DNA of 64,000 bases. Source: Minutocellus sp. GHC0000111. Its lineage: Eukaryota. Every line of letters starts with the position of its first letter. Position 1 is the stretch's first letter. A program made the translations under genes and the position numbers. Below, piece after piece: positions 1-64,000 of this stretch. The stretch is taken from the NCBI GenBank assembly GCA_977018835.1, contig OZ361258.1, positions 3,286,001 through 3,350,000 on the forward strand, written 5' to 3'. The notes under the pieces were generated by a model, which saw only the letters and a program-made list of their open reading frames with translations, ran no database searches and was not told where the DNA came from.

Positions 1-49
1 CTTTTCTTGTGTTGATCTGCTGCGTCACATTCTCGATAACACACCGCAG

Positions 50-331
50 GCCAAGGAATTGGCTGCCGCCGCCGCCGATTCGGACGATGGTTCTTCGGTT
101 TCCAGCAGCAGCAGTTCGTCCAGCTCCTCCAGCTCTTCGGACAGCGGCAGTGACTCCGAGGACGAGAAGCCCACCAAGAAGGAGGACAAGTCCAAGGCCA
201 AGGCTGCTGCTCCCGCCAAGAAGGACGACAGCAATTCCGATTCTTTGGATTCCGACTCATCCGACAGCGACAGTTCCGACGATGAAGATGACAAGCCCGT
301 TGCCAAGAAGGCCGCTGCCGCCGCCAAGTAA
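50..331 (+). CDS. Last exon of a Ser/Asp-rich, Lys/Ala-rich low-complexity protein (Nopp140/nucleolin-like acidic-basic repeats); gene starts left of the window
   Basis: Pyrimidine-rich tract and acceptor CCGCAG ending at 49; frame AKELAAAAADSDDGSSVSSSS...DEDDKPVAKKAAAAAK-stop with alternating acidic-serine and K/A blocks. Confidence 0.55.
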   Translation, partial: AKELAAAAADSDDGSSVSSSSSSSSSSSSSDSGSDSEDEKPTKKEDKSKAKAAAPAKKDDSNSDSLDSDSSDSDSSDDEDDKPVAKKAAAAAK

Positions 332-1980
332 GACGGCAGTTCTGATTCTTCCGACCCTCAAGGCTGGTGGTGGCAGCAACGCCTCGACGCTTCTACCTCG
401 GTGGATGGCTGAGCGGCGGCGGCACGAACCTTTTGACAGCATTCTCCCGGCCAGTCTTGTTCACGGGGGAATTCCTAGCTAGCTAGCTACGTAGGAGGTA
501 GCTAATGAATAATCTCGATTATGGCTTGCTGCATTGCTGCACCGGTAGGCACATGATGACGATAAACGTTTGACGTAGATTTTACTTATACATGTAGGTT
601 CAAGATTGCTGAATTGCCACTCATTGAAAAGTCCATCTCACATCTTGACAACCAGTGACCAATCGACAATTGAAGCGAAAGCCCTCACCCTTCCCGCGAA
701 CCTGGTTCCTCCCGGAAGCTTGCTCAGTCTTTAGAACATCTACAAGACGAGAACAACATCGGGGCGGGTTCTGAAGATTTCTTTTAAGAAACTATAGGCT
801 GGACAAGAAGAGTTCGCAATTGTACATTCGCTGGCCGCGAATCCAAGCTACGCAGAATAATGTCCCAGCCCTGTGTACCCCACCAGTTGCTAATTGGATC
901 TATCACATTGAATCTAGAAAGCAAGCTGGTGTCGATTCGAAGGGTTGGGTAGACGCTAATGCTAAACCTATTTGTATTATCGGGGATGTTTCGCTTCCGC
1001 TTCATCAGTGGCTTTTGAGAAAGATCCGTCGTGATGAGGTTGTCTCGTGCACTGATCACTCAACGAGAAAAAAATTCGGAATGATATCCCGTGAATTGTG
1101 ATTTCCGTCAAGAGAAAATAATGTTCTGAGATTCAGTGCTATCATCACGTAAAAACAACAAAATTTCCTGAGATGAAAAAAATGCAGTTTCGTTTTCAAC
1201 CTTTTGAGTTCTGACTTTTACTTCTTACTTCATTTGCAATCTGTGATGCTGCTGTCTTCTCAACTCAACTGATTTGCTGATTTCAACGGTATCAAGAGTC
1301 TCAGACTCCAGTGGGATGAGTTGCAACAGAAGCGCCTCTTGAGCCTCTCCCTGCTCTCACCCACCTCAAACAGTCTCCCCCTACTCTAAGAGTAGTGTGA
1401 ACACCGACAGCAGACAAGAGTTAGAGTTAGTCAACATGCAGTCAGATTGTAATCAGGGGCGGTGTAGTGGTAGAACAATGGTACGATTTGATCAACTGTC
1501 GTAGGACCCGCGTCGGTTTGAGTTTCTGCACGGAGTGACAGGAACTACGCCGGTGATCCAACTTTGTTCTGTTTTCTGGGGTACTCTTCAGGTTGTTGTC
1601 ACTGCACCTTTTGTCCTTTGGGTCGCCTCCTACTATGATGGAAGTTCTTGTTGAAGAATCTGCAAATCTGCCGTCGTTAGCCAGTCGTGGTGGGGTGCCT
1701 TGGTGCCTTCATGCTACGTAGAAATTCCTTCGTCTAACTAAAGTTGGCTGCGATGAATTAATTGACTAGGAATTCCTACGTAGCTCGACTGGGTGGTGTT
1801 TGGCTGCGATTAATTTGGAATCTACCATATGTTGCCTGGCTACCTGGCGTCATTGAAGAGGCTGGAATGAGTGGCGCTGCTGGCTGGCTAGATTGGAATT
1901 GTTGACCATGGTTGTTGTTGAAGTCATTGAATGTGTGCTGTCGTTTTTGTTGCAAGTGCAGCTCTTTGTGTCTAGAGTCA

Positions 1981-3270
1981 GTTGTGTGCAGCATTTAAAT
2001 GTAAATTGGCAGAGAGGGAGAGAGATTTCACTTCATTCAGTGTGAGGACACTTGCTTCTTTCTGTGTGCAACCGGGAGGGAGAGAGAGAGAAGAGATTGC
2101 AACACAAGGAAGAGTTGTCTGTGAGACTGAGTGAGTGGCAGGCTGCTGGTGGTGGAACGTGTGTGTGTGTGTGTGGGCATGCATGTGCAGGGCAAGCGGG
2201 TTTCGGTAAACAATGGATGGAACAGAAGAGAGAGGTGGGGGTGGGGGGCAGAGAGGTGACAACACATTGCCAGTTGTTGTTGTTGTTGTTGTGGGTGCTT
2301 TTGTGGCAAGCAGGAGGATCAGCAGAACACATGAGTACCGTAGGCAAAGGGTTGTTAGACAGATGAATGGCGGCTGACAGGGGGGGCTGTTGCTGATGCC
2401 ACACCACCCTGACTGTGTGTTTGTGTGTGCAGCAAGGAACTCCTGTGTGTGTCATTGTGATGCAGATGCAGTGCAGAGCTGTGTAGCAGGTGCACAGAAA
2501 GGCACAACAGCTGCAGCAGTGGAGAGAGAGAGTGTCTGGTGTGGTCCTGGCCAACCAACTGAGCAGAAACACACAAAACTCCAGTTGCCATGCATGCATC
2601 TGCTGCTAGCTACTAGCAGCTGCACATAGCATCTGTTGCTAGCAGCTAGCGTCGCTGCTGCTGCCACTACATCCATCCACTGCTGATGATGCCTGGCTGC
2701 CCTTCTTTCTTCTTGCTTGTTTGTTCACTCATTCTCACTCATTCATCGTCCGTCTTCGTCGCTCATCTTAGCTCGTCAGTCCTCACTTTTTGCTGGGGGC
2801 AGGCACACACACACTTGCTGGGGGCAGGCACACACACGTGTGCGCGCGCACTGATTTATGGCGTGATGCACATGCACATTCATTCTCCTTTTACATGTGC
2901 AGTTAGAGGGTGGCCACGGTGTCGACTTTTCTGGCGGTGGTGTTTTGGCAGCTGCTGCTGCAGTGAAGGGGTGCGTGAAGAAGGAAGGGGCACATGGCGA
3001 TGGGGTGACAAAAAAGTCACAGACAACATGGATGGAACTCTTGCTGCCGGCAGTAGCAGGGCCAGCCTCTCTCTCTGTGTTGCAGTAGCTGTTGCAGTGT
3101 CTGTGTGTGCGTGTGTGTTTTTGTGTTCCGAAAAGGGGGGAAATCACCTGATTTTGCCTTCTCTCAACTAACTCTCATTTTCTCTCTCTCTCTCTGTGTG
3201 TGTGTTGTCCTCTTCCCCCTCCTCCTCCTCTCTCTCCTTTTCTCTCTTTTTCTCTTTCGCCTCCAAGGAG
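1981..3270. repeat. Degenerate low-complexity/repeat-derived tract with microsatellites ((GT)n ~2159-2174, (TTG)n ~2273-2291, (CT)n ~3180-3195), depleted in CG and TA
   Basis: No credible ORF; TG/CA-rich; AGGAATTCCTAC palindromes nearby at 1768 and 3275. Confidence 0.5.
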
Positions 3271-3743
3271 AAGTAGGAATTCCTACAAATGCTTGCAGAG
3301 GCATTCGTCTGTCCGTGGTTTGCTGGCATGTCAGAGCTACTCTAAGCTACGTAGCTAGCTACGTAGCTAGACCGATAGACCTGCATGTCAATCAATCAAT
3401 CAATCGAACACGGGTGATTTGGGGGGTGGGGCGGCTAATTTTGGGGAGGAGCGGTGTGGCGGGCGCGGGAATGGAGGTGCCGGCGTCTGGCGGGCAGGCT
3501 CGGAAAAACGCCGCAACCATGTTCATTTGAGGCGGGCGCAAGCGTGGTTGTGGGTTGCGTTTGCAGCGTGTGTTCACCTCGTACCAGCGGCTGTTCCTTT
3601 CGTTTGATTGGCTCGCTTTGTGCTGTTGTGCATTGCACTACAAGCGTTGCATCTGCAATAAATCCGTATCCGCACAAAAAAAGGCACATCACACATCACA
3701 CATCACTACCGCTTTAGTTAGCGTTGCAGCAGCAGCTGTCAAG

Positions 3744-6700
3744 ATGGCTGAAGGTGCCACATCCGCCGGTGCTGCTGCTGCAGAGGACGAGGACTCGACC
3801 ACAAGAGTGCTGCGTCGCGGTGATCTGGTGAAGGTCCTCGAACGGTACGTTCAATTCTGTTAGTGTTGCGTCCCCTTGCATGTATGTCGATCGCCTCCTC
3901 TGCTGCGTCCATGTCACAACGAGCCGCTCGCCGCCAAAAATGTATTTGAATGTCCAACCATTTCTTTGTTTCCAAGTATTCCAAATCCTTTGTCTACACC
4001 ACATGAAATCCAACCATATTTGTGTCCTTTACTTTGTATCTCATTCATTCAGGAGCGGTCCAAACGTAAAGGAATGGCCTGAGGGACTTGCGAGAATTCT
4101 GAAATCTGTAAGAATACCGGAGGATGAGATGTCGGAGCTGACTGATGCCGATTCTGAAACTGATGCTAAAGACAAGGCGGCACATCCTTATCGATACGAC
4201 ATTGAATGGGTCCTAGGTGGTCGGGCTTCGAATGTAGAGCGGCGCGAATTAGTGTACACAACTGAGGGCATGCTGGACGGTGGACCGCGTCGGAAGCGCA
4301 AGGCGGCTACTGAGCCCGCCAAAACGACAGCAACAACGTCGACAAAGCAGGCAACTAAAAAGAGGACCAAGGCGGCTTCTGGTGGTGCCAAGGGTAGAAA
4401 GAAGGCATCTGCTACCTCCTCAACTAAAAAACCTGCAGGTGCAAGTAGCAGCAGGTCCAAAGGTGCTGGGAAGAGGAAGCTCCAATTTCATGCGGACGAT
4501 CCCCTCTTGTCGACGAACGATGCCACGAAACAATCTGGAAAGGATATATATGAGAAACATCGCCGTGAGTTTGAACGTATGCTTGCTCGGATTGAGAAGG
4601 TTGATCAGTTTGGATTCTTTTTGGACGATGTCCCTCCTGAGCATGACGACGGTGGTGACAACAACTCTAACGACAATGCAGCAACATCTGCTGCACCAAT
4701 GGCAATTGACGAAGCCGTCGCAAATCATTGTGGCGGCGCCAGCAGCAGCTTGGAGGAGAAGAAGGATGAGGAAGACTCTGTACCAGTTCCTCCACCAAAT
4801 ACATGCCCAAAGGTTGCGAACGATGTGGATTCCTCGGCGTTGCGAGCGCCCTATAATTGGGCCGTGATCAAGAAGCGGGCCGAGAAAGGCAGATATGTTG
4901 CCGACCGTCAGAAACAAGTTGATGGCAAATTGCAGCAATTGCAACAATCGTATCGAGCCTGGTTGGAAAAAGAAGCATTGGATCCCACCTCTGCACAGCG
5001 ACTTGCCTCAATTGAGCGGCCGACCTCGCTTGTCATGGAAGAGAAGACTCGGGATGGCGCTACTACTAAGGATGACGGTGATGCAGCATTAGCAACTACT
5101 GATAGAGGAAACAGTAGCTCTGAGGGAAGTGGTTATCGTCGTTTCCAAATCCCAAATCCCAAAGGTGTTGACTGGGATCTCTTTCGGCAGGATGTCCTCG
5201 ACATGTGCGATGCTGCAGTGGCCAGGGACCCTGTTGAGGGAGAGGATGATGGGCCAGGAACTTTGGGCTATGCCATCAAGAAGATCAAGGAGGTGAGATT
5301 GGTTCAGGTGGCCAATCGTAACATGTTTTTACGTTCTGTCGTATGTTCGCCTTCTTACATCCGGATTTACTTTCATTTGCTAACACTTTGAATTGATTAC
5401 TATCGGAACAAACAAAACCAATTAAAAGACACTGGACCAAATGTATACCAAAACGGGGCAGCGTCAAATGGCCGAGCTGGAGTCTGCAGATATGAGGCAA
5501 AAGTATGTGGATGCTCTCCAGAATACCGAGAATCACGAGGCGGCAATGCAGTGCGATTGGCGCAAGGAAGCTTTCCCAGAGCGTCGATATGAGCGTTTAG
5601 AGCGGAAGAACGTCATCTGCGCCGGGTTATCGTCCGTTGATGAGCGAAGTGCGGTCTACGAGCTCAAGACCAGCTTGCCCGATAGCTTCGTCGGTCTTTC
5701 CTACACATACGATGACATGTGCCAGTCAGAGGGTTGGATGAAGACGGTCGTTGACGAGGCAGACAAGAGCAATCGAAAGCGCACTAAGAAGAAAAAGAAG
5801 GACGCAGATGATGCCGGTTCTGTAGCTGAGGAGACCGGCATCACCAGTAAGGAAGCAACTGCTGTTACCCTTGACGCTGAAACTCAAAAGGAGGTGTCTA
5901 AAGCTCTCTCTGCGGACGATGGCGTTGTCAGAGCTCAGGTTCGAACGACGATGGATATACTGTTGATTGGCGTACAGGATAAGGTCATGACCGACGCTCG
6001 CATTCTAAAGCATCCTGAAGTCCGCAGTGCCAATTGGGATGACGGCGACCAATCTAGACGAAACTCTGATCCAGGAGCCACCGTCAGTAGCGCTGACGGC
6101 TTGGGTACAGCCACAATGAGTTCAGATCTAGATACTTCCGATATAACGCAGATGGAGAAGCGTGAGCCAGAGGTCGCGGAGCAACCCGTCTGGGGCATGG
6201 ATTGCTATACGCGAAAAAATATCGCCATCTGTCTCGAAAAGGATCTCGACTCTGCCGTTGCCTCCGAGTTCATTGAACGGTGGCTCCTTCCGGCCATCAA
6301 TTCTTGTCCTGTCGATGTGGCTCACGACATTTCCTGTGCTGCGCGTGTGCTAGAGGGCCTTCCACCGATTGCAACACCTCCTCCTCCTCTGCCCGCCAAC
6401 AATAAGGGAAAATGAGGAAGTGGTAGTAAGCCCAGCGCGGTTGCCGAGAGCACTGGCGGCACTTCCGAGGGCGGCAGCCACGTCTTCCTCAGCAATGCTC
6501 TCAAAGCAAAGATCGATGCCTACGGGCCGCCCTGGCTCAAGGATGCCGCTCACAGATTGAGGCTGGCAGTCGAGACGCTTGGTACCTACCTCTTCCGAGT
6601 ACACCCCAAGGGTCACGGGTCAGTGGTTCTTAAGAAGAGTGGTCTCAAGTCAAATTCTCTCGTGACACATTACCGAGGAGAGATTTATCCGCCGTGGCGT

Positions 6701-9700
6701 TGGGGCGAGAAGCTTGATGCCATTGAGAAGACACAGCAGCGGATCGGACTTCGCCCAACCCTCCCAGATTTTTACAATATGGCACTCGAGCGCCCTCGTG
6801 TCGACCCTCGTGGATTCGGGTTGTTGTTCGTCGATGCGTCTCGCAAGGCTGGCCTTGGTTCTTCCTTCTCCCATTGCTGCGACCCGACATGTGAGGTGAA
6901 GGTCGTGGCCGTAAATGGCGAGCTTTCTCTCGCCATGACGACCTTGCGTGACCTGGAATGTGGAGAGGAGCTGACATTTGACTACCATGCGGTCACGGAG
7001 TCAGTCAATGAGTATCACGCAGCCATCTGCCTTTGTGGGCACAAGAATTGTCGTGGTTCCTTCCTTCATTTCGCAACTGCCGACTGCTACCAGCAAGTTC
7101 TAAGTCGCAACGCTCCCATTGCCGTTCAGTTCGCCAACCTCGCCAAAGGCTGCATCAAGGAGATTCTTTCCAAGGAGGACAGGAGGGTTCTGCAGAGCCA
7201 CGGCTTCGGCACCGCGGCTTTTGGCGCCTGTAGTTTCAATCACCACCGTCGTGGAGAGAACGAGGAGCTCGATTCGCTGGACAATGTTCCGATATGGCTG
7301 AAGACCTTTGCCGCAGATACGTTGCGTTATATCGAGTACGAACGCCGGGCTCTCCCAATTGCTCTTCTTTCAAACCATTTCTCTCAGGGCGGCGTGCCGT
7401 TCACAAATGCAAACGATGATGCCACCGAGGACCAGGCAGCAACGAAAGAGCCGTCGAAAGGCAAAGGAAGAAAGTCCTCCTCGTCTTCGAGATCCAAGAA
7501 GGGTGGGAAGAAGGCCAAGCCTTCCAGCTCCAACAGCAGTAAAAAGGCGGATGCTAAGAAGTCTCCTCCCTTCGACGAGAGCCTCATACCCTCAGAGGAT
7601 AGGAAGGCGGTCTCTGGTTGCAGGCCTGTCTCGGCATTTTTCTTCTTCTCCAAGCAAGAGAAGGATACGTTCATGAAATCTGTCGAGGAGCAAGGGTTGG
7701 GCCACCTCACTGGACTTGACTTGAACCAGGCGATGCAGAAAATTGCAGGCACTGTTTGGCGCAGCTTGAGTGAAGAGAAGAAGCAAGTATGGAAAGATAG
7801 GGCGCACGCTGAATGGGAGGAGAATGGCGGCAAAGAAAAGGCCAAGCTTGAAGAGGAACGACAAGTTCGTGTCAAAGCAATCAAGGACGCCGCCAAGGTT
7901 GAGAGAGACAAGGCAGAAGAAGTGAAGCGAAAGCAGGCCGAGGCTGTTGCCAAGTCCAAGAAGAAGAAGCAAAAGGTCGAAACTAATATCGAGACCAACA
8001 AGATATCGTTTGAGGCAGCAGATGCGGAGGGATGGGCTGCCATGGAGCAGCGCATTCATCAGCTCACTCAAACACTATCTCGAGTCGGCCGTGTCATTGA
8101 TCGCCACCGCGAAGCCGTCTTTGAATCGTCTCCCACAAATGCTGATGGAAGGCCATCCTCTGACCTTGGTCCCAACGTCCACTCTCCGCTGACATGATGT
8201 CAGATGAGCACGTTGTAGGATTGCTATGGAGTCATCCATCGGGTATCGTCCAGACTCTCATCCGCCAAGTCGGCCAAGCTCCGTGGTCGAACACTCCCAT
8301 ATTCAAGAGCGTCGTGGAAGCCATTGTAAAGCACAAGCTATTGTGCGGTTGTGCTTTCCCATCAAAGGACGGAAGGTTGTCGTATTCTCCTATCGCCGCC
8401 AAGATTGCTCCAGAAGAGAAGCTTCCATCATCAAAGGCGCGCCGCCTAGTCACCGCGGCTTTGTTGGAAATGCGGGAAGCAATCATCGCTGGCATCCAGC
8501 AAATGGAGACAGAGGCGACACAGCACGACAAGGAAGTGGCAAAAGCGAAGAGGGAAGTAGCGCGCCGAAAGAGAGAGGAAAAGAAGAAGGCCGAAGAGGC
8601 CGAAAAAGGCCCTGGGGCAGGTCCTGAGGATGCCACTAGTGGTCCCTCTGGTACTCAACGCGATACTTCTGCACCAGTCGAAGCTGGATCAAGCCACGGC
8701 CCAACTTCTGATCCAGGCCAGATGTTTGCTGCTGCAAGCGATGGAGGGGCAGCAGCCTCGATACCGAGCAAAGTCGACACATCCACCACTACAAGTGCAC
8801 CAGCGAGCGAAACAGCCGCTACCGCCGCTGCTGCACTATCAGCACTCGAGAGCAAGGGACTTCCCTGGCAGGAACAACTCGAGCAGAAAAACAAGCTGGA
8901 ATCTGCCGCTGACTTGCTCCTGATGTACGCGCATACGTCCACCTTCTTCTCACTGAAGCCCTACAAGACCTTTGAATCCACCCCAATTGAAGTTTACGCC
9001 AGAGAATTGGGCAATGCTGTCCCTCGATCTTTGGTCGAGGGTGCTGGGCCAGTAGCAGCCAAGTCTAAGGCGGAAGTCGGTACGGAAGTCAGCTCCACCC
9101 CGGTAGCCATCAAGGGCGCTTCGGAAGAGAGTTCCAAGATGGAAGATACGGCAGCTGCAACGGCAAAGGCCTCGGGATCTGGAAATTCCAGCTCCAGAGT
9201 CAATTCTGAAGGCGATATTTGCGAGCCGGACCAAGTCGTCACTTCTGTGAATGTTGTTTATCCGGGCCACTACGTCCTCTCGTGCCTTCTCCAATGGTAT
9301 TTGGGCGGAATATCTCTCAAGTCTGGTCTGCCCGACATGAATGGTTGCATCGTACTGCCAACGATGGCATCATGCTGGTCTGAAAAAGCCAATGACATTT
9401 CGCACCAGCAGACAAAAGCATCTGGGAGGTCTCGATCGTCCAAGGCTGCAGCGTCCTTGAGCCCTACTACGTACGATTCCGAAGTTCGTCCAAACTTGGT
9501 TGAATGGTTCGAGGATCGGCACAAGAGAGGCAGCCCTTGGCCGGAGGAGCTTCTGCGCTACTTCCCCCCGCCTTCTGCGAGTGACGATGCTTTGCTAATT
9601 ATGGGATCGCCGGTACTGGACCTCCTCATCACTGGCAACGACGAGAACATCGATGAGGTTGTCGACGGTCTCCAGTACGGCAATTCCGATGCTGATGATT

Positions 9701-11312
9701 CTGACAAGCGCAAGAAGCGGAGGGGTAAGAAGTCAGCCGCCGAGAGACTTCAGTCATCCATGGACGAAGGCATGCCTGCTCAGGCGGTCGCAAATTGGGT
9801 CCAATGCGAAAATCCAGAGTGCATGAAATGGCGGAAGCTTCCCTGGCACGTCGACGTCGACTTGCTTCCTGAAAAATTCTATTGCAAGGACAACAAGTGG
9901 AATCCTGGCTACGACAATTGCGATGCTCCCGAGGACGATTGGGATATGGCTGATGCACCGGTCAAATTCAACGAGATCCCACTGGAGGAATTCAAGCCGG
10001 GCGGTGAGTACTCTACCTAGGTATAGATGATCGGTGTAGCTACGCGTTTGATTTATTCTCGTCCCGCCCTCTTCCCTCACTCCATCACATATATATATCT
10101 TTCCCAACATATGCCGCTTCAACCAATAATCATATTACTTTCACAGCCAAATTCGATGTCATCCGAAAAGACAGGGATTACTACACAGAAGGAACCGTCC
10201 TTGAGGTTGACTTTGAATCCTCGGTAAAGCGGGTTTACTTCCGTTTCCGAGGCATGCCGGATAAATGGAACGAGTGGGTCGAGGCAGAATCGACAAGGAT
10301 TGCGCCACACCAAGCCTATACCAGGGCTCCCATCACCAAGAAGCCTGCTGCCACGGCCAAGGCCAAGGCCACAAAGAAACCAGAGAAGAAGAAGGGGGGA
10401 GACAACAAGAAGCGCTCGGCCACTCCGAGCAGCGTTGCTACTAGTAGTTCTGCCGACGCCGACTCTTCGTCAGCACCACCCTCAAAACGGCCCAAGGCAA
10501 ATGTAGACGTTGGAGCCTTAAGGGACGGTATCGTTGGCAGTGGTCCTTCGCAAGCGTCGAACAAGCCTCCGCGGGTAGTGGAGATTCAGACAAATGTCAA
10601 CATGGCACAATTTGCCCACCATCTACAAGGCGGCGTTTCTCATCCGCAACATCAGCGACCGGCACCGAGTGGAACGCAGGCACAACAAGCCCAGCTCTTG
10701 CAGCAGATGCGAGCAGGACAAAGGCCCCAGGACGACCAGTCGCTGCAACAGCTCCTGTTGATCCAGGAGCAGGAGCGACGGCTTCAATATAATCGAGCGA
10801 TCCAACAGAGGCAGCTGCAGCTACAACAGCAGCAGTACCAGCGTGTAGCTCCTCACAGCGGGCAGCAAATCCACCACCAGTCTGACCGATATGGACAAGC
10901 AGGCCTCCAGCAACACCACGAGGCACAGAGTTTGAATATTTCTCTTCAAGGTTTCCAAAGTCAAGATTATAGGTTGCAAGCCTTGGCAGGCACACTCCAA
11001 GACGAGCGCCTTGGGCTCGAACATCGTTTGCGAGAATTGCAGGAACAGAGATATGCTGCCGCCGCCGCAGCCGTGCGTGCGCTTGATCGCGGCGTTCCTG
11101 CTTCTTCTGCTTACTCCAACGCACCCGCATATTCGAATGCAGCAGCTGCTCGACAAGTGGGTGGTCCAACTCACCAGCAGCCATTGCCCTCCTCAACTTT
11201 GGCTGGGACCCGCCCGAGTGTACAGCAACCCTCGGACAGCAGGCCTGGTAGTGGAGGTGCTGGACAGCAGCAAGGGCAGAATCAACACACCATGGGAAAT
11301 CCTCACAGATAA
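3744..11312 (+). CDS. Large SDG2/ATXR3-like SET-domain histone H3K4 methyltransferase with HMG box, CW zinc finger and C-terminal Tudor/chromo-barrel-like domain; introns ~3845-4052, 5293-5428, 10004-10146; apparent frameshifts near 6410, 6555 and 8195
   Basis: GEIYPPWRWGEK...PDFYNMALERP...LLFVDA...SHCCDPTC...ELTFDY...CLCGHKNCRGSF matches the ATXR3/SDG2 SET/post-SET pattern; RPVSAFFFF...WRSLSEEKKQVW (HMG); WVQCENPECMKWRKLP...FYC...WNP...C (zf-CW); RFRGMPDKWNEWV (Tudor-like). Confidence 0.85.
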
Positions 11313-11435
11313 GCTACATGTACTAATAGTATAATAAACAGACTATAGTACGAAACCTGTGTAATTAATTTACATGTATGTAATTACTGTAAGCATAGAG
11401 GGCTAGGCTCATCGATGACCAAAGATAGCTCATCA

Positions 11436-13505
11436 TCAATCCTCAGATACTGCATTGTCAAGTCTCTTCAGAATCGCCTCTGCGGACTCTTTGCATTCTG
11501 CGGGGTGCGTCTCAGCGGCCAGCTGTAGGAGCGGTTCCACCTGAAGGCTAGATAGGGACGGCAAGTTGGCATCGTCCTTGTGTTGGATGATTGCTTCCAT
11601 CGCCAGGCACGCTTCCCGTTGGACCGTGGAGTCATCTGGATGACTCAATAGGCTATTCAAGAGGGCTTGCAGGCCGGAGACAGATGCAATGATGGTAGCC
11701 CGCTCCTTTCCTCCAAACTTTACGATGCTTCGTAACGCCCGGCATGCCTCGATTTGAACAATGGGATCACTGACATGAGACTGCATGGCTGCAACTATAC
11801 TGGCAACAGCGCCCGACGCAGCAAACGAAATTTCAGATTGACCGTCTGCAGGCGACAAAGCCAACAGGCACTCGCAAGCCTTTTCTTGAATACCAGGCTC
11901 GTTGGGATGATTTTTCATCGCATTAACGATGCTGCTCAAGGCGTTGGCCGCGATGGCCACCAACTTTGGGTTGGTCTCTGCTGGAAGTTCCTTTGCGCGC
12001 CGAGATATTGCCAAACATCCCAGCATTTGGACGGCTCCATCCTCCTCCGATGCCCACATACACGAAACAATGTCCCGAATGTTGGCATCGGACTTCTGCA
12101 CAAGCATTAAAGCATCGTGGTGCTCCTCCTTTTTTATTATGTTCTTTTTCCCACCTTCAATAGAAGACTCTTTTTCTTCGTCGTCGCTCACATCAGACGG
12201 AGTAGGAGATGGACCTGGGAATTGGCTGGAAAAAGAAATGGCTTTGCGGATTTCAGGGTGTTGATCGAGATCAATCTTTTCCAACGAGTCGGGATCAGCG
12301 TCGACAAGAGACTTGATGCCACCTCCGATCCAGCTCTTTCCACAATCAATCGCCAGATTCAATGGAAGCTTTCCATCTCCATCGGGGGTGGACGCCGCTT
12401 CCGGCGAAGCATATAGCAACTCATCCACGATAAATTTGCTCAGGTACGCCGGAAAGGCCACGGTATTGCCGAATCTATCCTTCTTTGGCATGGCGGCGGC
12501 CGCACAGTGCAATGGCAATCTTCCTGTGCCAGGTTCGGGCTCAAGGACCTGGGCGGTCTTGGTTTCAATGATGTATCGCAGCAGGTCAGGGGGGCAGTCC
12601 ACTTGGACGGCCGAATGCACCATCTTGAATTCGATGGGAGGTGATCCGGCGGGGACTGATGGGCGCAGCAGTAGATTGATGATTCTCCACGTATTCATCG
12701 CACTGGCCTTGTAGCGTTGTCGATAGCTCACCACTTCTGGACGGCTGTTGTCGCCGGGGAAAAACTTTTCACTCAGATCGAATTGTCTTGAAAACCGGCG
12801 GTACAGGAGGGAGAGGGGTCGATCACCCAGCTCATTGCTGCTCCCCATGGTTGCCATGGTTGGATTTGCCTCGTGAACCGATCGGATAAATTCGACCGTC
12901 GGACCTGGCGAACTGCTAAAATCATCTGGTATTATCCGCACCGCCTGATACAGAGCAGTTCGCGGCATGTTGTCGTCATCATAGATCAAATCCACCCTGC
13001 TGAGATAATCATCCGCGCTCTCCTCTGGCGCTGCCGAAGTGAGAGCGGATATCACCTGAGCCCGATCTCTCCAAACAAGAATTTCATCGCCACTAATAGC
13101 ATCTTCATCATTTGCGCCAGCATTGCCATTACTAGCGATTGGCTTTGCCTCTGATGAAACTGGAATCAACACATAGTGCAATGGCAAATGTCCATCGGCG
13201 TCCTCTGCTTTTACCATGGAGGGCGCTGCTCGGATGAGACTTCGTATGGCATCCAGGCTGGGAGCACCGCCGATGCCGATCTTTTGGCACGCCACATGGA
13301 GAGGAGTTTGGCTGTCGTGAACTGTTGAGGCGTCGTCGGGGCTGGAATGGCAGAGGGCTGTAATCTTCGCCCAGGTTTGCGGCGCGTTGTCGGCCGATAT
13401 ATCCTTCAAGAGTGCGTGAAGGGCCGGCGTCGCATTCTCCTTCTCCTGTTGTTGCTGCTTCTTGGACACATCCACCTGCGCTGCCTTGCTCTGCGAACAG
13501 CCCAT
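11436..13505 (-). CDS. N-acylated protein with ankyrin-like repeats and C-terminal armadillo repeats
   Basis: 689-aa ORF; MGCSQSK myristoylation/palmitoylation signal; TPLHVAC, LPLHYV, LPLHCA ankyrin-like motifs; repeated AMxxHxxxxxVQxxACxAL ARM units. Confidence 0.8.
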   Translation of the reverse strand: MGCSQSKAAQVDVSKKQQQQEKENATPALHALLKDISADNAPQTWAKITALCHSSPDDASTVHDSQTPLHVACQKIGIGGAPSLDAIRSLIRAAPSMVKAEDADGHLPLHYVLIPVSSEAKPIASNGNAGANDEDAISGDEILVWRDRAQVISALTSAAPEESADDYLSRVDLIYDDDNMPRTALYQAVRIIPDDFSSSPGPTVEFIRSVHEANPTMATMGSSNELGDRPLSLLYRRFSRQFDLSEKFFPGDNSRPEVVSYRQRYKASAMNTWRIINLLLRPSVPAGSPPIEFKMVHSAVQVDCPPDLLRYIIETKTAQVLEPEPGTGRLPLHCAAAAMPKKDRFGNTVAFPAYLSKFIVDELLYASPEAASTPDGDGKLPLNLAIDCGKSWIGGGIKSLVDADPDSLEKIDLDQHPEIRKAISFSSQFPGPSPTPSDVSDDEEKESSIEGGKKNIIKKEEHHDALMLVQKSDANIRDIVSCMWASEEDGAVQMLGCLAISRRAKELPAETNPKLVAIAANALSSIVNAMKNHPNEPGIQEKACECLLALSPADGQSEISFAASGAVASIVAAMQSHVSDPIVQIEACRALRSIVKFGGKERATIIASVSGLQALLNSLLSHPDDSTVQREACLAMEAIIQHKDDANLPSLSSLQVEPLLQLAAETHPAECKESAEAILKRLDNAVSED

Positions 13506-13996
13506 GCTTCTTTGGTGCCAGCCAGATAATAGCTACGTAGCTTTCAGCTCAGCAGTTCCGCGCAGAGAACAAAGCACAGAAAATATGCACTGCGGAATCG
13601 AGCGTGAGTTCAGATTGATTCCGAGGGATGTGAAGCTATCGAGAGCGACAGCACCGCACACCAAAGATAAAACGCGGCAAAGCAAGGGGATAACAGTAGC
13701 TACGTAGCACCAAACGACGTTATGCCCCTTGAGTTTTGCCTGTTGCTCTTTCTTCCAATGCCGGTACTCGATCGGAATGCGCCACGTTGCTTCATCTTGC
13801 TTGCTTGCTTCGCTTCTTGTCGCACAATTCGGTCTGTCCGTCCATCAGCAAGATACCGCCATCCCGCCGATAGAAAATGATGTGGGACTTCATTCATCAC
13901 CACCGCATAATTATTGCACGGTACATGTGTACCAGATCGGCGCCACACGCAGTAGATAGAGGGAGCAATAGAACAGAGAATACGCAGAGTGTCACG

Positions 13997-16145
13997 ATGG
14001 CGAACAAATTGAACCGTTCTCAGACGATTGCCCTCGGCGTTGCGGCGGCTTCTCTCGCGGCGTTGCTGCTCTGGCAAGTATTGGGAAGCAAAAGCAGCAC
14101 CAAGAGCCTTGCCGCCGCCTCCGATGACGATGGAGACGATCTCAAGAAGGCGAAGAAAAAGGCCAACAAGGGCGGCAAGTCCGCGGCGGGTGACTCCACA
14201 CCTTCCAAGAATATATCGACGCCTTCTGGAAAGAAGGGTTCCGATGCCAACGCCGCCGACGAGAAGACTCCCCTCACGTCCAATGCTCGATCGGCGGAGA
14301 CAAAGTCCCTCCACTCCAAGATAGAGGAGATTGATCGTCGCGGCAAGGCTCTTTTCAAGGGGAAGAAGTAGTGAGTTCGGTGCACTGGTGTGTTTTTAGT
14401 ATTTTATCTCTGTGGCATGACTTGCGCTAATTTAATTGTATTCTTTCACATTCATTCAGCCCCGAGGCCGCCGAAGCATTTACGGAAGCCATTGATCTGA
14501 TTGAGGCGGGAGAGAGTGGCTCCAAGGAAGACTTGTCGGCTGGTCTCACTCGGCAGCTCATCACCCTCATCAACAATCGAAGTGCCATGTACGAGAAGAG
14601 CGGGGATAACACGCTCGCCCTGTCCGATTGCGATGCTATTTTGGATCGCCAGCCGACTCATCAGAAGGCACGGAACCGACGGTTGCGCATCCTCGAGACC
14701 ATGGACCGGCCGGCCGAAGCGCTGGTGGAAGTGTGTGCATTGCAGTTGCAGTTCATGCAGGAGAACCGTGATAAGATCCGGATGGGCATTCCGCTAACTC
14801 CGCCCGTTAGCCAGAACAAAATCGAGGAGCTCATGGGAAAGATTCTGCCCGGTGAGATCGAACGATTCGTGGCCAAGGTGAAGGAAGAGTCGGCGAACAA
14901 GGACCGTCCCCTGCCCTCGGAGCATACCATCCTTCAATTGATGCAAAGCTTCGCTGGATACAGTGCTTGGATGGCACAGGCAGCCAAGTCGGGAAGTGTG
15001 GCGTCTCTGACAAAGGATCTGGGCAAATTCCAGGGCAATACTGTTGACGCCAAGGCGGAGAGAGCGACTCTTCTTCTCAAGAGAGGGCGACGATATGCAT
15101 ATGACCGCAAATTTGAGGTAAGGAAATTTTTCAATTGAGGATAAATGTACATGTATTGGAGCATGATGGGCAGTTCACTCACACATTTGACTGTTTTTGT
15201 CCTTTGTTGGAGCAGGAGGCTTCGGCTGACTTTGAAGCGGGTATGAAGATCCTGGAGGAGGGTGGAGATGATGTGGTTAATTGCTTGGATGGTGATACCC
15301 ATGCTCGACTTTTGGAGTGGGGTGGCATGGCCCGTCACCTTCGATACGATCTTGATGGTGCTCTTGCGTGCTACGAAAAGGCCTCTGACTTGGACCCGAC
15401 CAATCCCGAGCTTTTGGTGAAGCGAGCGGGAGTAAAGATGGACGGAGGAAAGCACGAGGATGCCGAGAAACTTTTTGAGGAGGCACTTGGAATGGACCCA
15501 GACGCCGTCGATGCCTTGCTTCATCGCGCCAATCTGAACATGCTCCGAGCCCGACCAGAGCAGGCCAAGGCTGATCTGAATCGCCTCTTGGGTTTGAGAC
15601 CAGACCATTTGCTTGCAAGGTTGCGCCTCGCCACGGTGCTCATGTCCACTGATGATATTGATGGAGCCAAGCAGCAGCTCGACATGGCAGAAAGTGCCGA
15701 TTCCAATAATTCGGAGGTTCATTCCTACCGAGGTGAGCTCTACTTTGCGGGTTCTGCGTTCGCAGAAGCTAGGGCCGAATTTGATAAGGCCATTACTTGC
15801 GACCCGAACAACCCGACGCCCTACGTCAATGCAGCGCTATCGGTCATGAACACACCTGGTCCCAATGGTGGTGTGCCGGATGTTGCCGAGGCAATCAAAT
15901 TGCTGGAGAAGGCGATTAAGAAGGACCCCCTCTTTTACGCGGCGTACGTTCATCTTGGCCAGTTGAAGCTCAGCCTGGCAACTGATCTAAAGGCCGCTCG
16001 TGAGGTGGTGGAATTGTACGACAGAGGTTTGTCGTTTTGCAGAACCGAGGACGAGGCGAAAGATATTATTTCAATGAGAGTCTTGTCACAAGCTCAACTT
16101 GATGCAGCAGCAGCGCTCAAGATGGAGACCCTTAATATGCAATAA
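13997..16145 (+). CDS. TOM70: Tom70-like mitochondrial import receptor (N-terminal TM anchor plus TPR repeats); introns 14371-14459 and ~15118-15215
   Basis: N-terminal hydrophobic anchor IALGVAAASLAALLLW followed by K-rich linker; TPR clamp (RGKALFKGKKY.EAA...NNRSAMYEK...KARNRR) and many downstream TPRs; GT-AG joins restore frame. Confidence 0.75.
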
Positions 16146-16394
16146 AGGAAACACTTGGCTTCTTTCGATTGTCGATAGCAATATGGTTGCATGCGATTGT
16201 TTTCATGGTAGATCTACTTGTACGATTCATTTGATTTACTTTAAAGCCCATTGGCGTTCTGCCGCGTTTCCTAAAGTCACACCGAAGAAACGCCCACTAG
16301 TCAACCAAACCACAAAACGATGCATCCTTCAGAATTCTCTAAGTGCCGGCATGCACGAATTGAGATCAGTCACGATGCCTCACTAGATACGTAG

Positions 16395-17112
16395 CTAGCA
16401 GCCACCCACTTGCTCAAGAAGGCAGTCTAGCATGTCCTGGTCCTCGAGGTCCAAGCTCAGCGGCGTATCGTCCTCCTTCACTCGGTCACCATCCATGAGG
16501 AAGCGAAGAGACGAGGCCTGCACACCCTTCCGCTTAGCGAACGCAGTGAAGACTTTCGACATTTTCGTTCCCTTCTTAATCTTGAAGAATGTTTCTTCTC
16601 CCGTCTTACATCATTGATTAATGCGTTTGTGTGGCCGTGGAGTTCGTTGTGCCAGGTGAAGATGGGACACATATCGTGAAACAAAGTTAGAACAAATATT
16701 TGAGTACAGGCAGAACAACAGCAATAAGACAGATCAAGCCGCAAAATTAATGAGCACTGTATCAGTGTTTCCTTTGACGATATGTGTGCGGTAAGGCAGC
16801 TATCAAGCCGCAAAACTAATGAGCATTGTATCAGAGTTTACTTTGAGCACAATATGTGAGACGCATCACGTTTACAACGTTGCGGCTTGCGGCTCATCCG
16901 ACCACTGGTTCCCACGTTCCCACGCACGGCGCGGGATCTCATCGGCGGCATGGCAGCGCGCGCCCATGTGCTACTTATGGATAATGTTCAAGACCAAGTG
17001 TCTTGGTGGAACAAGACAAAACAATAATGCTCACCTGATCACGGACCCGCAGAGTGATAGGCTCCTTGCCCTCCGGGACAGGCTCGGCGGCGGCGGCTTG
17101 CTCTTCGCTCAT
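16395..17112 (-). CDS. SUMO: SUMO (two exons: 17112-17035 and 16606-16395); not in the ORF track
   Basis: Spliced translation MSEEQAAAAEPVPEGKEPITLRVRDQ/TGEETFFKIKKGTKMSKVFTAFAKRKGVQASSLRFLMDGDRVKEDDTPLSLDLEDQDMLDCLLEQVGGC*; QVGG di-glycine motif; GTGAG donor, TGTAAG acceptor. Confidence 0.95.
16733..16858. repeat. Two diverged tandem copies of a ~55-bp unit (period 69) inside the SUMO intron
   Basis: ATCAAGCCGCAAAATTAATGAGCACTGTATCAGTGTTTCCTTTGA at 16733 vs ATCAAGCCGCAAAACTAATGAGCATTGTATCAGAGTTTACTTTGA at 16802. Confidence 0.85.
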
Positions 17113-17335
17113 CTTTCCGTCTGATTTTGAGCTGGCCGGTCTCTCTCTGGCATCATGTCGAGTCGAACAAGTCCATTCGAACCTGATATGGAAATGCGAC
17201 TAAAAGTATGCACACAGCTAAAAAAATCAGGCAGCTATCGGTGCTTTTGGCCGGGCACGCTTGCGACCGTTTCTTTCAAAAACCAGCGCTGGTTGCCGGC
17301 ATTCCATTTCCCTTGTCTTCGTCCTTGTTGCAACC

Positions 17336-20300
17336 ATGGCGGAATCTCTGGCGGAGCTGCAGGTGCAGTACCAGGACTTCCTCCAGGGCGAGGTACGTTT
17401 GTTGTTGCCGTGATCATGCTCGTGGTTGTCGTGGTGACGGCGGCGCGTGATTTGCGGGTTGCGACGTCGATACGTTTGGACAAAAATTGAGGTCTTGATG
17501 TGTCAGGGTTAGGCTGTGCCCTCTTTGCCTGATTGATGATATGCTCACGATGCAGGCACAAATAGGCAATAAGTGCCATTTACGTGCATTCCCATTGATA
17601 TGTGCTGGTGGCGTGTGGGGCATTCTTCTCTTGTTTTTGTCATCTGTGCCACGATATCAGCATGTGCTCATCTCACTCACCGACGACCTTGTTTGCATAT
17701 TCATTTTGTGTTGCCTGCACATGAATGTCTTCCTTCACCCTTGCCCTGCAGCGCTACAACTATGCCGAGAGGGTTACCACCTGCATCGATGACTACGTCC
17801 AGAGCAGCCGTCGCGGTGGTTCCCGTGGCGGCAAGAACGGCGGAGGAAAGTCGCTGGACGGTGGTGCCTCGGCGGATACCGGCGAGGCCTTCTCGACCGG
17901 AGAGACCGTCGGATGGGGCTGCCCTCGCGTTAGGTGCGTGCTCGTCGTGGTCGGATATTAGGCTGTGGGAATTTGATTTGCGTGCCAGTATGTGGATTGG
18001 AATGATGGATCGATTGGCTTGGTGTGCTTCGTTTTTGTTTGTGCCGGTCACATGCGAGAGAATCTCGGCATGGTATCTCTCGATGCGTGTACCTGTCTGC
18101 TCTGGACTCACCATCTTCTTCTCCACTTTCTCGCCACCATCATCATCACCACAACAACAACCACAGAGTGAGCCTCGCGGAGCTTCGGTCAGAGAATCCT
18201 GTGCTGGCCCAGCGTCTCCGTCACGATCCCCTCCGGCACATGCGTGCCCTCGAGGCGGCATGCCACGCCATCGCCGCCGAGGAGCGTCCTGGATACGACA
18301 AGGACAGTGAGTAATGAATATGTGCATAACTTGCCCATGAATCGAAGATACAGATGACTTCTTGATGTGATTGCATTTGTGTTCATGTTCTAACATATTT
18401 TTTCACATCCATCTTTTTCAATACAGACGTCAAGATCAAGGTTGCCATCGCTGGTCCCGTGAGCAATGCCCCCGCCAGTCCGAGGCAGCTCACCTCCTCC
18501 TCTCTTCGGCAGCTCGTCTGCGTCGAGGGTGTGGCCACCAAGGTCTCCTCCATCAAGCCCAAGGTGACTCGCTCGGTACACTACTGCCCGGCCACCAAGC
18601 AGCACGAGGCCAGAGAGTACGTCGATTCTACCGACCCTCAGCTGGGTCTGCCGGCCGTCGACTCCTCCGGCCGAGAGCTGCCCGATCGCATCATCAACAT
18701 CACCTCCAGTGTCTACCCCACCAAGGACAAGGAGGGAAACCAGCTCGAGACCGAGTTCGGACTGTCCACCTTCAAGGACCATCAGACCGTCACTCTGCAG
18801 GAGATGCCCGAGCGTGCCCCCATGGGACAGCTTCCCCGTTCCATCGAGCTGGTCCTGGACCACGACCTCGTCGACCGGATCAAGCCCGGTGATCGTGTCC
18901 AGGTCGTCGGTGTTTACCGTGCCCTGGCCACCTCGGCCTCCGGACAGTCCACCACTTCCGGTCTGTTCAAGACGGTTGTTTTGGTCAACAACGTCCAGAT
19001 CCTTGGCAGGGATGTCAGCCACCTCAACTTCTCTCCCCAGGATATCCGTACCATCCGTTCCATCGGCAAGCGGGACGACGTCCTTTCCATCCTCGGCCGC
19101 AGTGTCGCCCCCTCCATCCACGGTCACGAGATCATCAAGAAGGCTCTGGCCCTTCAGCTTCTTTCGGGTGTGGAGAAGAATCTCGACAACGGCACCCACC
19201 TCCGTGGTGACATTAACATCCTCATGGTCGGTGATCCGTCGACGGCCAAGAGTCAGCTCCTCCGTTCGGCCATGGTCATTGCCCCCCTCGCCGTTTCAAC
19301 CACTGGTAAGGGATCGTCCGGCGTCGGTCTGACGGCTGCCGTCACCTCCGACCCCGATACTCGCGAGCGTCGTTTGGAGGCTGGTGCCATGGTATTGGCC
19401 GACCGTGGTCTGGTCTGCGTTGATGAGTTCGACAAGATGAGCGAGAACGACCGTGTCGCTATCCACGAGGCCATGGAGCAGCAGACTGTCACCATTGCCA
19501 AGGCTGGCATCCACGCCAGTCTCAATGCCCGGTGCTCTGTTCTGGCCGCCGCCAACCCCGTCTATGGTCAGTACGACCGCCGCCGGCGCATTCAGGAGAA
19601 CATTGGCCTTCCCGACTCCCTCCTTTCTCGTTTCGATCTGCTCTTCGTGGTGTTGGATCAGCTTGACCCCAGCAGCGATCGACGAATTGCCAGCCACGTC
19701 ATTGGCGGGCACAGATACCGATCTGGCTTCGGACAGACCGGCCATGACAGTGATTACGACGACGACGATGACGATGAGATTGCAGCGGCCGAGAGCTCCA
19801 AGACGCACTCGGTGTGGCAAAGAGCACGAGGATCGAACCAGGCTGCGGCCGATGATGCCGATCCTCACTCCAACGACGTTCTCCAGCACGACTTCTTGCG
19901 CAAGTATCTGCACTTTGCCAAGACAAGGATCAATCCCGTCCTTACGGAAGGAGCTCGAGAGTTCATTGCCAGTCGATATGCCGAGATGAGAAGCCGACAA
20001 GACGAACGTACCCTGCCGGTAACGGCAAGAAGTCTCGAGACTGTCATTCGTCTCGCTACAGCTCACGCCAAGGTAAGTTTCAATGGTTTGGTGTGGCCTT
20101 TGCCATAATTTATTTTTACCTCAGCCCGTATACTGAGTCTCACCCTCTCAACTATTCAACATAACACTCTTGCAGGCTCGATTGAGTACCATCGTCGAAG
20201 CTGAACCGGATTGCTCTGCTGCCTTGGACATCCTTGGCTTTGCCCTGTATCACGAGAATACCGACCAAGCGCCTCCTTCCACCGTCGACGAGAACGATGT

Positions 20301-20613
20301 CGATGCCGAGAATGGTCAGAAGCGACCTCTGACACCCGATTCCTCCGTCGGAGAGCAGGATGGACCTGACGATGAGGCAGGGGCCGAGACATCTTCGTCC
20401 AAGAAGCAACGGCTCGGTGCCGAGGAGGATGACCCCAGGAACGACTTGAAGTACAGAATATGGGAAGAAATCAGCAAGGGAGACGGGGAGGCTTCCGTTG
20501 ATTCCATGTGCCCAGACATTACCGATCGCGACGAGGTGTCCGCTGCGATATCCGAGATGGAAGCAGAGGGCCGTGTCATGGTCAGCGATGGACGGGTGTA
20601 TCAGATCGACTAG
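17336..20613 (+). CDS. MCM3: DNA replication licensing factor MCM3 (five exons; introns ~17393-17751, 17934-18166, 18308-18426, 20073-20175)
   Basis: QEMPERAPMGQLPRS, HLRGDINILMVGDPSTAKSQLLR (Walker A), LEAGAMVLADRG, VDEFDKM (Walker B), LLSRFDL (Arg finger), TARSLETVIRLATAHAK. Confidence 0.95.
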
Positions 20614-21983
20614 ATCTTATAGACCGAGCTGTGTCGAGAGATTCAAATCACCGCGCTACCCTGATAGATTGCTTTGCTAACTTCTTTCCTTTCCAATTCA
20701 TAACACGATCAACTCACTCATTTGATTTGATCTCCGAGGTGACACATGATGTAATCTGCACGCATTGATCTACGACAGATCTATCGATCGAGCGATAATA
20801 TCCACCACCACCATCACCGCCATCCTTTTTGCAATCTGCCTCGGACTGTACGTAAAAGTTTGTTACTAAAGGGGATATTTTCCCCTACATACTGATTATG
20901 AACAGATACGTGTGCCCTTTTACATTTAGCTATGTATAGAAGCACAGGTGGCTTGGCTTTGGTCAAGTGACCTGCTTTGGTGTCATAATCGCATCCACGC
21001 ATAATGACAGAGGCGTCATTGTTGTTGTTGTGGAAGCTGCTGCCTCTTTTGTCTTTTCTTCTCGACCATTTTCTTTGCGGTGCAGCAGCAGCAGAGGCAG
21101 TGGATCTTTCGAAACAAAGAGATTGTCGATGATCTAATCAAGGGTGTGAAAATTTGTGCTTAGATACTGTCGTCAATGATCCTCCCTGCCACCATCACAT
21201 CCAGCCGACCAGCCAGAGAGTGATCCAGACGCCTTGGAAATCTCTCATCCACTAGAATTTTGACGTCGATCCACTAGCTACGTACGTAGAAGATCCACTA
21301 TCAAGCCTTGCCACTATCGGTCGTTGTGCAGCCGTTTGAATCGCCAATTCGGGACCAAAAAAGTAACGGGACCAGATCCAAATTCAAACGGCCATCGATG
21401 CCGATGATTGACGGTTGCTCTGCGAGTTTGTTTGCGTTTTTGGCAGGTCTGCCCTCTCACTGCAAGCTTCCATCACAATCCAGCCACCGACCAACATCTC
21501 ACTGTTGTGTTCGGTTGGTCAACGGGCCAAGGACTTGAACTCCTTGCGTCCCAACTACCACCACCACTTGTCACATTGAGAGGTATCCCTCATTTTCTGC
21601 CGTGCCCGGTATCTGGTCGTGCACGCGTCAACTGCCATCACGGGTCTCGAAAAATCGTTCGTTTCTTTTTGTCGGTATCTTCCAGTCGAGGCACGGGAGC
21701 AAGGGAGGGAGAATCTCAGTCACACCTTGAGCTTGCATTGAAACTCACATAGATATTCGTAGCAAGTAAGCTGATTCAGTGCGTTCGTCTGCGTTTGGTT
21801 GGGTTCGTCGACAGTTCATAATTCACTGCGGATTTTTGTGCAGGCACAAACTCGATAATTGCATCGTTGGCATTTTTGCGTCGTTGAGGTTTCAAGTCTG
21901 GTTGCCCTTCTGCTGCATTGCAAGCACGTTCGAGATATACCCTCAATACTGTACAGAAATAGCAAGTAGAACATAGCATAACC

Positions 21984-24871
21984 ATGATGAGAAAGTCCTC
22001 GTCAACCGCGGGGTCGACCGCTGGGTCATCCTCGTCCATAACGACGACTTCTCGGCTGCCTTTTCGGCCACGTGACGTCAACACCTGTTCTCGAGCCGAA
22101 TCGGTGACAAGTCTCGGCTCCAAGGCCAGCAGCGGCTTCAGTGCGGGTTACGGACTGTCCAAGACTACTACCAACAACAGCTCCCTCGCTACCAAGTATC
22201 TCAACTCCTACCTGGAAAGCAGCAACAATCCCAACAACCAGCGTATCTCACAGTCAACGGCTTCGGCATCCAACTTCGTCGATCCAAACACCACGGACCA
22301 ACAGCCAGCTACTGCTGCTGCAGACTCGTCTACGACGGTCAATACTGGCGGCGGAATCAAGATGCCATTGCTGTCGTCTTCGTCCTCTAAAGCAAAATCA
22401 GCAGCAGCAGCATCCTCCTCGTCTGCCAACGCCGCTGCAAATGCCGCAGCAGCAGCGGCCGCAGCACCGAAACCAAAGTCAACGTCGTCCTCCGGCAGAC
22501 AGAAACCGCAGGTAGTGCCCGAGGATCACGAGGAGATTGAACTTGTAGAGCATCGCAAGAAGGCCAGCGGGGACGGATACACCGTCCACCGATACATCCG
22601 TGGGCGGCTTCTCGGCAAGGGTGGATTCGCCAAGGTGTACTGGTGCACCAGCCTCGACACCAACCGTCACTACGCTGTCAAGATCGTACCCAAGGCCAAC
22701 CTCGTCAAGTCCAGGGCACGGCAGAAGCTGCAGGCCGAGATCAAGATCCACCGCAGCCTCAAGCACGACAATGTGTGCGAGTACAAGCACTTCTTCGAGG
22801 ACAAGGTCAACTGCTACATCCTCCTCGAGCTGTGCCAGAACCAGTCCATGAACGAAATGATCAAGAGGCGGAAGCGACTCACGGAGCCGGAGGTCCAGTA
22901 CTACATGAAGCAGCTCCTGCACGCCGTCCGATACATGCACGGCATCAACGTCATCCATCGCGACCTCAAGCTGGGCAATCTCTTCCTGGACAAGAACCTC
23001 AACGTCAAGGTCGGAGACTTTGGTCTGGCCACCCGCCTGTCCAGCTCCGACGAGAAGCGCAAGACCATCTGCGGCACTCCCAACTACATCGCTCCCGAGG
23101 TCATTGACGGCAACAAGGAGAAGCGTGGACATTCCTTCGAGGTCGATATCTGGTCCATGGGCGTCATCTGCTTCACCACCCTCGTCGGCAAGCCCCCGTA
23201 CGAGTCCAAGGACGTCAAGTCCACCTACCAGCGGATTCTGGCCAACCAGTACGAATTTCCCAGCCACATCCCCATCTCGGGCCACGCCAGAGATCTCATC
23301 TCGGCCATGCTCCAGACAAACCCCAAGAAGAGGTGAGTGTGAAACGAACAGCGGGCCCTTTCGTAGGAATCTTCTTAGTGGTTCTCATTTCAATATTTAC
23401 ACACGCTGTCTCTAACCCAACATCCTCTCTTTTTCTCCTCATCACTGCAACAGACCCACTCTCGAACAAATTGCGGCGCATCCCTTCTTCACGCACAATA
23501 CGGCCATGATTCCCAAATCGGTCCCCTTGAGCGGCACGCACATTGCACCGGACTGGCAGGAGGATGCGAACGGCAAGATTTATGCCATCGAGAAGGCGTC
23601 GGATGAGAAATACCGGCGGCCTACCATTTCCAGTAGACGGAAAAAGTCAGCGGCGGAATCGACTTCGGCTGCCTCGGAGCTCAAGGCTGCACCTTTGTCT
23701 GGACGGCATGCCTTGACATCCAAGAACCCCAACACGGACTCTGCTGCTGCGAATGCAAAGAGCAGCGGTGCCGGTGGCTCGGAGGCAAAGAAGCAGCAGC
23801 CCGCCTCGTCCTCCTCCAAGTTCAATATTTTCGAGGAGGGCAAAGATTCGGAGAAGAGAGCATCCGGTGGTGGTCATCATGAGATTCCTCCGCAGGCTGA
23901 TCTTTTCAGCCCCTCCCACAATGGTCAGGCAACGGCAGCGAATACCGCCACCGCTTCCTCTTCGCCAACCTCATCCTCTGCGGACAAAGATATGCATGCC
24001 TTGGAGGTCATGCACAACCGTCTGCAGAATGCCTTTGATGCGGTGGGTAGCACCTCGTCACAGCGATCCAAGTCACCCACAGGTGGTGCGGATCATCCTG
24101 ATTTGTGGGTCACTCGCTACGTGGACTACACCAGTAAATACGGCCTTGGATTCCTTCTCAACGACGGAAGGTGAGTTGAGCTTTGAGCACACAGAGAGTT
24201 CTGTCTCCTTTTATATTGTTTGGACCCATCATTTCCTTCACCCACTAACTCAACAACGCTCCTTGTCCTTTCCAATTCTTTCTCTTAATAGTGCCGGTGT
24301 TTATTTCAATGACTCCACCAAGTCGGTACTGGGTCCAGAGGGAGAGACCTTCCAATACGTTGAACGCCGAAGGGTGGGCAACGTAAATGAGCACGCCTAT
24401 GAGATGCATACCCTGTCTTCTTATCCAGAGGCCCTCCAGAAGAAGGTTACTCTCCTCAAGCATTTTCGCAATTATTTGGTGGAGCAGCAAAAGAAGGCCG
24501 AGGAGGAGGACGAGCAGAAGAACACTGACGGCAGTGTTGATACTGATGCGAACAAGCCAGCTGTAGAGGTCGTCACCTCGCGAGTTGATGATGAGGGCGC
24601 ATCCATGATTTTTTTGAAGAAATGGGTCCGAACGAAGCACGCCATTCTGTTCCGTCTGAGCAACGGAACCGTCCAGGTGGTATTTTACGATCACACCGAA
24701 GTCCTCTTATCGAACGAGGCGACGGTAGTGACCTACGTGGACAAGAAACGAAACCGAACAACGTACCGATTAGATGAGATGACGATCGACCCAACTCAGG
24801 AGATCGGCAAAAGGTTGAAGTACGCTAAGGATATCCTCAAGCAGCTTCTTCCTGGTTCCAAGAATTCTTAG
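21984..24871 (+). CDS. PLK1: Polo-like kinase (kinase domain plus two polo boxes; introns ~23333-23452 and 24171-24291)
   Basis: LGKGGFAKVY, HRDLKLGNLFL, GDFGLA, KTICGTPNYIAPE; polo-box motifs WVTRYVDYTSKYGLGFLL, GVYFNDST, KWVRTKHAILFRLSNGTVQV. Confidence 0.95.
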
Positions 24872-25070
24872 AGGCGAGAAGGCATTATCTCGTTCCACAT
24901 TTTCAGCTATTTTCTGACGACAGAAATATTCCTCACTTATAATGTTATAAACGCATATTTTGATTTATAGTGGTACTACTATGCTTGTAATTCCACTCAC
25001 TCTTCAAAAGGAATCAATCGCCCCCCAAGTTGCGAACAGGTACTGCCACTGCGTCGAGGTATGCTCGTGT

Positions 25071-27605
25071 TTATCTGTTTACTTCTACTGAGAGAAGCAT
25101 CGTCGTTACCAGCCTCCGGCCTTTGCCGAGATCTTCCTCCCAAACCTCCGCGTGATCGGTCTTATGCAAAAGAATCCGTGCTCGCCTTCTTCTGTGATTA
25201 CTTTGTGCGGAATCGAACGCAGTGTTTGTATGCGTTCTATTATTTGCATACTGGCTGACATGAAGTACTTCGGTGTCACTGCCGAACGGCGTCGGTACAG
25301 TCAACCTCAACCGCCGTCTCCTTCCGACATTCACCTCGCCGTACATTTCCTGCAGATTACTAAAGTCAACCTCATCTGGTTTCATATTGTTCTGAGGCGT
25401 AATGGTGTAGTCCAAGCATGTGCCCAAATCTCGATTGCCAACAATCACATCTCGATGGGGAAGGCCCCACGCGTGTCCGAGTTCGTGACACATCACATAC
25501 TGTCTCTCAGTATCTCTGGCATTTCGAAGGTAGTTCTCGTTCATCATTGCTACACTGGATACTATCCAATTATTTTCGAACAACAATTCGTTCAATCTGT
25601 GTTATAAAAAAAAGATATGGTAGGAGGAAAACATTTATTTGAGATCAGAATTTTTTTTGAACAGGAGCCAAAAATATTTTTGAATGGCGACAATAGGCAA
25701 TCTAACTCACCCAGTCCAATCAGTGCGTCCATAATCTCCATTGCACGTCTTTACCATACCGCGCGTGTGCTTTTCGCAGGGAGGTCCATCATTATCCGGG
25801 ACAGTTGTAAGCTGCAGAGCTGTTGCCCCATTCCAATCCTCAATCGCCTGGTAGAAATGGTTATGCCAGTCATCGGTAAGGCCATTGATTAGCGTAAGCT
25901 TGAGACCCTTCTTATCTCTCCCAATACGCCACCGCTGAAAGTCGGAAGAATTGGCATTCTGTCCGCCATAATCTCCCTCCCAACCCTGTCCCCAGCTATC
26001 TCGAAACCAGGGCGGTAGAGACTCTACATCTCCGCCTGCAGATCGAAAAACGATACCAAAGAGAACAAACAGAACCACACCAATGCATCCGGCCATGATG
26101 ACACAGGATATCATTCTGTGCACTGTATTGCAGCAACCGCCGCCACGAGATGATCGCCCGCGCCCACTATTGCCATCATCTAGCATATCGTTGGGGGATA
26201 GCCCCAGACTTGTCATTCTCGCGGCTTCGGCGGCTGCCAGCGATCTCGCCATCTCTTCATCCTGGAACTGCTGTTCCATAGCTCTCACGGCCTCTTGCTC
26301 TTTAAGCATTTCATTCTGAAGTTTCCGTGCCAGAGCCTCGTCGGAAGCCATACTAGACCTTGCGCCTCCACTTGCATAAGTGGCTGCTGCTACAGGCACC
26401 GCGGCAATTGTTGCCGAATTTTGTCTCTGTTGCTGCGATTGAGTAGACTGATTTCCTGCCGTCGCATTATTTCTATTCTTGCTTCGTTTGGACGAGCCAT
26501 TGGTAATTCCGGTACCAGACGAATCCGTCGTCAATCTTGATGAACTTCTTCGAATACTAGTAATGGCCTCCTCGCTTTGGCTGCTCCCACTTCCCCGTCC
26601 TACCGCAGCTGCCGTGGTAACGTTGGCTGCCGCCCGGGAAGCTGCCCGATTCGTTTTCGTTTTCTGCTTGTTTTTCTTATCATTTGTTGGCCTCTGTTGG
26701 TTGACAGCGGGCGGTACTCCTGAAAAATCCAAGGGCGCCTCGTCATCCAAATTTTGCTGCCGTTGCTGCATCCGCATAATTCTTTCCTTGAGCTTTCTTT
26801 GCGTCTTTTGCAATCGTCGAATCTTCTTTGCCTCCTCTTGAATTGTCAATTCGTACTGGTTTACATCCGACCTCTGTCTAATCTCAGCAAGACGCGAACG
26901 TCTCCTCTCCAGCTCGGCCTCAGTTGCATTTGCTTCTGCCACCAATTGTGTGAGAGATGCATTGGAAGCAGTAATATCCTCGGCGTCATCTTCTTGAATA
27001 CCGCTGCTGGATCGACTGGGAGGCCTGCTGCTTCTACTGGACCTGGTCCGGCTGTTGCTTCGGCTGGCAGTCGTGGTCTCCATCCCTTCTTCAGCAGAAA
27101 CTCCTGAAGATTGACTGGGGCGTTTCTTGGATTTCTTTGTTTGGCCCTGGGACTGAGGCTGAGGCTGATTGGTTCCGACCGACGGTGCTCTGCGGGTTGA
27201 TGACGCCGACGCCGACGCCTGCAGTCTCCGACTGGTGCTGCTGCTGGTAGCTGATATCGGCGGAGGAGGCGGGAGCGGCTGATCAGTTGCCGTGTGGAAC
27301 GACATGGCTAGCTCTACCGGTTGCCTCCTTCTGCTATTGCTGCCCCGGCTGTCTCTATTATTGTTATTTCGTCGCCTTTGTTGTTGATGGCCTCCATTAT
27401 TTTCACCTGTCTGCTGCTGCTGACTCTGCACTTGACGAGTAGTAGAATTGCCGGGCCTGCTCCTCCGATCACCAGTCTCACCACCATCATCATCATCATT
27501 GGCAGTACTACTGTGTCGTCTTCGATTGTTGGTATTCATGTTGCCCCCACCCGTCGATGATGAGGGAGGCAGCGGCGGTGCGGACGGTCGGACTTGATCA
27601 GTCAT
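25071..27605 (-). CDS. Type II membrane metzincin-like zinc metalloprotease with long disordered N-terminus; intron 25597-25710
   Basis: TM helix CVIMAGCIGVVLFVLFGIVF; HELGHAWGLPH (HExxHxxGxxH); splice junction restores TG/LNE frame. Confidence 0.8.
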
Positions 27606-28473
27606 TCTTGGGCCTCGTAATGCGAGTGAAATCGTTTGCAAGCACGAGATGTGCTGGAAATGCCGATGAAAATGCCCAACCACAGCAATACGCTTGAAAC
27701 CCTCTTTTGTTCTTATTGGTGGTCAGTTATGCAGACGAAGAGCACCTCGAATGTGTTATTCGTCTCTTCCTACGACTGACTTGGTGGCCGCTTCGTTGCT
27801 GCTCGAGCCGTTATTTGTGTGTCGTTCATCGATGGCTTCGCGGCGAGCAAGCAAGTACTGTCACATCCGGGACTCATTTATCGGGACCGATACCGCCCAA
27901 ATCGGCAGTCGTCCCGTCTCGACATCATCGGCAGACCACACCAAACGCTCTTGTTTTTGCTGACATCTTCTACTAGATCTATTGGATCAGGTTGCCAAAA
28001 CATCACAGTAGTACATGTAGCTTAGGGTAGATCTACAAGTGACCAACTCTTATCTGAAATTATGATTTTTGCTCTTCTAAGGGATCAATTCTGCAGACCT
28101 GCCACCAAATATCAACACCAGGTAGCAGCTTGTCTTCAACTCAACGAAGGTGGCGGCGTTGCGCCTCGGAGCCTCGATCTTACGCTGGGCTTTCCCCAGC
28201 CAGAAACCGGACCGTGTCGCGGCATACATATAAAAATGAAGCGACGAACCACGATGAGATCTCGTACGTACCCCGCTCCGTGCGCCTCCAACGCTCTTAC
28301 TATCTTAACGACCATGTCTCGTCGAGACAAGCTGTGCACCCCAGGCCAAATATTTGAGGGTCCATGCATTAATTTTGATTCCAGAGGAACAAGCAACAAT
28401 CACAAAAAAAGAAATCAAATTGGCCAAACTGTATGATATGCAAACAAAATATTTTTGTAGTCCCAGAGAAAAT

Positions 28474-30297
28474 TTAGAAGCCAAATGCCTCACTTCCCTC
28501 CATCTGCTCCTTCTGGAAGGCCTCGTAGAACTGGTAGATGATGGTGACACTGAGAAGGATACCGGTTCCGGTACCGATCGCGCCGAGGAAATCGGCAACA
28601 ACGGTGAGGGCACCGATGCACATACCACCGAAGGCGGCGGCGGTGGGGATGTACCGGTTGAGGACGTGGATGATGGCGGCATCACGGTGGCCCTTCATGA
28701 CCATCTGGGCATCACGGAGCTGCTTGGCAACATCACGGGCGGAGGCGCCGGACACCTCGATCCAGGTCTTGGAGAAGAGGGCGCAGGCGGTGAGGATGAA
28801 AATGAGGTAGAAGACGGCGTGGAAGGGGTCGTAGATGATCTCAGCCAGAGAGGTGGGAGGCTGATGTAGTAGGCGATGCCACCGACGGGGATCATCTCAC
28901 CGCCCTCATTGTCCTGCCACTTGCCAAGAAGACGAACGAGGACGTTGGTAGGGGCACGGTTGTACAAGAGCTTGGAGATGAAGTAGAGGTTGGAAACCAG
29001 AGCAGTCTGGAGGATGATGGGCATGTTGGAGGTGTAGAACAGCTTGATGGGGTAGGTTCCGGACTGTCCACGGTACTTCTGGTACTTGACGGGGAGGTCG
29101 ACACGCCATCCCTGGAAGTAGATAACGACAGTGAAGACGAAGATGGTAGCGAACAGGTTGGTAAGGTTGGGGAGGTTCTGGCGGTAGATGGCCTCCTTGA
29201 GGGCGCGGACCTTGTCATTGCGGGTGATGAGAAGGTGGAAGAGAGCGATGATGGCTCCCTCGAACTCGGTGCCGCGGCCGGTGTTGATGGTGGTGGGACT
29301 GAAGGCCTTCCATACGATGTTCTCGCAGATGTTGGTGGCAATGAAAAGACTGATACCACTTCCAAGGCCATATCCCTTCTGAAGGAGCTCGTCGAGGGTG
29401 AGGACGATGAGACCGGCACAGAAGAGCTGGGCGATGATGATGAGGGCGTTACCGGCACCGATGGTGCCGAGGTCACCGTACATACCACTAACGACGTAGG
29501 CAATGGCCTCACCGACAGTGATGAGGATACCAAAGAGCTTCTGGGCACCCTGGAAGAGGGCGCGGTCCTCCTTGACGTTGTAGTTCACCTCAATGATGCG
29601 CGAACCGGCCAAAAGCTGCATGACGAGGCCGGACGTGACAATAGGACTGATGCCGAGCTCCATGAGGGTGCCTCGGTTCGAGGCCAGGATGACACGCATC
29701 CAGTAGAATGGGTCGGAGGACTTGGCGCTCTGGACGACGTAGATGGGGATCTGGCAGCACACCAGGAAGATGAACAGCGTGATGGTCGTCCAAAGTCCTT
29801 CTCGCGGAACGGGATCTGTTGCGGTTTGGACATATATTTGTTTTGCACATATGTTCATTTCCATCCATGCCGAGGCAAGCACATTTCACCGAAGAAAGGT
29901 CACCCAAGGTGATTGATTCATTCATTGCCCCATGCCCAGCGACAAAAAGAAGCGTCCGCCAAAAGAAAAAAAAGCAGCACATACCGCGCAGACACGTGTT
30001 TATCGATAATAAGTCAGATCACCGGGGCCAGGCACAGAAGGAGAAAGATGAGAAAGTCGATTGCGTGAGTTACATGCGCGGGTGTAGATAATGTATTTTC
30101 TCCCTACAAGCGACGGTAAGAAGTCAACCAAATAACCACCAACACATCCATCCGCCGATGGCACGTGGAAGGCGAAGCACTCAAACTGATGGAGGAAGTG
30201 ACCGAAAGAAACCTAAAATCAAACTCACCTTGCGGTCCGGGCTGGCGACCTCGGGGAGGACGCACATGACGGGGCGGATCAGATGGAGGAACCTCAT
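28474..30297 (-). CDS. SEC61A: Sec61 alpha subunit (exon 1 30297-30229; intron to 29816); two apparent 1-nt deletions (~29797, ~28858)
   Basis: [89 protein letters not shown]. Confidence 0.95.
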
Positions 30298-30417
30298 CTT
30301 GGCGTAATAATTCTCTTGGGTAGCTTACTTCGTCTGCTTCCTGGCTGGTCTCAGCTGTGGACGAGCGATCGGAAAAGCGGCGAGCGATGCCTGTCGAATG
30401 AGTCGATTGATGAAATG

Positions 30418-30427
30418 GGTTATGAGC
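30418..30427 (-). promoter_or_regulatory. GCTCATAACC motif ~120 bp upstream of SEC61A
   Basis: Plus strand GGTTATGAGC; identical 10-mer at 45767 and 53085. Confidence 0.5.
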
Positions 30428-30565
30428 CGGGAGTGAGTCTTTTGTGCTGCAAAATCCAGGGCGCCAAAAAGGAATGCCGCCTCTCGCGGAAACGTTGTGA
30501 GATATTTCACATCTACATGCATAAATGTAATCTACAAATTTTATTCTTGTAATTGACAAGACAAT

Positions 30566-33500
30566 ACTCTTTTAGAATCGAAAGACTCGAAAAGGGCTTT
30601 AACGCGTGTTAGTTACTACACTACCAACGGATTTTTAGGATGCTGCTTGGAACCGCTACCCCCCCCCTCGGGACACCCCGAGGAGGAGGCGCCACCAAGT
30701 ACTTCGCTGCAGGGTGGTCAGGACGTGTTCGTCGGGCCACGATTGGTGCTGGTTTGATCTGTTTCGAGATCGAGGACTTTTTGAAGGAAGGCGTTGGAGA
30801 GGGTGCCGACGGGGGTTTGAATCCCAGGGACATGAGTGTGTTGGTCCGCCATGTGCTCATGATGGTCCAGAAAGGTTGCACCCGATTGATGGATCTGTGG
30901 CGGCGGCAGCGCTGCAGAAGCCGGAGGCGGTCCCGAGTGATGCTGAACTACTGAAGCACGTCAGTGGCATGAAACGAGGAACGGTGCGCAGCGGACACCG
31001 GCGCCCTATGGGCGTGCAGTTCACGCTGCGTGTCATGACGACGAAGTCGCTCTATGCGATCAAAGGCCATCCTGACGTGTCGCGGATGCTCCGCAACCAA
31101 GGCAAGTCAGTCTGGATGGCGACGAAGACGACGAAAGGAGGCAACCCCGTCCGCGTTGGATTCCTGAGTGGCACAGCCCACCCGGAATTCACGGACAGAG
31201 ATTCTCTCGCGCTTGCCCTGAAGGACCTTGGCGTTACTGATGTGGGCGAGAAATCGAACGAGAATGCAAAGGCGAAGCTGATCCGCGGCCCTGTGAGTGC
31301 GTCGTATGCCAACGTCAAAGTCGAAGGAGATGCCATTGTGGTCTTGGCTGATGACTCCGTCAAGGATACTGTCACCGACCAGCTCATGGACATCACCAGC
31401 AAGATGAATGCCGAAGATGAAAACGTCCCAGGATATCAGCCTGCAAGGAACATTTTCTTCACACCCTTTCGGATGGGAGACGAGTTCTGTGCAGAGGTTA
31501 TTCGAAAGAACAACAAGACGAACGTGGAGGCGGGAGCAATTCCCATCTATGATGTCAAGTCGATGGCCGCAAAGATCAACATCCCCAACAAGGTTACCGA
31601 TGCTGCCAAGGAGAACAATGACGGGGAGATGGTCGATGATACGAGCGTTGCCCTCGGATCGACGACGATGACTATCGGCGATTGGATCCTAAACCACAAG
31701 GACGAGAAGGGAGAGGCAGTGTTTTATGCCGTGCAGCGACGCAATGGAAACGCCAATGCTTGGAATCTGATGTACAAGTCGAAAGACAAGCGTGAGGCAG
31801 CAAGAAGCTTTGCTGAGAAGTTCAACGAGGTGGTGCAGGTGGCGGTCCCACCTGACCAGCTGGATGAGGCATTCCCCAATGGGTCAGACCTTACGAAAGT
31901 TGGAATCTCGCCGAAGTACGGAGGCACCGGAGGAAAGGATGCGATGACAGACAGCATGAAGAAATACCTTCGAGCCATGAAGATGGATAATCCGCAGGAA
32001 TCGGGTGCTGCCCCCCGCGCCATTCTCCCTACGGAAGACGATGTGGTCAAGCGCAGCCGGTCGAAGCGGAAGTCCTATTGCTTAATGGAGAGATCGATCT
32101 CGCAACGTACACAGACGACGATATCCTCATGACCCTGTTGGAAACGATGCAGCACAATGAGATCACAAAGACGATGAAACCAGTGTCACTCGACCTCTCC
32201 ACCGAGCAATACGTAGCCAAATATCGAACGATGAACGAGTCGAAGTCAAGCTCGCCATCTGGACTACATCGGGGCCATGACCTCACGCAGATCCAGCACG
32301 AAGAGATTGCAGCATATCGAAGCGAAGTAACGATGTACCCATTCAAACATGGCTTTGCCCCGAAGGCCTGGACAAACATGATCGAACATAGAAAAGGAAA
32401 AATGCCGAAGAGACTGCGGCTGGAATACCCAATGGGCCCTTGGTATCAAATCCAGCATCACGCATGGGACAGGTGGATGCTCGACGAAGGCAAGAATGTA
32501 TTGTACGAGTATGACGAGATGAAGCGATGCCTTAATGTGCTGAAATACTCACCAGATCAGCAGGGATATAGTCGGACTGGAGCCTCAACGAAGAAAATGC
32601 CCAAATTGGCAGTCCCAGTGCAAACAGTGGAATCAAATGTAGTCAAATTGATCGGATGTCGCCCCAGCCTGCCCCTTCCTAGCGTGAGGGACGCGGAAAC
32701 TGCGGAGATGTCACTCAAGGAGAGAATTGCGTGTCAACCTGACCACATCCGAAGAATGATCGGCGACGTTGATGTGCCGGATGACGAATTCGAGGAACTT
32801 GCCAACGCACTTGCCAAGGGTTTTGCAATCCTCGTTAGTGACGGTGCCGTAGCTAAGAAACGAGCAGCACATGCTTGGAAGATCGCGGTCAACGATGTCG
32901 AACATGAATTTGCAGCGGCGGCTGGTCCATGTGATGCTGACCCAGAGAGTATTACCTCGTACCGCGCCGAACTCACAGGAATTTGCGGAGGGATGGCATT
33001 TGCATTACTGCTACTGCGCCACCACAATCTCACAATGCCGGACAATGTCAAGCTCACGGTGTATTGCGACAATGAATCAGCGGTAACGACTGTGTCAGTG
33101 CGAGAGTTTATGCGGGGGGTGAAAGCCCATACCGCAGCCGAACACGACGTCATCTTTGAGATCCGTTCCATGATCGACGCTGCCGGCGTTGGCATCAAGG
33201 CCAAGCACGTCAAAGGCCACCAGGACAGCGACAAACAGTACGAGGAATTGCCATTTCCAGCAAGAATGAATGTGGATTGTGACAAACTAGCAGGAGATTT
33301 CCTCCGGAATCCCCCCCCTGGGTGGGAACCACGCTGCTCTGCCCCAATCATGAACCAAGTTGCGCTGAGCATAGATGGCATCACGATGACTTCCAACATA
33401 GCAAGCGGCATACGACGAAAGATCCATGGCGACAGACTGAAGCAATACATTATCAAGAAAGAGCAGCGACAAGATCCGGGATGGAGTGAATTCGATTTCG

Positions 33501-34634
33501 ACTCGATTGATTGGGAATCAATCAGGATAGCACTGAAACGAGAGAAACCAGGCCGAGTCCGACGGATACTGAAATTCCAACACCACTGGCTTCCTACAGC
33601 AGAGCGGATGTATGGTAGCACAGCATCGAAACAATGCCCAGCATGCAAGGACGAAGAGAATCAGCAGCACCTCCTTCGATGTAAAGCCAATGTGAGTGCC
33701 ACGAACGTGAAACTGCAACTCCAGATCCTGCGGCGATCTCTCCGCAAGATACACGTGCTCCCGTCAATTTGGCAAACGATTGAGGAAGAATTACTTTATG
33801 CTCTTGGACATTCCGACAGTAAGCCATCCCCGATGTTCCTTCAGGACGTAACCTACAACGAGCATGGGTGGACCAACAAAACATTGGATGGATCAACATG
33901 ATCAAAGGTCGCATTTCGCCTACAGGTACTGGGGAATCGCCCAGAATCAATACTACATCGAACGTTTCCCAGAAAAGGACACCTTGTCGGCCCAAGTATT
34001 TCAAATACGATTAATTCGAGGAATGTGGCTGCTCTTTGAGGGCGTCTGGTTCCAGCGGAACGCAATACTGCACCATGTAGATGACAGCGTGAAGAGCCAA
34101 GCGTGCGACAAGAAGATCCGACAATACATCAAACGAAAAGAAGCCCTAGTCGATGCTCATGACCTGCCCTTATTCAAGACCTTCAAACGACGAGAATACC
34201 GAGATCTCCCCCTTGCAACAAAAGAACGATGGATAGAACAAGTCGAACTAGCAATCAAGTCTCGACATGGCACATTGGATGTGCCCGAAGAACTCCCGAT
34301 TACACACTACTTTTCTCCACCATCGACAGCAGCCGACAATTGATGACATGATCCAGATGGGATCGGACGAACCAAGACGAACGACAATGGCCTGATTTTC
34401 CCTTTCAAAGGGTTTTAGGGGGCAACGATACACACCAAGATATTACAGATGACTCTAGGAGGAACGGCATGGCTCTCGCCTTCCTGAGGGGGAGCTAAAC
34501 CGGTGGTTACCCACCATTTGGGTCGGAGGCTCGCCCTCCTTCCCTCTACCTTCCACTAGGATAGTAGCAGCGCGCCGAATGGTAGCAGCTGGTGTAGTGC
34601 GGAACCTTAGCTTAAGCTAAAACTGCGTTTTCCA
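30566..34634 (+). mobile_element. Internally deleted non-LTR retrotransposon (Ambal-like diatom LINE architecture): ORF1, pre-RT fragment, RNase H, Cys/His knuckle; no endonuclease or RT core
   Basis: Perfect 16-bp direct repeat TAATTGACAAGACAAT at 30550-30565 and 34635-34650; RNase H motifs LVSDGAV / SYRAELTG / YCDNESAV / HVKGHQD / NVDCDKLA; CPACKDEENQQHLLRC; pre-RT SSSPSGLHRGH; QQNIGWINMIKGRIS and VWFQRNAILH C-terminal motifs. Confidence 0.88.
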
Positions 34635-35193
34635 TAATTGACAAGACAATGGGAATTCCCAATGCTCGGCCGGCGTTGCAGACGTCGATGTCTGATGTTC
34701 GTTCCTCCTCCTCCTCCCCCCAATTTCTCTCTTTGCATCCATTTGTCCGTGATAGGTCCGAATTCAAGGGTTATACAGAAAAGGAGTTTGGATGCAATCG
34801 AAATAGGACGCAAACCCTCAAATGTTCATTGCAAATAACAGCCGAAAGAAATAAGCCAGAAGAATATCACCAGTAGAAAATAATGGCGGCTCTCGGACAA
34901 AAGGAGGAAGTCTCATTCATTCAACCAAAGAATGGGAGCCGATTTGACTCTTCGTCGAAATCAAATCAAACAAAAGGGCACCCTCAGTAGAAATTCTCCT
35001 CAAGAACGATGGCCACATGTAGTCCAGTACTTGTGTCTATCATTCGGTCCATATGCAATGCCTTGTGTCCTCCGACATATCACGTCAAAAATGTATTTCA
35101 CCTTCCCTTCCCTGTATACATCGATTCATCCCCATCGACATCCAAATCAAATACTACTCCACTGCGGCAAGCCCACCTGCATGTGTCCACTGA

Positions 35194-35529
35194 TCATATT
35201 CTCTTTCGGGTGGTCTGATATAGGTCAAAGTCTCTGGTCTTGTACGCCGGTGCCGACGTTGCCGACATGGATTTGCGTCCCCCGCCCTTGCTGCTACCTG
35301 TGGTGGCACGCACGCCCTGAAAGCTTTCCGACAATAACTGGCCCAACAAGCAAAGGCCAAAGGCAGCAATGACCTCGACGGTCGCATCGAGAGGGGGGCG
35401 GTCGGGATTCAAATGATCGGGAATGTCGACGGCCGAGAGGAGGATTGACCGATACTGCAGTGCCGAGAAGGCAGAGTGAAATACAAGGGCGATGCCAAGG
35501 CCCGACAGAAGAGATGAGGCGGAGGGCAT
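35194..35529 (-). CDS. EMC5: ER membrane protein complex subunit 5 / MMgT-family membrane protein
   Basis: 111 aa; two TM helices; HSAFSALQYR...PPLDATVEV...RDFDLYQTT resembles the HAAFSAAQHR..LPxDI..RPSFxxFNHR pattern. Confidence 0.75.
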   Translation of the reverse strand: MPSASSLLSGLGIALVFHSAFSALQYRSILLSAVDIPDHLNPDRPPLDATVEVIAAFGLCLLGQLLSESFQGVRATTGSSKGGGRKSMSATSAPAYKTRDFDLYQTTRKRI

Positions 35530-35827
35530 GCTATTTCAACGGTAGTGTTTCTAATGTACTAGATGCGTAGTAATGATTGTTTGTGATACCGCAGCGTCAC
35601 GATGTAGTGCGACGTATCTTCAGGGTAAGTCTGAAAAAATGAGCACATGATGACCGCGGCAGGCCGACGACGGCCAGGACAAATTTTCTCGCGGCCGATC
35701 GATCCTGCAATCCTGCCGGCTGCCGGCGATACGATAGTCTGGAGTGGACGACTGGTAAGTCTTTGAGCATCCATCTTCCGTACTTACCGCAGCTCGAGCA
35801 TGTTGCCACCCTAGCTTTCTGCTAAGA

Positions 35828-38800
35828 ATGGAGGGAAGAAAGCGAAAGAGGCAGACGAGCAACGGCGCCGCCAATCCGAGCACATCACCGCGCGGTTCTT
35901 CGTCCAATCGTCATCCAGCCCCTCCTCCGCCACCTCCCCAATCCCTCGTCGATCTGCTCCAATCAGATGCGGAAGTTCTGCGGTACTTTGCCTCGCTACA
36001 GTCCAACTTGGAGGCTGATGTCGGGGCGTGGCGCGACAAGGCGCAGAAGTACAAGCGGGAGGCTGTCGCACTCCGACGGAAGTTGGAGCAGGCCGAGAAT
36101 GAACGGCGGCAACGAAAGAGGGAGGAATGCGATGGGAGTGACTCGTCTGATGCAGATCATGATTCGGATGCGTCTTTCGATGCTGACCGAAAAAAGGAGA
36201 GTGCAGGCGCCCATCGATCCAAAAAGACTCAGCCCAAAGCAAAGGAAAGTTCAATTTCAAATTGAAACAGAAAAATCTCCAGCAAATCTACAAGTCGAAA
36301 GAAGAAGGATGACGATGCAACTTCAGCAATACCAATGGCGCAGGGTAGGAATGGTGAGGCTGATATTGACCAGGAAGCGCCATTTGAAGATTATCAATCC
36401 AAACGTATCTCTGGGACAGATAGAGCTGCAATCTTATCTCAACTGGACGAAGGTTACCGATGCTTGGAGCGGCTGGGAGTATCCCTTGTCGATGAATCGT
36501 ATGCCTCAGCTCCAGCTCCAGCTCCAGCTCCAATTCCTGCCCCTGGTGCCGATCCTCCCTGTGACAATATCGACAGCGATGCCATCGATGGAGGCGAACG
36601 ACACGACGAAGGAAGCGCCACCGAAAAGACCGATCCCGTCGCACCAAGTCTCATCCTCACGCGGCGTTCGGATCATGACGTTGCTGCCGATCTGATGCGG
36701 TCTCTCCGCTCTCTGGTTCGGGTCTCCACACGCATCAGCGGTGCTGCTGCATCCAGTGATGACGGGGACAATAGAGATTTGGCTCGAAAATACGAACCAT
36801 TTCCTTCCCCTTCTACTGATGTTGGTTTTGGTGGTGGTAACAATAGTCATGTCAACGGCGGTGGTTCTGGCAATGGAGTAGAGACCTTGGAGATGTCGGC
36901 GTGCCTTCCTTGCTGCCACGAAAGGCTGGCCGACCAGCACCCGGCGGCCGATGGTCTTGGCGTTGCTATACGGGCATTGAACATACTGGACACATTCTGT
37001 GGTACGGTACTTGGTGACTGTTCGTGGGATGAACTGTTCGAAGAAAGTTATGATGAAGCCAATGCCGTCGCCGATGTCGATAATAACAGCACAACTGACA
37101 ACGAAAATACTCGCAGGGATATGAAGCTTGAGCACATCCGACAGGGGATGAGAGGTCGGAAGGGCCTTGTGAATTCCATTGTTCTGTCTTTGCGTGGGGA
37201 AATCACGACGAGATGGGCAGTGGAGGACCGACTTGCACGGTCGGATGTTGGGGCACTACTCTTTGACGATGCCTATGTCAATCCTTCTGACGACGATGAT
37301 GATAAAGACAATGACGATTATGATAATGGACTGGCCAAAGCTTCTTCGCAATCCTTTGATTCGAGGAGCTATAGTCGCCTCGCTTTGCTGGTAGACCGCG
37401 TCATGTACGCCAGAATAATTTCGGCCATTTACCAGAATAGATGCCGATACGATTTGGCCGAGAAGGTTGTTTTTGGCTATATCATTTCGGCGATGCCATC
37501 GTTTGGGGCTGAAGACTATCCTCAAAACAGCCCCGTCCTTAGCTTTTGCGTGTTGGAAGCGCTGGTGGGCTCAAATAACGGTACGGGCAACTCACGGTTT
37601 CGTCTATTCAAAGAGAGCGCTAGCAATTTTCTCACCAAGGCCCTCCAATTGTGTATCCAATCGACAAGGAAAATATGGACTGATCGGGCGAAAAGCACCG
37701 ATGGTAGAATCAGGGATGTATCTCGAGTGGAACTGACCGCCTTGAATCGGATCCTACAAAACGAAAGCATTTCCTTTTTTTGTATCGGGCAAAGGGGATC
37801 CCTTGGACGAAGAAGAGGCGGCACGGCAAGCAAGGGATATCTCATCCGTTATTGTTGAACAATTGGATTCTACCGACGCTCAGCCAGATGAGACTTCAGC
37901 ACTGCCTTTGTTTTTGTCTCTTATTTTGATTGGAGACTTTGAGCTTGTTGCGGAGACCTCAACCAAAGTGAAATTGAAATTGGACAGTGCAAATGAAGGA
38001 GGTAAATTCGTCTTTTCCTGTATGCTTCTGGCTTGTTGCCAAGCATTCCAGGCTATTCGTTGTCGAAACTCAGGGGCAGATAGCGCAGCGAACGATATCT
38101 CTGCTAACTTGGACTCAATGCTGGAGAATCTTAATACCACCAATAAGTCCAGCAGTGAAGGAGGAACCTCAATGTACCTACCCATTCTTGCCCAGTGCTC
38201 TGCTGTTCTCGCTGATGGCCTCGGAATACACAAAGCTGCCTCCCATACCACAATGAAAACGAACGGATCGACGCAAGTGACAGAAATGATAGAATCCAGC
38301 TCTTCGATTCCAATGATAAGAGTTATCAACCTCGAGCGACGGTCAGATCGCTGGAATGCTATTGTAGATCAAGCGAGAGCATCTCAGCTTCTCGTTGTCC
38401 GAGGCCCCGCATCTCTCGTGGAGTCGAACAATCGAGACGATGAGGCATACTGGGGAAATTATGCATTTGATGGGCGAGGTGACGTTGATTTCACGAAGAC
38501 AAGAATCACCCTCGGAGACACGTCGATTCGATTGAATGACTACGTGGCTTCTCATTGGCTACCTTGCGAGCTCTCTGTATTTGACAAGAATGCAAAAGAA
38601 GAGGAAGTATCTGTGCCAGCGAGCGCAACCGAACGTGCTTGTGCTTTATCACATGTTGCATCTTGGAAAGGAGTGGAAAGGTCTCTACGTTCCATTGAGC
38701 CTTCCATCAGTCAGGAGCGCAATGCCCCTTCGTTGAGTGCAGTTGCCGAAAATAGTTCCGGGCGTTTGCTTCGTATCAGTGGTTTTGCAAGTGGCCCCGC

Positions 38801-39542
38801 GCTGCTACATGAGAATAGGGCAATGGGACCCGCGCCAGTATGTGTGATTCTGGAAGATGACGCAGTTCTTGTGGATCGATTTAGAGATAGACTTGCTACG
38901 TTGTTATGCGAATTGCCGAGAGATTTTCACTTTTGCTCCCTTGGTTACGGACGGCCAAAGAATGCACCCATGATTGAATTTTCCGAAACAGTTGGGATCC
39001 CTACTTTTCTTTGGTACATGACGGGCTACATTTTGTCGATGGAAGGCGCAAGGCTTCTTCTCAATGGTCTGCCGGTAGTGGGCCCTGTCGACAGTTGGGT
39101 AGGTCTCAAGATATCGTCCAACTGGGAGAATGAGTATGGTTACGCTGTTGGCGTTGGTAGAGATGCTAGAATATCAGCGAAAAGGGCTGTTATGGGATCG
39201 ATGCAAAATGTTAGCACCGGCGGTACCAGTACCAGCAATGGCAGCAATGCCAGCAATATCTTGGCACACAAAGACTTGGCAAGATTGATGAAGTTCCGAG
39301 CCTTTGCCGCCCTCGTTCCTTTGTGCTCTCAAAAGGTTGGTCAAGGCCATGTGGCCGGTGGAGCGGATGCACCCGGCGCTGGATCAAGCGGTAGAACGAA
39401 ACCACAGGGCGCAAGAAATCAGCAAAGAATGGTTGCAAAATGGAGAGATAGAGACTCGGACATTGTTTACAGTGGGGTGCAGCAGCAGCACGTGGTTGGG
39501 GGAAAGAAAAGTGGCGTGCCGAAGGGTGAGCGTGCTGACTGA
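35828..39542 (+). CDS. Large protein with N-terminal coiled coil and C-terminal glycosyltransferase family 25 domain; apparent frameshifts near 36255 and 37780
   Basis: RVINLERRSDRW, ERACALSHVASW, VILEDDAVL, GYILSMEGARLLL...GPVDSW are GT25 motifs; three consecutive same-strand ORFs abut or overlap. Confidence 0.7.
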
Positions 39543-40017
39543 GTCGGTTTGTGCCTGCCTGTGTGTACATGCAGTACCGGCCCATGTAGATCTTTATATA
39601 CGTGCTGTTATAAAGTAATACATTGTACATCATTTGATGTGTGTAGAATGAACAAGTCTTGATGTCTTTTCTCGCTCGTCAGCGTGCTCTCGTCGGTGGG
39701 ACAAAAACCTCGTCGATCATGACTTTCGGCATGACGTTGGAAAGAAGTAGGCGACAAAAGCACACTTTTGATTCTTCCGGAGTTTTTGAGTATTTAGGCT
39801 CTATTTCTGAGGCATTGTGGCTTTTGTGATGCTTTGTGTTTTTTCGTTTGGACAGTTTCTGTGAAAATCTGAAATTTTACAGGCTCTGCCCAAAAGCACC
39901 GCATTTCCTGTCTCAAGCCCAAACAACACAGCACAACACAAAAATTCATGGCAATAAACACACACACACACACACACACAAAAAGCAAGAGCAGAACCAA
40001 GACCAACCAGCGAACCA

Positions 40018-43000
40018 TGAGCGTTAACAATGACGGGTCCCCGTCCGCCCCCCCCGCGGTGGTCGGACCGACGCCCTCCCTGTGTCCGCAGCTCGGTCCG
40101 CCCCCCGGCGCGGGCGCGGCGGCACCGCAGCCGACGCTGCTGAGTTCGGCCTCGACTTTCGCCAAGGCCGGGGTGGCCCCCGAGATGAAGGCACGTCAGG
40201 TCACTCCCGAGGACGGTGCCGCGTCCCCGCCCGACGACGAGATGGCCGCCCCGCCGCCTCCGGGGCTGTCCCGGACGACGACCGAGTCGATGGGCGCGCC
40301 GCCGGCGTGTCCGACGGGGGGTTCCGGCCCGACCGGCGGCCCGACGTCGGTCCCGACCCCGAGCGGTGAAACGGCCCCATCTTGGCCTTCTCGTTCGGTG
40401 CACAATGCTGAGGTTGCGGACCGTGACGCCAAAATGTCAGAAGCTGACGACACAAAAATGAATTTCATATCATCCACGTCAGCAGAAACTCCCAAAAACC
40501 ACCGAGACAGCAAAAATCACGTCATTCCGACAACTGAAGTTGACAGCACAGAACCCACCACGATCAAAGCACAGCCGCTCAGCACAGTACTGCTGCATCA
40601 TGCAATAACAAAGATACCAGCAATGCCAATGGTGCTACTACTACTCACAACAGCAGCAGCGTCGGAAGCAGTCCCAACAGCGGCAACGGCGGCAGCAACC
40701 GCGGAACGCTTTGTCTCAATACCAACGATCTGACCGACCGGGACGGTACCGAGGACACCGAGGCCCTTGCCGTCTTCCGCGATGCCATCGTTGCCAAGAA
40801 GACCGATGGTGCTGGTACTAGCGCTGCTGGTGCTGTCGCTGGAACGACGTCCAAGTCCAACGATGCAAATGTAAACATGAGCTCTTCTTCTGCCACCGCC
40901 GTCGCCGTCGCCACCGAGAAGCCGGCCGCCACCGCGGCGGCGGTGCCGACTAGCAGCAGCAACAAGCCGCCGGTGAAGCCCCAGATCGACGTGGCCGATA
41001 CTCTCTTGAAGCAGGCCCAGATGGTCAAGGCGCCCCGAACCGTACCAGCCGTCGAAATTGCCGCCCAAATGATGAGCAGCCCCCCACCATCGCAAACGTC
41101 CCTCGGCCAGTCCATCAGCCAGACCAGTCAGACCTCTCTTCAGTCGTCCTCGTCTCGTTCTCAGCAGCAGCCTGGCCAGGCCATGATGAGCGCCGCCGGC
41201 CTCGCCCAACGGGCCCAGCAGCAGGCCGTCGAGGCTCATGTTCGGGCCGAGGCCGCCATCGCCCTGGCCAGGCAGGCCGCCGAGCTCGAGGCCATGGAAC
41301 GGAACCTCGCCGTCGCCGAGCAGGGTGCCACCTCCCAGGCACAGATGCAAGCCGAGATGCAAGCTCAAGTCCAGGCTCGAGCTCAGGCTCGGGCCCAGGC
41401 CCAGGCCCGAGCTCAGGCCCAGCAAGAACAGCAGCAACAGCAGTTGCACAGCCTCATGCTCGGCGGCTTGTATCCCAACCTTTCCAGGGGCATTTCGGCA
41501 TCGTCCACGGGAGCCGTTGTTCCGGCATCTACCAATACTACCGGTAGGCCTACCAACGCTAACGGCGGCCCCTCGCCCGCGATGGCTTCGGCTGCATCTC
41601 CCGGCGCCGCTGACAGCCACGCCGCTGTTCTGGCATCGCTCGTCGAGAGCCAGAGGATACGGGAGCAGCTGCTCGCGGCTGAGGCGCCGGAGCCGCGGCT
41701 GCCGGCGCCGGCGGCTTGGGTGGTCATCAGCAGGTCCACCCGTCCGCCGCCTCCTCCCTCCTCGGTCCGTCGTACTACTCCCAGCTTCTGGCGGCAAGCG
41801 GTGGTGCCCATCATCCGGCACTGGCATCGGCCGGCCTGACGGCGCCCGGCCCAGGCCCCGCCGCCTCGTCGTCCAGCCTCTCGAGTCACATGCTCCAGCT
41901 GCAGCAGCTCATGGCCGGAAGTGGTGCCACGACGCCAGCATCCACGTCGGCGTCGGCTCATCTGCCGTCCGGTAGCAATAACGACTCCCTCCAGAGAATG
42001 GTGGAGCAGGAGGAGCACGAACTGCGCGCTCTCCAGCTCCAGCTGCACCAACAGCAGCAGCAGCTCAATCTTCGCCACCATCTCGGCGGTGGTGTTGGTC
42101 CTCTCGGTGGTCTCGGTGGTGTGGGCCTTGGTGTCTGCGTTGGCGGCTTCGGCCTCGGTGGTACCAGCATGGCCGCTCTTCGTGGTACCGTCGGTGCTGC
42201 CGGTAGCGCGCCCCTTTCCTTCCAGCACGCTCAGCAGCAACAATTGCAGCATCCGGCGAGCGTCGGTATCGCTACTACTCCTGCTGGCGGCGGAGCAGCT
42301 GCCTCCACCAGCCACAATGGTGCCCCTGCTTCCACTTCGTCGATTCCAGACCCCAAGGCCAAGGGGCCGATGAAGAAGCGTCTCAAGCATGCTCATGATC
42401 TGGAGATGTTGCAGGACGGGTCCTCCGCCGGTGGTAGCAAACCCATGGTGACGGCCCAGCCGAAACTTGCCGGCGCTCCGATGTACCAGTACACCGCGAC
42501 CCTCCCGCCGCCGCCGGTCCCTCCCCCTGGGTACTTCCCCGCTGGCCAGCCCAAGCAGCGCCTCCTCCTCTACAGTCCGGAGGATTACCACTGGCTGTCC
42601 GACCAGCTTTGCTTCGTCCGCAAGCTCATCGAGATCTTCGAGGCCAACGAGGAGGATGTCACCGCTCGCTCTCGTCGGGGTGGAATGAAGAAGCCCATCA
42701 AGATTGGCCGCGTCGGTCTGCGGTGCGTCTTCTGCTCCAACGTCCCCGCCCGGCAGCGGGCCAAGGGTGCTGTCTCGTACCCCAACTCCATCCGTATCTT
42801 CCATCAGGCCATCCGCAACTTCCAGCGGTACCATCTGATGCAGTGCCCCAACATGCCGCAGTCGATCAAGGACGAGTACAAGAGCCTCAAGACCACGAGG
42901 TGCCATTCCGGCAATGCCAGTCTTCAGTACTGGGTCACCTCGTGCCATGCTCTGGGCATGTGCGATACCGACCCGGACAATGGCATTCGCCTTCGTGCCC

Positions 43001-43968
43001 CTCCTTCGAGCAATCTTGTCCAGGCACTCGCCGACGAGAAAAATACCGATCCCTCCGCTGCTAGTGGCGGCGCCAATGCTGCCGCAGCATCGGCCTCGGC
43101 TGGTGGCGTGGCAGCCTCTACCACCCAGCCGAATGCTGATCCCACTACTTTGGCAGCTCAGGTATCGGGTGGTCCTTCTGCCACATCTGTGCAAGGTCCA
43201 CCGCCTGCCCCTGTGCTCTGCCAGCAGGTCACCAACGAGTCGTCTGCTACTCTTGGACCCAGCCTCGTCCTTGGTTCCTCCACTGAGCCTACCGCCGGGG
43301 CAACCGATCCCATGGGCCTCGGCGGCATTTCGTCCGGCGACCTTCAGACGACGCCGTACATGTCACTCATCCTCGCTCAGCAGCGGCCCACCATCTACCA
43401 GCCGGCCGACAGCTTGGGCAAGCGCCGACCTCGTCCCTCAGGATTCCCTGGAATGGAGTGCAAGCATTGCTCCTCTCCGTCTCGAGTGGCATCTCCTGGC
43501 CGGTACTTCCCCCTGACCACCACCGTCCTGGCGAACAACAACAATCCCGGCGGATGCGTCTACGTCCACCTCATGAAGTGTGGCCGCTGTCCTCAAGACG
43601 TCAAAATCAGGCTACAAAGGCTGGCCGAAAGGCATACCCTTGACGGCGAGAACCTCGACCGAGGCTGGAGGAGGAGACTCTTCTCAGCCCTGTGGGACCG
43701 GCTGCACCAGGGCCGTGTATGGGACGAGGGCGAACTAGCCGAGGGCGAGGCCGAGGCGGAGGCCGACGAATCTGCTGGAGCCCAAGTTGCCGAGGAAAAT
43801 ATGGACGAAGACGACCACAAGGCCCAAGACAAAGACCAAGACCAATCCCGCCCAGCCAAGGAGGGAGGTGATGATGTTGGCACCGCGGCGCTGGCTCTTT
43901 CGGCCCTGTCGGGTCTTGCTGGCAAGCGAAAGCTACCCGATGATGAAGAAGATGACAACGATTTGTAG
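40018..43968 (+). CDS. Q/A-rich low-complexity protein with two copies of a diatom-type CxxC...HxxxC domain (putative Zn-binding regulator); apparent frameshifts near 40560 and 41715
   Basis: GRVGLRCVFC...GAVSYP...FQRYHLMQCPNMP and GFPGMECKHC...GRYFP...YVHLMKCGRCP; strong C-ending codon bias. Confidence 0.7.
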
Positions 43969-44761
43969 TTTTATTTGATTTGTATATTTCTTTCCTCTCT
44001 CGAAAATTAAGTATGCAACGACGAAGAATATGCATGAATACATTATATAATAATTACTCATGATAACATAGAGAATTAAACATTGAAAGATCCTCTTAGT
44101 ATTTTGAGACGTTGCGTTACTGGTACTCTCGGCCAAATAGTTGCGATACCCTCCTAACATATATATGTACGTCAACGTTTATCAGAAAGTCATCTTAAAG
44201 ACATGCATTGCAGTGCAGAGTGTGTTGAGATGTGTTTGGCAGAGACTTTGGCTTAGTCTGGGTGTGTATGTGCATATATTTGAAGGTGTGTGGCGCTGTG
44301 GTCTCGATGGGCTTTCGGGCCGTAGTAGTTTGACTGCCCCAAGGGTCGAGTTTCCCGTTTTCAAGTTTTTTGCAGCAGCTCTCTTCTTTTCACTGCAGCG
44401 TAGGATCCCCACAGTCCCCAACTCTGCATCATGAGTTGAAGCCCTCTCGTCCTGGTAAAACACGACAAAGAACCCCAAAAGTCTCGGGTTTGCAGACGAG
44501 CTGGTAGGATGACTTCCCATAGTAGTAGATATGATGAATGAAATCTTCACGGCTCGCATATTCATATAGAATCTGCGGAGAGAAGCATGTGCTTAGGTTA
44601 CTACCGGTACGTGGCGGCATCAAGACCCGAGATTGTCCCCAGAGTTCAAGGTATAGTACACCGATATCCATTCGATATGGCATGTGTGTGGTACGAGTAC
44701 AAGTCAAGTCAAGTAGACCCAACGCATCTCGCCTATTAATTATATCTATATAATACCGAAT

Positions 44762-45698
44762 TTACAAACGACGACCGCGGCGTCCGGACTTTCTGCGGGT
44801 AGAGTCGGTCGGGATGGGGGTAACATCCTCGATGCGGCCAATCTTCATTCCATTACGAGCAAGGGCACGGAGGGCGGACTGCGCTCCGGGTCCGGGGCTG
44901 CGGGACTTGTTGCCGCCGGTACCGCGGACCTTGATGTGGAGGGCGGTGACGCCGAGCTCCTTGCACCGGACGGCGACGTCCTGGGCGGCAAGCATGGCAG
45001 CGTACGGGCTGGACTCGTCGCGGTCGGCCTTGACCTTCATGCCGCCGGTGACGCGGACGAGGGTCTCGCGGCCGGAGAGGTCGGTCACGTGGACGAAGGT
45101 GTCATTGAAGGAAGCGAAGAGGTGGGCAACGCCGAAAACCTCCTCACCCTCGACGGTCTTGGGGGCGATCTCAGGGTTAGCCTCGCTGTTTTTTATTGAT
45201 GGATCGAGAAAAAATGAAATAGAAATAGAGAGGGTTAGTTTGACTGGGATTGATTGCATGCTGCTTGCATGTAACGAAAAAGAGGCCTGCCTTCCTTGCT
45301 TGTCTGCCTGCGGACCACCAGCCAGTGCTTGACTCCAGACAAATTCTCTCCATGAATTTTCCAGACTCCCAGGCACATAGCATGGATATCCTCTGCGGCA
45401 GTGCATCCCAACACATAATATGCATTCGCTGCCGATGGCTTTGGTCGGTGTCTCTCTCTTTTTTCCAACCACAAGCGCCTGCTGCTCCCGCTTCTGCTGG
45501 TGGCCACCACCATTCATCCTCCCTGCTGGAGGCAGACCGGACGGACGGACGGGACGGGCGCATTCATCTCTGCTGCCGAACGATGGCGCGTCTGCAGTCG
45601 CGGCATGGCACGCGCCGCACCGCCGCCCCATGATCCAAGCTATTCTCCTCCGTTTTCTACTAACGCCGCATGGTGCCGACTCACGTCTCTTCAGCCAT
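44762..45698 (-). CDS. RPS14: 40S ribosomal protein S14 (uS11); exon 1 45698-45685, ~0.5-kb intron, exon 2 45185-44762
   Basis: [25 protein letters not shown]...[24 protein letters not shown]...[34 protein letters not shown] first exon. Confidence 0.97.
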
Positions 45699-45766
45699 CT
45701 TGATGCAGTATTATTTTGTTCCGAACGATACGATACGTTGTCCCTGGAAAACAAGCGGCATGAATG

Positions 45767-45776
45767 GCTCATAACC
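45767..45776 (+). promoter_or_regulatory. GCTCATAACC motif in the RPS14/FPPS bidirectional promoter
   Basis: Exact 10-mer ~70 bp upstream of the RPS14 ATG; partial copy GGGTTAT at 45843. Confidence 0.5.
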
Positions 45777-45970
45777 TTACTGCTTACCGCTATTTGGAGA
45801 CCCTCAGGCTTGCGGAACTCGGGGTTTTATTAATTTATCTCCGGGTTATTAAAAGCGGGTCTGCAGGTCATTGGTAATCACTGCAACACGTCATTGGCTT
45901 TTCCAGCTCGAGATGTGCTGTTGCGCTCATTATTTCGCTCTCATATTCCACCCATATATTCCCAATCATC

Positions 45971-47044
45971 ATGCCCGGCGCCACGGACAAGGAGGCCTTC
46001 CTCAAGGTGTTCGATCAGCTCAAGGACGAGCTGATCGGGGACTTCCAGCACCTGCCCGGCCTATCCGACAACCTCAAGCAGCAGCTCACGACGTACTACA
46101 CGGAATGCCTCGAAACGACGGTGCCCGGCGGCAAGATGACGCGCGGCCTCACCGTCATCAAGGGCATCGAGGTCCTCAAGGGCCGGGCCCTCACCGACGA
46201 GGAGTTCTTCGACGCCGCCGTCCTCGGGTGGCAGGTCGAGTGGCTCCAGGCCTTCTTCCTCGTCGCCGACGACGTCATGGACGGCTCCATCACCCGCCGC
46301 GGCGCTCCTTGCTGGTACAAGCACCCGCACGTCACCCAGGACAATGCCATTAACGACGCCCTCTTCCTCGAGGTCCTCATCTACAAGTCCCTCCGCCGCC
46401 ACTTCAAGAAGCACCCCGCCTACGTCCAGCTCCTCGAGCTGTTCATCGACACCACCTTCCAGACCGAGGTCGGGCAGCACATCGATACCAACGGCACCCC
46501 CTACGCCGATGGCAAGCGCGCTCCTCTCGATCTGTCCCGCTTCACCCTCGACCGCTACCAGGGATGCGTCCGATACAAGACGTGCTACTACTCCTTCTAC
46601 CTCAGCTGCGCCCTGGCCCTGGCCTACTGCGGCTATCCCCCGGAATCCGACCTCTACGTCAAGGCCGATGCCGTCACCATGCGCCTGGGAGAACACTTCC
46701 AGATCCAGGACGACGTCCTCGATGCCTTCGCCCCCCCGGAGGTGCTGGGAAAGATCGGCACCGACATTGAGGATGCCAAGTGCTCTTGGCTCGTGTGCAA
46801 GGCCCTCGAGCTGGTAACGCCCGAGCAGAAGGAGGTACTCGTCGCGCATTACGGCAAGCACGATCCCGAGGGCGTGGAGAAGGTCAAGGCATTGTACCGC
46901 GAGCTGGGGTTGGAGAAGATTTACGAGGACTACGAGGAGGAGCAGAAGAAGGCGTGCGACGAGCTCATTGCCAGCATCGAGCCGGAATCCTTCCAGGAAC
47001 TCTTCAAGTTTTTGCTCGGAAAGATTTACAAGCGGCAGAAGTAA
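45971..47044 (+). CDS. FPPS: Farnesyl diphosphate synthase
   Basis: GGKMTRG, QAFFLVADDVMD (FARM with aromatic chain-length residues), RRGAPCWY, GQHID, YKTCYYSF, FQIQDDVLD (SARM), GKIGTDIEDAKCSW, KIYKRQK. Confidence 0.96.
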   Translation: MPGATDKEAFLKVFDQLKDELIGDFQHLPGLSDNLKQQLTTYYTECLETTVPGGKMTRGLTVIKGIEVLKGRALTDEEFFDAAVLGWQVEWLQAFFLVADDVMDGSITRRGAPCWYKHPHVTQDNAINDALFLEVLIYKSLRRHFKKHPAYVQLLELFIDTTFQTEVGQHIDTNGTPYADGKRAPLDLSRFTLDRYQGCVRYKTCYYSFYLSCALALAYCGYPPESDLYVKADAVTMRLGEHFQIQDDVLDAFAPPEVLGKIGTDIEDAKCSWLVCKALELVTPEQKEVLVAHYGKHDPEGVEKVKALYRELGLEKIYEDYEEEQKKACDELIASIEPESFQELFKFLLGKIYKRQK

Positions 47045-47623
47045 GAAAGAAGGGCAAGGCATGTATTTGCTGTAGAGTGTGTAACACGGTGGAGAATTTC
47101 AATTACGAGAGAAATGAGAAGGCCGGCTGAGCGACTATTCGAGGATTGAGTGGAGCTAGCCGTACTTGTGAAATTTGGCGAGAAGGAGACATGAAATAGG
47201 ACTTGAATCAGTGCAGTACACCAACGCCTGAAATTGGCATTCTACATGAAAACAAAAGAGAGATAGAGATAGAGATCGAAATCGCAACACTTTCATGCAA
47301 CAGACGTCACTGAATTTTTCACTGCTTCTGCAGAGCCCAGCCATATTGTTGAAGCCGTTGGATATGAATGCCATAGACTGCGCAAGGCCTGCTACTGGAC
47401 TCTGGTACGATCAACACTCGATTAAAGTAAGAGATTCTACATTTCCGTTTCGTGTTATTCTTGCTTGCTTGCGCTTGGAACCGTACCGGTAGCAAAAGCA
47501 GTGCAGCGTGCGTACGACACAGCACAGAGGGCACTATTATACGTACGTTCCTTCACAGACTTCGAAGCGCGTCACTTACTTGCAGATTGATCGACCAACG
47601 AACCATAAACTTACAACCGAACC

Positions 47624-48232
47624 ATGACGAAGACCCAAATGAGTACCAATGAAAGGATGCAGCTGGTACCGGAGCTGCGAAGCCACTTTGCACGGTACCC
47701 GCTTGATCGTCCGCGCTGGATCAGGCCTACGCGCGAAACGCACACGCCGAAAGACGACGGCGCGGAACTTACATTCATCGCCTGTCCTCCCCCGCCCAAA
47801 GGCACGAAGAATGACGTGAAGATGAACTATGTATGGGGACCAGGATCAAAGGGATTCGGCTATTATCACTTGCTAACGAAGGAATCCTACGTGGCATTAG
47901 CTGCCCGTATGCACAGCGAGTGTGCGCCGCCGATCCCATGCTGTGGTGGTGCTACCAAAGAGAGCGAAGAGAAGCGCAAGGAGTTGGAGCACGTCTATTT
48001 ACTCATTGTTAACCCTCGGAGCAAAAGCCCTGTTCCGAAAGACACATATGCCGTCAACCACACATACGCAGATGCTGGGGCTGCATTTATACCGCCCGAA
48101 GATAAGCGTTGGAAGGAAGTGATCCCGAATAGCAAAGGCAGGGTCGATTTGGACAAGATCAAGGGCAACCAACCGCCAACCACGTATTCTATCCCTGCTG
48201 GCAGTACAGATATTCGTGCAGTTAAGCCTTAG
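47624..48232 (+). CDS. Hypothetical protein, 202 aa
   Basis: Clean ATG-initiated ORF after an A/C-rich leader; protein-like composition (NYVWGPGSKGFGYYHLLT); no family recognised. Confidence 0.6.
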   Translation: MTKTQMSTNERMQLVPELRSHFARYPLDRPRWIRPTRETHTPKDDGAELTFIACPPPPKGTKNDVKMNYVWGPGSKGFGYYHLLTKESYVALAARMHSECAPPIPCCGGATKESEEKRKELEHVYLLIVNPRSKSPVPKDTYAVNHTYADAGAAFIPPEDKRWKEVIPNSKGRVDLDKIKGNQPPTTYSIPAGSTDIRAVKP

Positions 48233-48442
48233 TCAGGTACCTGTGCTGGATAGCTTGGAGGAGTTACATAGACACATAGTGCCTTGGCACATGCTCGGAC
48301 GGTGGCTTTGCTTAGATGAAATTCCTTTTGTACATAGCAATTTTGTTTCGCACGAATACTTACGTCGTTACAATATCTTGTTTGGAGTCGAAACACGGAA
48401 TGTATTGACAGCGTGCTTTCCACTATTTGCTACCTTACTGAG

Positions 48443-49822
48443 CTACGACGATGCAGAATATCCAAGATATTTGGCCACATCAAGCCCTATGCTTGTTTTG
48501 TCATCTTTGCCATTCGCGCCCAAAAGCCCCAGCTCTCTCCCCATCTTCATTGCATCTCTCTCCATTTGCTCGAGTTCCACCGTGTTATTCTCATACTTTC
48601 GCAATGTCGCAACGACTTTTGGTGCCGTCATGTAGCGACACTCTCTCCGAAATGACGATTCGGCACCCGTTGCGGATGCTGCCGATGTGCTGCAAACATC
48701 TTGCTTGCACATGCTTTCATACAAACGTGATAGATCCGAGTAGGGGACAATAAGATCCCCCTCCAATCTTTCGCAGCCATCCTCTTCTTCTTGACCACCT
48801 CCCTGTCCAGCCATTAGCTTTTGATGTATCTTGCGATCGACTTCCTCGGAGTATTGATCCAATGCCGATCCCGATGATGTCGATGCCTCGTCTATATTCT
48901 TGACTACCTCTTTACCGTACCAGAGAGCATTTTCCGACGGCTTGTTATGTACAACCTCGACCATTCCCGATCCATCCGGAGGACGGCACGTTCTGGGCCG
49001 GAGGGAGCGGATCATTTCCAGAATCTGAGAGGGTGTGGCAGCAGCAGCAGCAGATGCTTCGCCGGCACTACCTTGCTCCTTCTCCTGTAGACTCTTCAAG
49101 TATTGGGCCATGGCAGCTGTGCCGACCACAGCATCGCTACTACCCATATCCATCCCCAGGATTGAATCCCATGAATAGGCATAGGCCTTGGACGAACCAT
49201 CCGCATTCTTGCTGTTGAGGAGGGCCCCCACAGCCGCCTGCGGTGCCGTAGCAAAGTGGATCCTCCCCCGTGACAGAGCGACTGCAGAGTTGATGAGAGG
49301 GTTGATGGGATCGGGTCCATCGCCTATCGATGCAGTTTCTTCGCCATCATCTTCGCCATCGCCATCGGCAGCGCTCTTCTCGTCCGTGCCAATGTCCATG
49401 TCATCGTCGTACACGAAATCATTGTCATACGACCTCGTCCTTGCCTTCTTTCGGACTGGCCGGCCCTCCTTCGCAGCATCGCCAGCCTCGTTGGCACCAT
49501 CCCCTCCGTCACCACCACTCGTCGCTTTCAGATACCGCTCCACCTCGCCAATGCTCCGTAGCTTTATGCTGCGGTCGGCATTGAGCCAGAACCTATCGGC
49601 CTTTGGACCAGTGGTGCCCCCCGCCGAGGAATTCCGCTTGTTGATTCGACATATCCACCCCGCTCCGATGTACGGGGCCGGTTCCTCGTGGGTCGTCTTG
49701 CCAGGTGGGAGGACGATCTTGTCGCCGTATTTGGGCATGGTCCGATGGACGATGATCTGATCTCCGTCGGCGGACGCCGAGTGCGCATCTGCTGCTGGTG
49801 TATCTTCGTCACGGCTTGCCAT
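48443..49822 (-). CDS. Protein with N-terminal methyl-CpG-binding (MBD)-like domain
   Basis: GAGWICRINKRNS..G...PKADRFWLNADRSIKLRSIGEVERYL fits the MBD pattern GW.R....R..G...D.YY..P.GKKLRS..EV.RYL; start inferred at ACAACGACC-like Kozak ATG MASRDED. Confidence 0.7.
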   Translation of the reverse strand: MASRDEDTPAADAHSASADGDQIIVHRTMPKYGDKIVLPPGKTTHEEPAPYIGAGWICRINKRNSSAGGTTGPKADRFWLNADRSIKLRSIGEVERYLKATSGGDGGDGANEAGDAAKEGRPVRKKARTRSYDNDFVYDDDMDIGTDEKSAADGDGEDDGEETASIGDGPDPINPLINSAVALSRGRIHFATAPQAAVGALLNSKNADGSSKAYAYSWDSILGMDMGSSDAVVGTAAMAQYLKSLQEKEQGSAGEASAAAAATPSQILEMIRSLRPRTCRPPDGSGMVEVVHNKPSENALWYGKEVVKNIDEASTSSGSALDQYSEEVDRKIHQKLMAGQGGGQEEEDGCERLEGDLIVPYSDLSRLYESMCKQDVCSTSAASATGAESSFRRECRYMTAPKVVATLRKYENNTVELEQMERDAMKMGRELGLLGANGKDDKTSIGLDVAKYLGYSASS

Positions 49823-50007
49823 GGTCGTTGCTTGTGAAAAAAAATGAATGAAATTTTTGCGAATTATTTTTCGTCTGTCTGTCACCCGCATCGCCAGTGT
49901 TGATTGGATCTTCTCTCGCTCTCTGCGATCTTCCGCGCCATTTTGTTCCGAAGACATTCAACAACAAAGCGTATCTTTTACCAAAACAACAACAAACCAA
50001 GACAACC

Positions 50008-50806
50008 ATGGGCATGTTCGGCAAGAAAGACGGTGAGTTGATTGTTTTGCTGGTCCGAACTGCTGCGGTATCTTTGATGGAGGTGGGCGCCGGCAGAATC
50101 AGTTCGTTCTAGTGGCGTGTATTCGGAACATGCGGGGATGTCAGGCCGACGGACCCAAGATTGCATAGAGAGCAGAATTAATTGGCACTTCCGATTCGCA
50201 GGATGTGTGGTCCCTACCGTGCTTTGGATACATTTATCCAATCTCTGTACCACCTCGTCACATCACTCATTGCAATTATATTCTATCGACACATATTGTG
50301 CCATTTTTAATTCGCTTCCGTTCGCTCCGCCATCCGTCGGCGCCACGAATTTTTATTTATTTATTGTGAATGCCGGCTCTTTGGTGTTGGACGCTTCTTG
50401 GGCGGTTTGACCTCCCCGATGAACACAAAACGCGTCTCTTGGCAACCATTATGCGAATCTCATGCACTGCCCCTTGTCATCTGGCGATTTGCGATACCGT
50501 GGGCCGCCCTTTGCATCTGCGATTCTTCGGTTCGCGTTTTGAATGAATGCCCTTTTGCCATTTGCCATGCCATAACCCTTGGGCACAATAGACGTTAGCA
50601 AGGGAGAGTGCCTCAAGCTTGCAGCAACCCTAAAGAAGGTGTCGGATCTGCCGGTATCGTGCCGCCAATATGACGATGTCGTGAAGATTGTAGAGGACAA
50701 CATGAACCCGTACGCGGGTGCCGATCGTTCCGTCGTTTCTGAAGCCAAGATTCAGCGCCGACTTACCACTCGCCGTCTTACCAAGAAGAAGGATAGATTT
50801 GAGTAA
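50008..50806 (+). CDS. Small basic 79-aa protein, two exons (50008-50032, 50592-50806)
   Basis: ACAACC-ATG context, G|GTGAG donor, AATAG acceptor; spliced MGMFGKKDDVSKGECLKLAATLKKVSDLPVSCRQYDDVVKIVEDNMNPYAGADRSVVSEAKIQRRLTTRRLTKKKDRFE*. Confidence 0.65.
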
Positions 50807-52027
50807 AACAGACTCTTCTTTGTGTCGGTAGCAGAAAGGAGCTGCTGGAGAAGCGTTGTTTGTCTCGATCGGAGCAAACGTGGAAACACCCTTACAAAAA
50901 GGGCGTTTGCAAGGTTTCGGGTAGGATTGAGCAAGTCATCACAATGCATGGTGAGACTTCGAGTCCACCATGTTATCATTTGGCGTCTTGTTGCAATGGA
51001 TCGGTGCATATTTGTACAAATGTGGTTGGAAATGAAGAACTATTTTGCTGGATTTTGTCGAAGTCGAGAGGCTTGACCATATCAAGCACTATGCATGGCG
51101 CGGTGAATCTAGGCTAGTAGTGATGCAAGATTGATAGCATGCGAATGACTTTAACTCGTATTACTTTGAAGGTTCATAATTTTTTTTGTAGAATCCCAGA
51201 AGTACCCGTATTTATAATACTTGCTTCCACTTTTACTAGTAATGCTTTCTTGGACCTGACATTTGAATTAGAATTTCGTCTAGAAATAAGTTGCGATTGT
51301 CTTCGTCGTCGCCGATCAACCTGATAGCGTCCCCTGCACATGCATGTTTTCCTGGTCTGCGCGCCGGTAGTAATGTACTGAGGTGGCTTCTTGTCATGAC
51401 TAAAGTTGGCCTGTATCATTGAAACACATTCGTTCCACCTTCGTGCTTCGAAGATCTCCCCTGCAATAAATGACCATAAAATTATTTATTCGGGGTAGGC
51501 TGGCCAATCTCTTTACCAATCCAATCCGAATAGAAATGGATCGCCTCCAATCAGCTGCTAGCCTGGTGTTCCAGAATGAACCGATTCCTCATATACTGGT
51601 CAGTTTCTAACGCAACGCCTTCTTCAACTACGTAATTTTATCATCAACGCTTGATGAACTTTCCTACTCTGCACTGGTAGATAGATCTACCGGTAGGAAT
51701 TCCTAGAGCTGCTGGAGGAACTACGTAGCTATCTGTTCCCCACATAAATGCAAACCAAAATGCAAGTTAATACTTCAAAGGGAGAGATTAAATTTAAAGA
51801 GACAACTGTCTACGGTACATACCGGTGGTGCTGTTGAGAAACAACAAAACACATCGATCGATCATCTCTCAACAAACACGTCAAGAGTGGCCACCTACGC
51901 AGCTCCGCACAAAGCTAATGATGTTCGCGCTTCTCCACGACAAGTGTTCAAGGTCCCTCCATCATCCATGTAATTTATTTTTTGGAAATGATTTCCTTTC
52001 AAGACTATACAGACTCATTTCATTCAT

Positions 52028-52520
52028 TTAGAGAGCCTTCTTGGAAAGGAAGTCGGTGTGCTCCTGGTAGGGGGAGGTGGTGAGGGCGTTCTCCTTCCAG
52101 AGCTCGGGGCTGAGGTATCCGTAGGTCTTGGAGAGGGCGTAGAAGATGGCCTTGATGTAGTTGCCCATGGTACGGGTGTGACCACGGGCGGAGGAGTAGC
52201 AGTCGTCGACGCCGGCCATGTGCAGGAGCTTCTTACCGGCGATGGAGGAGACGAGCCCGGTACCGCGGGGGGCGGGGATGAGGCGGACGCGGACGGAACC
52301 GCACTTGCCGGTGACCTTGCAGGGGACGGTGTGGGGAAGGCCGGACTTACGGCCCCAGAATCCACGGCGGACGGGGGCGACGTTGAGCTTGGCGGCGGTG
52401 ATGGCACCGCGGATGGCGGTGGCGACCTCGGAGGAGCACTTGACGCCGAGGCCGATGTGGCCGTTGGAATCGCCGACGGCGACGAAGGCCTTGAAGCGGG
52501 TGCGCTGACCGGCGGAGGAC

Positions 52521-52555
<35 letters not shown>

Positions 52556-52972
52556 CTGGAGGCGGTCCTTGAGGAAGAAATCGATGATCTCGGCCTCCTT
52601 GACGGGGAGGGAGAAGAGGAAGATCTCCTCAATGCTGCCAATCTTGCCCTCCTTCACGAGACGGCCGAGCTTGGTGACGGGAGTCCAGACGTTCTCGTCA
52701 CGATCTCCGCGACCACCGCCGCGTCCAAGACCACGGCCACGGCCTGAAGAGAAGTGGGTAAAGCAAGGTATGCAATGGAGTCACATGGTAAGTCCAATGC
52801 AAAGGCAATTCCATTCAGAAAAAATGGGCCAACACATGAACTACTCGGGCCGATTATTTCGACCAAAAGCAGCACAAACAAACTACGCAACTAACTACTT
52901 ACCGCGACCACGGCCGCGACCGCGCTCACCACGGCCTCTTCCGAAGCCACCGCGTTCACCTTCGCCGGACAT
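52028..52972 (-). CDS. RPS2: 40S ribosomal protein S2 (uS5); intron ~52745-52900
   Basis: RGG-rich N-terminus [74 protein letters not shown]. Confidence 0.97.
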
Positions 52973-53084
52973 GATTGGAATATATTAGTACGGTGGTAGA
53001 GAGGGTACACCAAAAGTGAGCGGTGACAATTTTTTCCGCGGTTTACTTGCCGTACTAAAATAAATAACCTGATAAGCAGCACAA

Positions 53085-53094
53085 GCTCATAACC
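53085..53094 (+). promoter_or_regulatory. GCTCATAACC motif in the RPS2/RPL5 bidirectional promoter
   Basis: Exact 10-mer; partial copy ATAACC at 53064. Confidence 0.5.
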
Positions 53095-53131
53095 CAGGAA
53101 AACCTGGAAAACCTTGCCATCATGTGTGTTA

Positions 53132-53886
53132 TGTTAGTCCCAAAATGCGCACTGTCCCAGTTCGCGAACTGGGATCCCAGTTTGCGAACTAGGATTTATT
53201 TATCCCAGTTTGGAAACTGGGATCATAGGCACAATCTCAGTTTGCAAACTGGGATCAATCGAGAAATATAATGAATATTTAGCATGGATGATGTCGCCTT
53301 TGCTTCTCCTCGCTTCATTTTTTCATAGTGAAGCAACACAGCCCAAACCTGGTCCAGACGTCCAGACGACATTAGTGCCGGAGCTGATACTCAATAAATT
53401 GGCATTAGCTGATACTAAACACACATAGTGAATAAATAATAATATCTAGCTAGCTGCTTCTGGCAAATATAAGTCATGAACTGTACATGCATCTGTGCTA
53501 TGCCGCCGGCATCATGTTGCTACTGCACCAGTACATGTAGCTTGCAAATTCAAGATATGATGCACAGTGCAACTTGTATTGTAGATAGATCTACCAGTAC
53601 ATAATCATTGTGCATGAGCCAACACCGGCAGTTACCATTCTGACACTTGCCGAGAATGCCAGTTTCCAAACTGGTATTCATTTTTGTTCCAGTTCGCGAA
53701 CTCGTCTGGTTCCCAAATTCGGATTGGCGTGTTTATCTCAGTTTCCATTCTGGTAGTATCAGTGCGCAAACTGAGATCCTAGTTTGGGAACTGGGGCCCA
53801 GTGCGCAAACTGGGATAAATGAATCTCAGTTCGCAAACTGGGATCCCAGTTCGCGAACTGGGACAGTGCGCATTTTGGGACTAACA
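53132..53886. mobile_element. MITE (755 bp) with ~80-90-bp terminal inverted repeats, TA target duplication and palindromic subterminal repeats
   Basis: TA|TGTTAGTCCCAAAATGCGCACTGTCCCAGTTCGCGAACTGGGATCCCAGTTTGCGAACT... and ...AGTTCGCAAACTGGGATCCCAGTTCGCGAACTGGGACAGTGCGCATTTTGGGACTAACA|TA; no transposase ORF. Confidence 0.93.
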
Positions 53887-53919
53887 TATATTTATTTCCT
53901 CCAATCCACCACCACCAAG

Positions 53920-54812
53920 ATGGTCTTCGTCAAGGTTCAAAAGTCCAAGGCGTACTTCAGCCGGTACCAGGTCAAGTTCCGCCGCCGCCGCGAGGGCCGC
54001 ACGGACTACCGCCAGCGCAAGCGCCTCGTCTGCCAGGCCAAGAACAAGTACCAGAGCCCCAAGTACCGCCTCATCGTCCGCTTCACCAACACCCAGGTCA
54101 TCTGCCAGATCGCCTACTCCCTCATCGACGGCGACCGCATCCTGTGCCAGGCCAACTCCAAGGAGCTCCCCCGCTACGGCCTCAAGGTCGGCCTCAAGAA
54201 CTACGCCGCCGCCTCCTCCAGAAGGTCGGCCTCGACGACGTCTACGAGGGCAACACCGAGATCGACGGCGAGGTCGTCTCCTGCGAGGAGGGAAAGAAGA
54301 CCTACTACGTCGACGAGGTCGACGAGGACAAGCGCCCCTTCCGCGCCCTCCTCGACGTCGGCTGCAAGGCCACCACCACCGGATGCCGCATCTTCGGCGC
54401 CCTCAAGGGGGCCGCCGACGGAGGCCTCGACATCCCCCACTCCGAGAAGCGCTTCCCCGGCTACGACCGCGACGCCAAGGAGTACGACGCCGACATGCAC
54501 CGCGAGCGCATCTTCGGCGGCCACGTCGGCGAGTACATGGAGTACCTCGAGGAGGAGGACAACCAGAAGTACCAGGAGTGCTTCGCCTCCTACATCGCCA
54601 ACGACGCCGACGCCGACGGCCTCGAGGAGCTCTACGAGTCGGTCCACGAGGCCATCCGGGAGGATCCCAGCCCCAGCGCCAAGAACGACTTCAGCCCCGA
54701 CAAGTCCTACAAGCGCAAGGCCAAGCTCACCCTCGAGGAGCGCAAGGCTCGCGTCCAGGCCAAGAAGGACGCGAAAATTGCGGAATTGGAGGCCGACTCC
54801 GATGACGAGTAA
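53920..54812 (+). CDS. RPL5: 60S ribosomal protein L5 (uL18), interrupted by a frameshifting deletion at ~54210
   Basis: [30 protein letters not shown]...GLKNYAAA then frame change to RLLQKVGLD...[24 protein letters not shown]. Confidence 0.93.
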
Positions 54813-54913
54813 ATTATTACTACAGTAGTAAAAATAAATTTGCTTATCCAAGGTCAACCTCAATACTATCTTGAGCAGTATGTTATAATTTCCTCCACTA
54901 GTATTATAGTAGC

Positions 54914-55520
54914 TTAGTTCTGCTTCGCATTGCCAAAGTCAATGCTCCCATTCCTAGCCTTACCATGTGCCATGCCCTCTTCGACGTCCTTTTCAGTGGT
55001 ACTGGCAGCAGCAGCACCATCATCAACACCATCGATATCTGCATTCATCAATTCAGCGACATCCCTCAATGAATTGCAGCCTCTGGACATTAGAATGAGC
55101 TTATCCAATACCTTTGGGCTCATGGCAGATAGCTCTTTTAAGCTCAACAGAACAATCAGGATCGAGGTGAGACTCCCACCACCAAAGGCAGAGGCGGTGA
55201 GAAGCCCATATGCCGCCAGAGCACCCAGAAAGTGGGAGAGGATCGAAAAGTTCGTCGTCCACGCCAAACGATGAAAGAAGCTCCGGAAAGTCGTCCGTCC
55301 AAATATCCAAAAGGATTTGCGACTATTCTTTGCCGTTGACTCCGATCCCCGTGAGACGGCGTCCGCCGAACAACTCATGTAGATCATCTGCCCCTCACGT
55401 ATCATGGTTTCGCATTCTTGTACCTTCCCATACAGCATGTTGAACCATAGAAATGGAGCTCCCATTGTGATCAAGCCAAACCCCACAAATTCTGCCACAT
55501 ATGTGCCATAGTCGGACCCT
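54914..55520 (-). pseudogene. 3' fragment of a membrane protein gene (resembles the end of an ABC transmembrane domain); no ATG start
   Basis: Hydrophobic helices then ...LILMSRGCNSLRDVAELMNA; frame begins without ATG and runs into a stop inside the antisense of the RtcB presequence. Confidence 0.4.
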
Positions 55521-55549
55521 TGCAGTTGTTCCGTGTTCGAATTAGGAAT

Positions 55550-57184
55550 ATGAAGTTGTCGAATGCTCGTGCATCAATCCTGCCGGCCTTGCTAACCATC
55601 GCTGTCGGCACTACAGGCGCTGATGCCTTTGTCCTCTCTCGCGAAACGCCAAGGCACTTCAGTTCGCAGATTCGCAGCAGCAGCGCGGGAGGAGACGAAG
55701 ATTCGCCTACTAGCGAGTTTCCAAGGATTATAGAGACAAAGGGCGTGCCAATCTATTTGTACACGGATGACATTGAGTTCGAAGCCATCGAGCAGCTCAG
55801 GGTGCTTGCCGAGAGTCCCGTCCCAGTTGATTACGTATCGGCAATGCCAGGTGCTCATCTCGGAAAAGGAGTTACCATAGGCTCGGTATTTGCTTCAGAG
55901 AAGTACGTATGTCCGAATGCCGTGGGCGTGGATATTGGATGCGGAATGGCGGCTGTGCCCATCGATGGGCTGTACAAGAACCAACTGACAAACGATCAAA
56001 TGAACGAGATCCAACGGCTCATCAAGGAACAAATCCCAACTGGATTTGAGCAGCATCGCAAGACGCTGGAGGGGACCCGCGAGGTGTTGACGCAGATCAC
56101 CGATGAGGTGGAACCAACTCAGTACCTCAAGGACCAACTTTTGGAGCCTCGTGTCGCCGATCAGCTGGGCACCCTTGGAGGTGGCAATCACTTTCTCGAG
56201 GTGGTGTACGAGGAAGGTACCGAGCAGGTTTGGATCATGTTGCATTCAGGAAGTCGCAACATTGGCAATCGTGTCGCAACGCGGTACGACCAGGTGGCCA
56301 AAAGTTTGCTTTTGAGTCAGGGCGTGGACACCCAACCTCTTCGAGGTATTCACTACATGCCTATCGACTCGCAAGAGGGACAGAATTATCTACGCGACAT
56401 GGAGTGGTGTCAGCGCTACGCCTTTCATAATCGCCAGGCGATGCAAAATATCATTGAGACGATTGTGGAAAGGGTCACCGGCAAACAGGCCAACGTTGCG
56501 AAAGGGACCAACATCCATCACAACTATTGTGCCTGCGAAGATTGCGGTGATGGCAGGCGACTGTGGATAACCCGCAAGGGCGCGACGTCCGCAAAGGCAG
56601 GAGAGTACGGTATTATTCCCGGATCGATGGGTACTGGCAGCTACATCACCCGGGGCCGAGGAAATCTCTTGAGCTGGAATTCATCATCCCACGGTGCAGG
56701 CCGGAGAATGTCGCGAACGAAGGCAAAGGCAGAGATCGCTCAGAGTGATTTTGAAGACGTCATGAAAGGGATTGTTTGCGACACCACGCCGGCCGTCAAA
56801 GACGAAGCTCCGCAAGCATACAAGGATCTCAATGTCGTTATGAAGAATCAAGAGTCTCTCACTGATGTCGTTCACCACCTTCTCCCGTTGATCAATGTCA
56901 AGGGATTCGAAGAGAAGTCGAACAAGGTCCGACGTTCTTCTTCCACCACTCCCAAGTCGAAGACACAGAAGCTCAAGGAAAGGCGGGACTTGATCGAGAA
57001 GCAGATGGAAAGAAACCGAAAGAGTATCAACATCCTCTCTTGCAAACTAGAAACATCCGACTTCCTAGAGAAGGCGCCAAATGAAGTTGTGGAACACACC
57101 AAGGCCGCATTGGACAAACGGCTGAAGAGACAGGAAGCGTTGCTACGAAATTTGGAGGATGTGAATAAAGGGCTTTTGCTGTAA
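55550..57184 (+). CDS. rtcB: Bacterial-type RtcB 3'-phosphate/5'-OH RNA ligase with bipartite plastid presequence and C-terminal ValRS-like coiled coil
   Basis: MPGAHLGKGVTIGSV, AVGVDIGCGM, QLGTLGGGNHFLE, HSGSRNIG, IHHNY, TRKGATSA, IIPGSMG, SHGAGRRMSR, DEAPQAYKD, LINVKG; signal peptide ending ADA|FVL; intronless. Confidence 0.93.
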   Translation: MKLSNARASILPALLTIAVGTTGADAFVLSRETPRHFSSQIRSSSAGGDEDSPTSEFPRIIETKGVPIYLYTDDIEFEAIEQLRVLAESPVPVDYVSAMPGAHLGKGVTIGSVFASEKYVCPNAVGVDIGCGMAAVPIDGLYKNQLTNDQMNEIQRLIKEQIPTGFEQHRKTLEGTREVLTQITDEVEPTQYLKDQLLEPRVADQLGTLGGGNHFLEVVYEEGTEQVWIMLHSGSRNIGNRVATRYDQVAKSLLLSQGVDTQPLRGIHYMPIDSQEGQNYLRDMEWCQRYAFHNRQAMQNIIETIVERVTGKQANVAKGTNIHHNYCACEDCGDGRRLWITRKGATSAKAGEYGIIPGSMGTGSYITRGRGNLLSWNSSSHGAGRRMSRTKAKAEIAQSDFEDVMKGIVCDTTPAVKDEAPQAYKDLNVVMKNQESLTDVVHHLLPLINVKGFEEKSNKVRRSSSTTPKSKTQKLKERRDLIEKQMERNRKSINILSCKLETSDFLEKAPNEVVEHTKAALDKRLKRQEALLRNLEDVNKGLLL

Positions 57185-57570
57185 TTTGATCAAATTGTAA
57201 AAGGATCGTATTAGCGCTTACTAATCTATAGTAGATCTACGTATGCATGACAATTTTCTACAAAGACGTTCTATCAGATTGACATGAGGCGATGGGAAGT
57301 GAAGAAAGTAGATCAAGCAAAGAAAGCCGGAAGTATTTACTCATAACGCCGCTTGCGTATTTGTTGACCCAGCTAGCGGTTAAATAGCTCGGTCTACCCG
57401 AAGCGCATAGGACTGGTACCGGTAGAGCTCTAAGCGCACTGATTCCTGCCTGTTCGCCGATCGATGGAGCTACCAAAAGGGGAAAAAAGGAAGAAAAAGG
57501 TGAAGATCTTTCAATCTCAGATCTTCTGCATGGCAAAATGAGATACCTGCCGCCCCACCAGCAACCAACC

Positions 57571-59127
57571 ATGCATCTTGGTATTAGGTCGGTCTGCCTT
57601 CTCTATTTATCGTCGCCGTCGGCTGCATTCCTCGTACCTGCGGCCACTTCCGCCAGCAACGGCAAAGCCTGCTGGCGGTCTGACCAGCACAGTGATGGAA
57701 AGATTCGCTTCTCGATCTTGACGGCACTTGCTCCTCAGAACGAGAAGCAGGGCGGTCAGGCTAATATCGAAGGAGAAGAAGCAAGTTCAGATGGGATTGC
57801 TGAATCAGGTGTCTTTCTCCATGGCTTTGAGGCCGATCTGGACCAGAAGATGGATGATCTGAAGGCTCAGTATGAGGAGTACAAAGAGTTTTCGGGCTCG
57901 TCGGCGGGAAGAATCGATAACAAGGTGAAGAGCAAAGTAGACGACGGAAGCAAGGACGACGAAACAGAAACCCCCGCCATAACGAGTACTGATCCAAATG
58001 CTAGAGGAAGCTATGGGTATGTGACCACTGGCGATCGTCAGTTGACCGCAGCACAGCTGGAAGTTTTGTTTTTGGTTCCGCGAGAGCTGTGTGCTTTTGC
58101 ATTATTTTTCCTCGAAATCTCTCCATCCTCATCTCAAGAGATCCATATCATTCTGTTTTTGCTGTTTCTTTGGTTTGCCAGGGATGAAGAATATCCTGCT
58201 CCGTACTACACTCCTCCGCCCAATTTCTTCGCTCTTGCGACAAATCAATTTGTTCGCAATCTCGATTCCATGTTGGGAAGGAACAAGGCAACGACAAGCA
58301 AGGGCGACGAGACAGTAGATCTCAGAGCCAAGTTGAACTCGCTGAAACTTCCATCTTGGGATCTTGAAAGCATCGCAGGAGGATCGCTCGGTGTGATAAA
58401 AGAGCCTCTCGTTCTTCGATCACCTTACCACTTGCTTTGTCCTCTCATCGACCTTGTCTATAAGCAGCCTGACGATAAGTTGAACTCGGGAAGCGCCATT
58501 CAACGCCTATACATAATGGAGAAGATTGGTCGGGCACCATATCTCTCCTTTCTTTCTATGTTGAATCTTTATGAATCATTTGGCCTTTGGCGCCCTTCTG
58601 AAGATTTGAGGGTGGCCCATGCCCACCAGGAGTTATCCAAATTCAGAAGACAGAGGATGATCGAACAACTCGGTGGAGATCAGACCTGGACGGCTAGATT
58701 CATTGCAGAACATGCTGCATTGTTTGCCCATCTCACAATCGTTCACCTGTGGTTTCTTTCGCCAAGCCTTGCCTATCGTTTTGCCCAAATGATTGAAAGC
58801 CACGCCTTTCACACGTATGATGCCTTCCTTGAGCAAAATGAAAGTGCGCTCAAGTCGATGCCACTTTCATCCATTTCTGATGCCGACACCAGCACGCCCT
58901 ATTCGAATCTTTTTGAGATGTTCTCTAATTTCAAAGACGACAATTCCATTCACTCTATGAGGCTGGCAGAGGCTTACTATCCATCGGTGGTGTTAAATGC
59001 CGCAGATAGCGAAAAGAAACTATTTCTTGGTCTCTTTGTGACTCTCATGGTCCTAAATTTCCTGCCCTCTAGCCTCGGGGATGGCACTTTCGCCGCTCTT
59101 TTTGATAAGATGCCTGGTTGGCCCTGA
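57571..59127 (+). CDS. Plastid terminal oxidase (AOX/PTOX family)-like protein with degenerate di-iron site; probable intron 58017-58181
   Basis: SAA|FLVP presequence; RLYIMEKIGRAPYLSFLSMLNLYESFGLW, IEQLGGDQTWTARFIAEH, LSPSLAYRFAQMIESHAFHTY, NLFEMFSNFKDDNSIH align to PTOX consensus. Confidence 0.8.
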   Translation: MHLGIRSVCLLYLSSPSAAFLVPAATSASNGKACWRSDQHSDGKIRFSILTALAPQNEKQGGQANIEGEEASSDGIAESGVFLHGFEADLDQKMDDLKAQYEEYKEFSGSSAGRIDNKVKSKVDDGSKDDETETPAITSTDPNARGSYGYVTTGDRQLTAAQLEVLFLVPRELCAFALFFLEISPSSSQEIHIILFLLFLWFARDEEYPAPYYTPPPNFFALATNQFVRNLDSMLGRNKATTSKGDETVDLRAKLNSLKLPSWDLESIAGGSLGVIKEPLVLRSPYHLLCPLIDLVYKQPDDKLNSGSAIQRLYIMEKIGRAPYLSFLSMLNLYESFGLWRPSEDLRVAHAHQELSKFRRQRMIEQLGGDQTWTARFIAEHAALFAHLTIVHLWFLSPSLAYRFAQMIESHAFHTYDAFLEQNESALKSMPLSSISDADTSTPYSNLFEMFSNFKDDNSIHSMRLAEAYYPSVVLNAADSEKKLFLGLFVTLMVLNFLPSSLGDGTFAALFDKMPGWP

Positions 59128-59289
59128 GCTCCCCATCTTTCTTTGTACCGTTTCACTGGTGCACCGCCTTTCTAGTTACAGCTAGTATGGAAGTTTTCAT
59201 TTGAATTGCCATGTTCTAATGTATTGTTAGTATTGTATTAACGCCCGGCACGTGGGAGTCGGAGAAAGTTATCTGTAAAATAATCATTA

Positions 59290-61200
59290 TTGCATATAAT
59301 GTCGAAGGCAACCAATTATTTCCAAATATTCGCTTATGGAAGTGCTAGCTAAATATTGCCAGGTGCTTGATTGGTTGTGCACACTTGGCCCCTCAATGAA
59401 GCCCATTAGGAATGTTCGTCTACAATGTTTGCGATGATGCGCCACCGCCGGCACCCACGTGTTCGTGGATAGTAGCAACGTCTAGAAATAAATAGTCAAG
59501 GCATTTTACTAACAGCTACTGCTCGAAGAATTCCGCTAGCTAAATACGTATCCTAAGATGGAACTATGCTAGTGATGCTGAGTTCATTGTTATTTGTTGA
59601 GTTATACGCCTGGCCTCTTTGTTAAAGTCGACGATCTTCGTCATTTGTGTTAAAAATTACCGCATTTTAGATGACTTGCATCTATAACTTCCAACAACGA
59701 CATCGAACACCTCTCGTAGGTCAACCCATCTTTCTGAAATATCAATCAACGTTGTTTTCTGCCATCACCATGCACTAGTTGTGATTCCTTATCATTTGGT
59801 GTGACTCAACATTGACGACTTGGGTAAGGCCCCAGACCATTCCGGCGTCAGGTCTCACCATCTTACAATAACGACTGACAGTACCAAATTAACAAACATT
59901 CCAACATTTACTACCCTCAGAACTCCACCAGGCGCACAGTTGGGGTTGGTACTGTGCCAGTGATACTGACTCAGCGATTGATTGTTGATCGATAGGCCCT
60001 CAGCGATTGATTGTTGATCGATAGGCCCTAACCCTTCGTGGAGGTTGACGACCCGCCGAGTTTTGCGATAAATTGTTGAATTTTCCCTTCCAATGCATGT
60101 CTATAACTTTCCATGCCATTACAAAGTAGCTTTCACGAGCAACGCGGGCGATCAGGTATACTAAGGCGCGGCATGCAATACCCTCAATATGTGGTAGTTG
60201 TGATTCCTTGTCGTCCAGTGCCCACATTGGTGTTTCGAATCAGCACCCCGCGGAATCTGGCGTCAACCTCCACGAAACATTCAAATGCTATGTAATCACC
60301 AGTCTTTGCAGCAACCCCTCGAAACATTCCACCAATGAGCCCCATCATATCATATAAGGGCAAAAAAGGTTTTCGTGAGGTGACTGGACGCGCATGAGCC
60401 CAAACTATCGTCATGTTGGTAAATTATGCCCTCCCAGAACGATAAAAGTTACCCTTCAAAATAGTAACACGGTATGGTTTAGCCAAAATATCGACCCAGT
60501 TGCCAGAAGATTGTCATACGACCCGATTATATGTACATAATGTCCGAGAGGAAGCCTCGCTATCGTCAATTTGGCGTAGATTGGCATACCCCTTGAGAAA
60601 GTGATATCGCGGTGGAGAAGTTGATGAGAATCTGAGAGTTCTGGTTTTACTTGTTGGTTGTGTGAGAATGCAATAGGTTGCCAACACAAACTCAACAATC
60701 AACACATGCACTTCCATTCTTTAGTACATATCTTGGCAGGATTGAACGAGATTCAGCGCCTTGCTAACCAATTTCAAGAACTATTGCACATAATCTGATG
60801 TTGACGCCCATCCCAATGCCCAAAAAAATTTGGCAAATCCACAAAGTCCCAGCAAAATGATCCATTTGCTGACACCCAACCCGTCTCGCACGCGCTTCGA
60901 CCGCCCCGGTAGTATCACGGGAGAGAAATATCCAAAGTTGTAATGTGCCCCATACTGGCTTGGTTCTCATCTGTAGCCATATTGACGTTGAGGACCGGTT
61001 TTACGACGAAATCAGATTGTTGAATTTTTCGAGGGCGTCGGCGTTTTGCTACCATCGTGCTTCCGAACTGAATAACACTACCACACAATTGCCTCACGCT
61101 TGCGTTAAATTGATCTTTCGCGCCTTCAATTGTCGTCTATCTCCCATTTACTCGACTCCTTCGTTACTTTTCTCCGCGATTGTAGCCGTCGTGGAGGTCG
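59290..61200 (-). pseudogene. Decayed coding-like sequence with an internal ~420-bp degenerate duplication and a 29-bp tandem duplication
   Basis: Only short broken ORFs; TAGTTGTGATTCCTT at ~59776 and ~60195 (DKESQL on minus strand both times); TCTATAACTT at ~59681 and ~60100. Confidence 0.35.
59970..60029. repeat. Perfect 29-bp tandem duplication
   Basis: TCAGCGATTGATTGTTGATCGATAGGCCC at 59971-59999 and 60000-60028. Confidence 0.95.
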
Positions 61201-61802
61201 AGGTCGGCCGGTGACAAGCGCCGAAAGTCGATTTTCGTCAGTTTGAGAATGATAGGCTCAGAATGAAGGCTCACAGGCCAAGCCACATACATAGAGAAGA
61301 TATGCTGAGGCGGGCATGGTGGTTGCATTTCATCTTGGTGGTCGGCGTGTGGGGATGGAATGTGGTCGTCGGTGGACTGGTGGAATTTTGCAGTCCGAGT
61401 CAGATAGGAAAATCAAAACCCGAAAGTCCCGATAAGCGCGCATGCAACACCGCCCGCGTGAAATTTCCAACGTGGGCTGCTGCCTGGAGAAGGGAGCCGA
61501 GGAGGCCGGCGGAGAGGCTGAGCTTGTCTTTCGGCATTTGTTTTCAATCAAGCATCTCAGGCAGTCGCCTACTCGCTCTGGCCTCTGACCTCTGACCTCT
61601 GCTGCTGATGCGATGCCATAAATTGCGTTGCTGCTGCTGCTGCACGCTACGCTGACGAGCTACACCGCGGTTCTCTCATTTTCTGATCTGGTTGGCACTA
61701 CACCTTCCGTGCCTCCGTGTGGCCGTGGTGTGACCAGGCTCCTCTGCCATTACACGCCGGCAGGGACAATACACTGCCGCTTTCAGCTGCCTAAAAGTGA
61801 TA

Positions 61803-64000
61803 ATGCCATCTGCTTCTGAACTCTTGAGAATAGCTGCGTTGATCCGTTGCCTCGGCTGGATCGTCGTGCTATTATCGCTGGTAGCGAAGGCAGACGACGA
61901 CATCGCTCGTAGCAGTGACGACTCCGAATCAACATGTTCCATCTACCTCGCAGAGAGCACCATACCAAATGCTGGCTTCGGCATTTACACGACAAGGGCC
62001 TTCAAGAAAGGTGACTTGATTCTACAAGCCGATTGTCCTAGCATCATCATAACAGACATTCACAAGTACCAGCCCAACAATGAAGGACCAGAATGGCAGC
62101 ATCACAACTACCTTTGGAAACCATCGAACCAAGGGTCCTTTGAAGCACTCGCAACTCATGAATCTGTACTGACCTTCGGATCGCTGCCAAACTTCCACCC
62201 CGGGCTAAAATCAGCAGGTCCATCCGAAATCGAAAGGTAAGCTCTCACCGTGCAACAATCAGCAAGAAAGATGCGATGTTTTGGTATCTGGTATCTCATG
62301 CCACGTGCATCTCATCTTTGCAGGCTTCGCCAAAAAATAACCACTTACGTTTTTGTCATTCTGTCAATAGATACGACGACACAATGTTCAATCGATTCAA
62401 GGACCCAGGCGCTGGAGCAACCAGTTACCACATGGGGCATGACTTCGTTGCATCTTATCGGGATGTCGCGGCGAACGAAGAAGTAAGTACAGCAGAGAGA
62501 GTTTTTCATATTGCTTGTTCCTGATTCAATGATCCATATTTCATTTTTTTCTGAACCTCCCAATTAACGAAGATTTGTGCATGCTGTTATGAAATTAATA
62601 CCACCGTTTTGGGCCTTTTGCAGATATTCGTTGACTACGGAGAGCACTGGCTTGACGCACGTGACAAAGAAGGATTCGATAAGGTACCTCGATCTCATAA
62701 TTTCAAGGATGCGGAGGCTATTATCAGCATGATTGTTGAACGTCTACGAGGGGAAACTTCTGCACCGGTGGCAGAATCAATGCTTCACCTGGCTCGGGAA
62801 ATCGTCGAGTTTTATAGTGATCGTACCGTGTCGTTGATACCTAATACCATTACTGAACTCGAGGGGCTTGATTTGTCGTCGGACGATTTTCTGGCACACA
62901 GCAAGCTCATACATCGGTCTGAGGAGTGGATCAGAACCAACGGCAAATGTCTTGATAACATTTCGCCTGGACGGAGCACTTTGAGCCAAGCTGGTATGGG
63001 TGGATTTGCGAAGCGAATGATAAGAAAAGGAGAAGATGTTGTTCCAGTACCCGTTCTACTTATATCGAATTCCAGCATTCTGAACATGGAGGAAGACAGG
63101 CATTCGAACGAGAATTTGTTCAAACCATTAGAGATTTCTCAACGGAAGCAGCTTCTTTTGAATTATTGTTTTGGGCACGGCAAAACGAAGATGTTGTTTT
63201 GTCCCCAATCCAATGCAGCATTGGTAAATCATTGCAGCGGACGGTCACGATGGGGAGGGCAGTGTGATGAAAGTGGCCCGAATGCTGCCTTGAGATGGGC
63301 AACTGACTGGGACAAGTCCACTGCGGCTACTTTACGACTTGGTCTAGAAGAGATATCAAAGGTGAGTGAGGCACATGCGCCCAATCGTCGCTCACATATG
63401 AGTCTATCAGATGTTTCTCTAATATCCTCCCTTCCCGTTGATATCACTGTATAACAATCAGCAATCGAGCCGTGGACTAACTCTCGAGCTCTACGCCCTA
63501 CGAGACATTTTGCCTGGCGAAGAGGTACGCATACGGAGCATGCTTTTGGTTGTAACTCGATCTTCTCTTGTACATATGTGTTTTCTTTCTCTTTTGAATT
63601 TTGAGTACACATTTATGAATCATTCTTTGCTTCCATTACATACATGTAGTTATTCATTGACTACGGGGAAGACTGGGAGAAGGCATGGCTGGATCACGTT
63701 GAAAACTGGCAGCCGCCTAAACCTCCCAGTGATTTCTCTTCGTATCAAAATTCGGCCGACATCAATATTAGAAAATACGAGTACATTAGATCACTGTCGG
63801 AAGTAAAGAGCAACCCTCTTCCCCCGAATATCATGGCAGGGTGTATTTATTGGGAAACGGACGAAAACGATGTGACTGATTGGATCGAAAGCTTAAACGA
63901 GGACGACATCGAGGACACGGAGTCCTTGGATGACGAGATCATAATCGAAAAGTTTGGCCAGCATGGTGCCAACTATACTCACACAGACGCAAACAAGGAT
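61803..64000 (+). CDS. Signal-peptide-bearing, tandem SET-like domain protein of the diatom-expanded (BacSET-type) family; multi-exon, runs off window end
   Basis: Hydrophobic signal (WIVVLLSLVAKA); CSIYLAESTIPNAGFGIYT...NFHPGL...RDVAANEEIFVDYGEHW; second unit CLDNISPGRSTLSQAGMGGFAKR...LLNYCFGH...LVNH...YALRDILPGEE/LFIDYGEDW; GT-AG introns near 62237, 62483, 63362, 63525. Confidence 0.8.

Follow-up and report, generated by a model that had tools for sequence, protein, structure and literature searches.

The 64-kb stretch of DNA analysed here (the window) carries an intronless gene whose product joins a bacterial-type RtcB RNA ligase to a homologue of the C-terminal tRNA-binding arm of bacterial valyl-tRNA synthetase (ValRS), behind a predicted plastid-type presequence. 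Its parts are listed in Table 1, together with an upstream junction at which a segment is missing from the window.

Table 1. Positions of the fusion gene, its parts, and adjoining features in the window.
Feature	Position	Strand	Evidence
RtcB-ValRS-arm gene, intronless, 544 aa	55550..57184	+	Open frame, Pfam domains, RNA contigs
Predicted signal peptide, aa 1-26, cut ADA↓F	55550..55627	+	Hydrophobic 11-mer mean 2.32; ASAFind matrix best site 8.15
Predicted transit peptide and spacer, aa 27-55, Phe at +1, Ser/Arg-rich	55628..55714	+	Transit score 5.08; low confidence in model
Bacterial-type RtcB core, aa 56-452	55715..56905	+	Pfam, PDB matches, Foldseek, catalytic residues
Codon 101, GGT (Gly), at P. 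horikoshii Asp65 position	55850..55852	+	Alignment; X8, X9, RNA run X4
Basic Ser-rich linker, aa 453-473	56906..56968	+	pLDDT <50 at 452-468
ValRS C-terminal tRNA-binding arm homologue, aa 474-540, predicted helical hairpin	56969..57169	+	Profiles, predicted structure
3' UTR with poly(A) loose end at 57250	57185..57250	+	RNA run X5, one contig
Upstream junction; ~1,347 bases of X9 missing from the window	55540..55543	.	X9 contig; loose ends at 55540 in X1, X2, X3, X8

The fusion is real and lies on one transcript. RNA contigs tile 55540 to 57250 in overlapping pieces, and no splice joint falls within the 544-residue open frame, as expected from an earlier reading of the sequence alone (the sequence-only reading), which had called it intronless. 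One X1 contig (55852 to 57171) bridges core, linker, and arm with 0 differences and 0 gaps relative to the window, and an X5 contig (X5 and X6 are one sample) spans the stop codon and ends in poly(A); transcripts run on into the tail rather than stopping ahead of it. That the RNA runs of study P1 report transcripts is argued by a spliced joint in a neighbouring gene and by the interval from 59318 to 60000, which they leave uncovered. An artefact of gene modelling or assembly that fused two genes is excluded: one RNA contig bridges core and arm, a single 6-kb X9 contig spans the gene, and the fusion recurs in other sequences at 85 to 92% identity.

The core was identified with the Pfam RtcB family (PF01139), which covers residues 82 to 452 at 341.6 bits (E 1e-101) and is matched over its whole length (model positions 1 to 426 of 426). 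All nine PDB sequence matches of the whole protein are RtcB, and a Foldseek search with an AlphaFold model of the window protein (11-row alignment, pLDDT 64) listed RtcB chains in its best 14 rows (E 3e-19 to 6e-16). The compact, E. coli-style core claimed by the sequence-only reading is confirmed, with every motif that it quoted present in the translation; ahead of its HLGKG motif stands MPGAH, not MPDxH. The fold and the catalytic motif set are those of bacterial RtcB (E. coli RtcB1 type; PF01139; T. thermophilus 2EPG, P. horikoshii 4DWR), and the core is free of the insertions that appear in alignments with the archaeal and Thermus proteins. Unlike bacterial RtcB, the window protein is nuclear-encoded and has a bipartite plastid-type presequence, a ValRS arm, and, in the window allele, Gly at the Asp65 position. 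Human and metazoan RTCB, the ligase of the tRNA ligase complex, shares its family and chemistry but is more distant in sequence (E 2e-20, versus 3e-34 for Thermus); RTCB also differs in belonging to a multi-subunit complex and in having neither presequence nor arm. RtcB-PrfH systems have been described (PMC6514570, in the part available), and the window protein falls below the cut-offs of the RtcB2/PrfH-linked NCBIfam models TIGR03073 (123 versus 271.8 bits) and NF007153 (160 versus 407 bits).

We compared the core with a set of metal- and nucleotide-binding residues of P. horikoshii RtcB. In P. horikoshii numbers the residues tested were D95, C98, N202, H203, H234, H329, H404, and K480 (in part from the available text of PMC3973293). 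Their counterparts D128, C131, N213, H214, H232, H324, H381, and K451 are kept in 8/8 full-length fusion proteins, H381 being the equivalent of the guanylylated His.

Behind the core, the Pfam family Val_tRNA-synt_C (PF10458) matches residues 479 to 537 of the whole protein at 30.3 bits (cut-off, 25.9) and the tail alone at 36.5 bits (E 6e-9), and it scores above its cut-off in all seven fusion proteins scanned. Reciprocally, a profile built from three tails and searched against 1.84 billion representatives returned 36 matches at E<=0.001. PF10458 is present in 33 of these and the other 3 are long repetitive proteins; P0126, among the 33, ends in the window's own tail and sits on a contig as long as that of P0002, for which reason it is treated as another gene call of the P0002 locus. 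Ten matches were looked up by name, giving six ValRS, one class I tRNA ligase, and three unnamed proteins. Against the PDB, the same profile placed T. thermophilus ValRS first of six matches (E 0.005). A ValRS-arm profile scored the tail at 62.9 bits, a comparison that is partly circular, the tail having served to pick the rows of that profile; the best of 1000 shuffled tails reached 7.8 bits and the reversed tail 0.8. A generic coiled coil or a chance Pfam match is excluded by the return of ValRS arms in the reciprocal search and by the low scores of the shuffles.

The single-sequence model of the arm is a hairpin (pLDDT 91), and in the AlphaFold model the tail forms a helix, a short helix, and a helix (pLDDT 75 to 91) after a low-confidence linker. 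In the Atlas, all rows of the structure search were ValRS clusters (TM 0.81 to 0.88, below the tool's naming bar), as were the clusters found by features (0.86 to 0.87, below its 0.9 bar). Foldseek with the tail model gave no match at E<=0.001, which for a hairpin of 76 residues says nothing either way, and the rows listed by Foldseek and VIA-align against solved chains were unrelated hairpins, ValRS not among them. Because searches of solved chains gave generic hairpins only, the case for homology rests on sequence, and on those grounds the arm is a true ValRS homologue, as first read from the letters. With the bacterial ValRS C-terminal arm (PF10458; T. thermophilus 1GAX/1IVS) it shares a sequence profile, a turn motif (KL...F..KAP..VVE), and a predicted hairpin; it differs in being detached from the synthetase and its anticodon-binding domain and in the divergence of the start of helix 1, where conserved columns depart from the ValRS majority (e.g., Arg to Leu at 479). 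In ValRS, the arm touches the D/T-loop corner of the tRNA.

To place the fusion among its relatives, we scored the best 8000 candidates of a homologue search, from which 120 clusters were listed. Only P0002, P0003, and P0004 carry the arm among these 120; cluster look-up added P0122 to P0125, and a search with the tail added the fragments P0175 and P0176. The total is at least 10 sequences, including the window's own, of which 8 are full-length. A regional search missed P0002, so its low yield reflects low sensitivity and not absence. The sequence-only reading had suggested looking for the fusion in other diatoms: it does recur, in these ten or more sequences, but it is rare and belongs to one clade, with 3 of the 120 listed clusters.

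Phylogenetic analysis with FastTree (114 rows, with 11 truncated rows dropped) gathered the eight full-length fusions into one tight clade, and the four of them included in an IQ-TREE analysis (48 rows picked from the homologues fetched, LG+G4) grouped at 100/100. The fusion clade lies within a 41-row group (100/100) that includes rows named Amphora, Entomoneis, Cyclotella, and Thalassiosira. Since it nests among named diatom rows, the carriers are most likely diatoms, forming a small algal group. Phaeodactylum tricornutum and Thalassiosira pseudonana were not found among the rows listed, most of which are unnamed. Outside the 41-row group stand green-algal, dinoflagellate, Vitrella, and Leptospiraceae rows. 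In the list of 120, no rows bear a bacterial name except the Leptospiraceae-type RtcBs P0111, P0115, P0116, and P0121. These have a C-terminal domain of ~105 to 115 residues, for which P0111 gave no Pfam match.

Tails of other kinds are common in the diatom clade. The sequence-only reading held that RtcB normally ends at the VKG motif, which is false for the diatom orthologues: most continue for 11 to 44 Lys/Arg-rich residues, and the linker of the window protein occupies the place of this tail. Five diatom RtcBs (P0033, P0038, P0053, P0083, and P0088) have a longer basic tail of ~60 residues. Four of these (P0033, P0038, P0053, and P0088) fall in a second clade, here called clade B, and P0083 was too truncated for the tree; P0053/P0164 and P0088/P0165 are listed as pairs in this second tail group. 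Clade B tails hold 15 to 19 Lys plus Arg versus 6 to 12 Asp plus Glu and are, judged by eye, probably helical. Homology of the clade B tail to the ValRS arm found no support (best score, 4.8 bits; hhalign probability, 2.8%); tails of this type gave no Pfam match, and the one searched in the Atlas matched nothing there.

The signal peptide cleaved at ADA↓F, with Phe at +1, had been taken as a plastid-type presequence, and the ASAFind scoring matrix (Table S2 of PMC4329603; transit cut-off, 2) bears this out as a prediction. The best site is TGADA↓F27, with a cleavage score of 8.15 and a transit score of 5.08; the high-confidence examples in the available tables of that paper score 7.9 to 9.1 and 4.9 to 5.7. 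The window protein is accordingly predicted to enter the plastid by means of a signal peptide and a Phe-initiated transit peptide. We then applied a presequence filter of our own (score >=6; F, W, Y, or L at +1; hydropathy >=1.6, with a hydropathy window in place of SignalP). It passed 7/7 fusion proteins, 4/5 clade B rows (P0038, P0164, P0165, P0033, and P0032), and 0/29 other diatom-clade rows that have an N-terminus, three truncated rows being left out. The N-termini of those 29 rows are mostly Arg-rich and nonhydrophobic and look mitochondrial. On this pattern, the bacterial-type RtcBs of diatoms appear to comprise a plastid type and a mitochondrion type.

In the IQ-TREE phylogeny, the arm clade is sister to 32 rows without a plastid presequence (95/93), and an AU test does not reject a single group made of the arm clade and clade B (p-AU 0.25). 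The arm may have replaced a clade B tail, or it may have come with a separate retargeting to the plastid. Given this narrow distribution and the unlike tail of the other plastid-type diatom RtcBs, the arm is an addition peculiar to one lineage rather than something that plastid RtcBs share; five diatom RtcBs with an unrelated tail of ~60 residues show that a plastid-type RtcB needs no ValRS arm.

The window allele departs from its relatives at residue 101. This residue is Asp in 111 of the 113 homologues that cover the site, and both exceptions, P0002 and P0124, have Gly as in the window; among the other fusion proteins, Asp is kept in P0003, P0004, P0122, P0123, and P0125. The residue aligns with the Asp of the MPDGH motif of P. 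horikoshii RtcB, which we take to be Asp65. In the available text of PMC3973293, Asp65 is needed for formation of the His-GMP intermediate, and the D65A enzyme (a change to Ala, not Gly) shows no activity, which Archease does not restore. Because the residue matching Asp65, whose loss kills ligation, is Gly, the window allele is probably inactive. All catalytic residues tested are kept in 5/8 full-length fusion proteins, and, as far as their sequences tell, Asp101 alleles intact at every tested residue exist.

A sequencing error at codon 101 is excluded by the occurrence of the same letters in X8, X9, RNA run X4, and other protein records. The X8 and X9 contigs are identical to the window at this codon, and an X4 RNA contig, from another study, bridges it without a difference. 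Contigs from X1 and X3 start at 55852, directly past the codon, which fits the segregation of both alleles. A separate change is seen in P0122, which keeps Asp101 but has a deletion of 2 residues near the end of the core and differs at several places in the arm; a 6-base gap in RNA run X2 lies at the place matching this deletion.

The window also lacks sequence upstream of the gene. One X9 contig holds ~1,347 bases between 55543 and 55540 that are missing from the window, and the four junction bases match both sides. In X1, X2, and X3, RNA contigs extend at their 5' ends into the missing segment; the window is therefore without the promoter and the greater part of the 5' UTR, through either a real deletion or an assembly gap. 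The segment probably also holds the 5' part of a divergent gene: an ORF at 54914-55543 (-), without a Pfam match, has a frame open to the junction and may be 5'-truncated in the window. Gly101 in 3/8 full-length fusions, a core deletion in one, and the missing upstream segment suggest weak selection in the source species. The sequence-only reading had made no mention of Gly101, the missing ~1.35 kb, the narrow distribution, or the different tail of the other plastid-type RtcBs.

What the fusion protein does can be approached from its two halves. RtcB seals RNA ends that carry a 3'-phosphate or cyclic phosphate to ends with a 5'-OH, by way of His-GMP (PMC10275265 and PMC8051266, in the parts available), and nicked tRNAs, which persist folded and base-paired, have been proposed as substrates of an RtcB operon (PMC10159003, likewise in part). 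Combining this chemistry and these folded substrates with an arm that in ValRS sits at the tRNA corner, we arrive at a tRNA-docking ligase. The helical hairpin would hold the folded body of the L-shaped tRNA, the flexible 21-residue linker would let the core reach the broken loop, and the core would join a 2',3'-cyclic or 3'-phosphate end to a 5'-OH through His381-GMP. Our leading reading, for which we would claim a little less than an even chance, is a bacterial-type RtcB ligase with a ValRS arm, imported into the plastid, whose intact alleles dock and reseal nicked tRNA and whose Gly101 allele is probably inactive. We are more doubtful of the further proposition that the plastid RtcB of this lineage is a dedicated nicked-tRNA ligase with an elbow-reading ValRS arm, a natural enzyme whose one chain includes its own tRNA-specificity domain, that its sister plastid clade uses an unrelated hairpin, and that the plastid ligase itself is undescribed.

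A competing view, also doubtful though it deserves weight, is that the protein is a plastid RNA repair ligase in which the arm is a generic basic hairpin, tethering it to RNA, ribosomes, or a partner, with rRNA as much as tRNA as substrate; the arm would then do what the unrelated ~60-residue tail does in clade B. The Lys/Arg-rich tails of the diatom-clade orthologues are consistent with this, as are the clade B tails, similar in length and basic without ValRS homology, and since the AU test allows the arm clade and clade B to form one group, one tail may have replaced the other. Repair of 16S rRNA has, moreover, been reported for E. coli RtcB (PMC12699882, in the part available). Yet the six residues of the ValRS-specific turn (L498, F503, A507, P508, V511, and E513) are invariant in 8/8 tails compared, which goes beyond the needs of a generic coiled coil, although it may only keep the fold, and the helical nature of the clade B tails was judged by eye only.

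Sequence conservation bears on whether the arm has a role at all. When P0001 and P0004 are compared, the core is 94% identical, the arm 72%, the presequence 58%, and the linker 57%; the core is significantly more conserved than the arm, and the arm does not differ significantly from the presequence (p 0.12) or the linker (p 0.28). By columns, 20/29 ValRS-conserved positions are invariant in the eight compared tails versus 14/36 others (Fisher p 0.024), in a test whose tails are near-copies and whose ValRS rows were picked with the tail itself. This amounts to moderate evidence, at the level of sequence, that the ValRS-like fold of the arm is kept. All ten tails are in frame, at 92 to 93 residues, and the eight that were aligned have no indel within the arm, whereas the presequences have several.

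These figures cut both ways for a reading that we consider improbable, in which a 3' fragment of valS was captured in frame and the arm is a tolerated passenger without a role, on a dispensable gene decaying in the source species. That as few as 10 or so sequences (at least 10) carry the arm would fit, as would the segregation of Gly101 in nature, the allele with the 2-residue core deletion, the window's loss of 1.35 kb upstream, and an arm conserved not significantly above the presequence. A passenger would not, on the other hand, be expected to stay in frame in every tail and free of indels while presequences gain them, nor to keep ValRS-conserved columns preferentially, and the core remains nearly unchanged across the lineage. 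Least credible, and in our view very improbable, is that selection has kept the Gly101 form as a pseudo-enzyme, able to bind and protect nicked tRNA but not to ligate it. Gly101 does occur in three protein records on contigs of three different lengths, in X8 and X9, and in an RNA contig of X4, from another study, with the other tested catalytic residues kept. Only one base has changed, however, Asp alleles are found beside it in the same 90% cluster, the window copy also lacks its upstream region, and drift in a dispensable gene is the simpler account.

As to the origin of the arm, the final ~65 codons of a bacterial-type valS would have been added, in one lineage, after the basic tail already present on its RtcB. 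No donor was found: the arm's best matches are ValRS arms scattered among bacteria (32 to 51% identity); all 13 donor-candidate loci fetched encode ValRS, and rtcB is in the flank of none. A metagenome scan covered 25 of 64 parts. No valS remnant was found elsewhere in the 64-kb window, and because the GC3 of the arm (61%) equals that of the core (60%), no recent foreign source is visible in its composition.

Organelle-targeted bacterial-type RtcBs have precedents among protists in the mitochondrial RtcB of Trypanosoma and RTCB1 of diplonemids (PMC12699882, in part). Like the window gene, these are horizontally acquired bacterial-type ligases sent to an organelle, and function is unclear for both; they differ in being mitochondrial, where the window protein is predicted to be plastidial, and the available part of that paper does not mention a ValRS arm. 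Diatoms also have Trl1 homologues (PMC4090602, in part), which could serve nuclear tRNA splicing. The available text of PMC4893482 holds nothing on a ValRS arm, and we found no description of an RtcB-ValRS-arm fusion or of a diatom plastid RtcB in searches of one collection of openly licensed papers. The fusion is apparently undescribed, in line with the sequence-only reading, which knew of no such architecture. The in vivo targets and substrate choice of bacterial-type RtcB are still argued, and its fusion in nature to a tRNA-binding arm gives a Rosetta-stone hint at nicked tRNA as a target. It offers a clean comparison of arm-on and arm-off enzymes and points to RNA repair in secondary plastids, of which we found no description; its weight is limited by the narrow distribution and the probably inactive window allele.

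Downstream of the fusion gene, 57538-59127 (+) encodes an alternative oxidase-family protein (PF01786) which, because of its SAA↓F-type N-terminus, is probably a plastid terminal oxidase. RNA contigs place a GT..AG intron at 58016-58180 inside its open frame, and a longer skip is possible. On the other side, 52031-54812 holds divergent ribosomal protein genes for uS5/RPS2 and uL18/RPL5. Because RNA contigs have 22 extra bases at ~54206-54214 that are missing from the window, the RPL5 copy of the window may contain a small deletion or an assembly error.
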